From positions 25,234,001-25,298,000 of the forward strand of contig NC_043000.1 in NCBI RefSeq assembly GCF_006345805.1: a DNA stretch of 64,000 bases. The letters are read 5' to 3'. This stretch comes from Octopus sinensis. Its lineage: Eukaryota. Positions 1 through 64,000 of the stretch are shown here, in pieces. The translations under genes were made by a program, and so were the position numbers. Numbering within the stretch: the stretch's first letter is position 1; every line of letters begins with the position of its first letter. The notes beneath the pieces are model-generated. The model was not told the origin of the DNA and did no database searches. It saw only the letters and a program-made list of their open reading frames with translations.

Positions 1-523
1 TACGTCGAGGTGAGTCCAGTTATTATTATTTTTTTGTTGTAATGAGATATATGTGTTATGTTGTGTAATTTTAATATTGTAAAGAAGAAGTAATCAGAGA
101 AATGTATTGTTGTCAAAACATAATTTAAAATAAATGAAGTGAATATGGGAACGGTAGTTCGTAAAAATATATCTATACTTATATTGATGTTTTCTGGCTG
201 AATGAGACCATTAATATTGTAAGTGATAATTAAGAGATCTCACATAGAAATGCTGGAGGAGAGTAGTATTAGAAACTTAAAGTTGTGTTTGTAAGAAGAA
301 AAAAAAAAACGTTAGTTGGTAATATAATTATAGTTAAATATAAGTTATCTTGATGTTCAACAAATGATGAGATAATATTTATGCCGTTATGTATCTAATT
401 ATATTAGAGTGGTGTCGACGTGTATGTGTATGTATGCATGCATCTATGTATGCATACATGCATGCATGCATTCATACATTATATATACATATATACACGT
501 AGCTATATAAGTATGTAGTTATT

Positions 524-559
<36 letters not shown>

Positions 560-599
560 TGTGTGCATTTGTGTGTGTGAACAGCATGAGACAAATCTA

Positions 600-3140
600 T
601 GTGTTTATACGGATTACTGAGTGTGTCCTGAATACCATGTCTCCCATGGTTATAAGGAAGAAGTTCGCGCGTATTTAAAATTTGGTCAAAGGTATATTTA
701 GTGCAGATAGCGTGAAAAAGAGAAGATTATAGTTGAACTGTGATAGAAGTTTGTTGCAGTGGGTGTAGATAAAGCTAAACATATGATTTAGAGTATAACG
801 AAGACTGGCTCGTTGAACTAAAATTTAGATATCAATATTTGATTCTGGTGTAAGAGTCGGTGATTGGGAGGTGGTTAACGGTGTCTTAGGAATAATCCGA
901 AACATGGTACATAAGCCTGTAATGTTAAGCTTGAAGAAAGTGGTATGGCGTATGTAATAAATATTAGCGTTATAGGTGGAAGGTCAGAAAGGAAGAAATG
1001 CTAAAAATGTTGAAATTTATAATTATAATGTAGTTTAGAACAATGACACACAGTGTACGCTGGTTATTAGTTTCCTAGGAATAGTAATGAAAAATTGAGA
1101 ATTTGGTGCCTGATATTAACTGAATGGGAAAGTGACATGAGACATATATAGTAACTTTAACTGCTCTGGGTTGTAGAGTAGGGAAAATCGCATTCATATT
1201 TAGAACTATAATGCAGCTTAGTGCGAAGATATTGTGAGTTTAGGTCTTTTCGGCACAAAAAAAGAAAAACCTATATAAAATATCAAATGCGGAAGTGTGA
1301 AATTTCACTGGCTGTCACTAGTAGGAAGTGATGTGTATATCTATCCTTTAGGATAGAACAATGATTTGATTTTAAATGCGTTATGCAATCAAAAGGAAAT
1401 ACGTTCAGAGTGGTAGTTTTGTAAAGATATAAAATCTCTCTGGTGTATATAGTTTGGTACGCTTATTCTATTGCTAATATAAGATTTAATGGAATAGAAT
1501 GCCCTCTATTTCAAGTTCTAATTAATAGTTTCCAGTTTTAGGTTTCATATAAAATTTTTAAATGACGTGTCGTTGCATTTATCCTGATTACCAAAAGTGT
1601 ATGAATGTAAGTGGTATCGTAATTTGAAGAGATTCACAGGCATTGTTAAGTTAATTTCTGCAGTAGCTCGGTATGTTATATCTTGAATTTTGTCATTACA
1701 TTATGGTGAAAATTTGGGAAAATTTGTGCTGATACAATTGTAACTAAAGCTGAATTAATGATAGTCCATTTTAGTTTGGATTAATTAGGGTACTTAAATT
1801 TTGTGCGAGATTTTTTTATAATAGAATTTAATGTTTTAACATAAAGTTTAGGAGATGAAAATGTTTATTCAATTTATTATAAAATATTTCTAAGACTAGT
1901 GAGACTGCAGCAAGATAACATGGCAGAGTAAACCATATTGTATTTCTTTTTCGCTGTTATTATAAATTGGCCTTTATTTTCTATATATTGTATGTACTGA
2001 GAGCATAATTAATAAGTACATTGATTTTTCGAAGAGATTAGATAGTTTCAATAAAACATTGGTTCCAGAGTTTGCATATTTGGTGTAGTGTACCATTAGG
2101 TTTCTTTAAGGAGTATAAAAAGTGTTTAGAGTAATATCCAAGGCACTCACGGGTGTATGTCTCTAGTAATTAGCAGCCCTAAGTCTTTAAAAAACGACAT
2201 TCAAGTCTTGTTCTGTACCCTTCCGTTTGTTGAGATGTTAACTTCCATAATGACAGAAGTCCATCCTTTCTTTGTGTGTTTTATTCTCTATGCAAGAACT
2301 TAGATTTTAATTTGGATAAGACATATATATTTCTTTACTGCCCACAAGGGGCTAAACGTAAAGGGGACAAACAAGGACAGACAAAGGGATTAGGTCGATC
2401 ACATCGACCCCAGTGCGTAACTGGTACTTAATTTATCGACCCCGAAAGGATGAAAGGCAAAGTCGACCTCGGCGGAATTTGAACTCAGAACATAACGGCA
2501 GACGAAATACCGCTAAGCATTTCGCCCGACGTGCTAACGTTTCTGCCAGCTCGCCGCCTTCTTGGATAAGACATATAAACAATAAAGTAGACGACTACCA
2601 CCGAATCGTTGACCCCCTTCATATTAATGCGAAATTGAATGTATTTATGGCCTTACGATCTTGGAGAATGACATTAATTTCTGGGTATTTCTTTGGTGTT
2701 GGTTAATAGCTTCAGAAAATGAAGAATTTCTGATGGTATTTGTTCTGAGAGTGAGGAAAAGTAATTCGTGACACCGAATTATAAAACTTTGAGGTTTGGT
2801 TTGTTGTGTGAGAGAGAGAGAGAGAGAGATAACGAGTAAGCGAGAGCGAGGGAGAGAGAAGGACACGAAACATTGCAAAAGAGCTTGGATGTTACCCCAT
2901 AACTGTAGAGGAGAATTATCTTTAAGTGTTGATACAATTTTATCAAGAAAATGTTTGCTGAAAACACAAATATCCCTTTTAATGAGGTTATTTGTCTAAT
3001 AATGGATTTGTGTGCAAAGTTGTTCTTAGGTTCCATAAAAGTGAAGTCAGAGTGTCTTGATTCAATTGATTCAATTCTAAGGATTTCAGGTTCACAATTT
3101 TTTTTTTTTTTACCATGGATATTAATGTCATTCAAAATAT
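600..3140 (-). mobile_element. Highly degenerate L1/Tx1-type LINE ORF2 remnant (endonuclease to RT), interrupted by a SINE and a (GA)n tract
   Basis: Minus-strand translation gives IRT*NRGHSIPLNLILAIE (~1466-1522, like RQGCPLSPLLFILAIE), LSTLINPN*NG (~1765-1797, like LxxLIxPxQxGF) and DLNVVF-KD (~2183-2207, like WKLNxSLLKD), in the order expected for L1 ORF2. Many stops; boundaries approximate. Confidence 0.55.
2328..2560 (-). mobile_element. SINE family A monomer (tRNA-derived head, tail-1)
   Basis: Head GGCGGCGAGCTGGCAGAAACGTTAGC, B-box-like GAGTTCAAATTC, body GCCTTTCATCCTTTCGGGGTCGATAAATTAAGTACC; 16-bp TSD TTGGATAAGACATATA at 2312-2327 and 2562-2577. Confidence 0.9.
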
Positions 3141-3395
3141 TCCAACCAGTTTATTAGTAAGAGATAAATAAGAATGTGCGGTAACATTTTAGTCCGATAA
3201 AACACAAAGGGAGCTGCCACGCCATGGATTTAAGCATATCAGATTGTAAACATAACTGCACAGTGTGCAGGAAAGATTTTTAGACGCTCATCAATCGTAT
3301 TTATTTATATATTCTAAAACAAATATAACTTGAATTCTTTCACCATCACTCATGTCATTAATATACCCGCCATTGACTATTTATGCACGACTAAC

Positions 3396-3396
<1 letters not shown>

Positions 3397-3453
<57 letters not shown>

Positions 3454-3511
3454 TACACATATGTAAAGTATTCAAAGTTTATATATATATAATATATATA
3501 AACATATCTAT

Positions 3512-3551
<40 letters not shown>

Positions 3552-3622
3552 GCGTGTGTGTGAGTATAGATGTATGCTTTCCTAAACTTATATAATTGTT
3601 TTTTCTCGATAATTCATCGGTA

Positions 3623-3654
<32 letters not shown>

Positions 3655-3686
3655 TATATATGTATGTATGTATGTAGTATGTATGC

Positions 3687-3765
<79 letters not shown>

Positions 3766-3845
3766 CATATACATGCATATATATTATATATGAATATTAT
3801 ATCTTATGTATAATATACATACATTCATAAACACACACACACAAA
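3397..3845. repeat. (CA)n/(TA)n compound microsatellite
   Basis: Directly visible simple repeats. Confidence 0.95.
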
Positions 3846-4035
3846 TATCTTATACATTTTTCTCCTTCAATTAACTCTTTAATATAATATTATTTTTGGC
3901 TTATATTATTTTGCTGTTAATCTACTTTAATCGGTATTTTATTTCGCTTATTTGCGACCGACAGATGGTATCAGTAATGGAAAAAACCTATGGAAGCATA
4001 GTTATCTTGATTCAATCGGAAGATTGGCTACTTTT

Positions 4036-4105
4036 ACCACCACCACCACCACCACCACCACGACACCCACCACCACCACCACCACCACCACCACCACCAC
4101 CACCA
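4036..4105. repeat. (CAC)n microsatellite
   Basis: Directly visible. Confidence 0.95.
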
Positions 4106-4307
4106 TTGCTAACACCAAATTTCGTTATTTACATTTAAAAAATGCAATAAAGCTTCAAAACTTTATACCTCTTGAAGTTCACTAAAATTAAATGAATATC
4201 CAGAATAATTTTCAATATTTTTCAATATTTTTCTTTAACACTTTATAGTAATATTTCAATATAGCACGTAACAGTATTTTATTAAAGCGGTTATCCTTAT
4301 TTAATAG

Positions 4308-4683
4308 AATCAGCGACGTTTTTCTACGAGAACTGGAGCATGGGTGGGCAAATACTGATGGACTACATCAAGTCTGCATAAAACAACAGGGCGAGGACTC
4401 CTGAGTTCATCGGAGAAGACCTGTTTCGTGTAATGGTGGGCCGAACAGACAAGAGAGAATGAGTCACGGCGATCCGTGCAATAAGCACGACCGGATGATG
4501 ATGATGATGATGATGATGATGACGACGACGACGACGACGATGATGAATATGATGATGATGATGATGATGCGGATGAGGCTGATGATGAGGATGATATGAT
4601 GACGACGACGACGACGCTGATGATGATGATGGCGACGACGACGCTGATGATGTTGATGATGATGATGATGATGATGATGATGT

Positions 4684-4725
<42 letters not shown>

Positions 4726-4785
4726 CGCCGACGACGACGCTGATGATGTTGATGATGATGATGATGATGATGATGATGACGATCA
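4308..4785 (+). mobile_element. RTE-type LINE 3' end with expanded (GAT/GAC)n tail
   Basis: ISDVFLRELEHGWANTDGLHQVCIKQQGED then, after a frameshift, EDLFRVMVGRTDKRE*VTAIRAISTTG* resembles the RTE C-terminus (ISDVLLWxPxHG...YIxQL...EDL..AM.DR..W.ERV..IRA); immediately followed by (TGA)n. Confidence 0.7.
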
Positions 4786-4881
4786 CTACTTACCCATCTT
4801 CTGATATCAATGTCATGTTAAAGTGCATCTTAAAATAATTGTAACTTTAATTTTCTTATAATTTATCTTAAATAAAAGTTG

Positions 4882-5319
4882 CGAAGTATATTTGCCACCT
4901 AAATGTGGCGGACCTATAGCGGACGATGCTACTGTTGTTTATATCCCCAGGAAGACATCTCCTCCAGCTAGCTAACGACACACTGTCTGTATCCGATCAG
5001 TATTTGCGAAGGGAAATCATCGTCCCCATCTCCAGCCTTACGTGATACACACAGACCCGGGTTTCTGGATAGTAACCCGTCATCAACATGTGACAATCAC
5101 CAGCTGGGAATGAGAACTGATTCCAAACACAAAATACTATATGCTTTTTCCAGTGACGGGTCCGTGTGTATCATGTAAAGCTAGGGATGGGAACGATGAT
5201 CTCCTTTTGCAAATACTAATCGAACATAGACAGGGTGTCGTTAGCCAGCTGGATGAGATAAACAACAGTAGCATTGTCCCCTATGGGTCAGCCACATTTA
5301 GGCGGCAAATATACTTCAC
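4882..5319. mobile_element. Foldback/MITE-like element with ~170-190-bp imperfect inverted arms
   Basis: GAAGTATATTTGCCACCTAAATGTGGC... (from 4883) is the reverse complement of ...GCCACATTTAGGCGGCAAATATACTTC (to 5317); arms ~4882-5070 and ~5155-5319. Confidence 0.85.
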
Positions 5320-5470
5320 GATTCCGTGCTACTACTGTTTACGTCTCGTTCAGAGATTTATTATTGCTTAAATAAAAGGTTTTTTAAATTTTTTTTTTTC
5401 TCAAACGGTGTATAGTATACAGTGACCCTTTCTTCCCGCTAAAATATTTGAATCACATTTAGCGTACCTC

Positions 5471-5542
<72 letters not shown>

Positions 5543-5579
5543 ACACACACACACACAGCATGGTAAGCGTTGTAAAGTA

Positions 5580-5800
5580 TCTTTTATCTTTCACTTGTTT
5601 CAGTCACTGCTCTGCAACCATACTGGGGCACAATCTTAATAGGCTTTAAGTCGAACAAATTGACCCCAGTACCTGTTTTAAGCCTGTAATTATTCTGTTG
5701 GTCTCTTTTGTCGAACCACTACGTTAGGAGAACGTAAACAAACTAACTCCAGTTATAAAGCAGTGTGGCGGATAAAGGCATAAACACACACACACACATA
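5580..5800 (-). mobile_element. SINE family B, diverged 3' half
   Basis: Reverse-complement match to the 3' part of the copies at 17368 and 60618 (TGACTGAAACAAGT, CTGGGGTCAATTTGTTCGACT). Confidence 0.75.
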
Positions 5801-5830
5801 TATACATACATACATACATACATACATACA

Positions 5831-5865
<35 letters not shown>

Positions 5866-6245
5866 TAAAATTAATCAAAGGACATACTAGGTATGTTTAC
5901 CTGCTGGAAATAACAGTCAAAACTCTTATTTAAATCGCCAAAATACACTGATAATAACAACAGAAATCAACCATCCGAAGGCAAACGGGTCAAGACAACG
6001 TCTCAGCATACATCCAAGTATTTGGACTCACGTGGACCGGTTTCTGGATTGGCATAATATATATATATATATATATAGCGAGAGAGAGAGAGTGAGAATG
6101 TACATTGCATCCCCGGAACAGCTGAAGCTACTGAGAGAAACTCAAAGTGCGTGTAATTTTTCATTCACTTCATTATTCTGATGACTCACATAATAACACT
6201 CGAGTAAGAAATCAATTTTTAATCAATAGCATCAACATTGAACAC

Positions 6246-6309
<64 letters not shown>

Positions 6310-6329
6310 ATAATATTTTCTCTGTTAGC

Positions 6330-7100
6330 CACTGGAGCTAGAAGAGATGCATAATAATTACAAAGCGAGGAGTGAATATCTCCAACGGTGTGCCTGTATC
6401 ATCTAAAGGGTTCTAATAACAAATGGACCGCTTGACCATTTAAACGCGTCCTTTCCGCTCGAAGCGGAAGAGCTGACGCTCTACTCTGCCCAAACCGGAA
6501 TTGGGGAGAGGCACGACGATCAAACGATAAGTTATGACGAAAGCGATGCAGACATTCGCCACATCAGCTCGACCTTTCAAGGTTTGTGTCCTGTTGACCC
6601 ATTTCTGAGCGAAGACTTTCACCCTCCGTGTAACCTCGTCTCAGTTCCCATTCACTTAGAGGTCCGGACCAGACCAACCCCGGTGCAGTTTAACTGGTCT
6701 GTACTGAAACATCTCAGCATATTTTCCCTTTTAGTAAATTTACAAGGAACTTTTTCGACTTAGTCGCCGGATTATCTAAAATGGAAGCACATGGTTCGCG
6801 GTCTTTGTCATAACATCCTTACTGTGGTATGTCTGTGGTCAAAATATTTAAATCCGCCATTTGTTTTAATCGATCATCATTTCTTAATTTTGTAGGTGGC
6901 GACTACTGAAAAATTGACGAACGTTTCACTACTTTGCAATTCGTAGTTCCATTCTTCATTTTAATGCTTATTCGAGAAATCCCTCTCAAATATTTTAGCC
7001 TTGCCCACCAACGCAACCTCTAATGCCATAGCCACCAGGCAGAGGAACACTGTCTGCACTGTTTTGTCAAAGGCGGACAATGGAATGATCCTCACGATGG
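6330..7100 (-). mobile_element. Tx1-clade LINE ORF2 fragment (post-RT region), pseudogenised
   Basis: Minus frame RPVKLHRGWSGPDL*VNGN*DEVTRRVKVFAQKWVNRTQTLKGRADVANVCIAFVITYRLIVVPLP...VERQLFRF matches the Tx1/L1 W..R.LSLKGR..V.N....Y...V.P.P...LF.F.W.G motif. Core 6440-6700 is firm; the extension to 7100 is weak. Confidence 0.75.
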
Positions 7101-7120
7101 ACTCGGCTGATAACCAGATT

Positions 7121-7350
7121 TATCCTATTTTTTTTACTACCCACAAGGGCCTAAACACAGAGAGGACAAAGGACAGACAAACGGATTAAGTCGATTACAT
7201 CGACCCCAGTGCGTAACTGGTACTTAATTTATCGACCCCGAAAGGATGAAAAGCAAAGTCGACTTCGGCGGAATTTGAACTCAGAACATAACGGCAGACG
7301 AGATACGGCTACGCATTTCGCCAGGCGTGCTAACGTTTCAGCTCGCCGCC
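7121..7350 (-). mobile_element. SINE family A monomer
   Basis: Family A sequence; 18-bp TSD TCGGCTGATA(A/C)CCAGATT at 7103-7120 and 7353-7370. Confidence 0.9.
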
Positions 7351-7813
7351 TATCGGCTGATACCCAGATTCGTCCTACACACAACAATAGCAGTTTGCCT
7401 TGACTCCACAAGTCAGCAATATTCGTTCATGTCACGATAACGTACAGATGGTTTCGTCTTTAACGATGCCGTACCAGACAATGGCTTACAAGATTCGCAG
7501 TAAATAAAAATGCAATGATATATCACGGAAAACAGTCGGTCAGTTAACACAGACATAGTTTAGAAACGAGAACTCAATAATCTCTAATTGATTGCAATTG
7601 TCCAGGAATAAAATAAACGATTTATCTGGAAATATTGTCTTCATCCGTTTAGTAATTATTACAAATGTTGCATTTGCCGTTTGTTCTTAATTACATATGA
7701 TTGTCCCTTGTCTATTGATCGTTGTCATTGATGCTGGCTCTTAATTATACACCATTGTCCCTCGTCTATTGATTGTTATGGCTTCCTCATAGATAGAAAG
7801 GTAATATATATAG

Positions 7814-8041
7814 AGGCGAGCTGGCAGAAACGTTAGCACGCCGGGCGAAATGCGTAGCCGTATTTCGTCTGCCGCTACGTGTTGAGTTCAAATTCCGCCG
7901 AGGTTGACTTTGCCTTTCATCCTTTCGGGGTCGATAAATGAAGTACCAGTTACGCACTGGGGTCGATGTAATCGGCTTAATCCGTTTGTCTGTCCTTGTT
8001 TGTCCTCTCTGTGTTTAGCCCCTTCTGGGTAGTAAAGAAAT
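7814..8041 (+). mobile_element. SINE family A monomer
   Basis: Family A head, body and tail-1, ending in (TA)n. Confidence 0.9.
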
Positions 8042-9457
8042 ATATATATATATATATATATAAATTAATGTGTGTGTGTATATAGCATCACGCAAATACA
8101 TACATACACAAACACATGCGAGAGCGTAGAGCACAGCTTAGAAATTCTGCATTGCCATTCGACCAATTAGAAATAGCTGCTAAATCTCTCTTAAATTACA
8201 CCGTATACGTAGTCAGCCCTAAATAAGATACTTTGGAAAATGTAAGTTTAGACATACCCAAAAAACAAGCAATGGCCATGCCTGGACTGCTTTTGATCAA
8301 AGCTCCCTTTAATCAGGGTTAATTCAAGGTTAAATCCTTTGCTAAAAGCAGAACAAACAACACCGGACCGAAATACTCTCGTTAACTTATATATGGTAGT
8401 AAAATAATACTTGAGGCAGGTGTTTACACGGCATTCATCGAACAGAAACTATGTCAACACTTAACGGTAAATGACAGTTCTTTTGAAAAGATTATGTATA
8501 TGTCGCTTTTATTTAATATTATTCAGTAGATGCTAAACTCTTTTTCTTTCTTTCACACACACCTAACGTAATTAGTATCGAAAACACAGTTACACACAAG
8601 TACATACTAAAATAGCGCGATAGAATTCTTACACAGTTATATACACGAATTCAGCAAGCTTGAAATAGAACAAATGACTTCACACACATAATAATAAACT
8701 CACTTTATATGTGAGATATTTTTCGCTATGTTAAAAGGCTTACGTTGGATAAGCCTGTTAACATTTCCATATTTACATCAAGGTAGTTGACAATTCAAGG
8801 CATATATTGTAAGCATGTGGGAATCTGAGAATCTTCCCTCAAGCGGAAACGATGTAAGCATGGAATTTTACAAACGTAGCACCGTGTGTATGCAGCACGT
8901 TTGTGTAAAGGTATATATTTACACGAATGTCCGATCGGTCACAAAACACCGTTCGCATCAAAACCGCATAACGGAATAACGAGAATGTAACAATGAAAGG
9001 GGCCGTTCTTATTAAGCAGTTAAAACCAACCATCAACGACAGACAAGAGTTGCACGACACTAACTGATTGATTTAACTCTACTAATCTTTGCATGTTGCA
9101 CATCCCTATACATTTCATATATCTGTACAGATAAGAGTTAAACTCAGCCAGTTTCAGTTTTTGTTATTTTTATTGACAAGCGTCTTCATTAGAAACATCG
9201 AATCATAAAGCAAAACTGTGAACCTACATATTTTATTGCTATTCGCTTGTTTTTACAACTTACGCTGTAATGGAAGAGGCTTTCTAAATCACTTTTAAAT
9301 GTATTGTTACAATGTTTCAGGTAAACTATACGACTAATAAAGTATACAAATAAACTACACAAACCTCCCTGAAAGAGACCACGCGTACTGTTATTCCTCC
9401 CATGATTAAGCAATAAGAAGTAAAACAAATAGTAAAACCATGTAATTACGAAATATA

Positions 9458-10048
9458 CTTTTCTACTCTAGGCACAAGGCCAGAAATTTTGGGAAGTGGG
9501 GAAGGGGCAGTCGATTAGATCGACATCAGTACGCAACTGGTACTTAAATTATTGACCCCGAAAGGATGAAAGGCAAAGTCGACCTCGGCGGAATTTGAAC
9601 TCAGAACGTGAAAAACAGACGAAATACCTATTACTTTACTACCCACAAGGAGCTAAACACAGAGAGGACAAAAAAAAAAAAAAAAGGACAGACAAACGGA
9701 TTAAGTCGATTATATCAACCCCAGTGCGTAACTGGTACATATTTAATCGACTCCGAAAGGATGAAAGGCAAAGTCGACCTCGGCGGAATTTGAACTCAGA
9801 ACGTAGCGGCAGACGAAATACCGCAAAGCATTTCGCCCGGCGTGCTAACGTTTCTTATTTCTTTACTACCTACAAGGGGCTACACACAAAGTGGACAAAC
9901 AAGGACAGACAAACGGATTAAGACGATTATATCGACTCCAATGTGTAACTGGTACTATTTAATCGACCCCGAAAGGATGAAAAGCAAAGTCGACCTCGGC
10001 GGAATTTGAAATCAGAACGTGCTAACGTTTCTGCCAGCTCGCCGCCTT
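9458..10048 (-). mobile_element. SINE family A trimeric array ending in tail-2
   Basis: Three copies of the GAAAGGATGAAA(G/A)GCAAAGTCGACCTCGGCGGAATTTGAA body joined by tail-1; tail-2 (CCTTGTGCCTAGAGTAGAAAAG) at the 3' end. Confidence 0.9.
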
Positions 10049-10614
10049 AATATAACCATTGTAGGAATATTTCCTATGTGTAACAGTGTGTATTTCAAAT
10101 CTGTCAGATGTTTTAACAATTCCAATCTAAGAAGTCTGCCTGGGACACCGTCAGCAATTCCAGATGTGAAAGTGAAGATAGATATCACGTGACAGGCGCC
10201 GGTAATTAGATAAATTTACTCTATAGAATTTTTAAGGGCCAATGGCTTACATGAATGGTCTTTTCTATACTAATAATTACATTGCATTAAGTGATCACAG
10301 CGGAATTAGCAAGGTAATATATTATTACTAGTCAAACTGAAAATAGTTATCCTTTAATTTCGCTATGAAAATTACAAGTTCTCTGAAATTATCATATTGT
10401 CAGGCGGAGTCTGTAGAAGTTGTAAAGTATAGGTGAAGTCCATTATAGCTATAACACTTTGATTCAACTTTTGGTTAGATTATTTTCAATTTATTTAGAC
10501 TGCTAGTTTCCTTATAAGGCCCGTGGACGTAACTTCTCATCCATCCATTCCTTTTAACCCCGCAGTTTTTTACTCGATGGATATCACGTGATATAATTTT
10601 AAGATTAAAAGGTA

Positions 10615-11021
10615 ATTTTTTTTACTACCCACAAGGGGCTAAACACAAAGAGGACAAACAAGGACAGTCAAACGGATTAAGTCGATTAAATCGACCCCAG
10701 TGCGCAAATGGTACTTAATTTATCGACTCCGAAAGGATGAAAGGCAAAGTCGACCTCGGTGGAATTTGAACTCAGAACGCAGCGACAAACAAAATACCTA
10801 TTTCTTTATTGCCCACAAGGGGCTAAACATAGAGGGGACAAACAAGGACAGACAAACGGATTAAGTCGATTAAATCGACCCCAGTGCGTAAGTGGTACTT
10901 AATTTATCGACCCCGAAAGGATGAAAGGCAAAGTCGACCTCGGCGGAATTTGAACTCAGAACGCAGCGACAGAGGAAATACCGCCTAGCATTTCGCCCGG
11001 CGTGCTAACGTTTCAGCCAGC
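10615..11021 (-). mobile_element. SINE family A dimer
   Basis: Two body+tail-1 units with junction AAAGAAATAGGTATTT. Confidence 0.9.
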
Positions 11022-11271
11022 TAATCTAACTGAACACCAAAGAGCAGTGTATATCAGCAGACAACGAAGCTATGCTAAAATCAGAAAGGAGATCATATAA
11101 ACATCAAAGAACGCTGTACATCGATAGGAAACCGGGCGTTGTTAATATCAGAGAATGGTATAAATCAACATTTTAACATCAGAAAGCAATGTATGTTGAT
11201 GTTAGAAAGCTATTTATGTTAAATCAAGAAGCTGTTTATGTGAACCTTAGAAAACTGTTAATGTTGTTATC

Positions 11272-11425
11272 AGCCGTGGTGGACTTGGCCTTTCATTCTT
11301 TCGGGGTCGATTAAATAAGTACCAGTTACGCACTGGGATCGATATGATCGTCTTAATCCGTTTGTCTGTCCTTGTTTGTCACCTCTGTGTATAGCCCCTT
11401 TTGGGCAGTAAAGAAATAAGAAAGA
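11272..11425 (+). mobile_element. SINE family A, 5'-truncated
   Basis: Body and tail-1 only. Confidence 0.85.
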
Positions 11426-11429
11426 TATT

Positions 11430-12181
11430 TACATCTGCCTGTTGGCTCTCCTCCTGCAACTCAACTTGATTTCGTGCCGGGTCGTCTGCTGCTGGAGAGG
11501 ACCGATCAGGTAAAGGACCTGGGTATCTTGGTGGATTCCTCCTTTTCGCCTTCGGTCCAGTGTGTCCATGCTGCCAACAAAGCACGCGGAATTCTGTTCT
11601 AGATTCGACGGTCATTCGGAATGCTCACAGCAGCCATATTCCTCATGCTGGTGAGACCCATATTGGAGTACGGGATTCAAGCCTCTTCTCCCTATCTCCT
11701 CAAAGACATACAGCATATCGAAAGAGTCCAGAAGCTGGCTACCCGCATGGTTCTTGGTCTCAAGAATTTGTCTTACGAAGAAAGGCTGAAGACGCTCTAC
11801 CTTTATTCTCTAGAAAAACGACGACGCCGTGGAGATCTCATTCTTGCTCAGAACATCATAAGCGGAAAGTGTAACCTCTCGAAAGAGCTGTTCTTCACTC
11901 CTGCTCCAGAGCGTCGGCTGCGGGGTCATTCCGAAAAGCTCTATCTGCGACGATTTCATCTCAATCGAAGGAGAGAGGCTTTCTCCGTCCGGGTTGCGGA
12001 TCCGTGGAATAAGCTGCCAGACGATATGGTGAAGATGCCGACGACCGCTCGGTTCAAAGTCTCCCTTGACCTCAAGTGGCCTGAACTCTTTACATGAACA
12101 CAACCCTGTACATAACTCCATGTCCCCCTACATGGCCTTGCTTTTTGCTTTTTGAGCCAAAAAATTAACTAACTAACTAAC
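11430..12181 (+). mobile_element. CR1-clade LINE 3' end (ORF2 C-terminus, 3' UTR, (AACT)n tail)
   Basis: KDLGILVD upstream; ORF 11621-12097 LVRPILEY...IERVQKLATRMV.GL..LSYEERL..L.LYSLEKRRRRGDLI...RGH..KL...FSVRV...WNKLP is the typical CR1 C-terminus; terminal AACT repeats. Confidence 0.92.
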
Positions 12182-12759
12182 GTTATCATTAAAAAAAATA
12201 ATAAGTTAACAGCAGTGCATGGTGACAAAAGTATTTCTGTACTGAAGTTAGTTTCGAACTGTGTCTGCAAAGTCAATGTATTCGGAGGTTAAAATAATAT
12301 ATACAAGAGCTGCTAAAGCTAATCAACATAGGCTTTGTCACAATGTTATAGAATAATCTGTATAATCATTACGAAGGAGTGTTAAAAATAATCAAAAAAC
12401 CAAGCAATAACGTAAAAATCAATCTGTGTCTTTTGAAATGGAAATCATATACAAGTTGCACAATACAATGTGTAGTATAGTTACAAAGCGCTGCAGAGAT
12501 AACCTTCAACATAACATTTATATATATATATGTATACGTGGGCGATGCGGGCTTTGTTTATACACAGGTACATACACACATGAAAGGAAACAACATGAGA
12601 GGTTATTTATAAGATGCTTAATTACACTATCTTACGTACGTCTCATTAGTATAAGGTCATTATTAGTGAGGTATACAATATTACAAATCACGTAATCCAT
12701 GCATGCTGTCAAATCGTCGGAGACAGGTAATTATTAAATGTAATATTACTGGAGAGAAA

Positions 12760-13576
12760 AGCGGCGAGCTGGCAGAAACGTTAGCAGGCCGGGCGAAACC
12801 GTATTTCGTCTGCCGTTACGTTCTGAGTTCAAATTCCACCGAGGTCGACTTTACCTTTCATCATTTCGGGGTCGATAAATTAAGTACCAGTGACCCACTG
12901 GAGTCGATGTAATCGACTTAATCCGTCTGTCTGTCCTTGTTTGTCTCCTCTGTGTTTAGCCCATTGTGGGTAGTAAAGAAATAGGTATTTCATCTGCCGT
13001 TACGTTCTGAGTTCAAATTCCGCCGAGGTCGACTTTGCCTTTCATCCTTTCAGAGTCGAAAAATTAAGTACCAGTTACGCACTGGGGTCGATGTAATCGA
13101 CTTAATCCGGTTGTCTTTCCTTGTTTGTCATCTCTGTGTTTATCCCCTTGTGGGTAGTAAGGAAAAAAAGAATAAAAGGCGATCTGGCAGAAACGTTAGC
13201 AGGCCGGGCGAAATGCTTAGCGGTATTTCGTCTGTCTTTACGTTCTGAGTTCAAATTCCGCCGAGATCGACTTTGCCTTTCATCCTTTCGGGGTCGATAA
13301 ATTAAGCACCAGTTACGCACTGGGGTCGATGTAATCGACTTAATCCGTTTGTCTGTCCTTGTTTGTCCTCTCTGTGTTTAGCCCCTTGTGGGTAGTAAAG
13401 AAATAGGTATTTCGTCTGTCTTTACGTTCTGAGTTCAAATTTTGCCGAGGTCGACTTTGCTTTCTATCCATTCTGGGTCGATAAATAAAGTACCAGTTGC
13501 GTACTGGGGTCGCTCAAATCGACTGCCACCCCTCCTCAAAAATTTCGGGCCTTGTGCCTAGAGTAGAGTAGAACAG
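12760..13576 (+). mobile_element. SINE family A tetrameric array ending in tail-2
   Basis: Four body units and two heads; whole array flanked by the 14-bp direct repeat AATATTACTGGAGA (12742-12755, 13577-13590). Confidence 0.9.
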
Positions 13577-13624
13577 AATATTACTGGAGATAACGTGTTA
13601 CAGTAGTAGCCATCCTGCATTAGA

Positions 13625-13810
13625 TGAATATATATGTTGGTTTGTTTACGTTCCAGTAACTTAGCGATTCGGTAAAATAACCCGATAGAATATGTACCAG
13701 ACTTTTAAAAAGACAGGGACTGGTGTCGATCTGTTGACTAAAACTCTTCAAATACTTGTTGCCCAGCATGGCCGTAGTCCAATAACTGAAGCAACTAAAA
13801 GACAAAAGAC
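13625..13810 (+). mobile_element. SINE family B, 3' half
   Basis: GTTTACGTTCCAGTAACTTAGCGATTCGG...CCCAGCATGGCCGTAGTC matches the family B 3' part. Confidence 0.75.
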
Positions 13811-14424
13811 AAATATAAAAAAAAAAAAAAACAGAAGCTCTTAGTGTGAATATTTCATTAAAATAAGTGATATAAATGACAATTAAAATTCTCAGATAAG
13901 ATCAATTTTAAAATTCAGACACTGCTGGGATATTTTTTCAGCCACGTTTGGATTCCTTTTCTTTCTTTCTGAACTAGAAGAATATTTTAATATCATTACT
14001 TTTTTTCTTTCATGCTGTGCACTCCACGTTCAAAATTACTTGCATTTACAAGAGCAGGGGAATCTAAAAATTCCCATCTTTTTAAACTCTTCAACTGGAA
14101 GCCCCTCACCTAAACGAAAGTACACATTTTCACTGAATGCGATAATTGATCAAGAATGCACATCAAACGAGAGGCCAGAAGCCTCTTACACTTTTTCATC
14201 CAGTAAACATCATCACTAAGATATTGCATTCATACTTTGATTATTTTTGTTTTGGCATTGTACGAAGTTTCTGCCGAATTCAAAGAAGTTTGTTATTGAT
14301 CCACTGCGCGCAACTGAAGCAGCACTGGTTTAAAATAGCCATCTATCTATCAAGTCTAAAGTATATACCATCTTTAAAAGATTTTATCTTGAACGAAAAC
14401 GGTAGCATCTTGCCTCTCAACGGT

Positions 14425-14810
14425 GTATCTTTTACCTTTTATTTGTTTTAGTCATTTGACTGCGGCCATGCTGGGGCACTACCTTGAAGAGTTTTTAAAG
14501 CCTGGTTCTTTTTCCGAACCGCTAAGATACGGGAACGTGAACAAACCAACAGCAGTTATCAAGCAATGATGGTGAACAAACACAGAGCAAAGACACACAC
14601 TACACACACACACACACATACGCGAGCACGCATAAATATACACGACGGGTTTCTTTCAGTTTCCGTTTACCAAATCCACTCACAAGGCCTTGGTCGACCC
14701 GAAGCTATAGCAGATGACACTTGCCCAAGATTCCACGCAGTGGGACTGAACCCGGGGGTCATGTGGTTGGGAAGCGAACTTCTAACCACACAGCCGCACC
14801 TGCGCCATAG
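14425..14810 (-). mobile_element. SINE family B
   Basis: Reverse complement of the head GGCGCAGGTGCGGCTGTGTGGTTAG...GTTCAGTCCCACTGCGTGG, the TTGGGCAAGTGTC body, internal (GT)n and the 3' part. Confidence 0.88.
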
Positions 14811-15052
14811 AAGACTATCTTAATTAAATGATGCTTCAATTGCATATACTGGATTTACATTCTGCTCAACAACTATTTGCCATATTCACGGTTTCCTAAA
14901 TAACTGAGGCGAAAATTTTCGTCAATGCAAATTTTTCGTCTAGGCATCTGGCTGCGAGCACATGTCGTTGATAAAGCCCAACAAGTCCAAAATGCATCAA
15001 GCGTTCTCGCTAGCCATTGCTATATTTTTTTGTCTACCTCCGATATATATAT

Positions 15053-15662
<610 letters not shown>

Positions 15663-16170
15663 TAGTTTGTTTTTAACACATCACGCCTTTAAGAGATTTT
15701 ATCTCGGTCGAAAACCTCAAGACGTATGTATATACGTTAAGTATGATACACAGATGGCTACTTCTCACTGTAGGCATTTGCAGAACGACACAAAATCATG
15801 TAAAACTCTCATTGTTTGTGTGCAATTCTTTATTGTGGATTAGACAGAATCTCGAGCCAGTACTTACTGGATCATTAAACTTGCTTCTTCTTCACATTAT
15901 AGAACTAATATCTCATCCTTTACAGTAAAATACTTTGAGAGCCATTCCACTTCATTTATATAAATAGTATCTAAAGAATATATTGAACACTGTAACACTT
16001 GCGAATTCTCAAATTCTTTTGTACCGCAAACCTACTAAACACTGAATATACGAAACGTGAAAGAATTTTCAGTTTGTACATTTATTTATTTTCTTTCATC
16101 CAAGTTCAAGTCTCCTCTGTAAACAATGCTGTTCTGAGAGACGTTTTCGAAATGATGTTGCTCCATTATA

Positions 16171-16651
16171 CAGGGTGTTCAAAAAGTCTCTCCACGGTGA
16201 AGTTTTTCCATCCTGCGCATCACCATGGTGCTACTTCAAGAGTTTTTCGGTGGACGGATTATTTCGAAGGGACTTTGGCCACCAAGATCACCTGATTTAA
16301 CACCTATTTCTTTACTACACACAAGGGGCTAAACACAGAGGGGACGAACAAGAACAGACACATGGATTAAGTCGATTATATCGACTCTAGTGCGTAACTG
16401 GTATTTATTTAATCGACCCCGAAAGGATGAAAGACAAAGTCGACCTCGGCGGAATTTGAACTCAGAACGTAACAGCAAACGAAATACTGCTAAGCATTTC
16501 GCCCGGCGTACTAACGTTTCTGCCAGCTCGCCGCCTTATATGATTTAACACCACCAGACTTTTTTCCTGGGAAGAAAGTAAAGGATCAGTGTACAAGAAT
16601 CGCCCGAAAACCATTAAATACTTACTGCGGAGAGAATTTTTGAACACCCTA
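16171..16651 (+). mobile_element. Internally deleted IS630-Tc1-mariner element with a nested SINE-A
   Basis: TIRs CAGGGTGTTCAAAAA.TCTC / GAGAATTTTTGAACACCCT, TA flanks; residual WPPRSPDLTP...DFF....VYKNRPKTI coding. Confidence 0.85.
16305..16537 (-). mobile_element. SINE family A monomer nested in the Tc1-like element
   Basis: 12-bp TSD TGATTTAACACC (16293-16304, 16541-16552). Confidence 0.9.
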
Positions 16652-16989
16652 TATTTCCCCTGTATAACTCGCGTTCCAACTGATGTCAACATTACCATTT
16701 TCTAAAGTTAAGTTTGTGTTTTACGTAAATATTTGTGAAAAATATCGGGAAATGAAGTGATAATAGTCACCGCATTTCCCGACGTTTTCACGAACTGTCG
16801 ACTTCAAAATATCAATAAACACAACCTTTTGAATGATTTCATTTTGGTGTCTGTATATGACATACACTATTTTAATTTTTGGAACGGTAACACCAATGTG
16901 TCCGTCAATAATCAACATATGCAAAGCAGATTTCCTCAACTTATTCATTACTTAACATCGACGTCGTCAAAGAATTCAAAAGCAAAGTT

Positions 16990-17200
16990 CTAGATGTACC
17001 ACTTTTCAGAAATATCTACATATTTACTCAAGTGTGAATTAATTTCTAAGATAAAATGCACCGATGTGTTAAATTTAACTGCTAGAATAACTTTTAACCT
17101 TAGAAGCACCAGACTTCTTTTGGCGCCTGTTTCCTCTACAGACCGATCAGTAGTTACATTTGTCTCAGGCATTTCTGATTTTAACAAAGAAATCAACTAC
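16990..17200 (-). pseudogene. Possible hAT-like transposase C-terminal remnant
   Basis: KRSLVLLRLKVILAVKFN...LSKYVDISEKWY resembles the R..L....K..L.VK.N...SSEKY end of hAT-like transposases. Weak. Confidence 0.3.
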
Positions 17201-17262
17201 ATTGAGGTTGACAGTATCGACCAAGCCCCTCCCCTCAAAGATTTCTAGCCTTGTGACAAATA

Positions 17263-18167
17263 TAGTGATCCCTCGGCTATCGTGGATGTTACGTTCCAAA
17301 ACCCCCCGCGAGAAGTGAAAGTCCGCTATGTAGAAACAGTACTGTACTGTATATTTTTAAAATATAAAGGCGTAGGAGTGGCTGTGTGGTAAGTAGCTTG
17401 CTTACCAACCACATGGTTCCGGGTTCAGTCCCACTTCGTCGCAACTTGGCCAAGTGTCTTCTACTATAGCCTCGGGCCAACCAAAGCCTTGCAAGTGGAT
17501 TTGGTAGACGGAAACTGAAAGAAGCCCGTCGTATATATGTATATGTATATATATATGTGTTGTGTGTGTGTATGTGTTTGTTTTTTTTTGTTTTTTTCCC
17601 CAACATTGCTTGACAACTGATGCTGGTATGTTTACGTCCCCGTAACTTAGCAGTTCGGCAAAAGAGAACGATAGAATAAGTACTAGGCTTACAAAGAATA
17701 AGTCCTGGAGTCGATATGCTCGACTAAAGGCGATGCTCCAGCATAGCTGCAGTCAAATGACTGAAACATTTAAAAAAAGAGATAATTTGCATATATCTAT
17801 TTATTATAAATGCAAAACACCAGCACACACTCGCCTCCCGAGTTCCGTTTTCCATACAATATGCGCAATTCTTTGTTAACTCATCTACGGCACGCTCCAT
17901 ATTTTCTTTTAATTTCTTCTAATTAATGTGTTATACAGTGCAGTACTGTTCTGTCTTTTTATTTATTAATTTATTAATTTTAGGCGTGAAAATGCTTATT
18001 TTACCACAGAAATAATTAAAATCTAAAAGACATAAATACCTATCGGCTGCAGAAACCCGTGATATACTGAGGAATCTGTGATATAAATTTACATATATTA
18101 GGCAAAAAAAACCCCGCGATGTACGGAGGGTGCGATAGGTGAACCGCGATATGGCGAGTGATTACTG
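17263..18167. mobile_element. pogo/Tigger-like MITE with a nested SINE-B
   Basis: Imperfect TIRs (T)AGTGATCCCTCG / CGAGTGATTACTG with TA flanks; subterminal CCGCGA(T) repeats. Confidence 0.75.
17368..17780 (+). mobile_element. SINE family B, full length (tRNA-derived head, CORE-like TTGGGCAAG body, internal TA/TG microsatellite)
   Basis: AGGCGTAGGAGTGGCTGTGTGGTAAG (A-box-like), GGTTCAGTCCC (B-box-like), 3' CAGTCAAATGACTGAAAC; many copies in the window. Confidence 0.9.
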
Positions 18168-18603
18168 TATATATTTATAGTTTGCAATTTTGAAATAACT
18201 AAAAGTTGTTTTAATCATACAAGACTTAAGAATAGAGTTAAGTCACTAATTTTCTATTTTTAAAGAAATTTGTTTTTAAGTTTAATATTCGTCGTTTTGT
18301 TGTTGTTGTTGTTTTTGCCCCTACGAAAGAGAAAAACATATTTTTCCGATTTTTTGTGCGATTTCATTAAAAAGTAAAAGCTAACTTTACAGGATTTTTT
18401 TTCGACAGAAATTCGAATCTTTCAAACAATTCTATTATGTTTTGTCTTTTCTGTTTTACTCGCGTTTCAGTAAAAGAGAAAAGACAAAAGATAACAGAAT
18501 CGTTTCCAGCCGCATAAATCGACTCCGGTATTTATATTTCTTTTCTTAAGTCTGGTACTTTTTTTTTCTATCTGACCCTTTTGCCGAACCACTAAGTTAT
18601 AGT

Positions 18604-18733
18604 GTTTGTTGTTAACACAATGTTTCGGTTGATATATACCCTCCAGCCTTCATCAGGTGTCTTGGGGGAAGTTTCGAACTCGGAAACTTGGGGTTATTAA
18701 CCACAAGATTCCGAGTTCGAATCCAGGCAGTGA

Positions 18734-18776
<43 letters not shown>

Positions 18777-18967
18777 AAGAAGAAGAAGAAGAAGAAGATC
18801 GAAAAACACCTTAGGAATGAGAACCCACGTTCGAAATTTTCCCCCAAGACACCCGATGAAGGCTGGAGGGTATATCAGCCGAAACGTGTTAACAACAAAC
18901 AATATGAGAATGTAAATAATATAAAAATAATGTACATAATAATCCTCATCTCTTAATACAGAACTGT
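18604..18967 (+). mobile_element. Non-autonomous Penelope-like element: inverted terminal duplication, tRNA-like segment, (AAT)n/(GAA)n, hammerhead-bearing tail
   Basis: 18604-18679 is an inverted copy of ~18827-18900; both carry C(T/C)GATGA-AGGCTG...CAGCC-GAAAC; T-arm-like GAGTTCGAATCC at 18713-18724; tail matches 58894-59072. Confidence 0.75.
18612..18661 (-). ncRNA. Minimal type I hammerhead ribozyme motif
   Basis: Minus strand GACAC-CTGATGA-A-GGCTG..CAACC-GAAAC-ATT-GTGTT; stem I GACAC/GTGTT; one stem II mismatch and an imperfect stem III. Confidence 0.6.
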
Positions 18968-19029
18968 AGTATATATATATATATAATATATATATATAAT
19001 ATATATATATATATAATATATGACGGACT

Positions 19030-19260
19030 TATATGTGTGTGTGTGTGTTCGTGGTACGTGTGTGTGTGCGTGTGGTGCATGTCTTTGTGCCTGTCCCCAC
19101 TACCGCTTGACGACTGGTGTTGGTATGTTTACGTCCCCATAACTTAGCTGTTCGGCAAAAAAAAGTAAGTACTGGAGTCGATTCATTCGACTGAAAATTG
19201 TTCAAGGCGGTGCCCCAGCATGGCCGCAGCCCAATGACTGCAACAAGTAAAAGATAAAAA
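19030..19260 (+). mobile_element. SINE family B, 3' half
   Basis: Matches family B downstream of its internal microsatellite. Confidence 0.8.
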
Positions 19261-19584
19261 AACAATGTTTTAAACATAACTATATCTCTTTGTTTTATCC
19301 CGGCAGCTGTATTTTGTCTTTACCAAACAATGGTTTAACATGGTAAAACTGGTATAGTTGGTATTACTGGTATTCCTTACTGGTGAAGGCGCGTGACTTA
19401 GTAATTCGGGTGTTGCACTCATGATCATAAATTCGTGATTTCGATTCCCAGACCAAGCGCTGTGTTGTATTCTTAAGGACCAAGGGTTTACATGAATGAT
19501 ATTTTCTGTACTAATAATTACATTTCATTAAGAAGTGCTCACAGCCTAATTAGCGAGATCAAATATCATTACTGGACAAACTAT

Positions 19585-20216
19585 GGTGGCGAGCTGGCGG
19601 AATCATTAGCACGCCGGGCGAAATACTTAGCGGTATTTCGTCTGCGGTTACGTTCTGAGTTCAAATTCCGCCGAGGTCGACTTTGCCTTTCATCCTTTCG
19701 GGGTCGATTAAATAAGTACCAGTTACGCACTGGGGTCGATGTAATCGACTTAATCCGTTTGTCTGTCCTTGTTTGTTCTCTCTGTATTTAGCCCCTTGTG
19801 GGTAGTAAAGAAATAGGTACTTCGCCGGTCGCTACGTTCTGAGTTCAAATTCCGCCGAGGTTGAGTTTGCTTTCATCCTTTCGAGGTCGATTAAATAAGT
19901 ACCTGTTACGACCTGGAATTGATATAATCGACAAGCCCGCTTCTTCAAAAATTTTCAAGGCTTTGTTCCTAGAGTAAAAGTAATCATTACTGGACAAACT
20001 TAAGCGGTGACCTGGCGGAATCGTTCGGACACTGGACGAAATGCTTAGCAGTTTTTCACCCGTCGCTACATTCTGAGTTCAAATTCCGCCGAAGTCGACT
20101 TCGCCTTTCATCCTTTCGGGGTCGATAAATTAAGTGCCAGTTGAACACTTGGGTCGATGTAATCGACTCATCCCCACCTCTCCCAAGCTGCCCCTGTGGA
20201 AAAAAAAATTGAAATA
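19585..20216 (+). mobile_element. SINE family A dimer (19585-19985) plus an older monomer (20003-20216)
   Basis: Family A sequence; target motif ATT(A/G)CTGGACAAACT repeated three times (19568, 19987, 20220). Confidence 0.88.
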
Positions 20217-20689
20217 ATTATTGCTGGACAAACTGAAATTAGCTATCCTTTAATTTCGCTATGAAAATCACAAGCTTTCAGAAATTATAATATTGTCAGG
20301 CGGAGTTTTGTATTGATCTGCAAATATTTCAAGATCTGACGTGTGGAATGCTTGTGTAGCAGTGCAGACAATGTCGATTTCATCGAGGAAGTGAGCTAAT
20401 GTACTGCACAAACATTTGATCACTATAAACGAATTATCTGTACTGGTTGTTCAACCAGAAATTGCGGAACCCACATCTGTCGTTTATCATAGCAGATTCC
20501 CGCTCCACTAGTGTTCAATACAATTATATATTACTAGTATATTACAGGTACTCATTTCAAATGTAGTAAAGTGAGAATAAGCTCTAGCATGGACCTTCTA
20601 GTGTTTCTCCCAACTATTTCTGGCAGAGATAGTCGTCAAGTTACCCTCAAATCCTGCACTACGATATTAAAATTTAACAAAAGGAAACA

Positions 20690-21505
20690 TTCTTTTCTGC
20701 TCTAGGCACAAAGCTCGAACTTTTTTGGGGAAGCGGACCAGTCGATTAGATCGACCTCGGTATGCAAATGGTACTTAAATTATCGATCCCGAAAGGATGA
20801 AAGGCAAAGTCGACCTCGGCGGAATTTGAACTCAGAACGTAGCGGCAGACGAAATAACTATTTCTTTACTACCCACAAGGGGCTAAACACGGAGAGGACA
20901 AACAAGGACAGACAAACGGATTAAGTTGATTATATCGACTCCAGTGCGTAACTGGTACTTATTTAATCGACCCCAAAAGGATGAAAGGCAAAGTCGACCT
21001 CGGCGGAATTTGAACTCAGAACGTAGCGGTAGACGAAATACCGCTAAGCATTTCGCCTGGCGCGCTAACGTTTCTGCCAGCTCGCCGCCTTGGAAATGTA
21101 ATGTATTCTTTTCTTCTCTAGACACAAAGCCCGAAATTTTGGGGGAGAGGGTCAGTCGATTATAGCGACCCCAGTGCGTAACTAGTACTTATTTAGTCGA
21201 CCCCGAAAGGATGAAAGGCAAAGTCAACCTCGGCGGAATTTGAACTCAGAACGTAGTGGCAGACAAAATACCTATTTCTTTACTACCCACAAGGGGCTAA
21301 ACACAGAGGGGACAAACAAGGACAGACAAACGGATGAAGTCGATTATATCGATTCCAGTGTATAACTGCTACTTATTTAATCGACCCCGAAAGGATGAAA
21401 GGCAAAGTCGACCTCGGTGGAATTTGAACTCAGAACGTAGCGGCGGACGAAATACCGCTAAGCATTTCGCCCGGCGTGCTGACGTTTCTGCCAGCTTGCC
21501 GCCTT
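20690..21505 (-). mobile_element. Two adjacent SINE family A dimers, each ending in tail-2
   Basis: 20690-21090 and 21105-21505: head-body-tail1-body-tail2. Confidence 0.9.
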
Positions 21506-21598
21506 AAGGAAAGAAACACATTGGACAATCCAGTTCCAGGTATTCAATTATCTGAAACTGCACGTGATGGTTACAGCTAGAATGTCTTTCATTTAAGG

Positions 21599-21860
21599 CA
21601 GCGGTTCCCAACCGGGGTCTATATGACCTTTGGGGGTCCATGTAAGATTTTGTTGCTAAAATTTCTGTACAATTAAATTGGATATACTTGTACACTGCAC
21701 AAAATATTTCAGCAATTTTTTTTTATACAATTCCGATTATTTCATTATATAAACATAATATGATTTTTTTTAAAGATTGAATGGCTGTGAAGGTCCTACA
21801 GACTAAAATTGGTAACAAAGTTGTCCGTAGGCAAAAAAAAAAACCGGTTGAGAACCACTG
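21599..21860. mobile_element. hAT-family MITE
   Basis: TIRs CAGCGGTTCCCAACC / GGTTGAGAACCACTG; 8-bp TSD ATTTAAGG / ATCTAAGG (one mismatch). Confidence 0.85.
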
Positions 21861-21987
21861 ATCTAAGGTATATTCGACCAGGCTTTGTCTTGGGGGTTAA
21901 ACAGCAACTACTTGGAATCTCTTGGTTTTACTATCGTCTGCGCTGTCTGCTGACAAGGAATTTATTTTTGTAATCAAATAACGAGTG

Positions 21988-22285
21988 TGGAGACATATGG
22001 CTTAGTAGTTAGAGCAGCGGACTCGCGGGTTCGAATCTCAGACCGGGCGATGTGTGTGTTTATGAGCGAAACACCTAACCTCCACGCGGCTCCGGCAGAA
22101 GGTAATAGCGAACCTCTGCTGACTCTTTCGCCACATCTTTCTCTCACTCTTTCCTCCTGCATCTTGCAGCTCACCTGCGATGGACCGGCGTCCCATCCAG
22201 GTGGGGAACCTATACGCCAAGGAAACCGGGAAAGAGACCCTTTTGAGCCAGACATGGCTGGAGAAGATACAAACAACAACAGCAA
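21988..22285 (+). mobile_element. tRNA-derived SINE, family C-related (V-domain-like CCTGCGATGGACCGGCGTCCCATCCAGG)
   Basis: TGGCTTAGTAGTTAGAGC A-box-like, GGTTCGAATCTC B-box-like, 3' part shared with 61464-61707, (AAC)n tail. Confidence 0.8.
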
Positions 22286-22339
22286 TCAAATGATGTTTCC
22301 AGAATTTCCTACAATAACAGCGACTAATAAAAATCCCAT

Positions 22340-22612
22340 AAATACGACCTAACTGGAGAGATTTATCTAGTCGCTCCACTTGCTAGAAATAGCAACCATA
22401 TCTCCATAAAATCACATCCTATTATGGTGAATATCTAAGCTGAAAAATTATGTTGCATTATGTTATTCTAGTTACTTTATAACTGGAAAATTACGGGATT
22501 GTTATGGCCGGGATACTTTTGATCACAGGTCTGCTGAGTCAGAACTAACCCGGGGACTAAACACTAACAATTACAGTAACAACAACTACTACTACAACAA
22601 CAACAACAACCA
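22340..22612 (+). repeat. Older dispersed repeat (SINE-like family D) with (AAC)n tail
   Basis: GCTAGAAATAGC..ATCTC..AAATCACA..GGGGACTAAACA motifs recur diverged at ~5895-5940, ~8165-8360 and ~21505-21910. Confidence 0.55.
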
Positions 22613-23343
22613 TTAAGAGATTAATTGTTGAGTGCCTTTTATTTTCTCTGTCGCTAAACTGCATAACGCAACACCGCCATATTGTCACTTATGGAAAACA
22701 ATATCAACAAAATCGTATTTGGGGTTTTAAACTATTATAAGACGTCTTCGTTTTAGCAACAATGAAGTCGTCTGATAAATAGCTTATAGACAGAAACTTA
22801 AAATGACGATAGAGAAGCTGCTAAAAATATTACATCAAATAACATTTACGAATTGTAGCCATGAGCTTTTTGTTGCCTTTAACTTTTAATATTTCGTACC
22901 GCTTTTCTAATATCATTATGGTGAAATGTTTCATTTCAAACACGCTTCAATAAGCGCGTAATACGATTATCTCTCTGAACTCTTCTCACATTGTGTAAAC
23001 TAATGAATTTGTTGAATCGGAAACATAATATACAACCGGAAACATAATATATTTTCTGGAAGAACTATAAAATTTCAAATGGTTTTGTTATATTATTACT
23101 ATCGATATCTTTGTCTAAAAGTCATCAGCAATATTGTTCCCCCAGTATTAACTGATTGCGTGTATGTTTATCAGTGTTTATTAATTACTTAAACATTTCT
23201 TATCGGAAATAGGAAATCAGATCGTTCGACAAAGACACGGACTGGGTATGAATGTGCTCCTCCTGTTATTATGGTGAGCTTCGTTGAATAAGAGATTGGT
23301 CATCGATGGATCGATTCTCAAACATAAACTGCTTCAATATATA

Positions 23344-23577
23344 TATTTCTTTACTGCCCAGAAGGGGCTAAACATAGAGGGGACAAACAAGGACAGACGA
23401 AGGGATTGAGTCGATTATATCGACCCCAGTGCGAAACTGGTACTTTATTTATCGACCCCGAAAGGATGAAAGGCAAAGTTGACCTCGGCGGAATTTGAAC
23501 TTAGTACGTAACGACAGACGAAAATACCACTAAGCATTTCGCCCGGCGCGCTAACGTGTCTGCTAGCTCGCCGCCTT
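23344..23577 (-). mobile_element. SINE family A monomer
   Basis: TSD ATAAACTGCTTCAATATATA (23324-23343, 23587-23606). Confidence 0.9.
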
Positions 23578-24042
23578 CAATATATAATAAACTGCTTCAA
23601 TATATAATTGGCTTTGTTTACGCCAGTCAAACCACAGGAAAAGAACTGAACATAATATCACTGTACGCAGTTCTCATGAAATGCAGGAACTTTATATCTA
23701 CTCCAAGAGAAATTTGTTGCTTTCAATATTAGAACTGGCATATCTGATGTGGATTTCCGATTTCCGATTATTTAATGAAGGTTCCTGTATACATTTATGA
23801 CTGAATTAATAATAACTGACTTATTAAGAATTAACACCAAGATATTAATCAAGTAAAGTTTATCATAGTTTATTACTTCAGGTAATGGCTGAGCAAATTA
23901 CCCAGAGGCACCATCCACACAAAAAATACCGGTGTAACTGTGAGCTATAATTTTTTCCGAGTTAAATATGGGTCAGAGCTGATTAGAGAGGAAAAACAGT
24001 TTGTCTAGCCAGACCTAATTTAGTTTGAGTAAACATGAATAC

Positions 24043-24285
24043 GCAGGAGTGGCTGTGTGGAGGCGCAGGAATGGCTGTGTGGTAAGAAGCAAAAGTCGGT
24101 GGGCACATTCGTCTTCTTGTATCATTATCATTCATCTCATCGTGTCCAGCCCGCAAGCTTCCTTACTCTGTGTACTGCCGTTGTGGCAAATTTAATGGAA
24201 TAAAGAAGCTTGCTTCCTAACCACATGGTTCCGGGTTCAGTCCCACTGCGTGGCACCATGGGTAAGTGTCTTCTACTATAGCCTA
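24043..24285 (+). mobile_element. SINE family B 5' half with duplicated head and a ~115-bp retro-insert
   Basis: Head repeated at 24042 and 24061; insert 24090-24202 flanked by AAGAAGC repeats. Confidence 0.8.
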
Positions 24286-24389
24286 TAGTAGAAGGCACTA
24301 TATATATATATATATATAATATTTATATATATTTTGCATATATATATATAATATATTATAATATTAAGATACACACACACGCACACACA

Positions 24390-24421
<32 letters not shown>

Positions 24422-24659
24422 TACATACATATATATATATAAAGGGTAGAGAAATTATTCTACCAGTGGCTAGCATTCATAAAATAGTCAATAGGCAACA
24501 TATATTTTATAAAATATTAGTGTACATTCATACACAAAATAGGTGACCCTAACAGGACACCTTACATGATAAAAGGAACAAAGTCCAAACCATGGTTAAG
24601 AGTAATTTCGAAGGAGATGAAAAATAAAAACATTTTCAATAGTTACCACTTGTACCACA

Positions 24660-24759
24660 GTTACGATGAGACGTAAACACACCAACATCGATTGTCAAGC
24701 AATGGTGTGGGTACAAACAAACACAGACACACACAGACACGCACTCACATACACACACA

Positions 24760-24795
<36 letters not shown>

Positions 24796-24875
24796 TATAC
24801 ACATTTGTACGACAGTCTTCTTTCAATTTCCGTGTACGAATCTACTCATAAGGCTTTGGTGTACTGAAGCTAGAG
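24660..24875 (-). mobile_element. SINE family B internal fragment
   Basis: CGTAAACACACCAACATCGATTGTCAAGC...(CA)n...TCTTTCAATTTCCGT. Confidence 0.75.
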
Positions 24876-24902
24876 TAATATATATATAAATGATATATAT
24901 AT

Positions 24903-24974
<72 letters not shown>

Positions 24975-24981
24975 ATAATAT

Positions 24982-25021
<40 letters not shown>

Positions 25022-25265
25022 ATATTATATATATATATATTTATATATATATATTATATATATATATATATATTATATCAAATCATATCATATATATATT
25101 ATATATATATATATTATATAGCTACATATATATATAACATATATACATACATATATATTATATATATATATATTTTGTATATAATATATATATATATTAT
25201 ACATATATTTATATATATATCTATAATATATATTATATAGATCTATTATATATATATATTATATA

Positions 25266-25346
<81 letters not shown>

Positions 25347-25377
25347 TTATATATCTATATATATATATATAATATAT

Positions 25378-25410
<33 letters not shown>

Positions 25411-25603
25411 ATATATATATTATATATTATATATATTATATATATTATAATATATATATATTATATATATATATATATATTATATATATATAATATATTA
25501 TATATAGATATATATTATATATTATATTATACATATATATATATTATATATATATACATATATATAATATATTATCTATATATATATATATATCTATATA
25601 TAT

Positions 25604-25641
<38 letters not shown>

Positions 25642-25676
25642 TATTATATATAATATATATTTATATATATATATAT

Positions 25677-25710
<34 letters not shown>

Positions 25711-25782
25711 ATATACATATATAGATATTATTATATATATTATACATTATATATATATATATATATTATAATATATATATTA

Positions 25783-25826
<44 letters not shown>

Positions 25827-26120
25827 TATATAATTATATATATTCTATATAATATATATATTATATATATATATTATATATATAATAATATTATATATAT
25901 ATAATTATATATATATATATATCTTATATATATATATATTATATATATATATATTATTATATAATATATAATCATATCATATATATATATATTATATATA
26001 TATATATTTATATATATATATATATATATATATCAAATCATACATATATTATCTATATATATATATTATATATATATATATATATATAATATATATCATA
26101 TCATATATATATTATATATA

Positions 26121-26151
<31 letters not shown>

Positions 26152-26324
26152 ATCATATCATATATATATTATTATATATATATTATATATATATATATAT
26201 CAAATCATATCATATATATTATATATATATATATATATTATATAGCTACATATATATATAAACATATATACATACATATACATATATATATATATATATA
26301 TATTGTATATAGATATATATATAT

Positions 26325-26358
<34 letters not shown>

Positions 26359-26443
26359 TATATGCACATGTATATATATACACATATATACATGATTATG
26401 CATATATTATATATGTATACTTATATATATATATATAATATAG

Positions 26444-26474
<31 letters not shown>

Positions 26475-26518
26475 TATATACATATATTTATATATATATA
26501 TATATATACATACATACA

Positions 26519-26562
<44 letters not shown>

Positions 26563-26670
26563 CATACATACATATATGTATAATAGTATATATATATATA
26601 TTATATATATATAAATATATATATATGTGCCCCAGCATGGCCACAGCTCGTGAGCTGAAACTAAATCAAT

Positions 26671-26711
<41 letters not shown>

Positions 26712-26800
26712 CTATATATATATAATATATATATATATATATGCATGTATATATGTAATGTGAGATAATAGCTTCCCTATGATATATTATATACATATTG
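24876..26800. repeat. ~1.9-kb imperfect (TA)n tract
   Basis: Directly visible; many phase shifts. Confidence 0.95.
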
Positions 26801-27029
26801 AAACTATTAATACTGAAACAATTATCTCACATTATAATAGAGTTGTTACTGTTTCACTTTTGTCACGTAATACCGAAACAGTGTAAGAGATTGCTCCAGG
26901 GTCCTCGCATTAGGCCTGAAGTTAAAAACTGTTTTTGTCCCTGACACTCCATGGATCCTAAGTACTGCATGTGTAAAATTTGAATGAAATCGGTTGGGTA
27001 GTTCTCAAGTTTTAGTGATACACACACAT

Positions 27030-27082
<53 letters not shown>
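26800..27082. mobile_element. Possible non-autonomous Helitron/Helentron-like terminal fragment
   Basis: AAAATTTGAATGAAATCGGTTGGGTAGTT followed by a microsatellite, a layout common at termini of DINE-1/HINE-like elements. Inference. Confidence 0.4.
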
Positions 27083-27083
<1 letters not shown>

Positions 27084-27727
27084 TATATATATATATAATA
27101 TATATATATATAGTTAAAATTTATAGAAAGACAGAAGACGAAGACAGGTGTATGAACAACAAACAAGTGTATTAGTTTGACGCTCGGGAGAAATGAAAAA
27201 GTCTTTTACGGTTCGAAACTACGCTCTTCAAGTGAGGAAATAAGCAGAGAGAGAATGAAAAAGATTTGTAGAGTTCAGCGGTCCATACACATACATAATC
27301 ACACACTTACACACATATATATTGTTGTTGTATACACGGTGAGCAACCAGGATTGTAAACGATGACTTGCATATATATTTTTAATATATTCCAGCAGATT
27401 TAAACGCAAATATGCTAATCGCTGTTGTGTTCGTCACAGGAGAACTTCTCTCTTACGATGACTATGTGTTCTTAATACCCTTGATGCATTTCCACTAGGC
27501 ATTCTGGGACACCGGCATTTCAACGTATTGTGTCTCATCAGTCAGAAGTACTCGTGTTCAAATTAGCTGAATGTGCTATCAACAAACAGTCGACGTAAAA
27601 GGGAAGCTGTCCCTGTGAAGAATACACCATCGATTAGCATACTTACGTTAGAATCTGCTGGAATGCATTAAGTATAAATATGAAAGTCACCGTGTATGTA
27701 GATGTGCGTATGTGTGTGTATGCATAC

Positions 27728-27760
<33 letters not shown>

Positions 27761-29627
27761 TGTATGTATGTATGTATGTATGTATGTATGTATCTATCTA
27801 TCTATCTATCTACCTATGTATCTTTCTCTTTCTCTCTCTCTCTCAGCCTAGGCACTTCCACAGAAAGGGACGCAGAAAAAACAAGGAGAGAATAAAAAGG
27901 AGAGAAAAAATGTGTGTAGTGGCTAACGATCTATCATATATATATATATATATATATATAACTTTTTAACAAGAATAGTATTGATAGGACCTTCGAGATT
28001 TCCACCACCTAGGTGATCATCGAATTGTTTGATGATGGTTTACCTGTCCGAAGCTTCGAAGTCACTGTCAATAGTATTCTTGCTAGATGATAATAAATTT
28101 GTACTCTACCAAATACATTGAGCCTTCAGTTTAATGTAATTTTTTTTATAGCATAAGAACAAACATTAAATATAATGTAATATAATACGATATAATACAA
28201 TGTAATATATTATCGTGGTGGCCATTTAAAATATTTGTAACAGTTATATTCAGTTTTATTTATTTCCTGATAGCATTGTATATAATCGATTCTGAATTTG
28301 TTTTGCAAGAATTTTGATGTGAAACTGTATGTTGAAACGAACGTGATATATTTCTTAATGTATATCCATTGGGAAAGCAAGAGATTAAGTGCAGCGATAA
28401 TATTTTGGGGGACATAAACAAACTAAACAGCTTTGGAAAAGAAAGAGAAGTGGAATAGAGACAAGCATCAACCGGTAAGTGTTTTTTACAAGATTTATCA
28501 ATTTTGACCCTACAAATTATAACATATTGTTGTACTATGAGTGAGAGCAGTTTATGTGAAATTTATACAATTGCTCAGTGACACTAGCACAGCTTAACGG
28601 CATATACGTATGCATGTATATGCTATATAATTCACATATATGTATATATATATATATAAGAGTTTATAATGAAAGACCCATAATCATTTCGTCATGGCTT
28701 TAATGAATACTATACGAGCTTAATTTGAATGACTTCACCTGTATATGAACACAGACGATTATGTGGAAGGTATTTATCTCTTTACAGAAGGAGGATTTTC
28801 CGTTGGGAATGCAAATGAAAGAAACGGTAATTATGATGGTTTTTAGTATCCTTGCTTAGAGCACTTTAGAAGTTATTTCCATTAATTAGTCTATATATTC
28901 AAACGTCGTCCGGCGAGAGACAGATAGATAAAATGATAGGGTAAACTCTCTATGCCGTCCCGAGTGGTCCATAGAGTTATGGTCCATCGTACGATCAGTC
29001 TTTCCTTAAAATTAGGGTTGGGTTAGCTGTGGCTTATATTCTAATGTTGATGTGAAATAATATACATGAAATCGTAATATACGTAAAAATCAAATATTCT
29101 AGATTAAATATTCATAATTTATATGTATCTCACTCTGAAATTTTTCTTTTATTTTTTCCTTTCTTTCGATACTTGTTACCTTTTTCGATTCAGTAAAATG
29201 TAAAAAAATACATCTTTCGAAACTAAAATAAAAATAAAAATGAATAAATGCGTAAATACATAATTACATTACAATAAATAAACATTGATGAATAAAGATA
29301 TAACTCATTCAACAACTTTTTATTTTACAATCCTCACCTAAGATACAATCTTTACACATCTATCGTCTGCTTCATTGAGTTATAACTCCTATGACATACG
29401 ACAATACATAAAATACGTATAAAAAAAATGAAACTAAACAACTAAATTGTATTTCATAAATACAAAGTGATTCCCTTCAGAATTAGGTTCTGTGCGATCT
29501 TTATATTTCTTAAAATGTTCATGTGTAATATTACTGTCTTCGATGAACTGAGCACAACATGTTTTTCGTTTTCGATGTTTCATTAATAACTTGTCTTTCT
29601 TCTGGTTTGAAAACTATAACAAATATA

Positions 29628-29892
29628 GGCGTAGGAGTGGCTGTGTGGTAAGTAGCTTGCTTACGAACCACATGGTTCCGGGTTCAGTCCCACTGCGTGG
29701 CACCTTGGGCAAGTGTTTTCTGCTATAGCCTCAGGCCGACCAAAGCTTTGTGAGTAGATTTGGTAGACGGAAACTGAAAGAAGCCCGTCGTATATATATA
29801 TATTTATTTATTTATATGTGTGTATATGTTTGTGTGTCTGTGTTTGTCCCCCAGACATCGCTTGACAACCGATGCTGGTGTGTTAACGTCCC
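29628..29892 (+). mobile_element. SINE family B truncated by the assembly gap
   Basis: Family B head and body running into Ns. Confidence 0.9.
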
Positions 29893-29992
29893 NNNNNNNN
29901 NNNNNNNNNNNNNNNNNNNNNNNNNNNNNNNNNNNNNNNNNNNNNNNNNNNNNNNNNNNNNNNNNNNNNNNNNNNNNNNNNNNNNNNNNNNN
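29893..29992. other. Assembly gap (100 N)
   Basis: Run of N. Confidence 1.
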
Positions 29993-30263
29993 ATGCATGC
30001 ATGTGTGTTGTGTATGTGTGTGTGGTGGTGTGTGTGTGTGTTGTGCGTGTTTGTGCGTGTGTACGTGTGCGTGTGTGTATAGTAGGCTCATAAATATATT
30101 ACAATTCTGAGATCGATCAGCAGCTACTATTAGTTTCCGGTCAGGTAACGTGGGTCAGCCATTCTAGCAGCAAGCTAAACAGCTTAATGGCTTCTTAAAA
30201 AAAACATCGCTCGCTTTTTCAACAAGCGCGCAATAAATTTACGACTGAGAAAAATTAAAATAG

Positions 30264-30326
<63 letters not shown>

Positions 30327-31064
30327 GTGGACCCACACTGTAACCTACAGATACACGCTCGCACACGTCTTAATACGTATACACACGCGAAAATACACAG
30401 ACACACACAATATACATACATATATTCATAATTCTACACAAATGTAATTGTTTTTTTCATAAGAAGGGACTTCAATCGTTTACCTTTTCCTGGGTGTTTA
30501 TTTCCTTTGTCAAGTTAAGACTCACATAGACAAATACATATATTATGCACCCACAGGCACTGTGGGTGCGCTCACTCACGTGCACACACGCGATATCACT
30601 CACTCGCATATACACACATGTACTAATTATTAGAGAATAGGATTAGGGTGAAGATGGAGAGTGAGAGACGTGGAAGGAAAAGAATGAAAAGCATGAGAAG
30701 AGAGATAGAGAGAAGCTAGAGGGATTAAAATGAAGACGAAAAGGTAAGTAAGAGGGTTATATTGTGCAGGGGATCTGCAATTCAGCGCGTATTTTGGAGA
30801 AGCACATAAATTAGAGCTTCTTCAGTCACAACTGAAAGGTATAAAAAGATTAACGATATATTAGGGTAAAATGTGGTTTATCGTGGTGATGTCCAGTTTC
30901 TGAGCACAAATTTTCTCATATGTATACACCGGGTGTAGTTAACTGCTTTTATGTTGAGAAACAAGTTTGTTTTCCCACTTATTCCTTAAAAATATGCTCT
31001 TTTCTGCTATACAGAGTTTGCATCTCTTGCTAGTATTCATGTATAGTCTGCATTTTCAGCGATA

Positions 31065-31152
31065 CTCTCTTTTACTCTTTTACTTGTTTCAGTCATTTGA
31101 CTGCGGCCATGCTAGAGCACCGCCTTTAGTCGAGCAAATCGACCCCAGGATT
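31065..31152 (-). mobile_element. SINE family B 3' end
   Basis: CTTGTTTCAGTCATTTGACTGCGGCCATGCT...GTCGAGCAAATCGACCCCAGG. Confidence 0.85.
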
Positions 31153-31159
31153 TTTAGTT

Positions 31160-31630
31160 GACAGAAACTTCATAGATTCTCGTGTGATGACCGTTTCTGT
31201 TCTTGATGGTAAATTTAGTCTGTCGCTTGGTTCAAAGCACCATCTGACCCTTGGTTGCTTGGCTGCAGGCATTTCAACTTGGTCTTTGATGTGAGGACAA
31301 CCTTCTTCCATATTTGCTATCAGTAATGGAGGCCCTGAAAGCAGCTATGAGGACCAACAAATTTAACATTATCGAATTTTGGATTGTGTTTATTGCTAGG
31401 ATTTAAACCGCCCAATAAAACTTTTGTCGGTTGAGAGAGACTCATTCAAGTAGAAACTGTTGCATTGACGAGCGACACCGGAATTTAAATTCTTCCAATG
31501 AAGTGCCATGTTAGTCACACAGTAAAGAAGGGTTCTAGTTGTATGGACTGTTTCGTCTAAAACTGCACTCCATTTTCCTGGAAGCTCTCTTGAACGGTGA
31601 GTAAATGTTATAATTTCCATAGAATTCAAT
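31160..31630 (-). pseudogene. Possible Ty3/Gypsy integrase C-terminal remnant
   Basis: KWSAVLDETVHTTRTLLYCVTNMALH resembles W..VL..ALH..RSLL...TN.TPH of Gypsy integrases; degenerate. Confidence 0.45.
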
Positions 31631-31651
31631 TTAGATGTTATACATTAGTGA

Positions 31652-31968
31652 AGGCACGTAGCTTAGTGGTTAGAGTACTTGGTTCACGATCGTAAGGTTG
31701 CGAGTTCGGTTTCTGTCGATGCGTTGCGTCCTTGAGCAAGACACTTTATTTCACATTGCCCCAGTCCATTTAGCTGACAAAAATGGGTTGTACTTGTCAA
31801 AGGGCCAGCCTTGTCACATTCTATGACACGCTGAATTGCCCTGTAAAGTACGTTAAGGGCACGCGTTTTTGTGGAGTGCTCAGCCACTTTTACGTTAATT
31901 TGACCAGCAGACTGTCCGGTTGATCGGATCAACTGGAACCCTTGTCGTCGAAAGCGACGGAGTGCCAG
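31652..31968 (+). mobile_element. tRNA-derived SINE (family C head, alternative tail)
   Basis: GGCACGTAGCTTAGTGGTTAGAG head and TCCTTGAGCAAGACACTT body as in 61464-61707; different 3' part, related to 51835-52118 (-). Confidence 0.8.
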
Positions 31969-32519
31969 ATGTTCCATTTAAATGTTTTCAACAGAATGTG
32001 ATATGAGGGAGATTTGAATGACGATACTGAGGCTGCCTCCGTCCACGCCCGATTTTCACAGATTTTAGGCCTTGCGACTAATATATATTTTAGTAAAAAA
32101 AAAATCAATATTAATGTCAAACTTCAATAATAGAAGTCGGCAATGTTTAAAGACTTAATGAAACACCACTTGTGGGTGTATGGATGGTTCTTTGAGAATT
32201 AAGAGTGGAATAATCTCATAAATACCTATAGAGAAGCTGTTCCTAATACAATCTTATGGTTGTACAAACAACCATTGAAACGACCAAAATATACAGAAAT
32301 AAGCCGATTGCTGTCAATAATAACCACATAAAAATACGTTAATCGATGGAGATCAATAGAGAAAAATGAGAAAATACAATTAATGGGAGAAACCAATATA
32401 ACTAATCAACCACTACAGTATGTTTAATGTTTGTATACATGCATACATACATACAATTTGTATGTATGTGTATGTGTAGATTCACAAATACACAATGTGT
32501 GTGTAGGTATGTATATATG

Positions 32520-32564
<45 letters not shown>

Positions 32565-33528
32565 TATCGTGTGGTGTGTACGTGCGTGCGCGTGTGTATG
32601 TTTGTGTATATATGTGTATGTATATATATATATATGCATATATATAATATATATATTATATATATATATATATATTTATTATAATATATATATATATATA
32701 TTACTGTATGTATTCAAGTGTGTGTTTTATGATGAGCATGTCACACCATCTCCTGATCGAAGAAGCAAAAAGAGGATACAATGAAAACAAAAAACAAAAC
32801 AAAAAATGAAGAAAGCAGCAAGAAGCCAAAATGGCGGACGTGGTGGAGAAGGAGGCCGTGGTGGTTGTGATCGTGGCGGGGTGGGAGGAAGAACAAGCGT
32901 GAATAGAGCTGGAACATCAAACATATGGAAGAGAAATGATAAGTTAACCTTTATTATTGACGACATTAATAAGGCGAATCTAATTGCCAGGCAAACATGC
33001 TGACCAAACGCATGATCACATGAGCTAATGTATACAGAACCACACAAATACATGTATACATACATACATACATACATACATACATACATACATACATACA
33101 TACCTAGATACATAATACATACATACATACATACATACTACATACATACATACATACATACATACATACATACATACCTAGATACATACATACATACAAA
33201 CATGCATACATACAAACCTAGATACATACATACTGTAAAAATCTGTTTAAACTTTCCAGGGGTTTATCATTTAAATATATATGAGCATGTCTAGATATGT
33301 AACTATATGCATGAGAATACAAACATAAAACATACAAATCTGTACATACATACATACATACATACATACATACATACATACATACATACATACATACATA
33401 CAAAACTACCCTGTTGCTGGTGTTGAAATTCCAATGAAGGAGTCTTGGATCTAGGTTAGAAATCGGTTCTTTCTCTATTGGCAAGAAATCTTGAGATAAA
33501 CTGAATAATGACAACATAAATACACACA

Positions 33529-33579
<51 letters not shown>

Positions 33580-33605
33580 GATATAATATATATATATATA
33601 TATAT

Positions 33606-33657
33606 CTCTTTTACTTGTTTCAGTCATTTGACTGCAGCCATGCTGGAGCACCGCCTT
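33606..33657 (-). mobile_element. SINE family B 3' tip abutting the Penelope-like fragment
   Basis: CTTGTTTCAGTCATTTGACTGCAGCCATGCTGGAGCACCGCCTTT. Confidence 0.85.
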
Positions 33658-34014
33658 TACCAATGCAGAGCTTATACTGAATCAGATGTCTACTTGTATA
33701 TCGGAGCTTCATCATCGAAATTGGCCGTTAGAATATCGAATCACTTCACAACGTTTCGCGATTTTGGAAAGCAACACGCGACCGGGTTAAGTAAATTAGT
33801 CTGGCGTTTGAAGAACGCGAATTCAACCTTTAGACTGGAATGGTCGATTTTATCGGTGTCTGTACCGTTTGATAGAGGCAAAAGAATCTGTAATCTTTGC
33901 AACTCGGAACTTTTTCACATTTTGTTCGCCCGAGGGCAACTTGTTAACTCGATTTTGCAAAATTCTTTTAGATGTCCGCACTGGAGGCGGCACACATTTC
34001 TTGCATACCAATGA
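33658..34014 (+). CDS. GIY-YIG endonuclease domain fragment of a Penelope-like element (no genuine start codon)
   Basis: YQC...YIGAS....VRISNH..TF......T.LSK.VW.LK......W.IL......C.LC..E...I......N......C.H matches the Neptune-type PLE endonuclease pattern; the first 10 residues of the ORF-track entry are SINE-derived. Confidence 0.88.
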   Translation, partial: YQCRAYTESDVYLYIGASSSKLAVRISNHFTTFRDFGKQHATGLSKLVWRLKNANSTFRLEWSILSVSVPFDRGKRICNLCNSELFHILFARGQLVNSILQNSFRCPHWRRHTFLAYQ

Positions 34015-34579
34015 AGTCTAAGATAATTAACCCCTTGATGTCCTAAGAAAGAAAAAAAAATTGAATTAAATTTGTAAGGGGAAATTACTCCCCTTTTAGC
34101 GTATGAACTGCTACTTATTTAGAAATACTATCAGGGATGTATACTCCCATTGTTGACAAGCCATCTCTCTATAAACTGGTCGCAGACGAACACACAGACA
34201 CTTGACCATTAATAGCTGCTATATATTTCTCCCTAGCAGCTTCCTAAACATACTGCCACACATACATAGGCGCACACACACATACATGTAGGCAATTTCT
34301 CACACCCAAACACGATAGCACTCATTCTTAAAACAATTCGAATATTAACACTAGTCATACAGAATATATTCACACTCTTTGGTTTTCTGTAATTCTTTCC
34401 CTCCCCCATGTTAACCGGATTTTGACCTCGAATTATCTCAACGGGCTTTTTCGTCGGCTTTCACCCAGCCCGACGTCAACGCATTTGAGAGACAGTTTTG
34501 TGCCATTCATACCATGAGCTCCTAGAGAGCGTTTGTCGAAAAGCTTGCTGCGCATTTTGTTGGAGATTTAAGTTCCTTG

Positions 34580-34665
34580 ATTTTCCTGAAGAGAAAGCTG
34601 CAAAATGGTCTCCTTATTCAATCCGAATTAGGGACTTTGCAGCCTTTGAAACATATGTAGAAAAT
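34580..34665 (+). ncRNA. Type I hammerhead ribozyme
   Basis: Stem I ATTTTC/GAAAAT; core CTGAAGA (34586-34592); long stem II GCTGCAAA...TTTGCAGC; GAAAC (34648-34652); palindromic stem III ACATATGT; GTA cleavage triplet at 34657-34659. Confidence 0.85.
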
Positions 34666-34870
34666 AATAAAAAGGAATTTTGTAAAATCTTCGTTCAGCT
34701 CCATTTCTTGCCTCACTAAATATATAAAACTTCAATTTCCGCACTAAGGCACGGTTTTGAGACCCCATGGTCGTAACCTCAACCGTGATTTTTCTGTTGT
34801 GATTTTTTGCTACCCAGGTATCGGTTATAATTTGAATAATCCGTAACAAGATAATTCATTTATCCATTTC

Positions 34871-34960
<90 letters not shown>

Positions 34961-35611
34961 GTATATATGTATACTCATATGTACATATGTATATACATAC
35001 ATATATAATTATATGTATATAATTATATATAATTATATGTATATAAATACACACGCACTCGTGCAAACGCATACACACACACACACATACACATGAACAT
35101 ACATATCTACACAAACATACTCACAGAAACCTGTGCAACAAAGTGAGTTTTAAAACTGTAACTCAAATCATTTTTGCAATTAGACGACAAAAACTTTCTG
35201 GAGGAGTGTTTAAAGTCTGAAAAACAACTTTAATCATCTCAACTGATCTTTAATTATACTAGTTAATGAAAACTTGGTAAAAATAATAAGAATGTATTTT
35301 GGAATGGACTTTGACTGGAAAGTCAACTGGTGAAAGCGACAGGCATGTTTCGGCTTTATTGAATCTCTTCAGTGAAACATAGTCACCTCGGTTTTGATAG
35401 ATCTAGAAATAATCTAGCACATGTATGTATGCATGTATGTATGTATGTTATGTATTATGTATGTATGTAGTATGTATGTATGTATGTTGTGTTGTATGTA
35501 TGTATGTAGTATGTATGTATGTATGTATGTATGTACGTACGTACGTATGTATGTATGTATGTATGTATGTGTATTATGTATGTATGTATGTATGAATGTA
35601 TGTATGTATGT

Positions 35612-35857
35612 ACACCGTGACCGACCAGGCTATCAGATGTTGGTAGTCATCGCTGGTCACACTGCGCCTCGCATTGTTTTAGCCTTCAAATGACACCACC
35701 CCGCTGGCTAAGCGAGCAGGCCAACAGAAGAAAGAGTGAGAGAAAGTTGTGGCGAAAAAGTACAGCGGGGATCGCCTCCATCCACTGCCGGAGTCTCGTG
35801 GAGCTTTAGGTGTTTTCGCTCCATAAACACTCACAACGCCCGATCTGGGAATCGAAA
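35612..35857 (-). mobile_element. tRNA-derived SINE related to 21988-22285, between (TATG)n tracts
   Basis: Shares CTTTTTCGCCACAACTTTCTCTCACTCTTTC and the preceding body with 22125-22155; different tail. Confidence 0.75.
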
Positions 35858-35891
35858 TGTATGTATGTATGTATGTATGTATGTATGTATG

Positions 35892-35922
<31 letters not shown>

Positions 35923-35931
35923 GTATGTATG

Positions 35932-35962
<31 letters not shown>

Positions 35963-35966
<4 letters not shown>

Positions 35967-36685
35967 CAGGGGAAACACTCACAGCATCTAATAACATCAG
36001 AGACCTGGTAGGATGAGCTCCTGGATCCTAAGGACCTTCCGGTCCAGAGAGCAAGGTGTCAATATTCCTCTTTTCTCCTTTGTAAGGCCACACCTCGAAT
36101 ACTGCTGCTCCATGTGGTCTCTCCATACAAAAGCAAAGCATCTCGAAAGTTGAATCACCCCAGAGGTCATTCACTAAAAGAATTACGGGCATGACTGATC
36201 TCGATTACTGGGACTGCCTCAAAGCATTGAAATTCTATTCTCCCCAGCACCGACGCCAACGATATATCATTTGCACGATGTGGAGAATATATACTAGCAG
36301 CATTGCCTAAGCGACCTCAACATGAGCTTCAAAATTCATCCAAGGTTAGGACCACGGGCCTTATGTTCACTACCCAATTCAGAATTACAACGCATAAATA
36401 TTCTGCAACACAATTTCTTTTAATCAACAGGCCCTGCCTTATTTAAAATTGCCCCGAAAAAGATCAGAAAGGAAAAGGATCCCATTATCTTTAAACGGAA
36501 TCTGTACAAATTTCTTCAAGGAATCCCAGATAAGCCACCTATACCTGGATACAACTCACTCAATAAGAACTCCCAACTCGAATGAACCACAAAACTTGAC
36601 TTTAAAAGAATTTAGATAAGCCTATCAGGTGGTGGTGTTAAGTTAGACATGATCTGGACCAATCTTTGGTCGAATATATCTAAGT
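35963..36685 (+). mobile_element. Degenerate CR1-like LINE 3' fragment
   Basis: IRDL...VRPHLEYCCSMWS...KVESPQRSFTKRITGMTDLDYWDCLKALKFYSPQHRRQRYII..MWRI, matching YW.RL..L..YSLQRRRERY.I..W. Confidence 0.85.
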
Positions 36686-36750
36686 TATAGATATACCACA
36701 CATATATATATATATATATATATACAACCCACAATATACATATATCTATC

Positions 36751-36826
<76 letters not shown>

Positions 36827-37751
36827 CATACATATACATATATGTAGGTGTGTCTGTGTTTGTGTGTGTATATTATATATATAGATATAGATATATAAGT
36901 GATCCTATCAATTGGTGCTGAAATCATGCTGATATCCGTTAGGCACCTGAACGGGGAACTCCAGGTTTGATTAATCTTATTCCTTTGTTCGTTATGTTTG
37001 TAATATTACCTGATTGATTGAGTACTACATATTTGTAGATATGGCTGTGTATATGTTCATGTTCTAATGTTGGGTTCTGGAATTGTAAGGGCTTCTCGGT
37101 TAGTTTAGTTCATACTTTTATGATTGTACTAGTTTGCGATATTTAAACATATATGTTAAAAATTAGGTCTGTGAAAATACACTCTGAGCGCTTTCTGCAT
37201 ATAAACGTTTTATTTTACATTTTCTGAGTATTTCTTTTAATGATTGCCATTTTCACTCCTCAGATTATCCTTGAAAATCAGTGATATGAAACTCGGAGTA
37301 TCGAAAATTAGATTTTCAGGCATTTCATATTTGGAGAAATGCTTTGGTGCAATGGTAGCGCGATCGTTTTTTATACAGTAGACGCTTTGTTCGGGTCTCA
37401 TTAGATTTAGAGCTTCGTGTTGCTTTTGTATTCCTTGATTGATTAGAATTTAGTTAATGTCCTACTAATTAATTTACTACTAGTTCTAGTCGGAACAGAT
37501 TTATGTATTTGGTTTCATTGGCCTGCCTTTCAGGTTAAAATTTTATACTTGCTGAAACAGAGATCATATTAAATTGCTTGTAGTATTTTAAAGAGATTTC
37601 CGTATTTAACTGTTCGCTTAGCCACGCATTGAGTTTTAGATGAACTGTTGTTGGCCATGCGAAAACAAATTTTGTTGACACCTGCAACTAGCTCTTACTA
37701 TTCGACGCTATTGGTATTGATGTTGTAGGTATTGTAGATTGTATTAATAAA

Positions 37752-39043
37752 CGAGGTGTATTAATTAAAGATTTCCTCTGACCCACTTCCCAAAGACTGG
37801 GATAAACGAAACTTGGCATAATTATTAGTCCTTCTCTACATAGCCGCCAACATTGGTGACACACATCTCCCATCGCTTTATGCAGCTGTGAAGACCTCGT
37901 CTGTAGAAGTCGGTAGGTTGCGTCTGGAGCCAAGACTTTATCTCGGAAATAAGTTCGTCATCATCTGAAAAGTGCTTCCCCTTCAAAATCGACTTCATGT
38001 TTGGAAAGAGATGAAAGTCAGGTGGTTCGAGACCGGGAAAGTAAGCTGGATGGGGAAAGATTTCATAACTGCAGGGTTGTGCTTTCATATGGACAACATG
38101 CGCATTGTGATCTGGGGGTATTGTCTTGGAGGAAGCGGATTCCTTTGGTCAGCATGCCGTGCCTCTCTGCTTTGATGGATTCCCGCAATTTCTGCAGCAG
38201 AGAAGCATAATATGCTCCGTTGGTTGTGGTGCCTTTTGCCAGAAAATCAATTATCACTACTCTGTGCTGGTCTCAAAAGGCTGTGGGCATCACCTTGTCT
38301 GCTGAGGGTTGGACACGAGCCTTCTTTGGAGGTGGTGAGTTATCGTGCTACCATTGCTTCGACTGAACTTTAATCTCAGGATCTTAGTGATGGACTCATG
38401 CTTCATCCTGTGTGATAAGTCTGCTGAAAAAGCCCTCACCGTTTTCTTGGCACATTGCCAAAAGAGCCTGGGAGCAATTGACTCGTTTCTGCTTCTGAAA
38501 AAGTGTGAGCATCCGAGGAATCCATCGTGCAGGCAATTTCCGCATGTGCAAATGGTCGTCAATTTTTTCCATGGATCCTACACTTATCTTCACTTCTTGG
38601 GCAAGTTGCCGAATAGTTATGCGGCGATCCTCCAAAATGGTGGCTCCACTTCATGGATGGTGTCGTCATCAATGGTGGAATGTGCTCGTCCAGGAATAGA
38701 AGCTGTTTCCACCAATGTCCCACCACATTGGAACTGGCGATGCCAGTGCTTGACTACATCGTAGGATAGTGCATCGTCACCATAAACTTCTTCCATCTCA
38801 TCGAAAGTTTCTTTTGATGTGCGACCTTTCAAGTGCAGGAACCTGATCACTGATCTGAAATCAATTGCCTTCATTATAACAGCTTAGTCCACTTCAACAT
38901 CCGTAAAAGATAAACGAATACTAGTGGAAAGCTGCAATTTACAATGTGACATGTAGATACATGTATAAGTATGCCTGTACAAGTTCCATTCCTTGTAATA
39001 ACCTGAAGTGGGTCAGGGGAAAATCTTTAATGAACATCTCTCG
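37752..39043 (-). mobile_element. Mariner transposon (irritans-like), frameshifted
   Basis: Imperfect TIRs ATTAAAGATTTCCTCTGACCCACTTC / GAAGTGGGTCAGGGGAAAATCTTTAAT; fragments with HTH, WIPRML, TQDE, QDN and PDFHLFP motifs (ORFs 38617-38874, 38396-38635, 38063-38257, 37825-38088). Confidence 0.93.
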
Positions 39044-39493
39044 CATTCGGAGAGGTACGTCAAGTGCTTTGATATGGAGACAGTTTGTCTTTGCTCATTG
39101 CCTTTGCTCTGTGGTCACGAACTGGTAGATTTTCTTTGAGGTCATTAATTCATGATTTGCTATACTATCCATTGCCCAAAAAAAACCAACGCTGAAAGTA
39201 GGAAGGAACAGAATGTGAATTACAACAAAATACCAAGTTAACTGACCAACTATGAGCACTAGACGATGACAAGTAGAACGGCTGACCTATATAAATGAAA
39301 AACATTATATTTATAACCCTGAAGCCCACAACTTTGTCTCAAACCAGTTCCCGTGGATTCATATTGGTGACCAGATCATAATTGGTGCGACGAAAATGTT
39401 AGCACTAATTAATAACTGTTCAAATGAAGTTTAAGTGTTTTGCATGTTCTTGAATGGCTAATATGTCTTTCATGCTGTAATTGTATTAATATA

Positions 39494-39999
39494 TCTATAT
39501 ATATAAAACTCTAGTTGTGTGAGTGTCTGTCCCCTTCGATTTAGATTCCTAACGCCTCCCACATTTTGCGGTGCAGTTTAACCAAATTCGGGTATCTTAT
39601 AGTCGTGATTCATATCGAGCCCGTCTGACTATTAGCGCGCGTCAACGATGAGTCTACGATTTTAAAAATAATTTAACATCATTTTTTATTCCATTTTAAT
39701 GCATAAAATGCATCGTGTGTCGATGGCGGTGGAGTTGGCGTCCACGCTCACAGCTGCACCTGTTTGCTTCTCCCCCTTCCCTCCCTCGTGAAGCTGTGGG
39801 GAAGGGAGTGTAAAGAAATCAACGTTGTAATGCGTTGTGAAGGAGACCAGCGTTCTTTTAGAACAACGACTTCATGGCTTGAAGACACCAAAACAAAAAT
39901 GGCTAAGAAAGCCCGAATTTATAAGGGAAGTAACTCTCTAAAAATGCTTATATAGTTATTTCCCTTACAAACCCGAGCAACGCCGGGCGATACTGCTAG
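39494..39999 (+). mobile_element. Non-autonomous Helitron
   Basis: 5' TCTATATATATAAAA after A; 3' hairpin CCCGAGCAACGCCGGG then CTAG before T. Confidence 0.88.
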
Positions 40000-40484
40000 T
40001 TGTTTATATGATTGTTAATCTGTGTTGGTTCAAACGGATCAGTTATACGAACAAGTTTACATTTTATAATCCATTTCACCTATTCGTTAAGGTGTGTTTT
40101 AAGGCGAAGTCTAATACTTAATGTTTAACGTTCCACGGACATTTTATATTTTGCATAGAACTTTCTAGTGTGGTAACTCCAAACTGTGCTGTGCTTATAA
40201 TCACTGTTTGCATAAAGGAGACAAACTTTTAGTCGAGATTACTTGGTCCATTTACTGGTTATTTTTACATCTTAAATTGACAATGATCGGCAAATGCTTT
40301 GCTGTGATTAAATTTAAAGTGATTCACAACTTGAGATTTTTTTTCTTAGGATTATAGCAATTTTACAAAAGTGTTTGAATGTAGATACTTAGTTACCGTG
40401 TAACTCATAGAGTGTATGACTGATATAGTGTTTATTTATTCGTTTCTGTAAATATGTCACAGTATATATATACATATATATATA

Positions 40485-41047
40485 TAAACAAGTCAAATTG
40501 CGATAAAATAAATTAATTATTATCGCTGGTATTTCTAGCACAAGCCATATATTTTTCATATATCAGTACATTAAGGCGAAATATGTGCTTGAAACACAGA
40601 AGCTAGATAAATTTAGTGAAATGAAGATAAAAACATTTACTAACTCGGTTCCTCTTAGACTGCAGTGTCGTTCTTTTCAGCAATAAAGATAATTTATTTG
40701 CTCAGGGAGAATTCATCGGTAAGAGCCCTGTTGTTCTGAGATCCTGACTCACTAGAAGCATGTGCTTCTAATGATTTGCTCTCTCTAACTAATCAGATCA
40801 CTGCGCAGACTCAGAACGTCCCGACAAAACTAGGGATTTCTGGTATATTGTCTAACGCTCAAAAATTTATCGAGAAATATGTAAACAAGTCAAATTGCGA
40901 TAAAATAAATTAATTATTATCGCTGGTATTTCTAGCACAAGCCATATATTTTTCATATATCAGTACATTAAGGCGAAATATGTGCTTGAAACACAGAAGC
41001 TAGATAAATTTAGTGAAATGAAGATAAAAACATTTACTAACTCGGTT

Positions 41048-41049
<2 letters not shown>
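40485..41049. repeat. Element with identical 168-bp direct repeats (40485-40652, 40882-41049), period 397 bp, flanked by (TA)n
   Basis: Direct comparison of the two copies. Confidence 0.9.
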
Positions 41050-41143
<94 letters not shown>

Positions 41144-41180
41144 CATATACATATACATATATATACATATACATATACAT

Positions 41181-41251
<71 letters not shown>

Positions 41252-41256
41252 TAGAT

Positions 41257-41288
<32 letters not shown>

Positions 41289-41311
41289 TTGTGCGTATGT
41301 ATGTATATAAA

Positions 41312-41708
41312 GGGCGGAGGAACTCTTGAGAGTCAACGGCCATCCAATAAATGCCTTAAGGTTGTATCATGCGCGGGGACATAGAAATAATCGGACTGAA
41401 TACCCGATCACGCGGTTAAACCATTGGGAGTGAAGGACTCCTAGCCTTTGTTAGGGCATCCTTCTAGGAGAAGGTAACTGAGGTAACTGGGATAACTCCG
41501 ACATAAAACCTGCGACTCAGTGGTTACCGATAATGTTGACTTGTTCTTCTTTTCGGATTATGGCTGATGTCGCTTAGTGAGTGGGATTGACTCAATGCAC
41601 AGCCTTTCCTCACTTTAAAAAAAATCTTCTTGTACAGGCATTGCACGATAACAACATTGATTAAGCTTCGTGCAATGGCCATACTCGATAACGAGGGGGC
41701 AGCCACCA
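41312..41708 (+). mobile_element. Probable non-autonomous RTE-related element between microsatellites
   Basis: AGGGCATCCTTCTAGGAGAAGGTAACT resembles the RTE 5'-UTR motif GGCAACC..TCTAGGAGAAGGAAAACT; no ORF. Inference. Confidence 0.45.
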
Positions 41709-41722
41709 TATATGTATGTATG

Positions 41723-41754
<32 letters not shown>

Positions 41755-42105
41755 TGTATGTATGTATGTATGTATGTATGTATATATGTATGTATGTATA
41801 TATGTATGTATGCATGTATGTATGTATGCATGTATGTATGTAGGCATGTATGTATGTATGCATGTATGTATGTATGTATGTATATATGTATGTATGTATA
41901 TATGTATGTATGTATGTATGTATGTTTGTATGTATGTATGTATGTATGTATGCATGCATGTATGTATGCATGCATGCATGCATGTATGTATGTATGTATG
42001 TATGCATGTATGTATGTATGTATGTGTGCATGTATGCATGTATGTATGTATGTATGTATGCATGTGTGCATATATGTATGTCCGTCTGTATGCATGTGTG
42101 CATGT
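41709..42105. repeat. (TATG/CATG)n microsatellite
   Basis: Directly visible. Confidence 0.95.
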
Positions 42106-42347
42106 TTAATGTGTTGGTTAAAGCATCAAAGTCCTTTCATCGCTATTTGTGACATTTTCGATGACATAATCCTATTCTTTCTTGTAATTCAACCAGACTG
42201 TAGCCATATTCCTTCGATGTTGTCGTATCTCTGAAACTACTCAAAAGATCCTCAAACTCCTTTGTTTCCAAGAATTTGTTCTCCCTGATGATGTTATTAC
42301 TATCATAGTGATCCTAAGATAGTAATGATATTATCACAGATTATATA

Positions 42348-43615
42348 CGAGGGGCGTTCAATAAGTAATGCCCCTGACCCACTTCCCATAGCAGTAGAAC
42401 AACGACACTTGGCACAGTTATTAGTCTTTTCCTACATAGGAACTACCCAGAGTTATGCATTTCTCCCATCGTTTGATACAGCTCTGGAGACCATTTTTGT
42501 AGAAGACCCCAGCTTGGTCCTCCAACCACGACGTGACTTCAGAAATCAAGGCTGCATAATCTGGGAAACGCTTTCCTTTCAAAATCAACTTCATGGCTGG
42601 GAAGAGGTGAAAATCAGAGGGTGCAAGGGGAGGAGTTCATGGCTGCACGCCTGTGCTTCTGATCTGGCGACACGCGAGTTGTGGACCGGAGCGTTGTCCT
42701 GCAGGAGGAGGATGCCTTTGCTGATCTTGCCCCGCCTCTTGATTTTGATAGCTTCTCTTAATTTCCTCAAAAGTGAAGCATAATAGGCTCCTGTAATTGT
42801 GGTACCTTTGCCAGGAAATCTGTCATCACTACTCCGTCCTGGTCCCAGAAGACTGTGAGCATAACCTTGTCAGCGGAGGGCTGCACCCTTGCCTTCTTTG
42901 GAGGAGGTGAGTCACGGTGCTTTCACTGCATTGACTGGGCTTTGGTCTATGGATCATAGTGATGGACCCAGGTTTTATCCTGTGTGATCAGTCTTTTGAA
43001 AAATTTTGACTCATCTTCTTGGCACATCTCCAATTCATCCTCGAGCACTCAACGCGTTCTTGCTTCTGGAAAGGTGTGAACAACCTGGAAATCCATCTGG
43101 CAGACACCTTTTGCATATGCAAATGGTCATGAATGATAGTTTCCACAGACCCGGTACTAATCTTGACCTTATGGGCTATTTGGCGAATAGTTATGCGTTG
43201 ACCTTCCAAAATGGCAGCCTCAACTTGACGGACAGACGTCTCATCAACGGCAGAAGGGGGCGACCAGATCTGGGAGCTGTTTCCACAGAGTTCCGACTAT
43301 GTTTGAATTCACAATGCCAGCGTTTTACAAGGTCATATGATGGGGCATCATCACCATAAGTTACTTTCATTTCATCAAAAGTCTCCCGTTGTGTGCGTCC
43401 TTTCAAATACAAAAACCAGGTCACTGCTCGACACTCAACAGGCTCCATTTCACACTTGACTCAGTTCAAACACCTGTAAATCAGAAACCACAATTAGTTC
43501 AGAGCTGTAATTTACCACTTAATCTATAGAGATATAAATAAGTTCACATGCAAAATTTCAGCTAGATCAAACAACTGCAAGTGGGTCAGGGGCATTACTT
43601 ATTGAACGCCCCTCG
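42348..43615 (-). mobile_element. Mariner transposon (irritans-like) with perfect 37-bp TIRs and a frameshifted transposase
   Basis: TIR CGAGGGGCGTTCAATAAGTAATGCCCCTGACCCACTT at both ends, TA TSD; MEPVECRAV..FL...SARWISRL...QDNAPVH fragments. Confidence 0.95.
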
Positions 43616-43855
43616 TACCTTCCATATACTAAATTCTGGCACACAGTTTGCCAGTGGACTTACGCCTTGTGTGTGGCTTTTTTTTTTTTTTGCATCAACC
43701 ACGTTTCCATACAGCCTGCCGACTTGGTATATTTATATACCAATTGAGAAATTACAGTTCTTTTCTACCAATATCCGACAATCATGCCTCTTCCTAGAGC
43801 TTTTCTCTCCCGGAGTTTTTCTATAACAGCCTCAACGATATTAACATTGATCTAA

Positions 43856-44254
43856 GGCGGTGAGCTGGCAGAATCGTAAGCACGCCGGGCGAAATGAGTA
43901 GCCGTATTTCGTCTGCCCTTACGTTCTGAGTTCAAATTCCGCAGAGGTCGACTTTCCTTTCATCCTTTCGAGGTCGATAAATTAAGTACCAGTTACTCAC
44001 TGGGGTCTATGTAATCGACTTAATCGCTTTATCTGTCCTTGTTTGTTCCCTCTATGTTTAGCCCCTTGTGGGCAATAAAGAAATAAGAAACGTTGGCACG
44101 CCGGGCGAAATGCTTAGCGGTATTTCGTCTGTCTTTATGTTCTGAGTTTCATCCTTTCGGGGTCGATAAATTAAATACCAGTTGCGTACTGAGGTCAATC
44201 AATTGTCTGGCCCCCTCCCCCAAAATTTCGGGCCTTGTGCCTAGAGTAAAAATG
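43856..44254 (+). mobile_element. SINE family A dimer ending in tail-2
   Basis: Junction AAAGAAATA-AGAAACGTT; flanking repeat GATATTAACAT (43837-43847, 44255-44265). Confidence 0.9.
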
Positions 44255-44940
44255 GATATTAACATCTGTAAGCTGTTGGTGTAATGCAAGCACAATGCTA
44301 CTTTCGGACTTTTTCTAGTCCCATTACATCCTAATCAGACTCCATTTTCTCACTTCACATTTTTCTCCAGAAGAAATCCGTCTGTATCTTCTAGAGAAGA
44401 AAATTCTGTGAGCTTTCTTTTACTTTTTTCTTTTTCTTTTTTTCTACTGTCTCCCTAATATCTGGAGATTGGTTACGACTGAATTCCTTGTTAAATATTT
44501 TTCATTCTCTTACTCTCTTCTTTCTGATGGCAGAATTTCTTTCTTATACCTTTGAACTCTTGTTTAAGAGCCATTAATTTATACTCAAGTATTTTCCTTT
44601 TACTATCTTAGCTAAACACAGTTTCTACTTTTTTATTTTCCCCTTTTTGCTGATGAAGAGTGCTTTTGAATTTGTTTACATGCGATAAGTATTTCCACGT
44701 AGCAGTCTTCAGTAGGTCAACGATCTTTTATCAATTTTTTTAACAGTATTTTTTCATGATACTTTCTTTTTTTATTGTTCAGCATTTACTTCTTTAGTAT
44801 CTTCAGAAGTTTTTGAGAGATATTATAAATAGGCGTATATTTTCTAGAATAACACGGCTTTATTCTGTTGTAAAAATGCATCTACAGTGTTGCTAATCAC
44901 TGTTAACATCTCAGCATCAAGTCAATGAGTCTCTTATTAA

Positions 44941-45177
44941 TACCTATTTCTTTACTGCCCACAAGGGGCTAAACACAGAGGGGACAAACAAGGACAGACA
45001 AACGGATTAAGTCGATTACATCGACCCCAGTGCGTAACTGGTACTTATTTAATCGACCCCGAAAGGATGAAAGGCAAAGTCGACCTCGGCGGAATTTGAA
45101 CTCAGAACGTAGCGGCAGACGAAATACCGCCAAGTATTTCGCCTGGCATGCTAACGATTCTGCCAGCTCGCCGCCTT
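44941..45177 (-). mobile_element. SINE family A monomer
   Basis: 16-bp TSD ATGAGTCTCTTATTAA (44925-44940, 45178-45193). Confidence 0.92.
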
Positions 45178-45907
45178 ATGAGTCTCTTATTAACTATGGT
45201 TTGTCCTGCAACAGAATTTGAAAATAAATAAATCTTTTCTTGAAACATATTCAAAATATATTCGATAGTTAATATTTTTCTTCGTACTTCCATTACGGAT
45301 CGTGGTAGCTGCTGAAGTCTCTGACATCATGTTCTGGTTGGCCAACCCTGTTACGAGGTAACATTATCAGAATCTAGTAAGTTATGATGCAGACCACCAT
45401 CGTTGTTGTAAGCATAGGAGAAGTCACTAAGCCACCGAAAATGTCGCGAACAGCGACAAAAGACTAACAAACAATTAACTGATTGTTTAATCAGCGCATA
45501 AAAAAAGAAAACGATCGATTAGTTCACTGGTTAGATGTTTAACCAATTGACTAACAATAAAGAAGTGGAATTGAACCTGTGTGTGTGTTCTTATAACTCT
45601 CCTAAGCCACAACAAAATTTGTTTCAACACAGGAATTCACATCAAGAATCTTGCAAACCAAATACGAAAGAGAATTAAATAATTTCTTTGAGAATAATAT
45701 TACAATCATCCATCTACTTCTCGTGTCCGAACAATTTTGCCTGTTGGTATAATTCTTTTGCTGACTAAAAAGAAAAAAAAATCTAGCTTCAATAGAAGTT
45801 CGTCCCAATATATTTTCTTCCATTCAACCAGCAGAGGAATCACATTCGTCATTTTATATCAAACAAACAAGTCATTATTTAGTTTGCAACTACAAAACAA
45901 AACACAT

Positions 45908-47200
<1,293 letters not shown>

Positions 47201-47507
47201 AAAATAACCTACTTCATGGTTTCAATTTCTTCTGTAAACTAGAACCATTGAGATTTTGTTTACCTTTGTATTTATTTATTTATTTATTCATTTTGTTTAT
47301 TTATTGATTTCTTTATTTACTCATTTATTTATTAGCTTCTGGTGTAACGCAAAATCATTGCATCATTGCTTCATTCAAATTTTTTATTTAAGCACACTGT
47401 ATCCTGGTTCAAACTCCTTATTCTTACCCCACATTTTTCTCCAGAATTCCCTGTATTCTCGAAGCCTCTGTGACTTTTGTCGTCTGTTTCTTTTTATCAG
47501 GCAGTAA

Positions 47508-47760
47508 AGGCACGCGGAGCTTAGTGGTCAGGAGTGTTGCACTCGTGATTACAAGTTCGTGGTCTGGATTCCCTGACCTGGTGATAAGTTATTCTTCTGA
47601 GAAAAATACTTCATTTCACGCTGCTCCACTCGGCTGTTAATGAGTCACTCTGCGTTGGACTCGCGTCTCATTCTGAGAGTAAGAGCAATGTTGTAATCTA
47701 ATTTACTTATACTCCATGGAAACAAAGTAACCGACTTCATGAGTTCTAGGACTTATGACA
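47508..47760 (+). mobile_element. Diverged family C SINE
   Basis: GGCACGCGGAGCTTAGTGGTCAGG head; ACTTCATTTCACGCTGCTCCA body. Confidence 0.65.
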
Positions 47761-48094
47761 GTAAAGGACAGGCGCTACCATTACCATATTTTTTAACCTT
47801 ACATATTGATTGGTTTCGATTAAAGTTCTTCTTAAATAATTTTTAGTCAGTTATTTTCTTCTAGAGTCGGATTCCCCTCTGGCAGCAGATGTTGGATCCA
47901 GTATATTTCCATTCTATTCAGTCAACATAAAGGGTTCTTTGTCATTTCATGTCATTGAAATAAATCATTCCATTTTCGAAATTAGTTTGCAAGATTTTTT
48001 ATGAGAACTCGAAGGTTAATCAAACAATCGATAATTTTCATTAACCACAGCTTATACACGTAAGGGTTTCGGAAAGATATCTCCCGTGGATTTC

Positions 48095-48324
48095 CACTTG
48101 TTCTGGACCGCGACGTTTCATCAGGTGGAAGATTCAGTGAAGGAGTTCTTCGCCTCCAAAGACAAGAACCGTTATCAGCGTTGGGTCAAAGAACTGGCGG
48201 AAAGATGGCCGCGGACGGTGCAACACGATGGCCTCTACTTTGAATGCCGGGATACTTTTGTTGTGAATTGACGAATAAAACAAATAAGTCACCAAAATAT
48301 TGCAAAACTTGACTCAACACAATA
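48095..48324 (+). mobile_element. Mariner 3' fragment
   Basis: QVEDSVKEFFASKDKNRYQRWVKELAERW..TVQHDGLYFE is a typical mariner C-terminus. Confidence 0.8.
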
Positions 48325-49306
48325 ATTGGTTAAACAGCAAATCAATTGACAAATAGTTAACAAAGAAGTGAAACATACCGAGTTCGTGTATTTATTATTG
48401 GTATAATGACCCTCCCGAGATACAACAAAAAAAGTAATCATTGAGTTTACAGCTCAAAAAAAATGTCTTCTTGATAGTTTCAGTTTCTTTTGTAACGACA
48501 ATCAACGAGATTTTGTGTAACTTTTATCTGTGTTGTTTTTCGCCGGATTTTGTTTTCTCCGGTATTGTCGATGTAGTCGTCTACAGCCATGTTGATTGTT
48601 GCAAATCTCTTGCATGGTGACTTGAGGTTTGAGACTGCTGCGATACAACTACCATCTTGAATGAAAGATTTCATGAATGCCATCAAAAGAATAACCAGTT
48701 ATTTCACAAGTCTGCGAGTTGTGGCATTGACGGTGGAGATAGTATTCATGCTAAAATCAATGAAGAGTCTCTCGCGCCAAACATGCGGCTGTTTGTGTGT
48801 TTGTGAGTGTGTGTCTGAGAGAGAATGAGAAAGAGAGTGGGAGAGAGAGAGAAAGAGAGAGAGATAGAGAGAAAGAGAGCGAGCGAGAGTGTGTGTGTGA
48901 GTGTGTGTGTCTGAGAGAGAGAGAGAAAGAGAGTGGGAGAGAGTGTATATGTGTGAGAGAGAGAGTGTGTGAGCGAGAGTGTGTGTGTGCGTGTGTGCGT
49001 GCGTGCGTCCGTGCGTGCATGTGTGTGCATGTGTTTGTGGGTTTATGTGTGTGTTCCCGTGTGTGCGTATGTGAGAGTGCGCGAGCGGGTGTGTATGTAT
49101 ATACATAAATATGTGCATATATATATATATATGTATGTATGTACATGAAGACACACTTACTCACGCACACACAAGCACGCATACAAATATATGTATGTGT
49201 GCGTGTGTATACAGCTATGCATATATGTATATAAATATGTATACATTTATATGCGCGTGTGTGCATACATTCATCTATGTATATGTATATGCATATGTAT
49301 ATACAT

Positions 49307-49339
<33 letters not shown>

Positions 49340-49359
49340 TATATATACGTATAGGTATG

Positions 49360-49390
<31 letters not shown>

Positions 49391-50569
49391 ATAACTATGT
49401 ATGTGTGTTTGTGTGTAAATATCAAGGTATAATGTGTGAAGCCAGTGTCAAAGGATGAACGGCAATAAAAGTTGATGGAGTTGATATTTTTCACCAAACC
49501 ATATCGGATCATTTAAATATGTTTTACCCAAAACAGGAAATAAGAAGATAAAATTTAGGAAAAAAAAGAAGAAAAAAAGAAAAAAAAACAACAAAAAGCA
49601 AAAAAGAAAGAAAGAAAGAAAAACCAGAACCAGATGTATTCGTAGATCAATATCTGGCTTTTTGAAAGCCATCACTTGAGTTTGTCCAATGAAGATTCTA
49701 GTAATCAAATTGGCAACAGTAAGCTAACTGGGAAATCTATTTCATTAATCCAGTCTGCGAGCTGGAAACAGGAATATTTTTCGAGAACTGGTACAGCTTT
49801 TGGCACTGAATGTCGACAATCAATAAAACGGTAGAAATTTGCCAATAATGGCGGTATCTTATTGCATCTCTCATTGCATTGAACTGAAGCAGTTCGAGAA
49901 CTTTCGAGTATGGTAGCGTGCCGTATTACGGTATATACAGTGTGATGGGATGGAGTTTAGTCTAAGTATGATGTGATTTAGAGTAATGTACTGCACTATA
50001 TAGTACTATAGGTCATTATAGAGTACTACAGGTTACTATAAGGTACTATAATATAGTTTAGTGTAGGGTGTGAGGGAGTGGCGGATGTGAAAACATTTTC
50101 AAAGTGTTTTCTTTTTTTTGTGAAAAGATGCCTTCCATCATTCTGAAGACTTTGGTGTAAAACATTGAACAAAATACCTGTCAAAACCGAGAAATTCTAA
50201 CTTATGTAGGCCGCCTGATCCGCAACACCGTTCTTCAGAAACTATTCCCTCACCGTCCCCTTCCAAAAATTTTGCCTACAAAGAAATTTGTAATCGTAAT
50301 CTATACCGTTTGAAAGGTATTTGTATAAAATTTCATTAAAAAATACCTCTTTTCCAAAAAGTTATGAGCGGGAAAATGTCGAGTCCTGTGAATTTTCCGG
50401 AACTCATTTTCCCAACCCCTCGGAAAATTTTTTGTAACAAATCTTTACATACACTCAGTGATTATATAAGTGATTATTTGGTGAAAGTTTCGTTAAAAAG
50501 TATCCATATTTCTGGAAGTTATGAGGCAACGAAGTCGGTGGGGTATTAAACTGTAGTTATGCCTTTTTT

Positions 50570-50718
50570 CGATAACAGTTAACGTTAATGGATTAACGTT
50601 AACTTCCGTTATATTTTCGAATAATTAACGGATTAACGTAGTTAACGTAGTTAACTTCTTGGTTAACTGATTAACGATTAGAGAAGTTAACTTTTCGATT
50701 AACGGTGCCCACCTCTGT
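50570..50718 (-). mobile_element. hAT-like transposon end with clustered (G)TTAAC subterminal motifs
   Basis: Terminus reads CAGAGGTGGGCAC on the minus strand, followed by about ten TTAAC motifs. Confidence 0.6.
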
Positions 50719-50827
50719 ATATAAGCACCGAAAGCCATACATACGCAAGTACACGCGCATGGATGCACATATAACATTCACATGTACGCATTGCAGAAAT
50801 AAACTCCACACAATTTTACTCACACAC

Positions 50828-50878
<51 letters not shown>

Positions 50879-51118
50879 CACATGTTGCATTACATAGATG
50901 TAAAACAGAATTGCACAGACGTGCGTAAAGCAATTTTTATTTTTTGTCTTTGAAAAACTAATTATTTTAAAAATCAGAAACCATTATGTTTGAATTAATA
51001 ACACTTGAACCATTCTTAGTAAAGGAAATGATAATCAACTGTAATTAAATTACACTTTTAATGAATTTCACCTCGAAGAAATAGTGATTTTAAAAAAAAT
51101 CGAAAAAATACGCAGAAT

Positions 51119-51555
51119 ATAGGCACAGGAGTGGCTATAGGTGCAGAAGTGGCTTTATAGGCGCAGGAGTGGCTTTGTGGTAAGAAGCTTGCTTCCCAAC
51201 CACATAGTTCTGGGTTCAGTCCCACTGCGTGGCACGTTCAAACTGAAAGAGGTCCGTCTTGTGTGTGTGTGCGTGTGCGCGCGCGCGTGTGTATGTCTGT
51301 GTCTGTGTCTGTGTGTGTGTGTGCGTCTGTGTCTGTGTGTGTGTGTGTGTATTTGTGTATCTGTTTGTCCCCCCACCGCCATCGCTTGACAACCGACGTC
51401 GGTGTGTTTCCGTCCCCGTAACTTAGCAGTTCGGCAAAAGACACCGATAGAATAAGTACTAGGCTTAGAAAGACTACGTCTTGGGGTCGATTTGTTCGAC
51501 TAAACGCGGTGCTCCAGCATGGCCGCAGTCAACTGACTGAAATAAGTGAAAGAGT
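51119..51555 (+). mobile_element. SINE family B with triplicated head and an internal deletion
   Basis: TAGG(C/T)(A/G)CAG(G/A)AGTGGCT three times (51119-51175), then family B body. Confidence 0.85.
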
Positions 51556-51791
51556 GTGGAACACGACAGATCGTCTTTGTGCAATGTCCCCAGTTAAACG
51601 TCATATACACGTCATAGCTACGTCATATCTACCGACATGTTTCGTAGCGGTGGTTTTTTGAAGATAGTTTTTCCTCTTATCTGTTGATCGTAAAAAATAT
51701 TAATTGTTTATGCGTTTCTTTGTAGTTATAATTTTGTAATCAATTCATAAATAATTATGTGAGAGTTCTCTTAGTATACCATTCTAAAATC

Positions 51792-51834
<43 letters not shown>

Positions 51835-52118
51835 TGGACTCTCTCGTCGAAGATGACGTAAAAGCGTTTGGCTTTCGCCGAACGACCTGCACAAATGATT
51901 TATTTATATTGATCAAATGTTTTTTTGCCGATCATTAACTCACAATCTCCATCAGATCGATGTTGCTTCAACTGGTGAACGGTGTATCACACGTCAGATG
52001 TTGCAGTGCAACGTGAGGTGAAGTGTTTTGCTCAAATCACACAACACACCACTTGGTCTAAGACTTGAAATCACGATCGCTCGTGCAACACGCTATTCAC
52101 TAAGCCATGCGTCCTCAC
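51835..52118 (-). mobile_element. Diverged family C-type SINE
   Basis: Reverse-complement similarity to 31652-31968 (GCATGGCTTAGTG head, TGAGCAAAACACTTCA body). Confidence 0.65.
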
Positions 52119-52128
52119 TTGTACGTAT

Positions 52129-52193
<65 letters not shown>

Positions 52194-52218
52194 ATATATA
52201 GATATATATAGATATATA

Positions 52219-52362
52219 CTAGCTGAAGGTGACCCGCTCTACGCGCGGGTAAGAGTGTGGTATATATATAAATGTATACAAATTATATATATATATATAT
52301 ATATAAATACAGATATATACACTTTGTATATATACATTATATATACATATTTATATATAGAT

Positions 52363-52395
<33 letters not shown>

Positions 52396-54107
52396 AATTA
52401 ACCCTATATAATTATCTGATTCATAATATTTGTTCTCATGTCGCCGCAATACCACTTGAGGCACATGCAATGGCAATTCGACGTTCAGCGCGCAGCTTTG
52501 CGAGAATCAAATTGATAACGAAAGTTTTACCAGTACCACCTGGAGCATTCAAAAAGAAAAGCTTTCCTTGGTTCAATCTAACGCTGTCAAGAATTTCATT
52601 ATAAATCTTTCTTTGTTCAGACAAAAGTCTTGGTTCAACTCGCGTAATTGTTTCCGTCAATTCGGCAATGTTGTAGTTTTTTTCCGATATGTATTCAACA
52701 TCCAAAGGCGCTTCATGATGGAATTCACTTAAACCGCGTATAACATAATGTCTGATGTGTCTGTCCATGTCGATTAATGCCTCATTATAAACATCGTCGT
52801 TGCCATCACGTAGCGCTAAATTAGCCTGTATGTCCTTTGATAGGCTCTGTCTGAACGATTCCCAAAGGTTAAGAGGGTTGCTGGGATTACAGTGGATTAA
52901 TATGCTACAAAACAATCGATGCATTTACAATTTGAGGCCTCTGCTAATGTCCTCTGTAAGTGGTCGTCATTGAGAAGAAGTCCGCGCCTCAAACATGCTT
53001 CCCTGCAAGTGGCGCAGATGATACCATCAACCGTGCGAAGATCAGCAAAAAACTTCGGTCCAGTAACTACATGAAGCAGCATTCTCAAAAAGAAGATTTC
53101 CTGTTTGGTAGGATGAATATTATACACATGCCCAATGACGTTCTTCCTAGAAACACCGGGCCAATTGTCAAGTTCTGTTCCATGTGACCTGCGCTTCCAA
53201 TTATTGTTGTTGTATGTGTAATATTCCGGTACTTCAGGGTAAATGAGAGTAGCAGCAAACTCATCAACTGAACACAATTTAAAAAACGCTGTAAGCGTAG
53301 TCCCTTTTGGATTTTCAATGACTTGACGTGCATTTTTCTCTGTGAAGTAAACCAGCTGTCTCTTCTGTAAATGAACATTCAGGAACATTCTAGGAAGAAC
53401 TGATGGTGAGCTTAGATGAATCTCGTATCCAAAAATGCGCCACGCTGCATAATTGGAGGATACATACCTACCCAAAACGAATTGTTTAATTTCGTCATGT
53501 CTAAGGTCTTCATCACTGAACCCAAACACGGCCATATCATCGCCCTTATTAATGTACTTGCAGAGGTATTGTATGCATCTCACCGAACTGCAGTACTCAA
53601 TATTAATGTGTGCATTAAATGTTTTGGAAAGCAAAGGGTTGAATGGAACAATCCAGGCATTATCAACATCGAATGTTATTAACCGTTGTATAACTCTAGC
53701 TGTGCGGCCACCCAAACCTGTGTGGTGGTGGTGGTGGTGGCGATGATAATTGTCTGTATGAATGCAGACAGACGTGTAGAGAGAGAGTGTGAAAGCGCTG
53801 TAGAACGCCGTTTGACGAATCGACGTTATATATAGAAAGTGATGGGAAGGGAGGAAATAGAGTGAGTGAGGGAGGAAGACAGATACATAAAAGACTGAGA
53901 GTGGACTTGTCAAAGTGGGTTTTTGGCCCTAGCAACGACACCTTTTAAGATATGGATTTCTAACGTAGCCCACGGGCATCGTCACCTCATTTTACATGTC
54001 CCTGTAAATTTTGGAGTCAATCCGAAAGGATGTAGTGGCCTTGAAAGCGGTCCAAGCGGTCGAGTCAAACAAACAAACTTTTCGCATTTCAGTTTTATGA
54101 ATAGAGA
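52219..54107 (-). mobile_element. Internally deleted Helitron retaining both termini and part of RepHel
   Basis: 5' TCTCTATTCATAAAA (54107 downward); 3' hairpin ACCCGCGCGTAGAGCGGGT then CTAG (52219-52222); A/T target. Confidence 0.9.
52436..53680 (-). pseudogene. Helitron RepHel fragment (Rep C-terminal region to Pif1-like helicase N-terminus), one frameshift near 52910
   Basis: VDNAWIVPFNPLL...FNAHINIEYC....QYLCKYINKG.D, DEI..F..GRYVSS..A.WRI, FFLRMLL..V.GP..F.DLRTVDG, and Walker A APGGTGKTF...ASSGIAAT. Confidence 0.93.
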
Positions 54108-54187
54108 TATATACATACCCACACATATGTATTCATACATATATATATGTATACATACGTGCATACATACATACATACATACATACA

Positions 54188-54221
<34 letters not shown>

Positions 54222-54283
54222 CATACATACATACATACATACATAAGTACATACATACATACATACATACATACATACATACA

Positions 54284-54314
<31 letters not shown>

Positions 54315-54334
54315 TTATTATATTTATATATTTA

Positions 54335-55535
54335 TTGGGTTGGCCAAAAAGTCCATTCGGACTTTAACTTTCTCTGTCCCCTGAACTTGTACACTCTAAC
54401 GTAGTCTGACTAGAAATTGCAATGAAACAGGTTGTATTTAATGATCACTCTGGAAATGGAGAACTAAAACGAATATTATCGACATCTCATGTTTTATTTT
54501 TTAAAAATGCAAGAAAACAGCGGGAAACCTGCTGGAGAGTGAGCCATGTGCATGGAGAGCATGCTGTTACAGAACAGATGTGCCTAAAGTGGTTCTGAAG
54601 ATCGGGAAATTTTGGGGGTCAAATTGCTGTTCGCTCTGGCCAGCCAACTAAGATTAACAGTGATAAAGTGAAGGAGTTAGTCGACACCAACCTCCGTTAT
54701 ACGACCAGGATGAATGCAAATATTCTCAGAATATCCGAATCGAATGTTGAAAATACTCTGCATCAGCTTGGTTGCGCAAGTAGGATAGATTTTAGGGTCC
54801 CGCATCAACTGAATGGGGCTAACTTCGCCCAACGGGTTGATTGCTGAAACATGAAGAAAACGATCCTTTTTAAAAGAGAATGGTGACAGGAAACGAAAAC
54901 TGAATTGTCTATAACAATGTTGAGCGCAAATGACCATGGGGGAAGCACGACGAACCACCACAAGCAATCTCCAAGGCAGGACTCCATCCGATGAAGATTA
55001 GGCTTTCAGTTTGGTGGGACTGGAATGGTGTTGTCTTTTACGAGTTTCTTCCAATGGACAAGACCATCGGTTTGGATGTGTACTGTGACTAGCTGGACAA
55101 ACTAAATGAAGTGATCAGCCAGAAGCGCCCAGCAGTAGCTAATATCAAGGACATTGTCTTTCATCACGACAATGACAAGCCGTATACTTCTTTGCAGACG
55201 CAGAAGAAATTACTGGGACTTGGATGGGACGTTTCGCCGCATCCTCCATAACTGCCCTACCTTGCACCTCCAAATTTCTACATGTTTTGGTCTCTTCAAA
55301 AGTATCTGAATAAACATACCTTTAACTCTGAAAAGGGTGTAACAACTCACCTGGGAGTGTTTTTTGCAAGAAAAGTCAGGAAATTCTTTGGGCAAGGAAT
55401 GATGGATTTGCCCAGGAGATGGAAGATACTGGAACAAAATAGAAATTATATTATTGAACAAATAAATCACTTTGTGTTTAAAACTTGACTTATTTTCGTT
55501 TAAAAATAAAGCCAGCAGACATTTTGGCCAACCCA
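54335..55535 (+). mobile_element. Mariner transposon (mellifera-like), heavily mutated
   Basis: TIRs TGGGTTGGCCAAAA / TTTTGGCCAACCCA with TA flanks; remnants VPHQL, TGNEN*IVYNNV, AGLHP.K..LSVWWDWNGVV, VFHHDNDKPYTSL, HPP..P.LAP. Confidence 0.92.
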
Positions 55536-56089
55536 TATATTTCGCCCGTCCAGTTTCATCTTTTCAACATCACTTTTATCGTTAACTATTTAGTTCTTTT
55601 TTCAGTCTTCTTCACGTTCCTTCTCTTTCTCTTTCTATTCCAAGTGTAGTAAGGTGTAGTGTAGTACAGTATATTGTAATACTGTTAAGCAAATAAAAGA
55701 CAAATCGCCATCTTACAGCGTTTCGTGTAACACAACGGCCATTTTGTGTTGTAGGAATTCAACGAAGACGCGGGGACCAATAAAAAACCCCGTCAGTTGC
55801 TCTATGCTGTTGCAGCTTACAGCAATAAATAATATACGCACAGCAATAAATATACCATCCATGTATATTTATGTGTGTATATATGTATATGTATGTATAC
55901 ATCTACACATATTTCTCAGGAAAGACACACTAAAACTTTCTAAAAGATACTAATACAGAACAACTACTCAGCATTCTTTGAAAGACAACGTCTTGATAAA
56001 ATAACACCAAAGAAAGTTCACACCTCTGACAACACTTACTATTGAGAATGCAACACTTAAATAGTGAAAAATGTATTCTGCAACCCATC

Positions 56090-56695
56090 AATCATACAAT
56101 CCACTTATCAACAGTGGCAAATTATCTCATGCAGGTACCTAGAACGGTTGATTATATGATCCATATAACCAATAAAGACTTTCTAAAGAGAACCAACACA
56201 ATACCTATTTCTTTACTACCCACAAGGGGCTAAACACAGAGAGGACAAACAAAGACAGACAAACGGATTAAGTCAATTATATCGACCCCAGTGCGTAACT
56301 GGTACTTAATTTATCGACCCCGAAAGGATGAAAGGCAAAGTCGACCTCGGCGGAATTTGAACTCAGAACGTAACGGCAGACAAAATACCGCTCAGCATTT
56401 CGGCCGGCTCGCTAACGTTTCTGCCAGCTCGAAGTCTTCACACAACGAAGATTAAAACTAGCAGGTCACATATTCCGACTTCCAGAACAGCACCATTCTA
56501 AAACAACTTTCAAATGGACATCAGAAGATGGAGAAATAAAGAGAGGAAGACCAAAAACCACATGGTGCAGAACATTCATAACCGACATCAAAGAGACCGA
56601 TATCACATGATCAGATGTATAGAAAACTACAGCCAACAAAAACCAATGGAGCCCACTTGCTGTCCAACGTGCTGGAGAGCACAGGAGAATCTGAT
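56090..56695 (+). mobile_element. RTE-like LINE 3' fragment interrupted by a SINE-A
   Basis: QRRLKLAGHIFRLP......KWT..DG...RGRPKTTWCRTF..DI (56443-56600); HITNKDFLKRTN upstream of the SINE. Confidence 0.8.
56202..56432 (-). mobile_element. SINE family A monomer
   Basis: Family A sequence with tail-1. Confidence 0.9.
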
Positions 56696-57523
56696 ACAAA
56701 TATATCCGTGATGATAAATTATACCATGCATGTACCTACTTACCAAAGTAGACTCGTTTGGGAAAAGGTTTTCGTATTTTCGCCAGGAGACAACTTGCTG
56801 TTAAGAAACAGAGCAGAAACCACCAAGTCTTCATTAATATTCTATTGCTGTTGTATTGATTATGTAGTGATAACTACTTCTACATTTGTAATTCATTTTA
56901 ATCATTTATAAGAATGATAATATTTCTTAGTGATTTTCGATTGATAATTTTGTTCACATTGATGTGGAATGTATTTTGAATAATTTTTGGTAAATAAAAG
57001 TTGAATGCGATTGACTATACTGTTTATGCATTCACAATTTCCACAAAGCCTTGTAACAGCTACATTGCCACACACATATATGCACACACACCCATACAAA
57101 GAGTCACAAACACACACTTGCTCCAACACATATACATACACGTTTCTCTCTCTTTCTATCTATCTATCTCTCACTCACTTGCTTTTTCCTTCTAGCATAC
57201 GCATGCATACTTATACATACACATGCATATGTGCACACATGCACACACATGTACAGATAAACGCGTAGACATCATCACGGAGAAACAGCTTACAAAATGG
57301 CAGCCTAATAACGAGAGTGAAGCACTTTGTCCATTCGACCATCGTAATATTCTGAATCACGATAACATCGTCCAGAATCAGGAACCATGAGGGAATCAAA
57401 ACACTCAACCGACTCATTAAATATTGAATTAAAACATCCTCCACTCCACTATCCCCATCAACTTGGCTTCACATTATTTCTAAGAAATATTTTTGTACCT
57501 TTTACATGCCAAATCCTAATATT

Positions 57524-58104
57524 CTTTTCTGCTCTAGGCACAAGGCCCGAAATTTTGGGGGAGGGGGACAGTCGGTTAGATCGACCCCAGTAAGCAACTG
57601 GTACTTAATTTATCGCCCCCGAAAGGATGAAAGGCAAAGTCGACCTCGGCGGAATTTGAACTTAGAACCTAAAGACAGACGAAATACCTATTTCTTTACT
57701 GCCCACAAGGGGCTAAACACAGAGGGGGCGAACAAGGACAGACAAACGGATAAAGTCGATTATATCGACCACAGTGCGTAACTGGTACTTATTTAATCGA
57801 CCCCGAAAGGATGAAAGGCAAAGTTGACCTCGGCGGAATTTGAACTTAGAACGTAAAGACAGACAAAATACCTATTTCTTTACTGCCCACAAGGGGCTAA
57901 ACACAGAGGGGGCGAACAAGGACAGACAAACGGATAAAGTCGATTATATCGACCCCAGTGCGTAACTGGTACTTATTTAATCGACCCCGAAAGGATGAAA
58001 GGCAAAGTCGACCTCGGCGGAATTTGAACTCAGAACGCAACGGCGGACGAAATACCGCTGAGCATTTCGCCCGGTGTGCTAACTTTTCTGCCAGCTCTCG
58101 CCTT
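57524..58104 (-). mobile_element. SINE family A trimer ending in tail-2
   Basis: Three body units; flanking 14-bp repeat CAAATC(C/G)TAATATT (57510-57523, 58107-58120). Confidence 0.92.
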
Positions 58105-58179
58105 GTCAAATCGTAATATTTTCCCCAGTGATTCTGGCAGAATGGTTTACGTTGATCTCTTTTATTTGAATTTGTTTCA

Positions 58180-58446
58180 AGGAAATGGTTGTGTAGTTAA
58201 GAAACTCGTTTTGCAACCACATCGTTTCGGGTTCAATCTCATGGTGTAGCACCTGGTGTAAGTGCCTTCTGCTAGAGAGCACCTCGTGAGTGAATTTGGT
58301 AGACAGACACTGCGTGGAGTCTTGTCGAGTCGACTTCAACTTTCATCCTTTCGGTGTCGATAAATTAAGTATCAGTCAAGCACTGGAATCCATGTAATTA
58401 ACTTAGACCTCCCCCGAAATTGCTAGCCTTGTGCCAAAATTTGAAA
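58180..58446 (+). mobile_element. Chimeric SINE: family B-like head, family A body, tail-2-like end
   Basis: TGTGTAGTTAAGAA...GGGTTCAATC...GTGAGTGAATTTGGTAGAC (B-like), then CTTTCATCCTTTCGGTGTCGATAAATTAAGTA...CCTTGTGCC (A-like). Confidence 0.7.
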
Positions 58447-58897
58447 TTATTATTTATTGCCTTTGCACAGCTTCAAACGCTGAAGATGTACTACGGTGTC
58501 AGCTGTTCACTACCAGTGAACTAAGGTAACACCTCTTATTTTTCGAGCACCTTCCGGAGTATTCGAGCGGTTCCAAGCAGTGTTGTTTTCTGCAAGTGCT
58601 CCAGCCTTATTGCAGCCCCTATTTGTTCCACGCACTTCTCGAGATTTTTGCTCACTGTTCCCAGGGCTCCGACAATTATTAGTACCACTGCTACCTTTTT
58701 CATCGATCACAACTGCTTAACTGCCCAAGCTAACCTGTCATATCTCTCGACTTTTCTTTCTTTCTTGTCGCATACCTTGTTGTCAGCTGGGCATGCTATG
58801 TCTATGATCCAGCATAGTTTGTTTTCTTTCTCAATTAAAACTATGTCCAGCTTCCTATTCTCAATCTCATGGTCGCACTGAATCATAAAATTCCATC
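58447..58897 (-). mobile_element. R4/Dong-clade non-LTR retrotransposon 3' end (restriction-like endonuclease domain)
   Basis: Minus frame WNFMIQCDHEIENRKLDIVLIEKENKLCWIIDIACPADNKV..K...KVERY..L......W......IIVGALGTV...L...LQKTTLLGTARILRKVL*, then a short UTR and (TAA)n. Confidence 0.9.
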
Positions 58898-59072
58898 GAA
58901 AAATACCTTAGAAATGAGAAACGAAGTTCGAAATTTCCCCAAGACACCTGATGAAGGCTGGAGAGTATATCAGCCGAAACGTTAACAACAAACAAGATGA
59001 GGACAAATATCCGTCAAATGTAAATAATGTAAATAATGTACATAATCCGTCATCTCTTAAATATAGAACTGT
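58894..59072 (+). mobile_element. Hammerhead-bearing terminal segment, same family as 18800-18967
   Basis: GACAC-CTGATGA(58948-58954)-AGGCTG..CAGCC-GAAACGTT; flanks align with the 18.8-kb copy. Confidence 0.8.
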
Positions 59073-59515
59073 CTTATACTTTCCTGGTTATTCTGACCGT
59101 GCAAGGATTGAAAAAAGACGCTTTCCTTATCGGTCAAGCTCTCATTGACTTTATCTAATTCTAATGGAGAGGGAAATCTTCCCCTCCAGGGAATTTGTTG
59201 AAAGGTGAGTGACTGTGGCAAAAATAACCTGCTCCAAGCGTGGATCTGTAGAGTGGCGAACAAAAGTTAGACAAAAGTTTGCACCCTTGGTAGTCATGTT
59301 GATCCTGGATTTATGGATTGGCCGTAATTGAATGCGTTCTTGGATCAAGAGGACTGCATCATCCTTGGGTTTACATGTATAATCTGTTCACTTTTTATCC
59401 CAGCGCTCCCTACCTGTCCTTTTTTGCTTATTTTTAAAGTAAACCCCCAACACAAATTGTAAACAGGACGTGAAATGTTTTCCCCTTCAATTGTCCTTGT
59501 GTCAAATAAAAGAAT

Positions 59516-59720
59516 TCGTCGTCGCCGTCGTCGTTGTCATCATTATCATCATCGTTGTCGTCGTCATTACCATCATTGTAATCATCAGCATCGTCATTAT
59601 CGTTGTCATCGTCATCATTCTCATCGTCATCATTTCCGTCACCATCATCATTCTCATCATCATCATCGTCGTCGTCGTCGTCGTCATCACCATCATCATC
59701 ATCATCATCATCATCATCGT

Positions 59721-59758
<38 letters not shown>

Positions 59759-59975
59759 TCATCGTCATCATGATCGTTATTCTGATTTCCACTCGTTTCC
59801 CCTTCTTTCCCTTTGATCCTCTCATATTTTTTTTATGTAAACTCCCAACACGGACTGTCGATAGTCTCTGTAAAGTTCTCTAATCAGACGTCCCTGTGGC
59901 AAGTACAAATGACCATTGTCATCGCCGTCATCGTCATCATCATCATCATCATCATCATCATCACCATCATCATCT
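59516..59975. repeat. (CAT/CGT/CGG)n trinucleotide tracts
   Basis: Directly visible at 59516-59775 and 59913-59973. Confidence 0.95.
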
Positions 59976-60617
59976 GGGGTCGACAAAAAAATGTATTTTT
60001 AGATATTCTTTTTATTGTTTTACTGTCTGTCATGTCAGCCTCTCTTTTGTATTTATTTGCTTTCTTGAAGAGAGAAACAGTTTTTATTTCCCTTTTGTCT
60101 TGTTTTATGGCTATTTGTTAAACTTGTCAATTATTCATCACAAGTTATTTTTGTAGTCGTTCAGTAGATATTTCCTTATAGTTTTATAGTCGTATAAAGG
60201 CCCACCACCCTCTATTCCTGATGAATATAATCTTTCTATTCCATATATAGTAACCACTTTTCTCGTTTATTCGTTTTTGTGTTTTGTTTGTTTTTGTCTA
60301 GTCTTGTTAGTCTTTTTAGGTTTTGCGTTGTTGTTTTTTTTTTGTTTGTTTGTTTTTCTCCAGTCCTAGGACTTGTAGCTGTTAGATACCGTTACCACTT
60401 GTATTTAAGCTGATTGACTAACTGTTCGGAACTGTGTATGACTGCTAATGTTGGGAGTTGACTGTTGGCTTTTGGGCGCTGGCTGTTGTTTCTGATGTCG
60501 CAGGTCAACAGTTGTACAGAGAAGAAAATTACGAAATCTGTTGAGATTTTTAAGAACAAACTTTTATTCGTGTTGAGAGAGTTTGGATGTTATTGAAATA
60601 GCATTCTAAAAGTTAAC

Positions 60618-60781
60618 AGGCGCAGGATTGGCTGTGTGATAAGTAGCTTGCTTACCAACCACATGGTTCCGGGTTCAGTCCCACTGCGTGGCACCTTGGG
60701 AAAGTGTCTTCTACTATAGCCTTGGGCCGACCAAAGCCTTGTGAGTGGATTTGGCAGATGGAAACTGAAAGAAGTCCGTTG

Positions 60782-60837
<56 letters not shown>

Positions 60838-61052
60838 GTCTGTGTTTGTCCCCACCCAACATCGTTTGACAACCGATGCTGGGGTGTTTACGTCCCCATA
60901 ACTTAGCGGTTCGGCAAAAAAGAGACCGATAGAATAAGTACTAGGCTTACAAAGAATAAGTCCTGGGGCCGATTTGCTCGACTAAAGGCGGTGCTCCAGC
61001 ATGACCACAGTCAAATGACTGAAACAAATAAAAGAATAATAGAGTAAAAAGA
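60618..61052 (+). mobile_element. SINE family B, full length
   Basis: Complete head, body, internal (TA)n(TG)n, 3' part and AAAAGAGT-type tail. Confidence 0.92.
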
Positions 61053-61463
61053 GTGCTGGTCGTTGTGTTGCTGCGGAAATTCGTTATGACGATATTAGCT
61101 GGGATCAGCCGCTGCCCGTGTCTGTTCACCATCAGTCTGCCTCATCTCAAAGCTTTCTGGGTGGCGGTCGCGTGTGTGTGTGAATTTATATCTATTGATG
61201 GGCTCAGAAGGGGGCGCGCCAAAAGTTGAAATTATCGCTGGCGCCTATTCCACATGAAGTCGTGATTGACCAGATTTCATTGATCCCGGTGGTAATATTC
61301 TTTTTCAGGTGAAGTCGCCATTGGTGAGACTCACTGATCATGTGAGCAACATTCCAGCAAATCGCGACATCGATTAATTGCTGAATATTCCCGTTACAGA
61401 CTCATAGCTGCAGTTACCCGGTTTTCTTGTCCTATAAGAGCCCGAGATCACAACATTCCCCCT

Positions 61464-61707
61464 TGTTCCTTCTCGAGCCATACGAGGCCCATAAGGGCCG
61501 GTTTCCCGGTTTCAGTGGCGTAGAAATTCTCCACCTGGACGGGACGCCGGTCCGTCGCAGGATTACTCATTTCTGCCAGCTGAGTGGACTGGAGTAACGT
61601 GAAATGAAGTGTTTTGCTCAAGAACACAACGCATCGCCCGGCCCAGAATCGAAACCACAACCTTACGATCATGAGTTTAATACCCTAACCACTAAGCCAC
61701 GCGCCTC
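61464..61707 (-). mobile_element. SINE family C, full length
   Basis: tRNA-like head GGCGCGTGGCTTAGTGGTTAGGG, V-domain-like CCTGCGACGGACCGGCGTCCCGTCCAGG; 15-bp TSD CACAACATTCCCCCT (61449-61463, 61708-61722). Confidence 0.9.
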
Positions 61708-62051
61708 CACAACATTCCCCCTGAACGGATGCAAGTCTATCGCAGGACTCAAGACCAGCAATTATAAAAGGAGGTAGCAAATCAATTACTGCACCTCAGA
61801 CCTTGATTGCTACTTAATGTTATCGACCGTGAAAAGAATGAATGACAAGGTTGAGCTCAAGACGCAAGAAGTTCAAAGAGGCAGAAGAAATGCCGCTAAA
61901 CATTTTATCCCTGTTGCTAACGATTCCGCGAGTTCGCTGCCTTATAGCTTTGTTTAGCATCCAATTACGTAATTGCTACAATATTACAGGAATATTTCGT
62001 TTTGGGATTTGGTTTGCAAGATTCTTTATATAATTTTGTGTGTTGAAGCAT

Positions 62052-62282
62052 ATTCTGCTTTGTCTGGGGAGTCATTTTCCATTTGTGCCTTATTACGTAA
62101 CACACTCACCGGTAAAATTTCCACTTATTTCTATTTTCCTAAAATTTCCTAAAATATTGAAAAGATTGCAAGACGCAACGAAAATTTTAGGAAAATAAAA
62201 ATAAGAAATAAGTGGAAATTTTACTGGTGTGTTAAATGATAAGCCACAAAAAGAAAATTACTCTCCCCAGACACAACAGAAT
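62052..62282. repeat. Imperfect inverted repeat (~95-bp arms)
   Basis: ATTCTGCTTTGTCTGGGGAG...GTAAAATTTCCACTTATTTC..TTTTCCTAAAATTT mirrored by AAATTTTAGGAAAA..GAAATAAGTGGAAATTTTAC...CTCCCCAGACACAACAGAAT. Confidence 0.85.
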
Positions 62283-62827
62283 TGCAGGAATAGTTTATTT
62301 GTTCGCATTTATCTGTTTTGAGTATTAATTCAACACTTCTATGTGTTTTGCACGCTGACTAGTAATTCTGCTGATTCTGATTCTTTATCTAACCTGATCT
62401 TAGTGTTCTTAGTTATTTTGAAATCTTCTAGATTCTCCTGTAGCATTTTTCTAATCTGAATCTCGTATGAGTTTCACAAGTAAATGCGTATCTTGTATGT
62501 AGCAGTCTTTCTACTTATATTTCAAATGCAGCATTTAACTTGAGGTCGTTCATTTACAAATGATGGTTAGTTGTCCTTCTTTAATATTTATATTCCGGTT
62601 CAGTACTCTTTAGTTAAAGGTGTTACCACCAGGCAAAAAAGAATTATTATTTTTTCTACATCTTTGTTTCCATTTCTTGCCGTCTTCCCGACGCCTAGGG
62701 CAAAAAAACTCACTGCATACATTTATAAACCATTAAATTAGATTTACGTGGGTGACAATCATTCTCACAACAACATTCTTCTCAATACGTGTGACGTAAC
62801 AGTTAAAACAATCTTTTGCACTTCTTG

Positions 62828-64000
62828 CATGGGTAGTAAGCCAGAGATCACTCTCAAATAATTTTCAGTTCCTTTTTTTATCATTCCAGGTGCTCCTACA
62901 ATCACTAGTATTGTAACTGCCTTGAGATACCACATTTTTTTCGATTTCAGTTACCAAATCTTATATTTTCTGAACTTGTCAAATTCTTTTGCCGAGATAT
63001 TATTATCACAAGGAATACTAATGCCGATCCGTAAACAGACTTTACTGCTTTGGTCTTTCACAACAATACCTGGTTTATCAGCTTTGATGGTTCTGTCTGT
63101 ATGTACTGGAAAGTCTCAAAGAATCGTTACATTTTTCTCCCTCGGTTACAACCTCAGGCTGGTGCTTATACCTATTTCTTTACTGCCCAAAAGTGGCTAC
63201 ACACAGAGAGGACAAACAATGACATACAAACGGATTAAGTCGGTTATATCGACCCAGTGCGTAACTGGTACTTTATTAATCGACCCCGATAGGATGAAAG
63301 GCAAAGTCGACTTCGGCGGAATTTGAACTCAGAACGTAGCGGCAGACGAAATACGGCTACGCATTTCGCCCGGCATGCTAACGATTCTGTCAGCTCGCCG
63401 CTGGTGCTTATACCATTGCTGTCGTTGTTGCTGCTGTTATTCCAAAACTATTACATGGGTAGTAAGCCAGAGATCACTCTCAAATAATTTTCAGTTCCTT
63501 TTTTTATCATTCCAGGTGCTCCTACAATCACTAGTATTGTAACTGCCTTGAGATACCACATTTTTTTCGATTTCAGTTACCAAATCTTATATTTTCTGAA
63601 CTTGTCAATTCTTTTGCCGAGATATTATTATCACAAGGATACTAATGCCGATCCGTAAACAGACTTTACTGCTTTGGTCTTTCACAACAATACCTGGTTT
63701 ATCAGCTTTGATGGTTCTGTCTGTATGTACTGGAAAGTCTCAAAGAATCGTTACATTTTTCTCCCTCGGTTACAACTCAGGCTGGGCGTATACCTATTTC
63801 TTACTGCCCAAAAGTGGCTACACACAGAGAGGACAAACAAGACATACAAACGGATTAAGTCGGTTATATCGACCCAGTGCGTAACTGGTACTTTATTAAT
63901 CGACCCCGATAGGATGAAAGGCAAAGTCGACTTCGGCGGAATTTGAACTCAGAACGTAGCGGCAGACGAAATACGGCTACGCATTTCGCCCGGCATGCTA
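62828..64000 (-). mobile_element. Tandemly duplicated unit (period ~626 bp): R4/Dong-like endonuclease fragment plus nested SINE-A
   Basis: Minus frame WYKHQPEVV...VTIL*DFPVHTDRTIKADKPGIVVKD....C..I.ISIPCD.N...KE..K..KY...VIVGAPGMIKKG; SINE TSD GCTGGTGCTTATACC (63158-63172, 63400-63414); second copy starts at 63454. Confidence 0.88.

What the first reader, a model, noticed from the sequence alone, without database searches (positions are those of the whole stretch)
18604..18967. tRNA-like segment + microsatellite + hammerhead tail with Penelope-style inversion: candidate Penelope-mobilised, ribozyme-bearing SINE
Seen: GGGGTTATTAACCACAAGATTCCGAGTTCGAATCCAGGCAGTGACC (18690-18735) looks like the 3' half of a tRNA, with a B-box/T-loop GTTCGAATCC. 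It is followed by (AAT)n(GAA)n and a ~170-bp tail containing GACAC-CCGATGA-AGGCTG..CAGCC-GAAAC. Upstream lies an inverted copy of the hammerhead region (18604-18679) with an intact CTGATGA core, plus a 13-nt inverted copy of the T-arm (18673-18685). The inversion appears to switch templates at a shared GTTCGAA. Established: Penelope-like elements carry minimal type I hammerheads in their pseudo-LTRs and commonly insert with inverted 5' terminal duplications, whereas classical SINEs borrow LINE tails. Inference: a Pol III-type small element parasitising Penelope machinery and using ribozyme cleavage. The A-box half is missing in this copy, so the Pol III head is not proven.
Basis: partly seen in the sequence, partly recalled or inferred. 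Interest (0 to 1): 0.72.

Follow-up and report, generated by a model that had tools for sequence, protein, structure and literature searches.

The report
Penelope retrotransposon with tRNA-derived promoter
This is a dead, truncated copy of the end repeat of an abundant protein-coding jumping gene (a Penelope-like retrotransposon), not a separate SINE; most sampled copies that reach the repeat's tRNA-like start end there, so the element is likely transcribed by RNA polymerase III, the enzyme that normally makes tRNAs.

Summary
The sequence features are real, but the element is not an independent SINE. The tRNA-like segment, (AAT)n and hammerhead tail form the pseudo-LTR of an autonomous Penelope-type retrotransposon (RT plus C-terminal GIY-YIG endonuclease) with thousands of copies. 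The full head (A box, B box) lies 29 nt after the ORF stop. The 'tail' is the first ~50 codons of the ORF, with the hammerhead inside them. The window copy is 5'-truncated at the anticodon loop, has a 98-nt inverted arm, and both ribozyme copies look broken. Across the family, exact 20-mer counts fall 5.8-fold at the head's 5' edge (4,938 to 852), against 1.5- and 1.2-fold on either side. 32 of 49 sampled arms that reach that edge end within 8 nt of it. The 2.6-kb sense strand has no TTTT (p=0.037; 1 of 36 other PLE loci likewise). Short and ORF-linked copies share the same haplotypes. Best reading: a tRNA-derived internal Pol III promoter, possibly driving the whole coding element. This is inferred; RNA-seq was uninformative and an RT stop at a hairpin is not excluded. 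The scan reported this family at least eight times on other DNA of this genome.

The parts
18599..18696 (-). Inverted 5'-side arm: 3' half of the head joined at GTTCGAA to the hammerhead region; lacks the terminal tail
   Evidence: Inverted repeats I1-I5; matches to the family pLTR
18614..18661 (-). Inverted minimal hammerhead: core CUGAUGA intact, stem III pair and one stem II pair broken; likely inactive
18673..18679 (-). Shared GTTCGAA at which the T-arm joins the tail (about 114 nt skipped)
   Evidence: the same junction was found at 1 other genomic locus, L360
18673..18721 (.). Palindromic junction of the two arms: 24-nt arms, apex at 18697 in the anticodon loop of the head
   Evidence: Inverted repeat I2, 92% complementary
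18698..18736 (+). 3' half of the tRNA-like head; A box lost by 5' truncation in this copy
   Evidence: Family heads; likeness to genomic tRNAs
18715..18724 (+). B box GTTCGAATCC
   Evidence: Sequence; B-box consensus recalled
18738..18797 (+). (AAT)n(GAA)n microsatellite between head and start codon
   Evidence: present in family copies
18817..18967 (+). 5' end of the Penelope ORF (ATG at 18817; frameshifted in this copy); ends at the family's main 3' end
   Evidence: Copies L135 and L129 read 390 and 388 aa unbroken from this ATG; 49% identity to full-length PLE protein P0024
18848..18890 (+). Minimal type I hammerhead inside the coding sequence; CCGATGA core and missing GUU triplet; likely inactive
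18938..18967 (+). Optional ~30-nt tail between the family's two preferred 3' ends
   Evidence: Coverage steps near head+241 and head+266; same pattern described for PAc (PMC11167929)

Best explanation
[quoted passage not shown] Shown: the unit reads ORF stop, 29 nt, tRNA-like head (A box, B box), (AAT)n, ATG, hammerhead in codons ~11-24, RT, GIY-YIG. Copies end at two fixed sites about 120 and 150 nt into the ORF and pile up at the head's 5' edge. Inferred from Poseidon biochemistry: the element's protein nicks AT-rich DNA and starts reverse transcription at those internal sites on uncut RNA. Inferred: RNA starting at the head gives ~270-nt SINE-like copies when copying starts in the first pLTR, and ORF-containing copies when it starts in the second. 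Because the sense strand has no T4 terminator, Pol III could read through the whole 2.6-kb unit. Hammerhead cleavage, predicted to need a dimer or protein, would cut off the start codon and act as a switch rather than make copy ends. How an uncapped RNA would be translated is unexplained.
For: Head follows the ORF end in 28 of 30 loci (four are near-identical duplicates, one is the query). RVT_1 match E 9e-9; GIY-YIG region 56% identical to PLE protein P0024. In-frame ORF from the pLTR ATG; 32 of 43 ATG-to-tail lengths keep frame. Exact CpG-free 20-mers: 7,366 (ORF start), 4,938 (mid-head), 852 (just upstream of head), 734 (ORF end). In 58 arms chosen only by a mid-head 20-mer, ends per nt were 0.038 at -8..+8, 0.007 at +9..+29 and 0.003 at -270..-23. 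ORF-carrying copies L102, L107, L119 also start at the head. TTTT: 0 in the 2,621-nt majority against 2.6 expected from 5,000 synonymous-codon shuffles, p=0.037; 80 other PLE loci 457 observed against 431 expected. Head is 50/77 identical to a genomic tRNA-Arg (z 7.3), 40-46 of 75-77 to 12 others.
Against: No transcript evidence: three RNA runs show no start pile-up and no strand bias. A GCCC-AC-GGGC palindrome sits exactly at the head's 5' edge, so an RT stop could give the same pile-up. Three of the seven ORF-start loci that reach the head (L110, L114, L126; L102/L109 counted once) run past it into a preceding ORF end, so their template began upstream of that head. The TTTT test is one evolutionary sample; GGGG is also absent (0 against 1.1), and 1 of 13 T-poor control loci (L256) has no TTTT and no tRNA head. 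The head fails ARAGORN (0 of 30 loci) and Rfam tRNA.
Confidence: 0.62

Rival explanations
1. Passive capture: an ordinary Pol II-transcribed Penelope element picked up a tRNA or SINE head in its 3' UTR; the head no longer promotes, and copies end there because the RT stalls or cDNA ends anneal at the hairpin.
For: Palindrome at the boundary and many mirror junctions there; this copy's own junction is at another hairpin, the anticodon loop; tandem templates that begin upstream exist; ends spread over about 15 nt rather than one base.
Against: The pile-up also holds in copies with no inverted arm (about 15 of the arms with no flank match). Other hairpins of the head and hammerhead give much smaller steps. 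A and B boxes match consensus while the cloverleaf stems are degenerate. TTTT is absent.
Confidence: 0.22
2. Pol III makes only the short pLTR RNA (SINE-like copies amplified in trans), while the coding RNA comes from Pol II read-through.
For: Head-started short copies outnumber ORF-linked ones about 5-fold; any solo pLTR holds the head and the internal RT start site; it avoids translating an uncapped RNA.
Against: No haplotype private to short copies: 192 arms, 64 ORF-linked, lowest p 0.06. ORF-carrying copies also start at the head. It does not explain the missing TTTT in the ORF.
Confidence: 0.12
3. One reading: an independent tRNA-derived SINE that took a Penelope tail and uses hammerhead cleavage.
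For: The ~270-nt head-microsatellite-tail unit is the commonest head-bearing form; schistosome SM-alpha is a precedent (review PMC6765202).
Against: The head is part of the autonomous element; shared haplotypes; the tail is coding sequence; copy ends do not map to the cut site.
Confidence: 0.04

Closest known systems
Penelope/Poseidon PLEs, e.g. PAc of Anolis carolinensis (PMC11167929; parts 1-2 of 4 read)
   Same: Single ORF with RT and C-terminal GIY-YIG; pLTR in partial tandems; hammerhead overlapping the ORF start with the cut downstream of the ATG; 3' ends about 110-150 nt into the ORF with an optional 30-nt tail; inverted 5'-truncated arms (PMC8557442, passages).
   Different: The parts read mention no tRNA-like A/B-box head and say only 'a promoter in its pLTR'. 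Here the ATG lies about 30 nt upstream of the hammerhead, and the sense strand has no TTTT.
Schistosome SM-alpha / Sj-alpha SINE-like repeats (seen only through review PMC6765202, passages; the original was not held)
   Same: A Pol III promoter followed by a hammerhead in a mobile repeat.
   Different: Described as non-coding tandem SINE-like repeats cut into monomers by the ribozyme; here the unit is the terminal repeat of a coding element and ends do not map to the cut.
Non-LTR retrozymes (PMC7761336, passages; bioRxiv 10.64898/2026.07.22.740005, part 1 of 5 and passages)
   Same: Short type I hammerhead units related to PLE pLTRs.
   Different: Tandem, said to lack promoters, with circular RNA; this family is dispersed, head-bearing and tied to its own ORF.
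tRNA-derived SINEs (general knowledge)
   Same: Head of about 60-65% identity to tRNA with A and B boxes; 5' ends at the head; thousands of short copies.
   Different: The body is the autonomous partner's own 5' coding end; no separate lineage; no A-rich tail or clear target duplication.

Membership tests
EN+ Penelope-like element (C-terminal EN) | Single ORF with PLE-type RT followed by GIY-YIG endonuclease | tested here: met
   RVT_1 E 9e-9; 49% and 56% identity to N- and C-terminal parts of P0024. Pfam GIY-YIG itself scored below cut-off on P0024 (E 0.23) and missed the family pieces; the C-C-H-H pattern was read by eye.
EN+ Penelope-like element (C-terminal EN) | Pseudo-LTR from partial tandems, inverted 5'-truncated arms, optional tail | tested here: met
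EN+ Penelope-like element (C-terminal EN) | Minimal type I hammerhead in the pLTR | tested here: met
   CTGA(T/A)GA in 42 of 53 scored arms; 12 invariant columns shared with hammerheads beside 12 other PLE loci; features as in PMC4209133 (passages)
Penelope/Poseidon clade | RT phylogeny with named reference elements | not tested
   No named reference sequences were on hand; assignment rests on domain order and no extra linker Zn finger, read by eye
tRNA-derived SINE | tRNA-related head with A and B boxes | tested here: met
   tRNA-profile hits of 8.7-23.4 bits; not called by ARAGORN or Rfam
tRNA-derived SINE | Non-autonomous unit with a head absent from the partner element and a lineage of its own | tested here: not met
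   Head is in the autonomous element; haplotypes shared
Pol III type 2 promoter | Pol III initiation at the head | not testable with these tools
   Indirect only; RNA reads uninformative
Pol III transcription unit | No oligo-T terminator on the sense strand | tested here: met
   0 TTTT in 2,621 nt, p=0.037; weak on its own
Active hammerhead ribozyme | Self-cleavage | not testable with these tools
   Stems I and II fold in intact copies; both window copies are damaged
Non-LTR retrozyme | Tandem short units each with a hammerhead | tested here: not met
   Copies are dispersed singles or inverted pairs; one head-to-tail pair seen (L006)

The most novel reading that the evidence does not exclude
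An autonomous, protein-coding retrotransposon whose whole 2.6-kb RNA is made by RNA polymerase III from a captured tRNA promoter, purged of oligo-T terminators, translated without a cap, and gated by a hammerhead that cuts off its own start codon. The same promoter spawns SINE-like copies of its own end: a LINE-like and a SINE-like element in one.
Probability: 0.38. Interest if true: 0.85.

Novelty: new variant of a known kind. Interest (0 to 1): 0.62.

Why it matters
Pol III promoters are the mark of non-coding parasites (SINEs); coding retrotransposons are thought to use Pol II or Pol I read-through (general knowledge). A Penelope element driven by a tRNA promoter would show that a long ORF can be expressed from Pol III in an animal genome. 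It would offer a route from PLEs to SM-alpha-like and retrozyme-like repeats, and give a testable system for what pLTR hammerheads do. For annotation, many 'SINE' calls in this genome are pieces of this PLE. Eight literature searches gave no title or passage describing a tRNA promoter in a PLE; most hits were seen as listings only, and Repbase, Dfam and subscription journals were not searchable.

Tried and rejected
Rfam and ARAGORN: no tRNA or hammerhead call in the window or in family loci. Expression: no RNA holder listed. Three raw RNA runs of one related species label, about 6% of each read, gave equal depth in both orientations, no start or end pile-up, and 78-79% of reads running into unrelated flank, which fits passive transcription of copies and says nothing on Pol III. 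tRNA head in other PLEs: 3 of 80 metagenome loci have a tRNA-like stretch; L261 and L280 were read and are separate repeats upstream of truncated copies, absent from their pLTRs, and L281 has the same hit sequence as L280. Closest relatives (63-70% identical proteins) had no DNA available. Other PLE families in this genome: all 30 loci fetched belonged to this family, so there is no same-genome control for the TTTT test. Two different RNA templates for the two arms: rejected as the rule; arms agree at subfamily sites in 25 of 29, 16 of 19 and 39 of 44 pairs (18.4, 9.9, 28.0 expected if independent), though the 3-nt indel agrees in only 21 of 28 (19.2 expected). A subfamily with the GTTCGAA deletion: rejected, 1 exact match genome-wide; template jump and later deletion cannot be told apart. 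Target duplication: only a 4-nt match at the ends, not counted. The in-script majority has alignment artefacts (one false stop at codon 138, a slip in the hammerhead), so ORF and ribozyme claims rest on real copies. The supplement of PMC13282606 was listed but not read; it may hold this family.

Full report
Setting. The window is G000:C4:25234001-25298000 of a 2.72-Gb genome. Its repeat landscape looks octopus-like; that label is recalled and echoed by note e1-9598556, and was not tested.

Observation. The insertion spans about 18599-18967. The direct arm (18698-18967) holds the 3' half of a tRNA-like head with B box (18715-18724), (AAT)n(GAA)n, and a ~170-nt tail with a hammerhead-like motif. 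The inverted arm (18599-18696) holds 24 nt of the head joined at GTTCGAA to the hammerhead region. The two arms meet at 18697. Rfam and ARAGORN call nothing.

The family. The tail has 3,674 first-look candidates genome-wide. Many of the 30 loci fetched carry a full head with A box TGGCGTAGTGG and B box GTTCGATTCC (part of that output was cut). Two carried upstream sequence that translates as the C-terminus of a PLE endonuclease. A search with that ORF end gave 30 loci, of which 28 continue 29 nt after the stop into all or part of the head, read by eye; four are near-identical duplicates and one is the query. L061 holds a near full-length copy with an RVT_1 match (E 9e-9). Its C-terminal piece is 56% identical to the full-length PLE protein P0024; Pfam GIY-YIG did not score on it.

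The tail is coding sequence. Real copies L135 and L129 read 390 and 388 residues unbroken from the ATG equivalent to window 18817, through the hammerhead, into the ORF. The match to P0024 is 49% and begins inside the hammerhead codons. 32 of 43 ATG-to-tail lengths keep frame. Copies end at two steps near head+241 and head+266, about 120 and 150 nt into the ORF. This mirrors the two internal RT start sites and optional tail of Anolis Poseidon, where uncut RNA is the main substrate and the hammerhead cuts downstream of the start codon (PMC11167929, parts 1-2 of 4 read). Contigs of four runs from four other organism labels cover all 30 bins of the junction region, so the family is not confined to this assembly.

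Hammerhead. The family form has a 5-bp stem I, CUGA(U/A)GA, an extra A, a 5-bp stem II, GAAAC and a GUU triplet with a palindromic minimal stem III. 42 of 53 scored arms keep the core. The one common non-CpG variant in the core is at the free position 7. Twelve columns are invariant across 4 family arms and motifs beside 12 other PLE loci. These features match the minimal PLE hammerheads said to work as dimers with low activity (PMC4209133, passages). The window's direct copy has CCGATGA and has lost the triplet; the inverted copy has lost the stem III pair. Both are likely dead.

Is the head a promoter? The head is 50/77 identical to a genomic tRNA-Arg(TCT) (z 7.3 against 300 shuffles) and 40-46 of 75-77 to 12 other genomic tRNAs, so its parent is unresolved. 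Exact CpG-free 20-mers count 7,366 at the ORF start, 4,938 mid-head, 852 just upstream of the head and 734 about 90 nt further up. I fetched the first 61 of the 4,938 mid-head matches (60 regions on C1) and dropped 3 duplicates. 9 of 58 arms end at +9..+29, 32 of 49 at -8..+8, 7 of 17 at -22..-9 (mostly run-over into the palindrome) and 7 of 10 at -270..-23. One of the 32 (L192) is an internal deletion, not a true end. Among ORF-start loci that reach the head, three stop at its edge, one folds back inside it and three run past it.

Terminators. The 2,621-nt majority of 86 segments has no TTTT. Synonymous-codon shuffles expect 2.6 in the ORF (p=0.037); GGGG is also 0 (1.1 expected, p=0.28). Thirty family loci, not independent, give 18 against 71.6. 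Eighty other PLE loci give 457 against 431; 1 of 36 of at least 1.5 kb, and 1 of 13 T-poor ones, has none. This is modest support.

SINE or not. In 192 arms (64 ORF-linked), seven variable sites show no difference at p<0.05, and both main haplotypes occur in both classes. These arms come from several differently selected searches. There is no sign of a separate SINE lineage.

Mechanism. Shown: architecture, ORF overlap, end distributions. Inferred: Pol III starts at the head; the protein starts reverse transcription about 120-150 nt into the ORF; copying from the first pLTR gives short copies, from the second gives ORF copies; inverted arms join at short palindromes or microhomologies, as here at the anticodon loop and GTTCGAA. 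Open: cap-independent translation, and the role of cleavage. RNA reads did not help. The main rival is an RT stop at the hairpin on the head's edge.

Prior knowledge. Pol III promoter plus hammerhead is known from schistosome SINE-like repeats (review PMC6765202, passages). Retrozymes are linked to pLTRs but described as promoter-less. An Octopus repeat annotation lists Penelope families and many unclassified SINEs, with no mention of ribozymes in the main text (PMC13282606, passages; supplement not read). Eight searches found no description of a tRNA promoter in a PLE. Eight earlier notes of this scan reach the same reading on other DNA of this genome; my reading was written before I saw them, and they are not independent evidence.

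Verdict. The locus is an ordinary dead copy. The family is a new variant of a known kind, interest 0.62, with a 0.38 chance of the striking version in which Pol III transcribes the whole coding element.

Noticed in passing
window 58896-59072 (+): Second copy of the same pLTR tail, without head; hammerhead has lost stem I 3' strand. It abuts what looks like a minus-strand fragment of another retrotransposon ORF (recalled motifs, not tested).
   Followed up: partly
window 52436-53928: Two ORFs (162 and 343 aa, minus strand) resembling a Helitron Rep/helicase, with a Walker A-like motif; resemblance recalled, not scanned.
   Followed up: no
window 33520-34014 (+): Fragment resembling a GIY-YIG endonuclease of a different PLE type; recalled, not scanned.
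   Followed up: no
window 11603-12097 (+): 164-aa fragment resembling the C-terminus of a CR1/L2-type LINE ORF; recalled, not scanned.
   Followed up: no
window 10617-10982, 12801-13165, 20689-21505, 57570-58056: Tandem units (periods 184, 184, 414, 184) of another abundant SINE-like repeat with a B-box-like end.
   Followed up: no
L127-L159 (ORF-start copies): Further clustered 3' ends inside the ORF: four copies end 428-430 nt past the tail; may be additional RT start sites. The cluster at 234-257 coincides with the query end and may be selection.
   Followed up: no
P0024: A relative 59% identical in the RT piece keeps the hammerhead-encoded peptide at its N-terminus, so the ribozyme-in-ORF frame is conserved beyond this genome.
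   Followed up: partly
L256: The closest metagenome PLE by best-segment identity (53%) also has no TTTT in 1,893 aligned nt but a T-rich 3' UTR and no tRNA head.
   Followed up: yes
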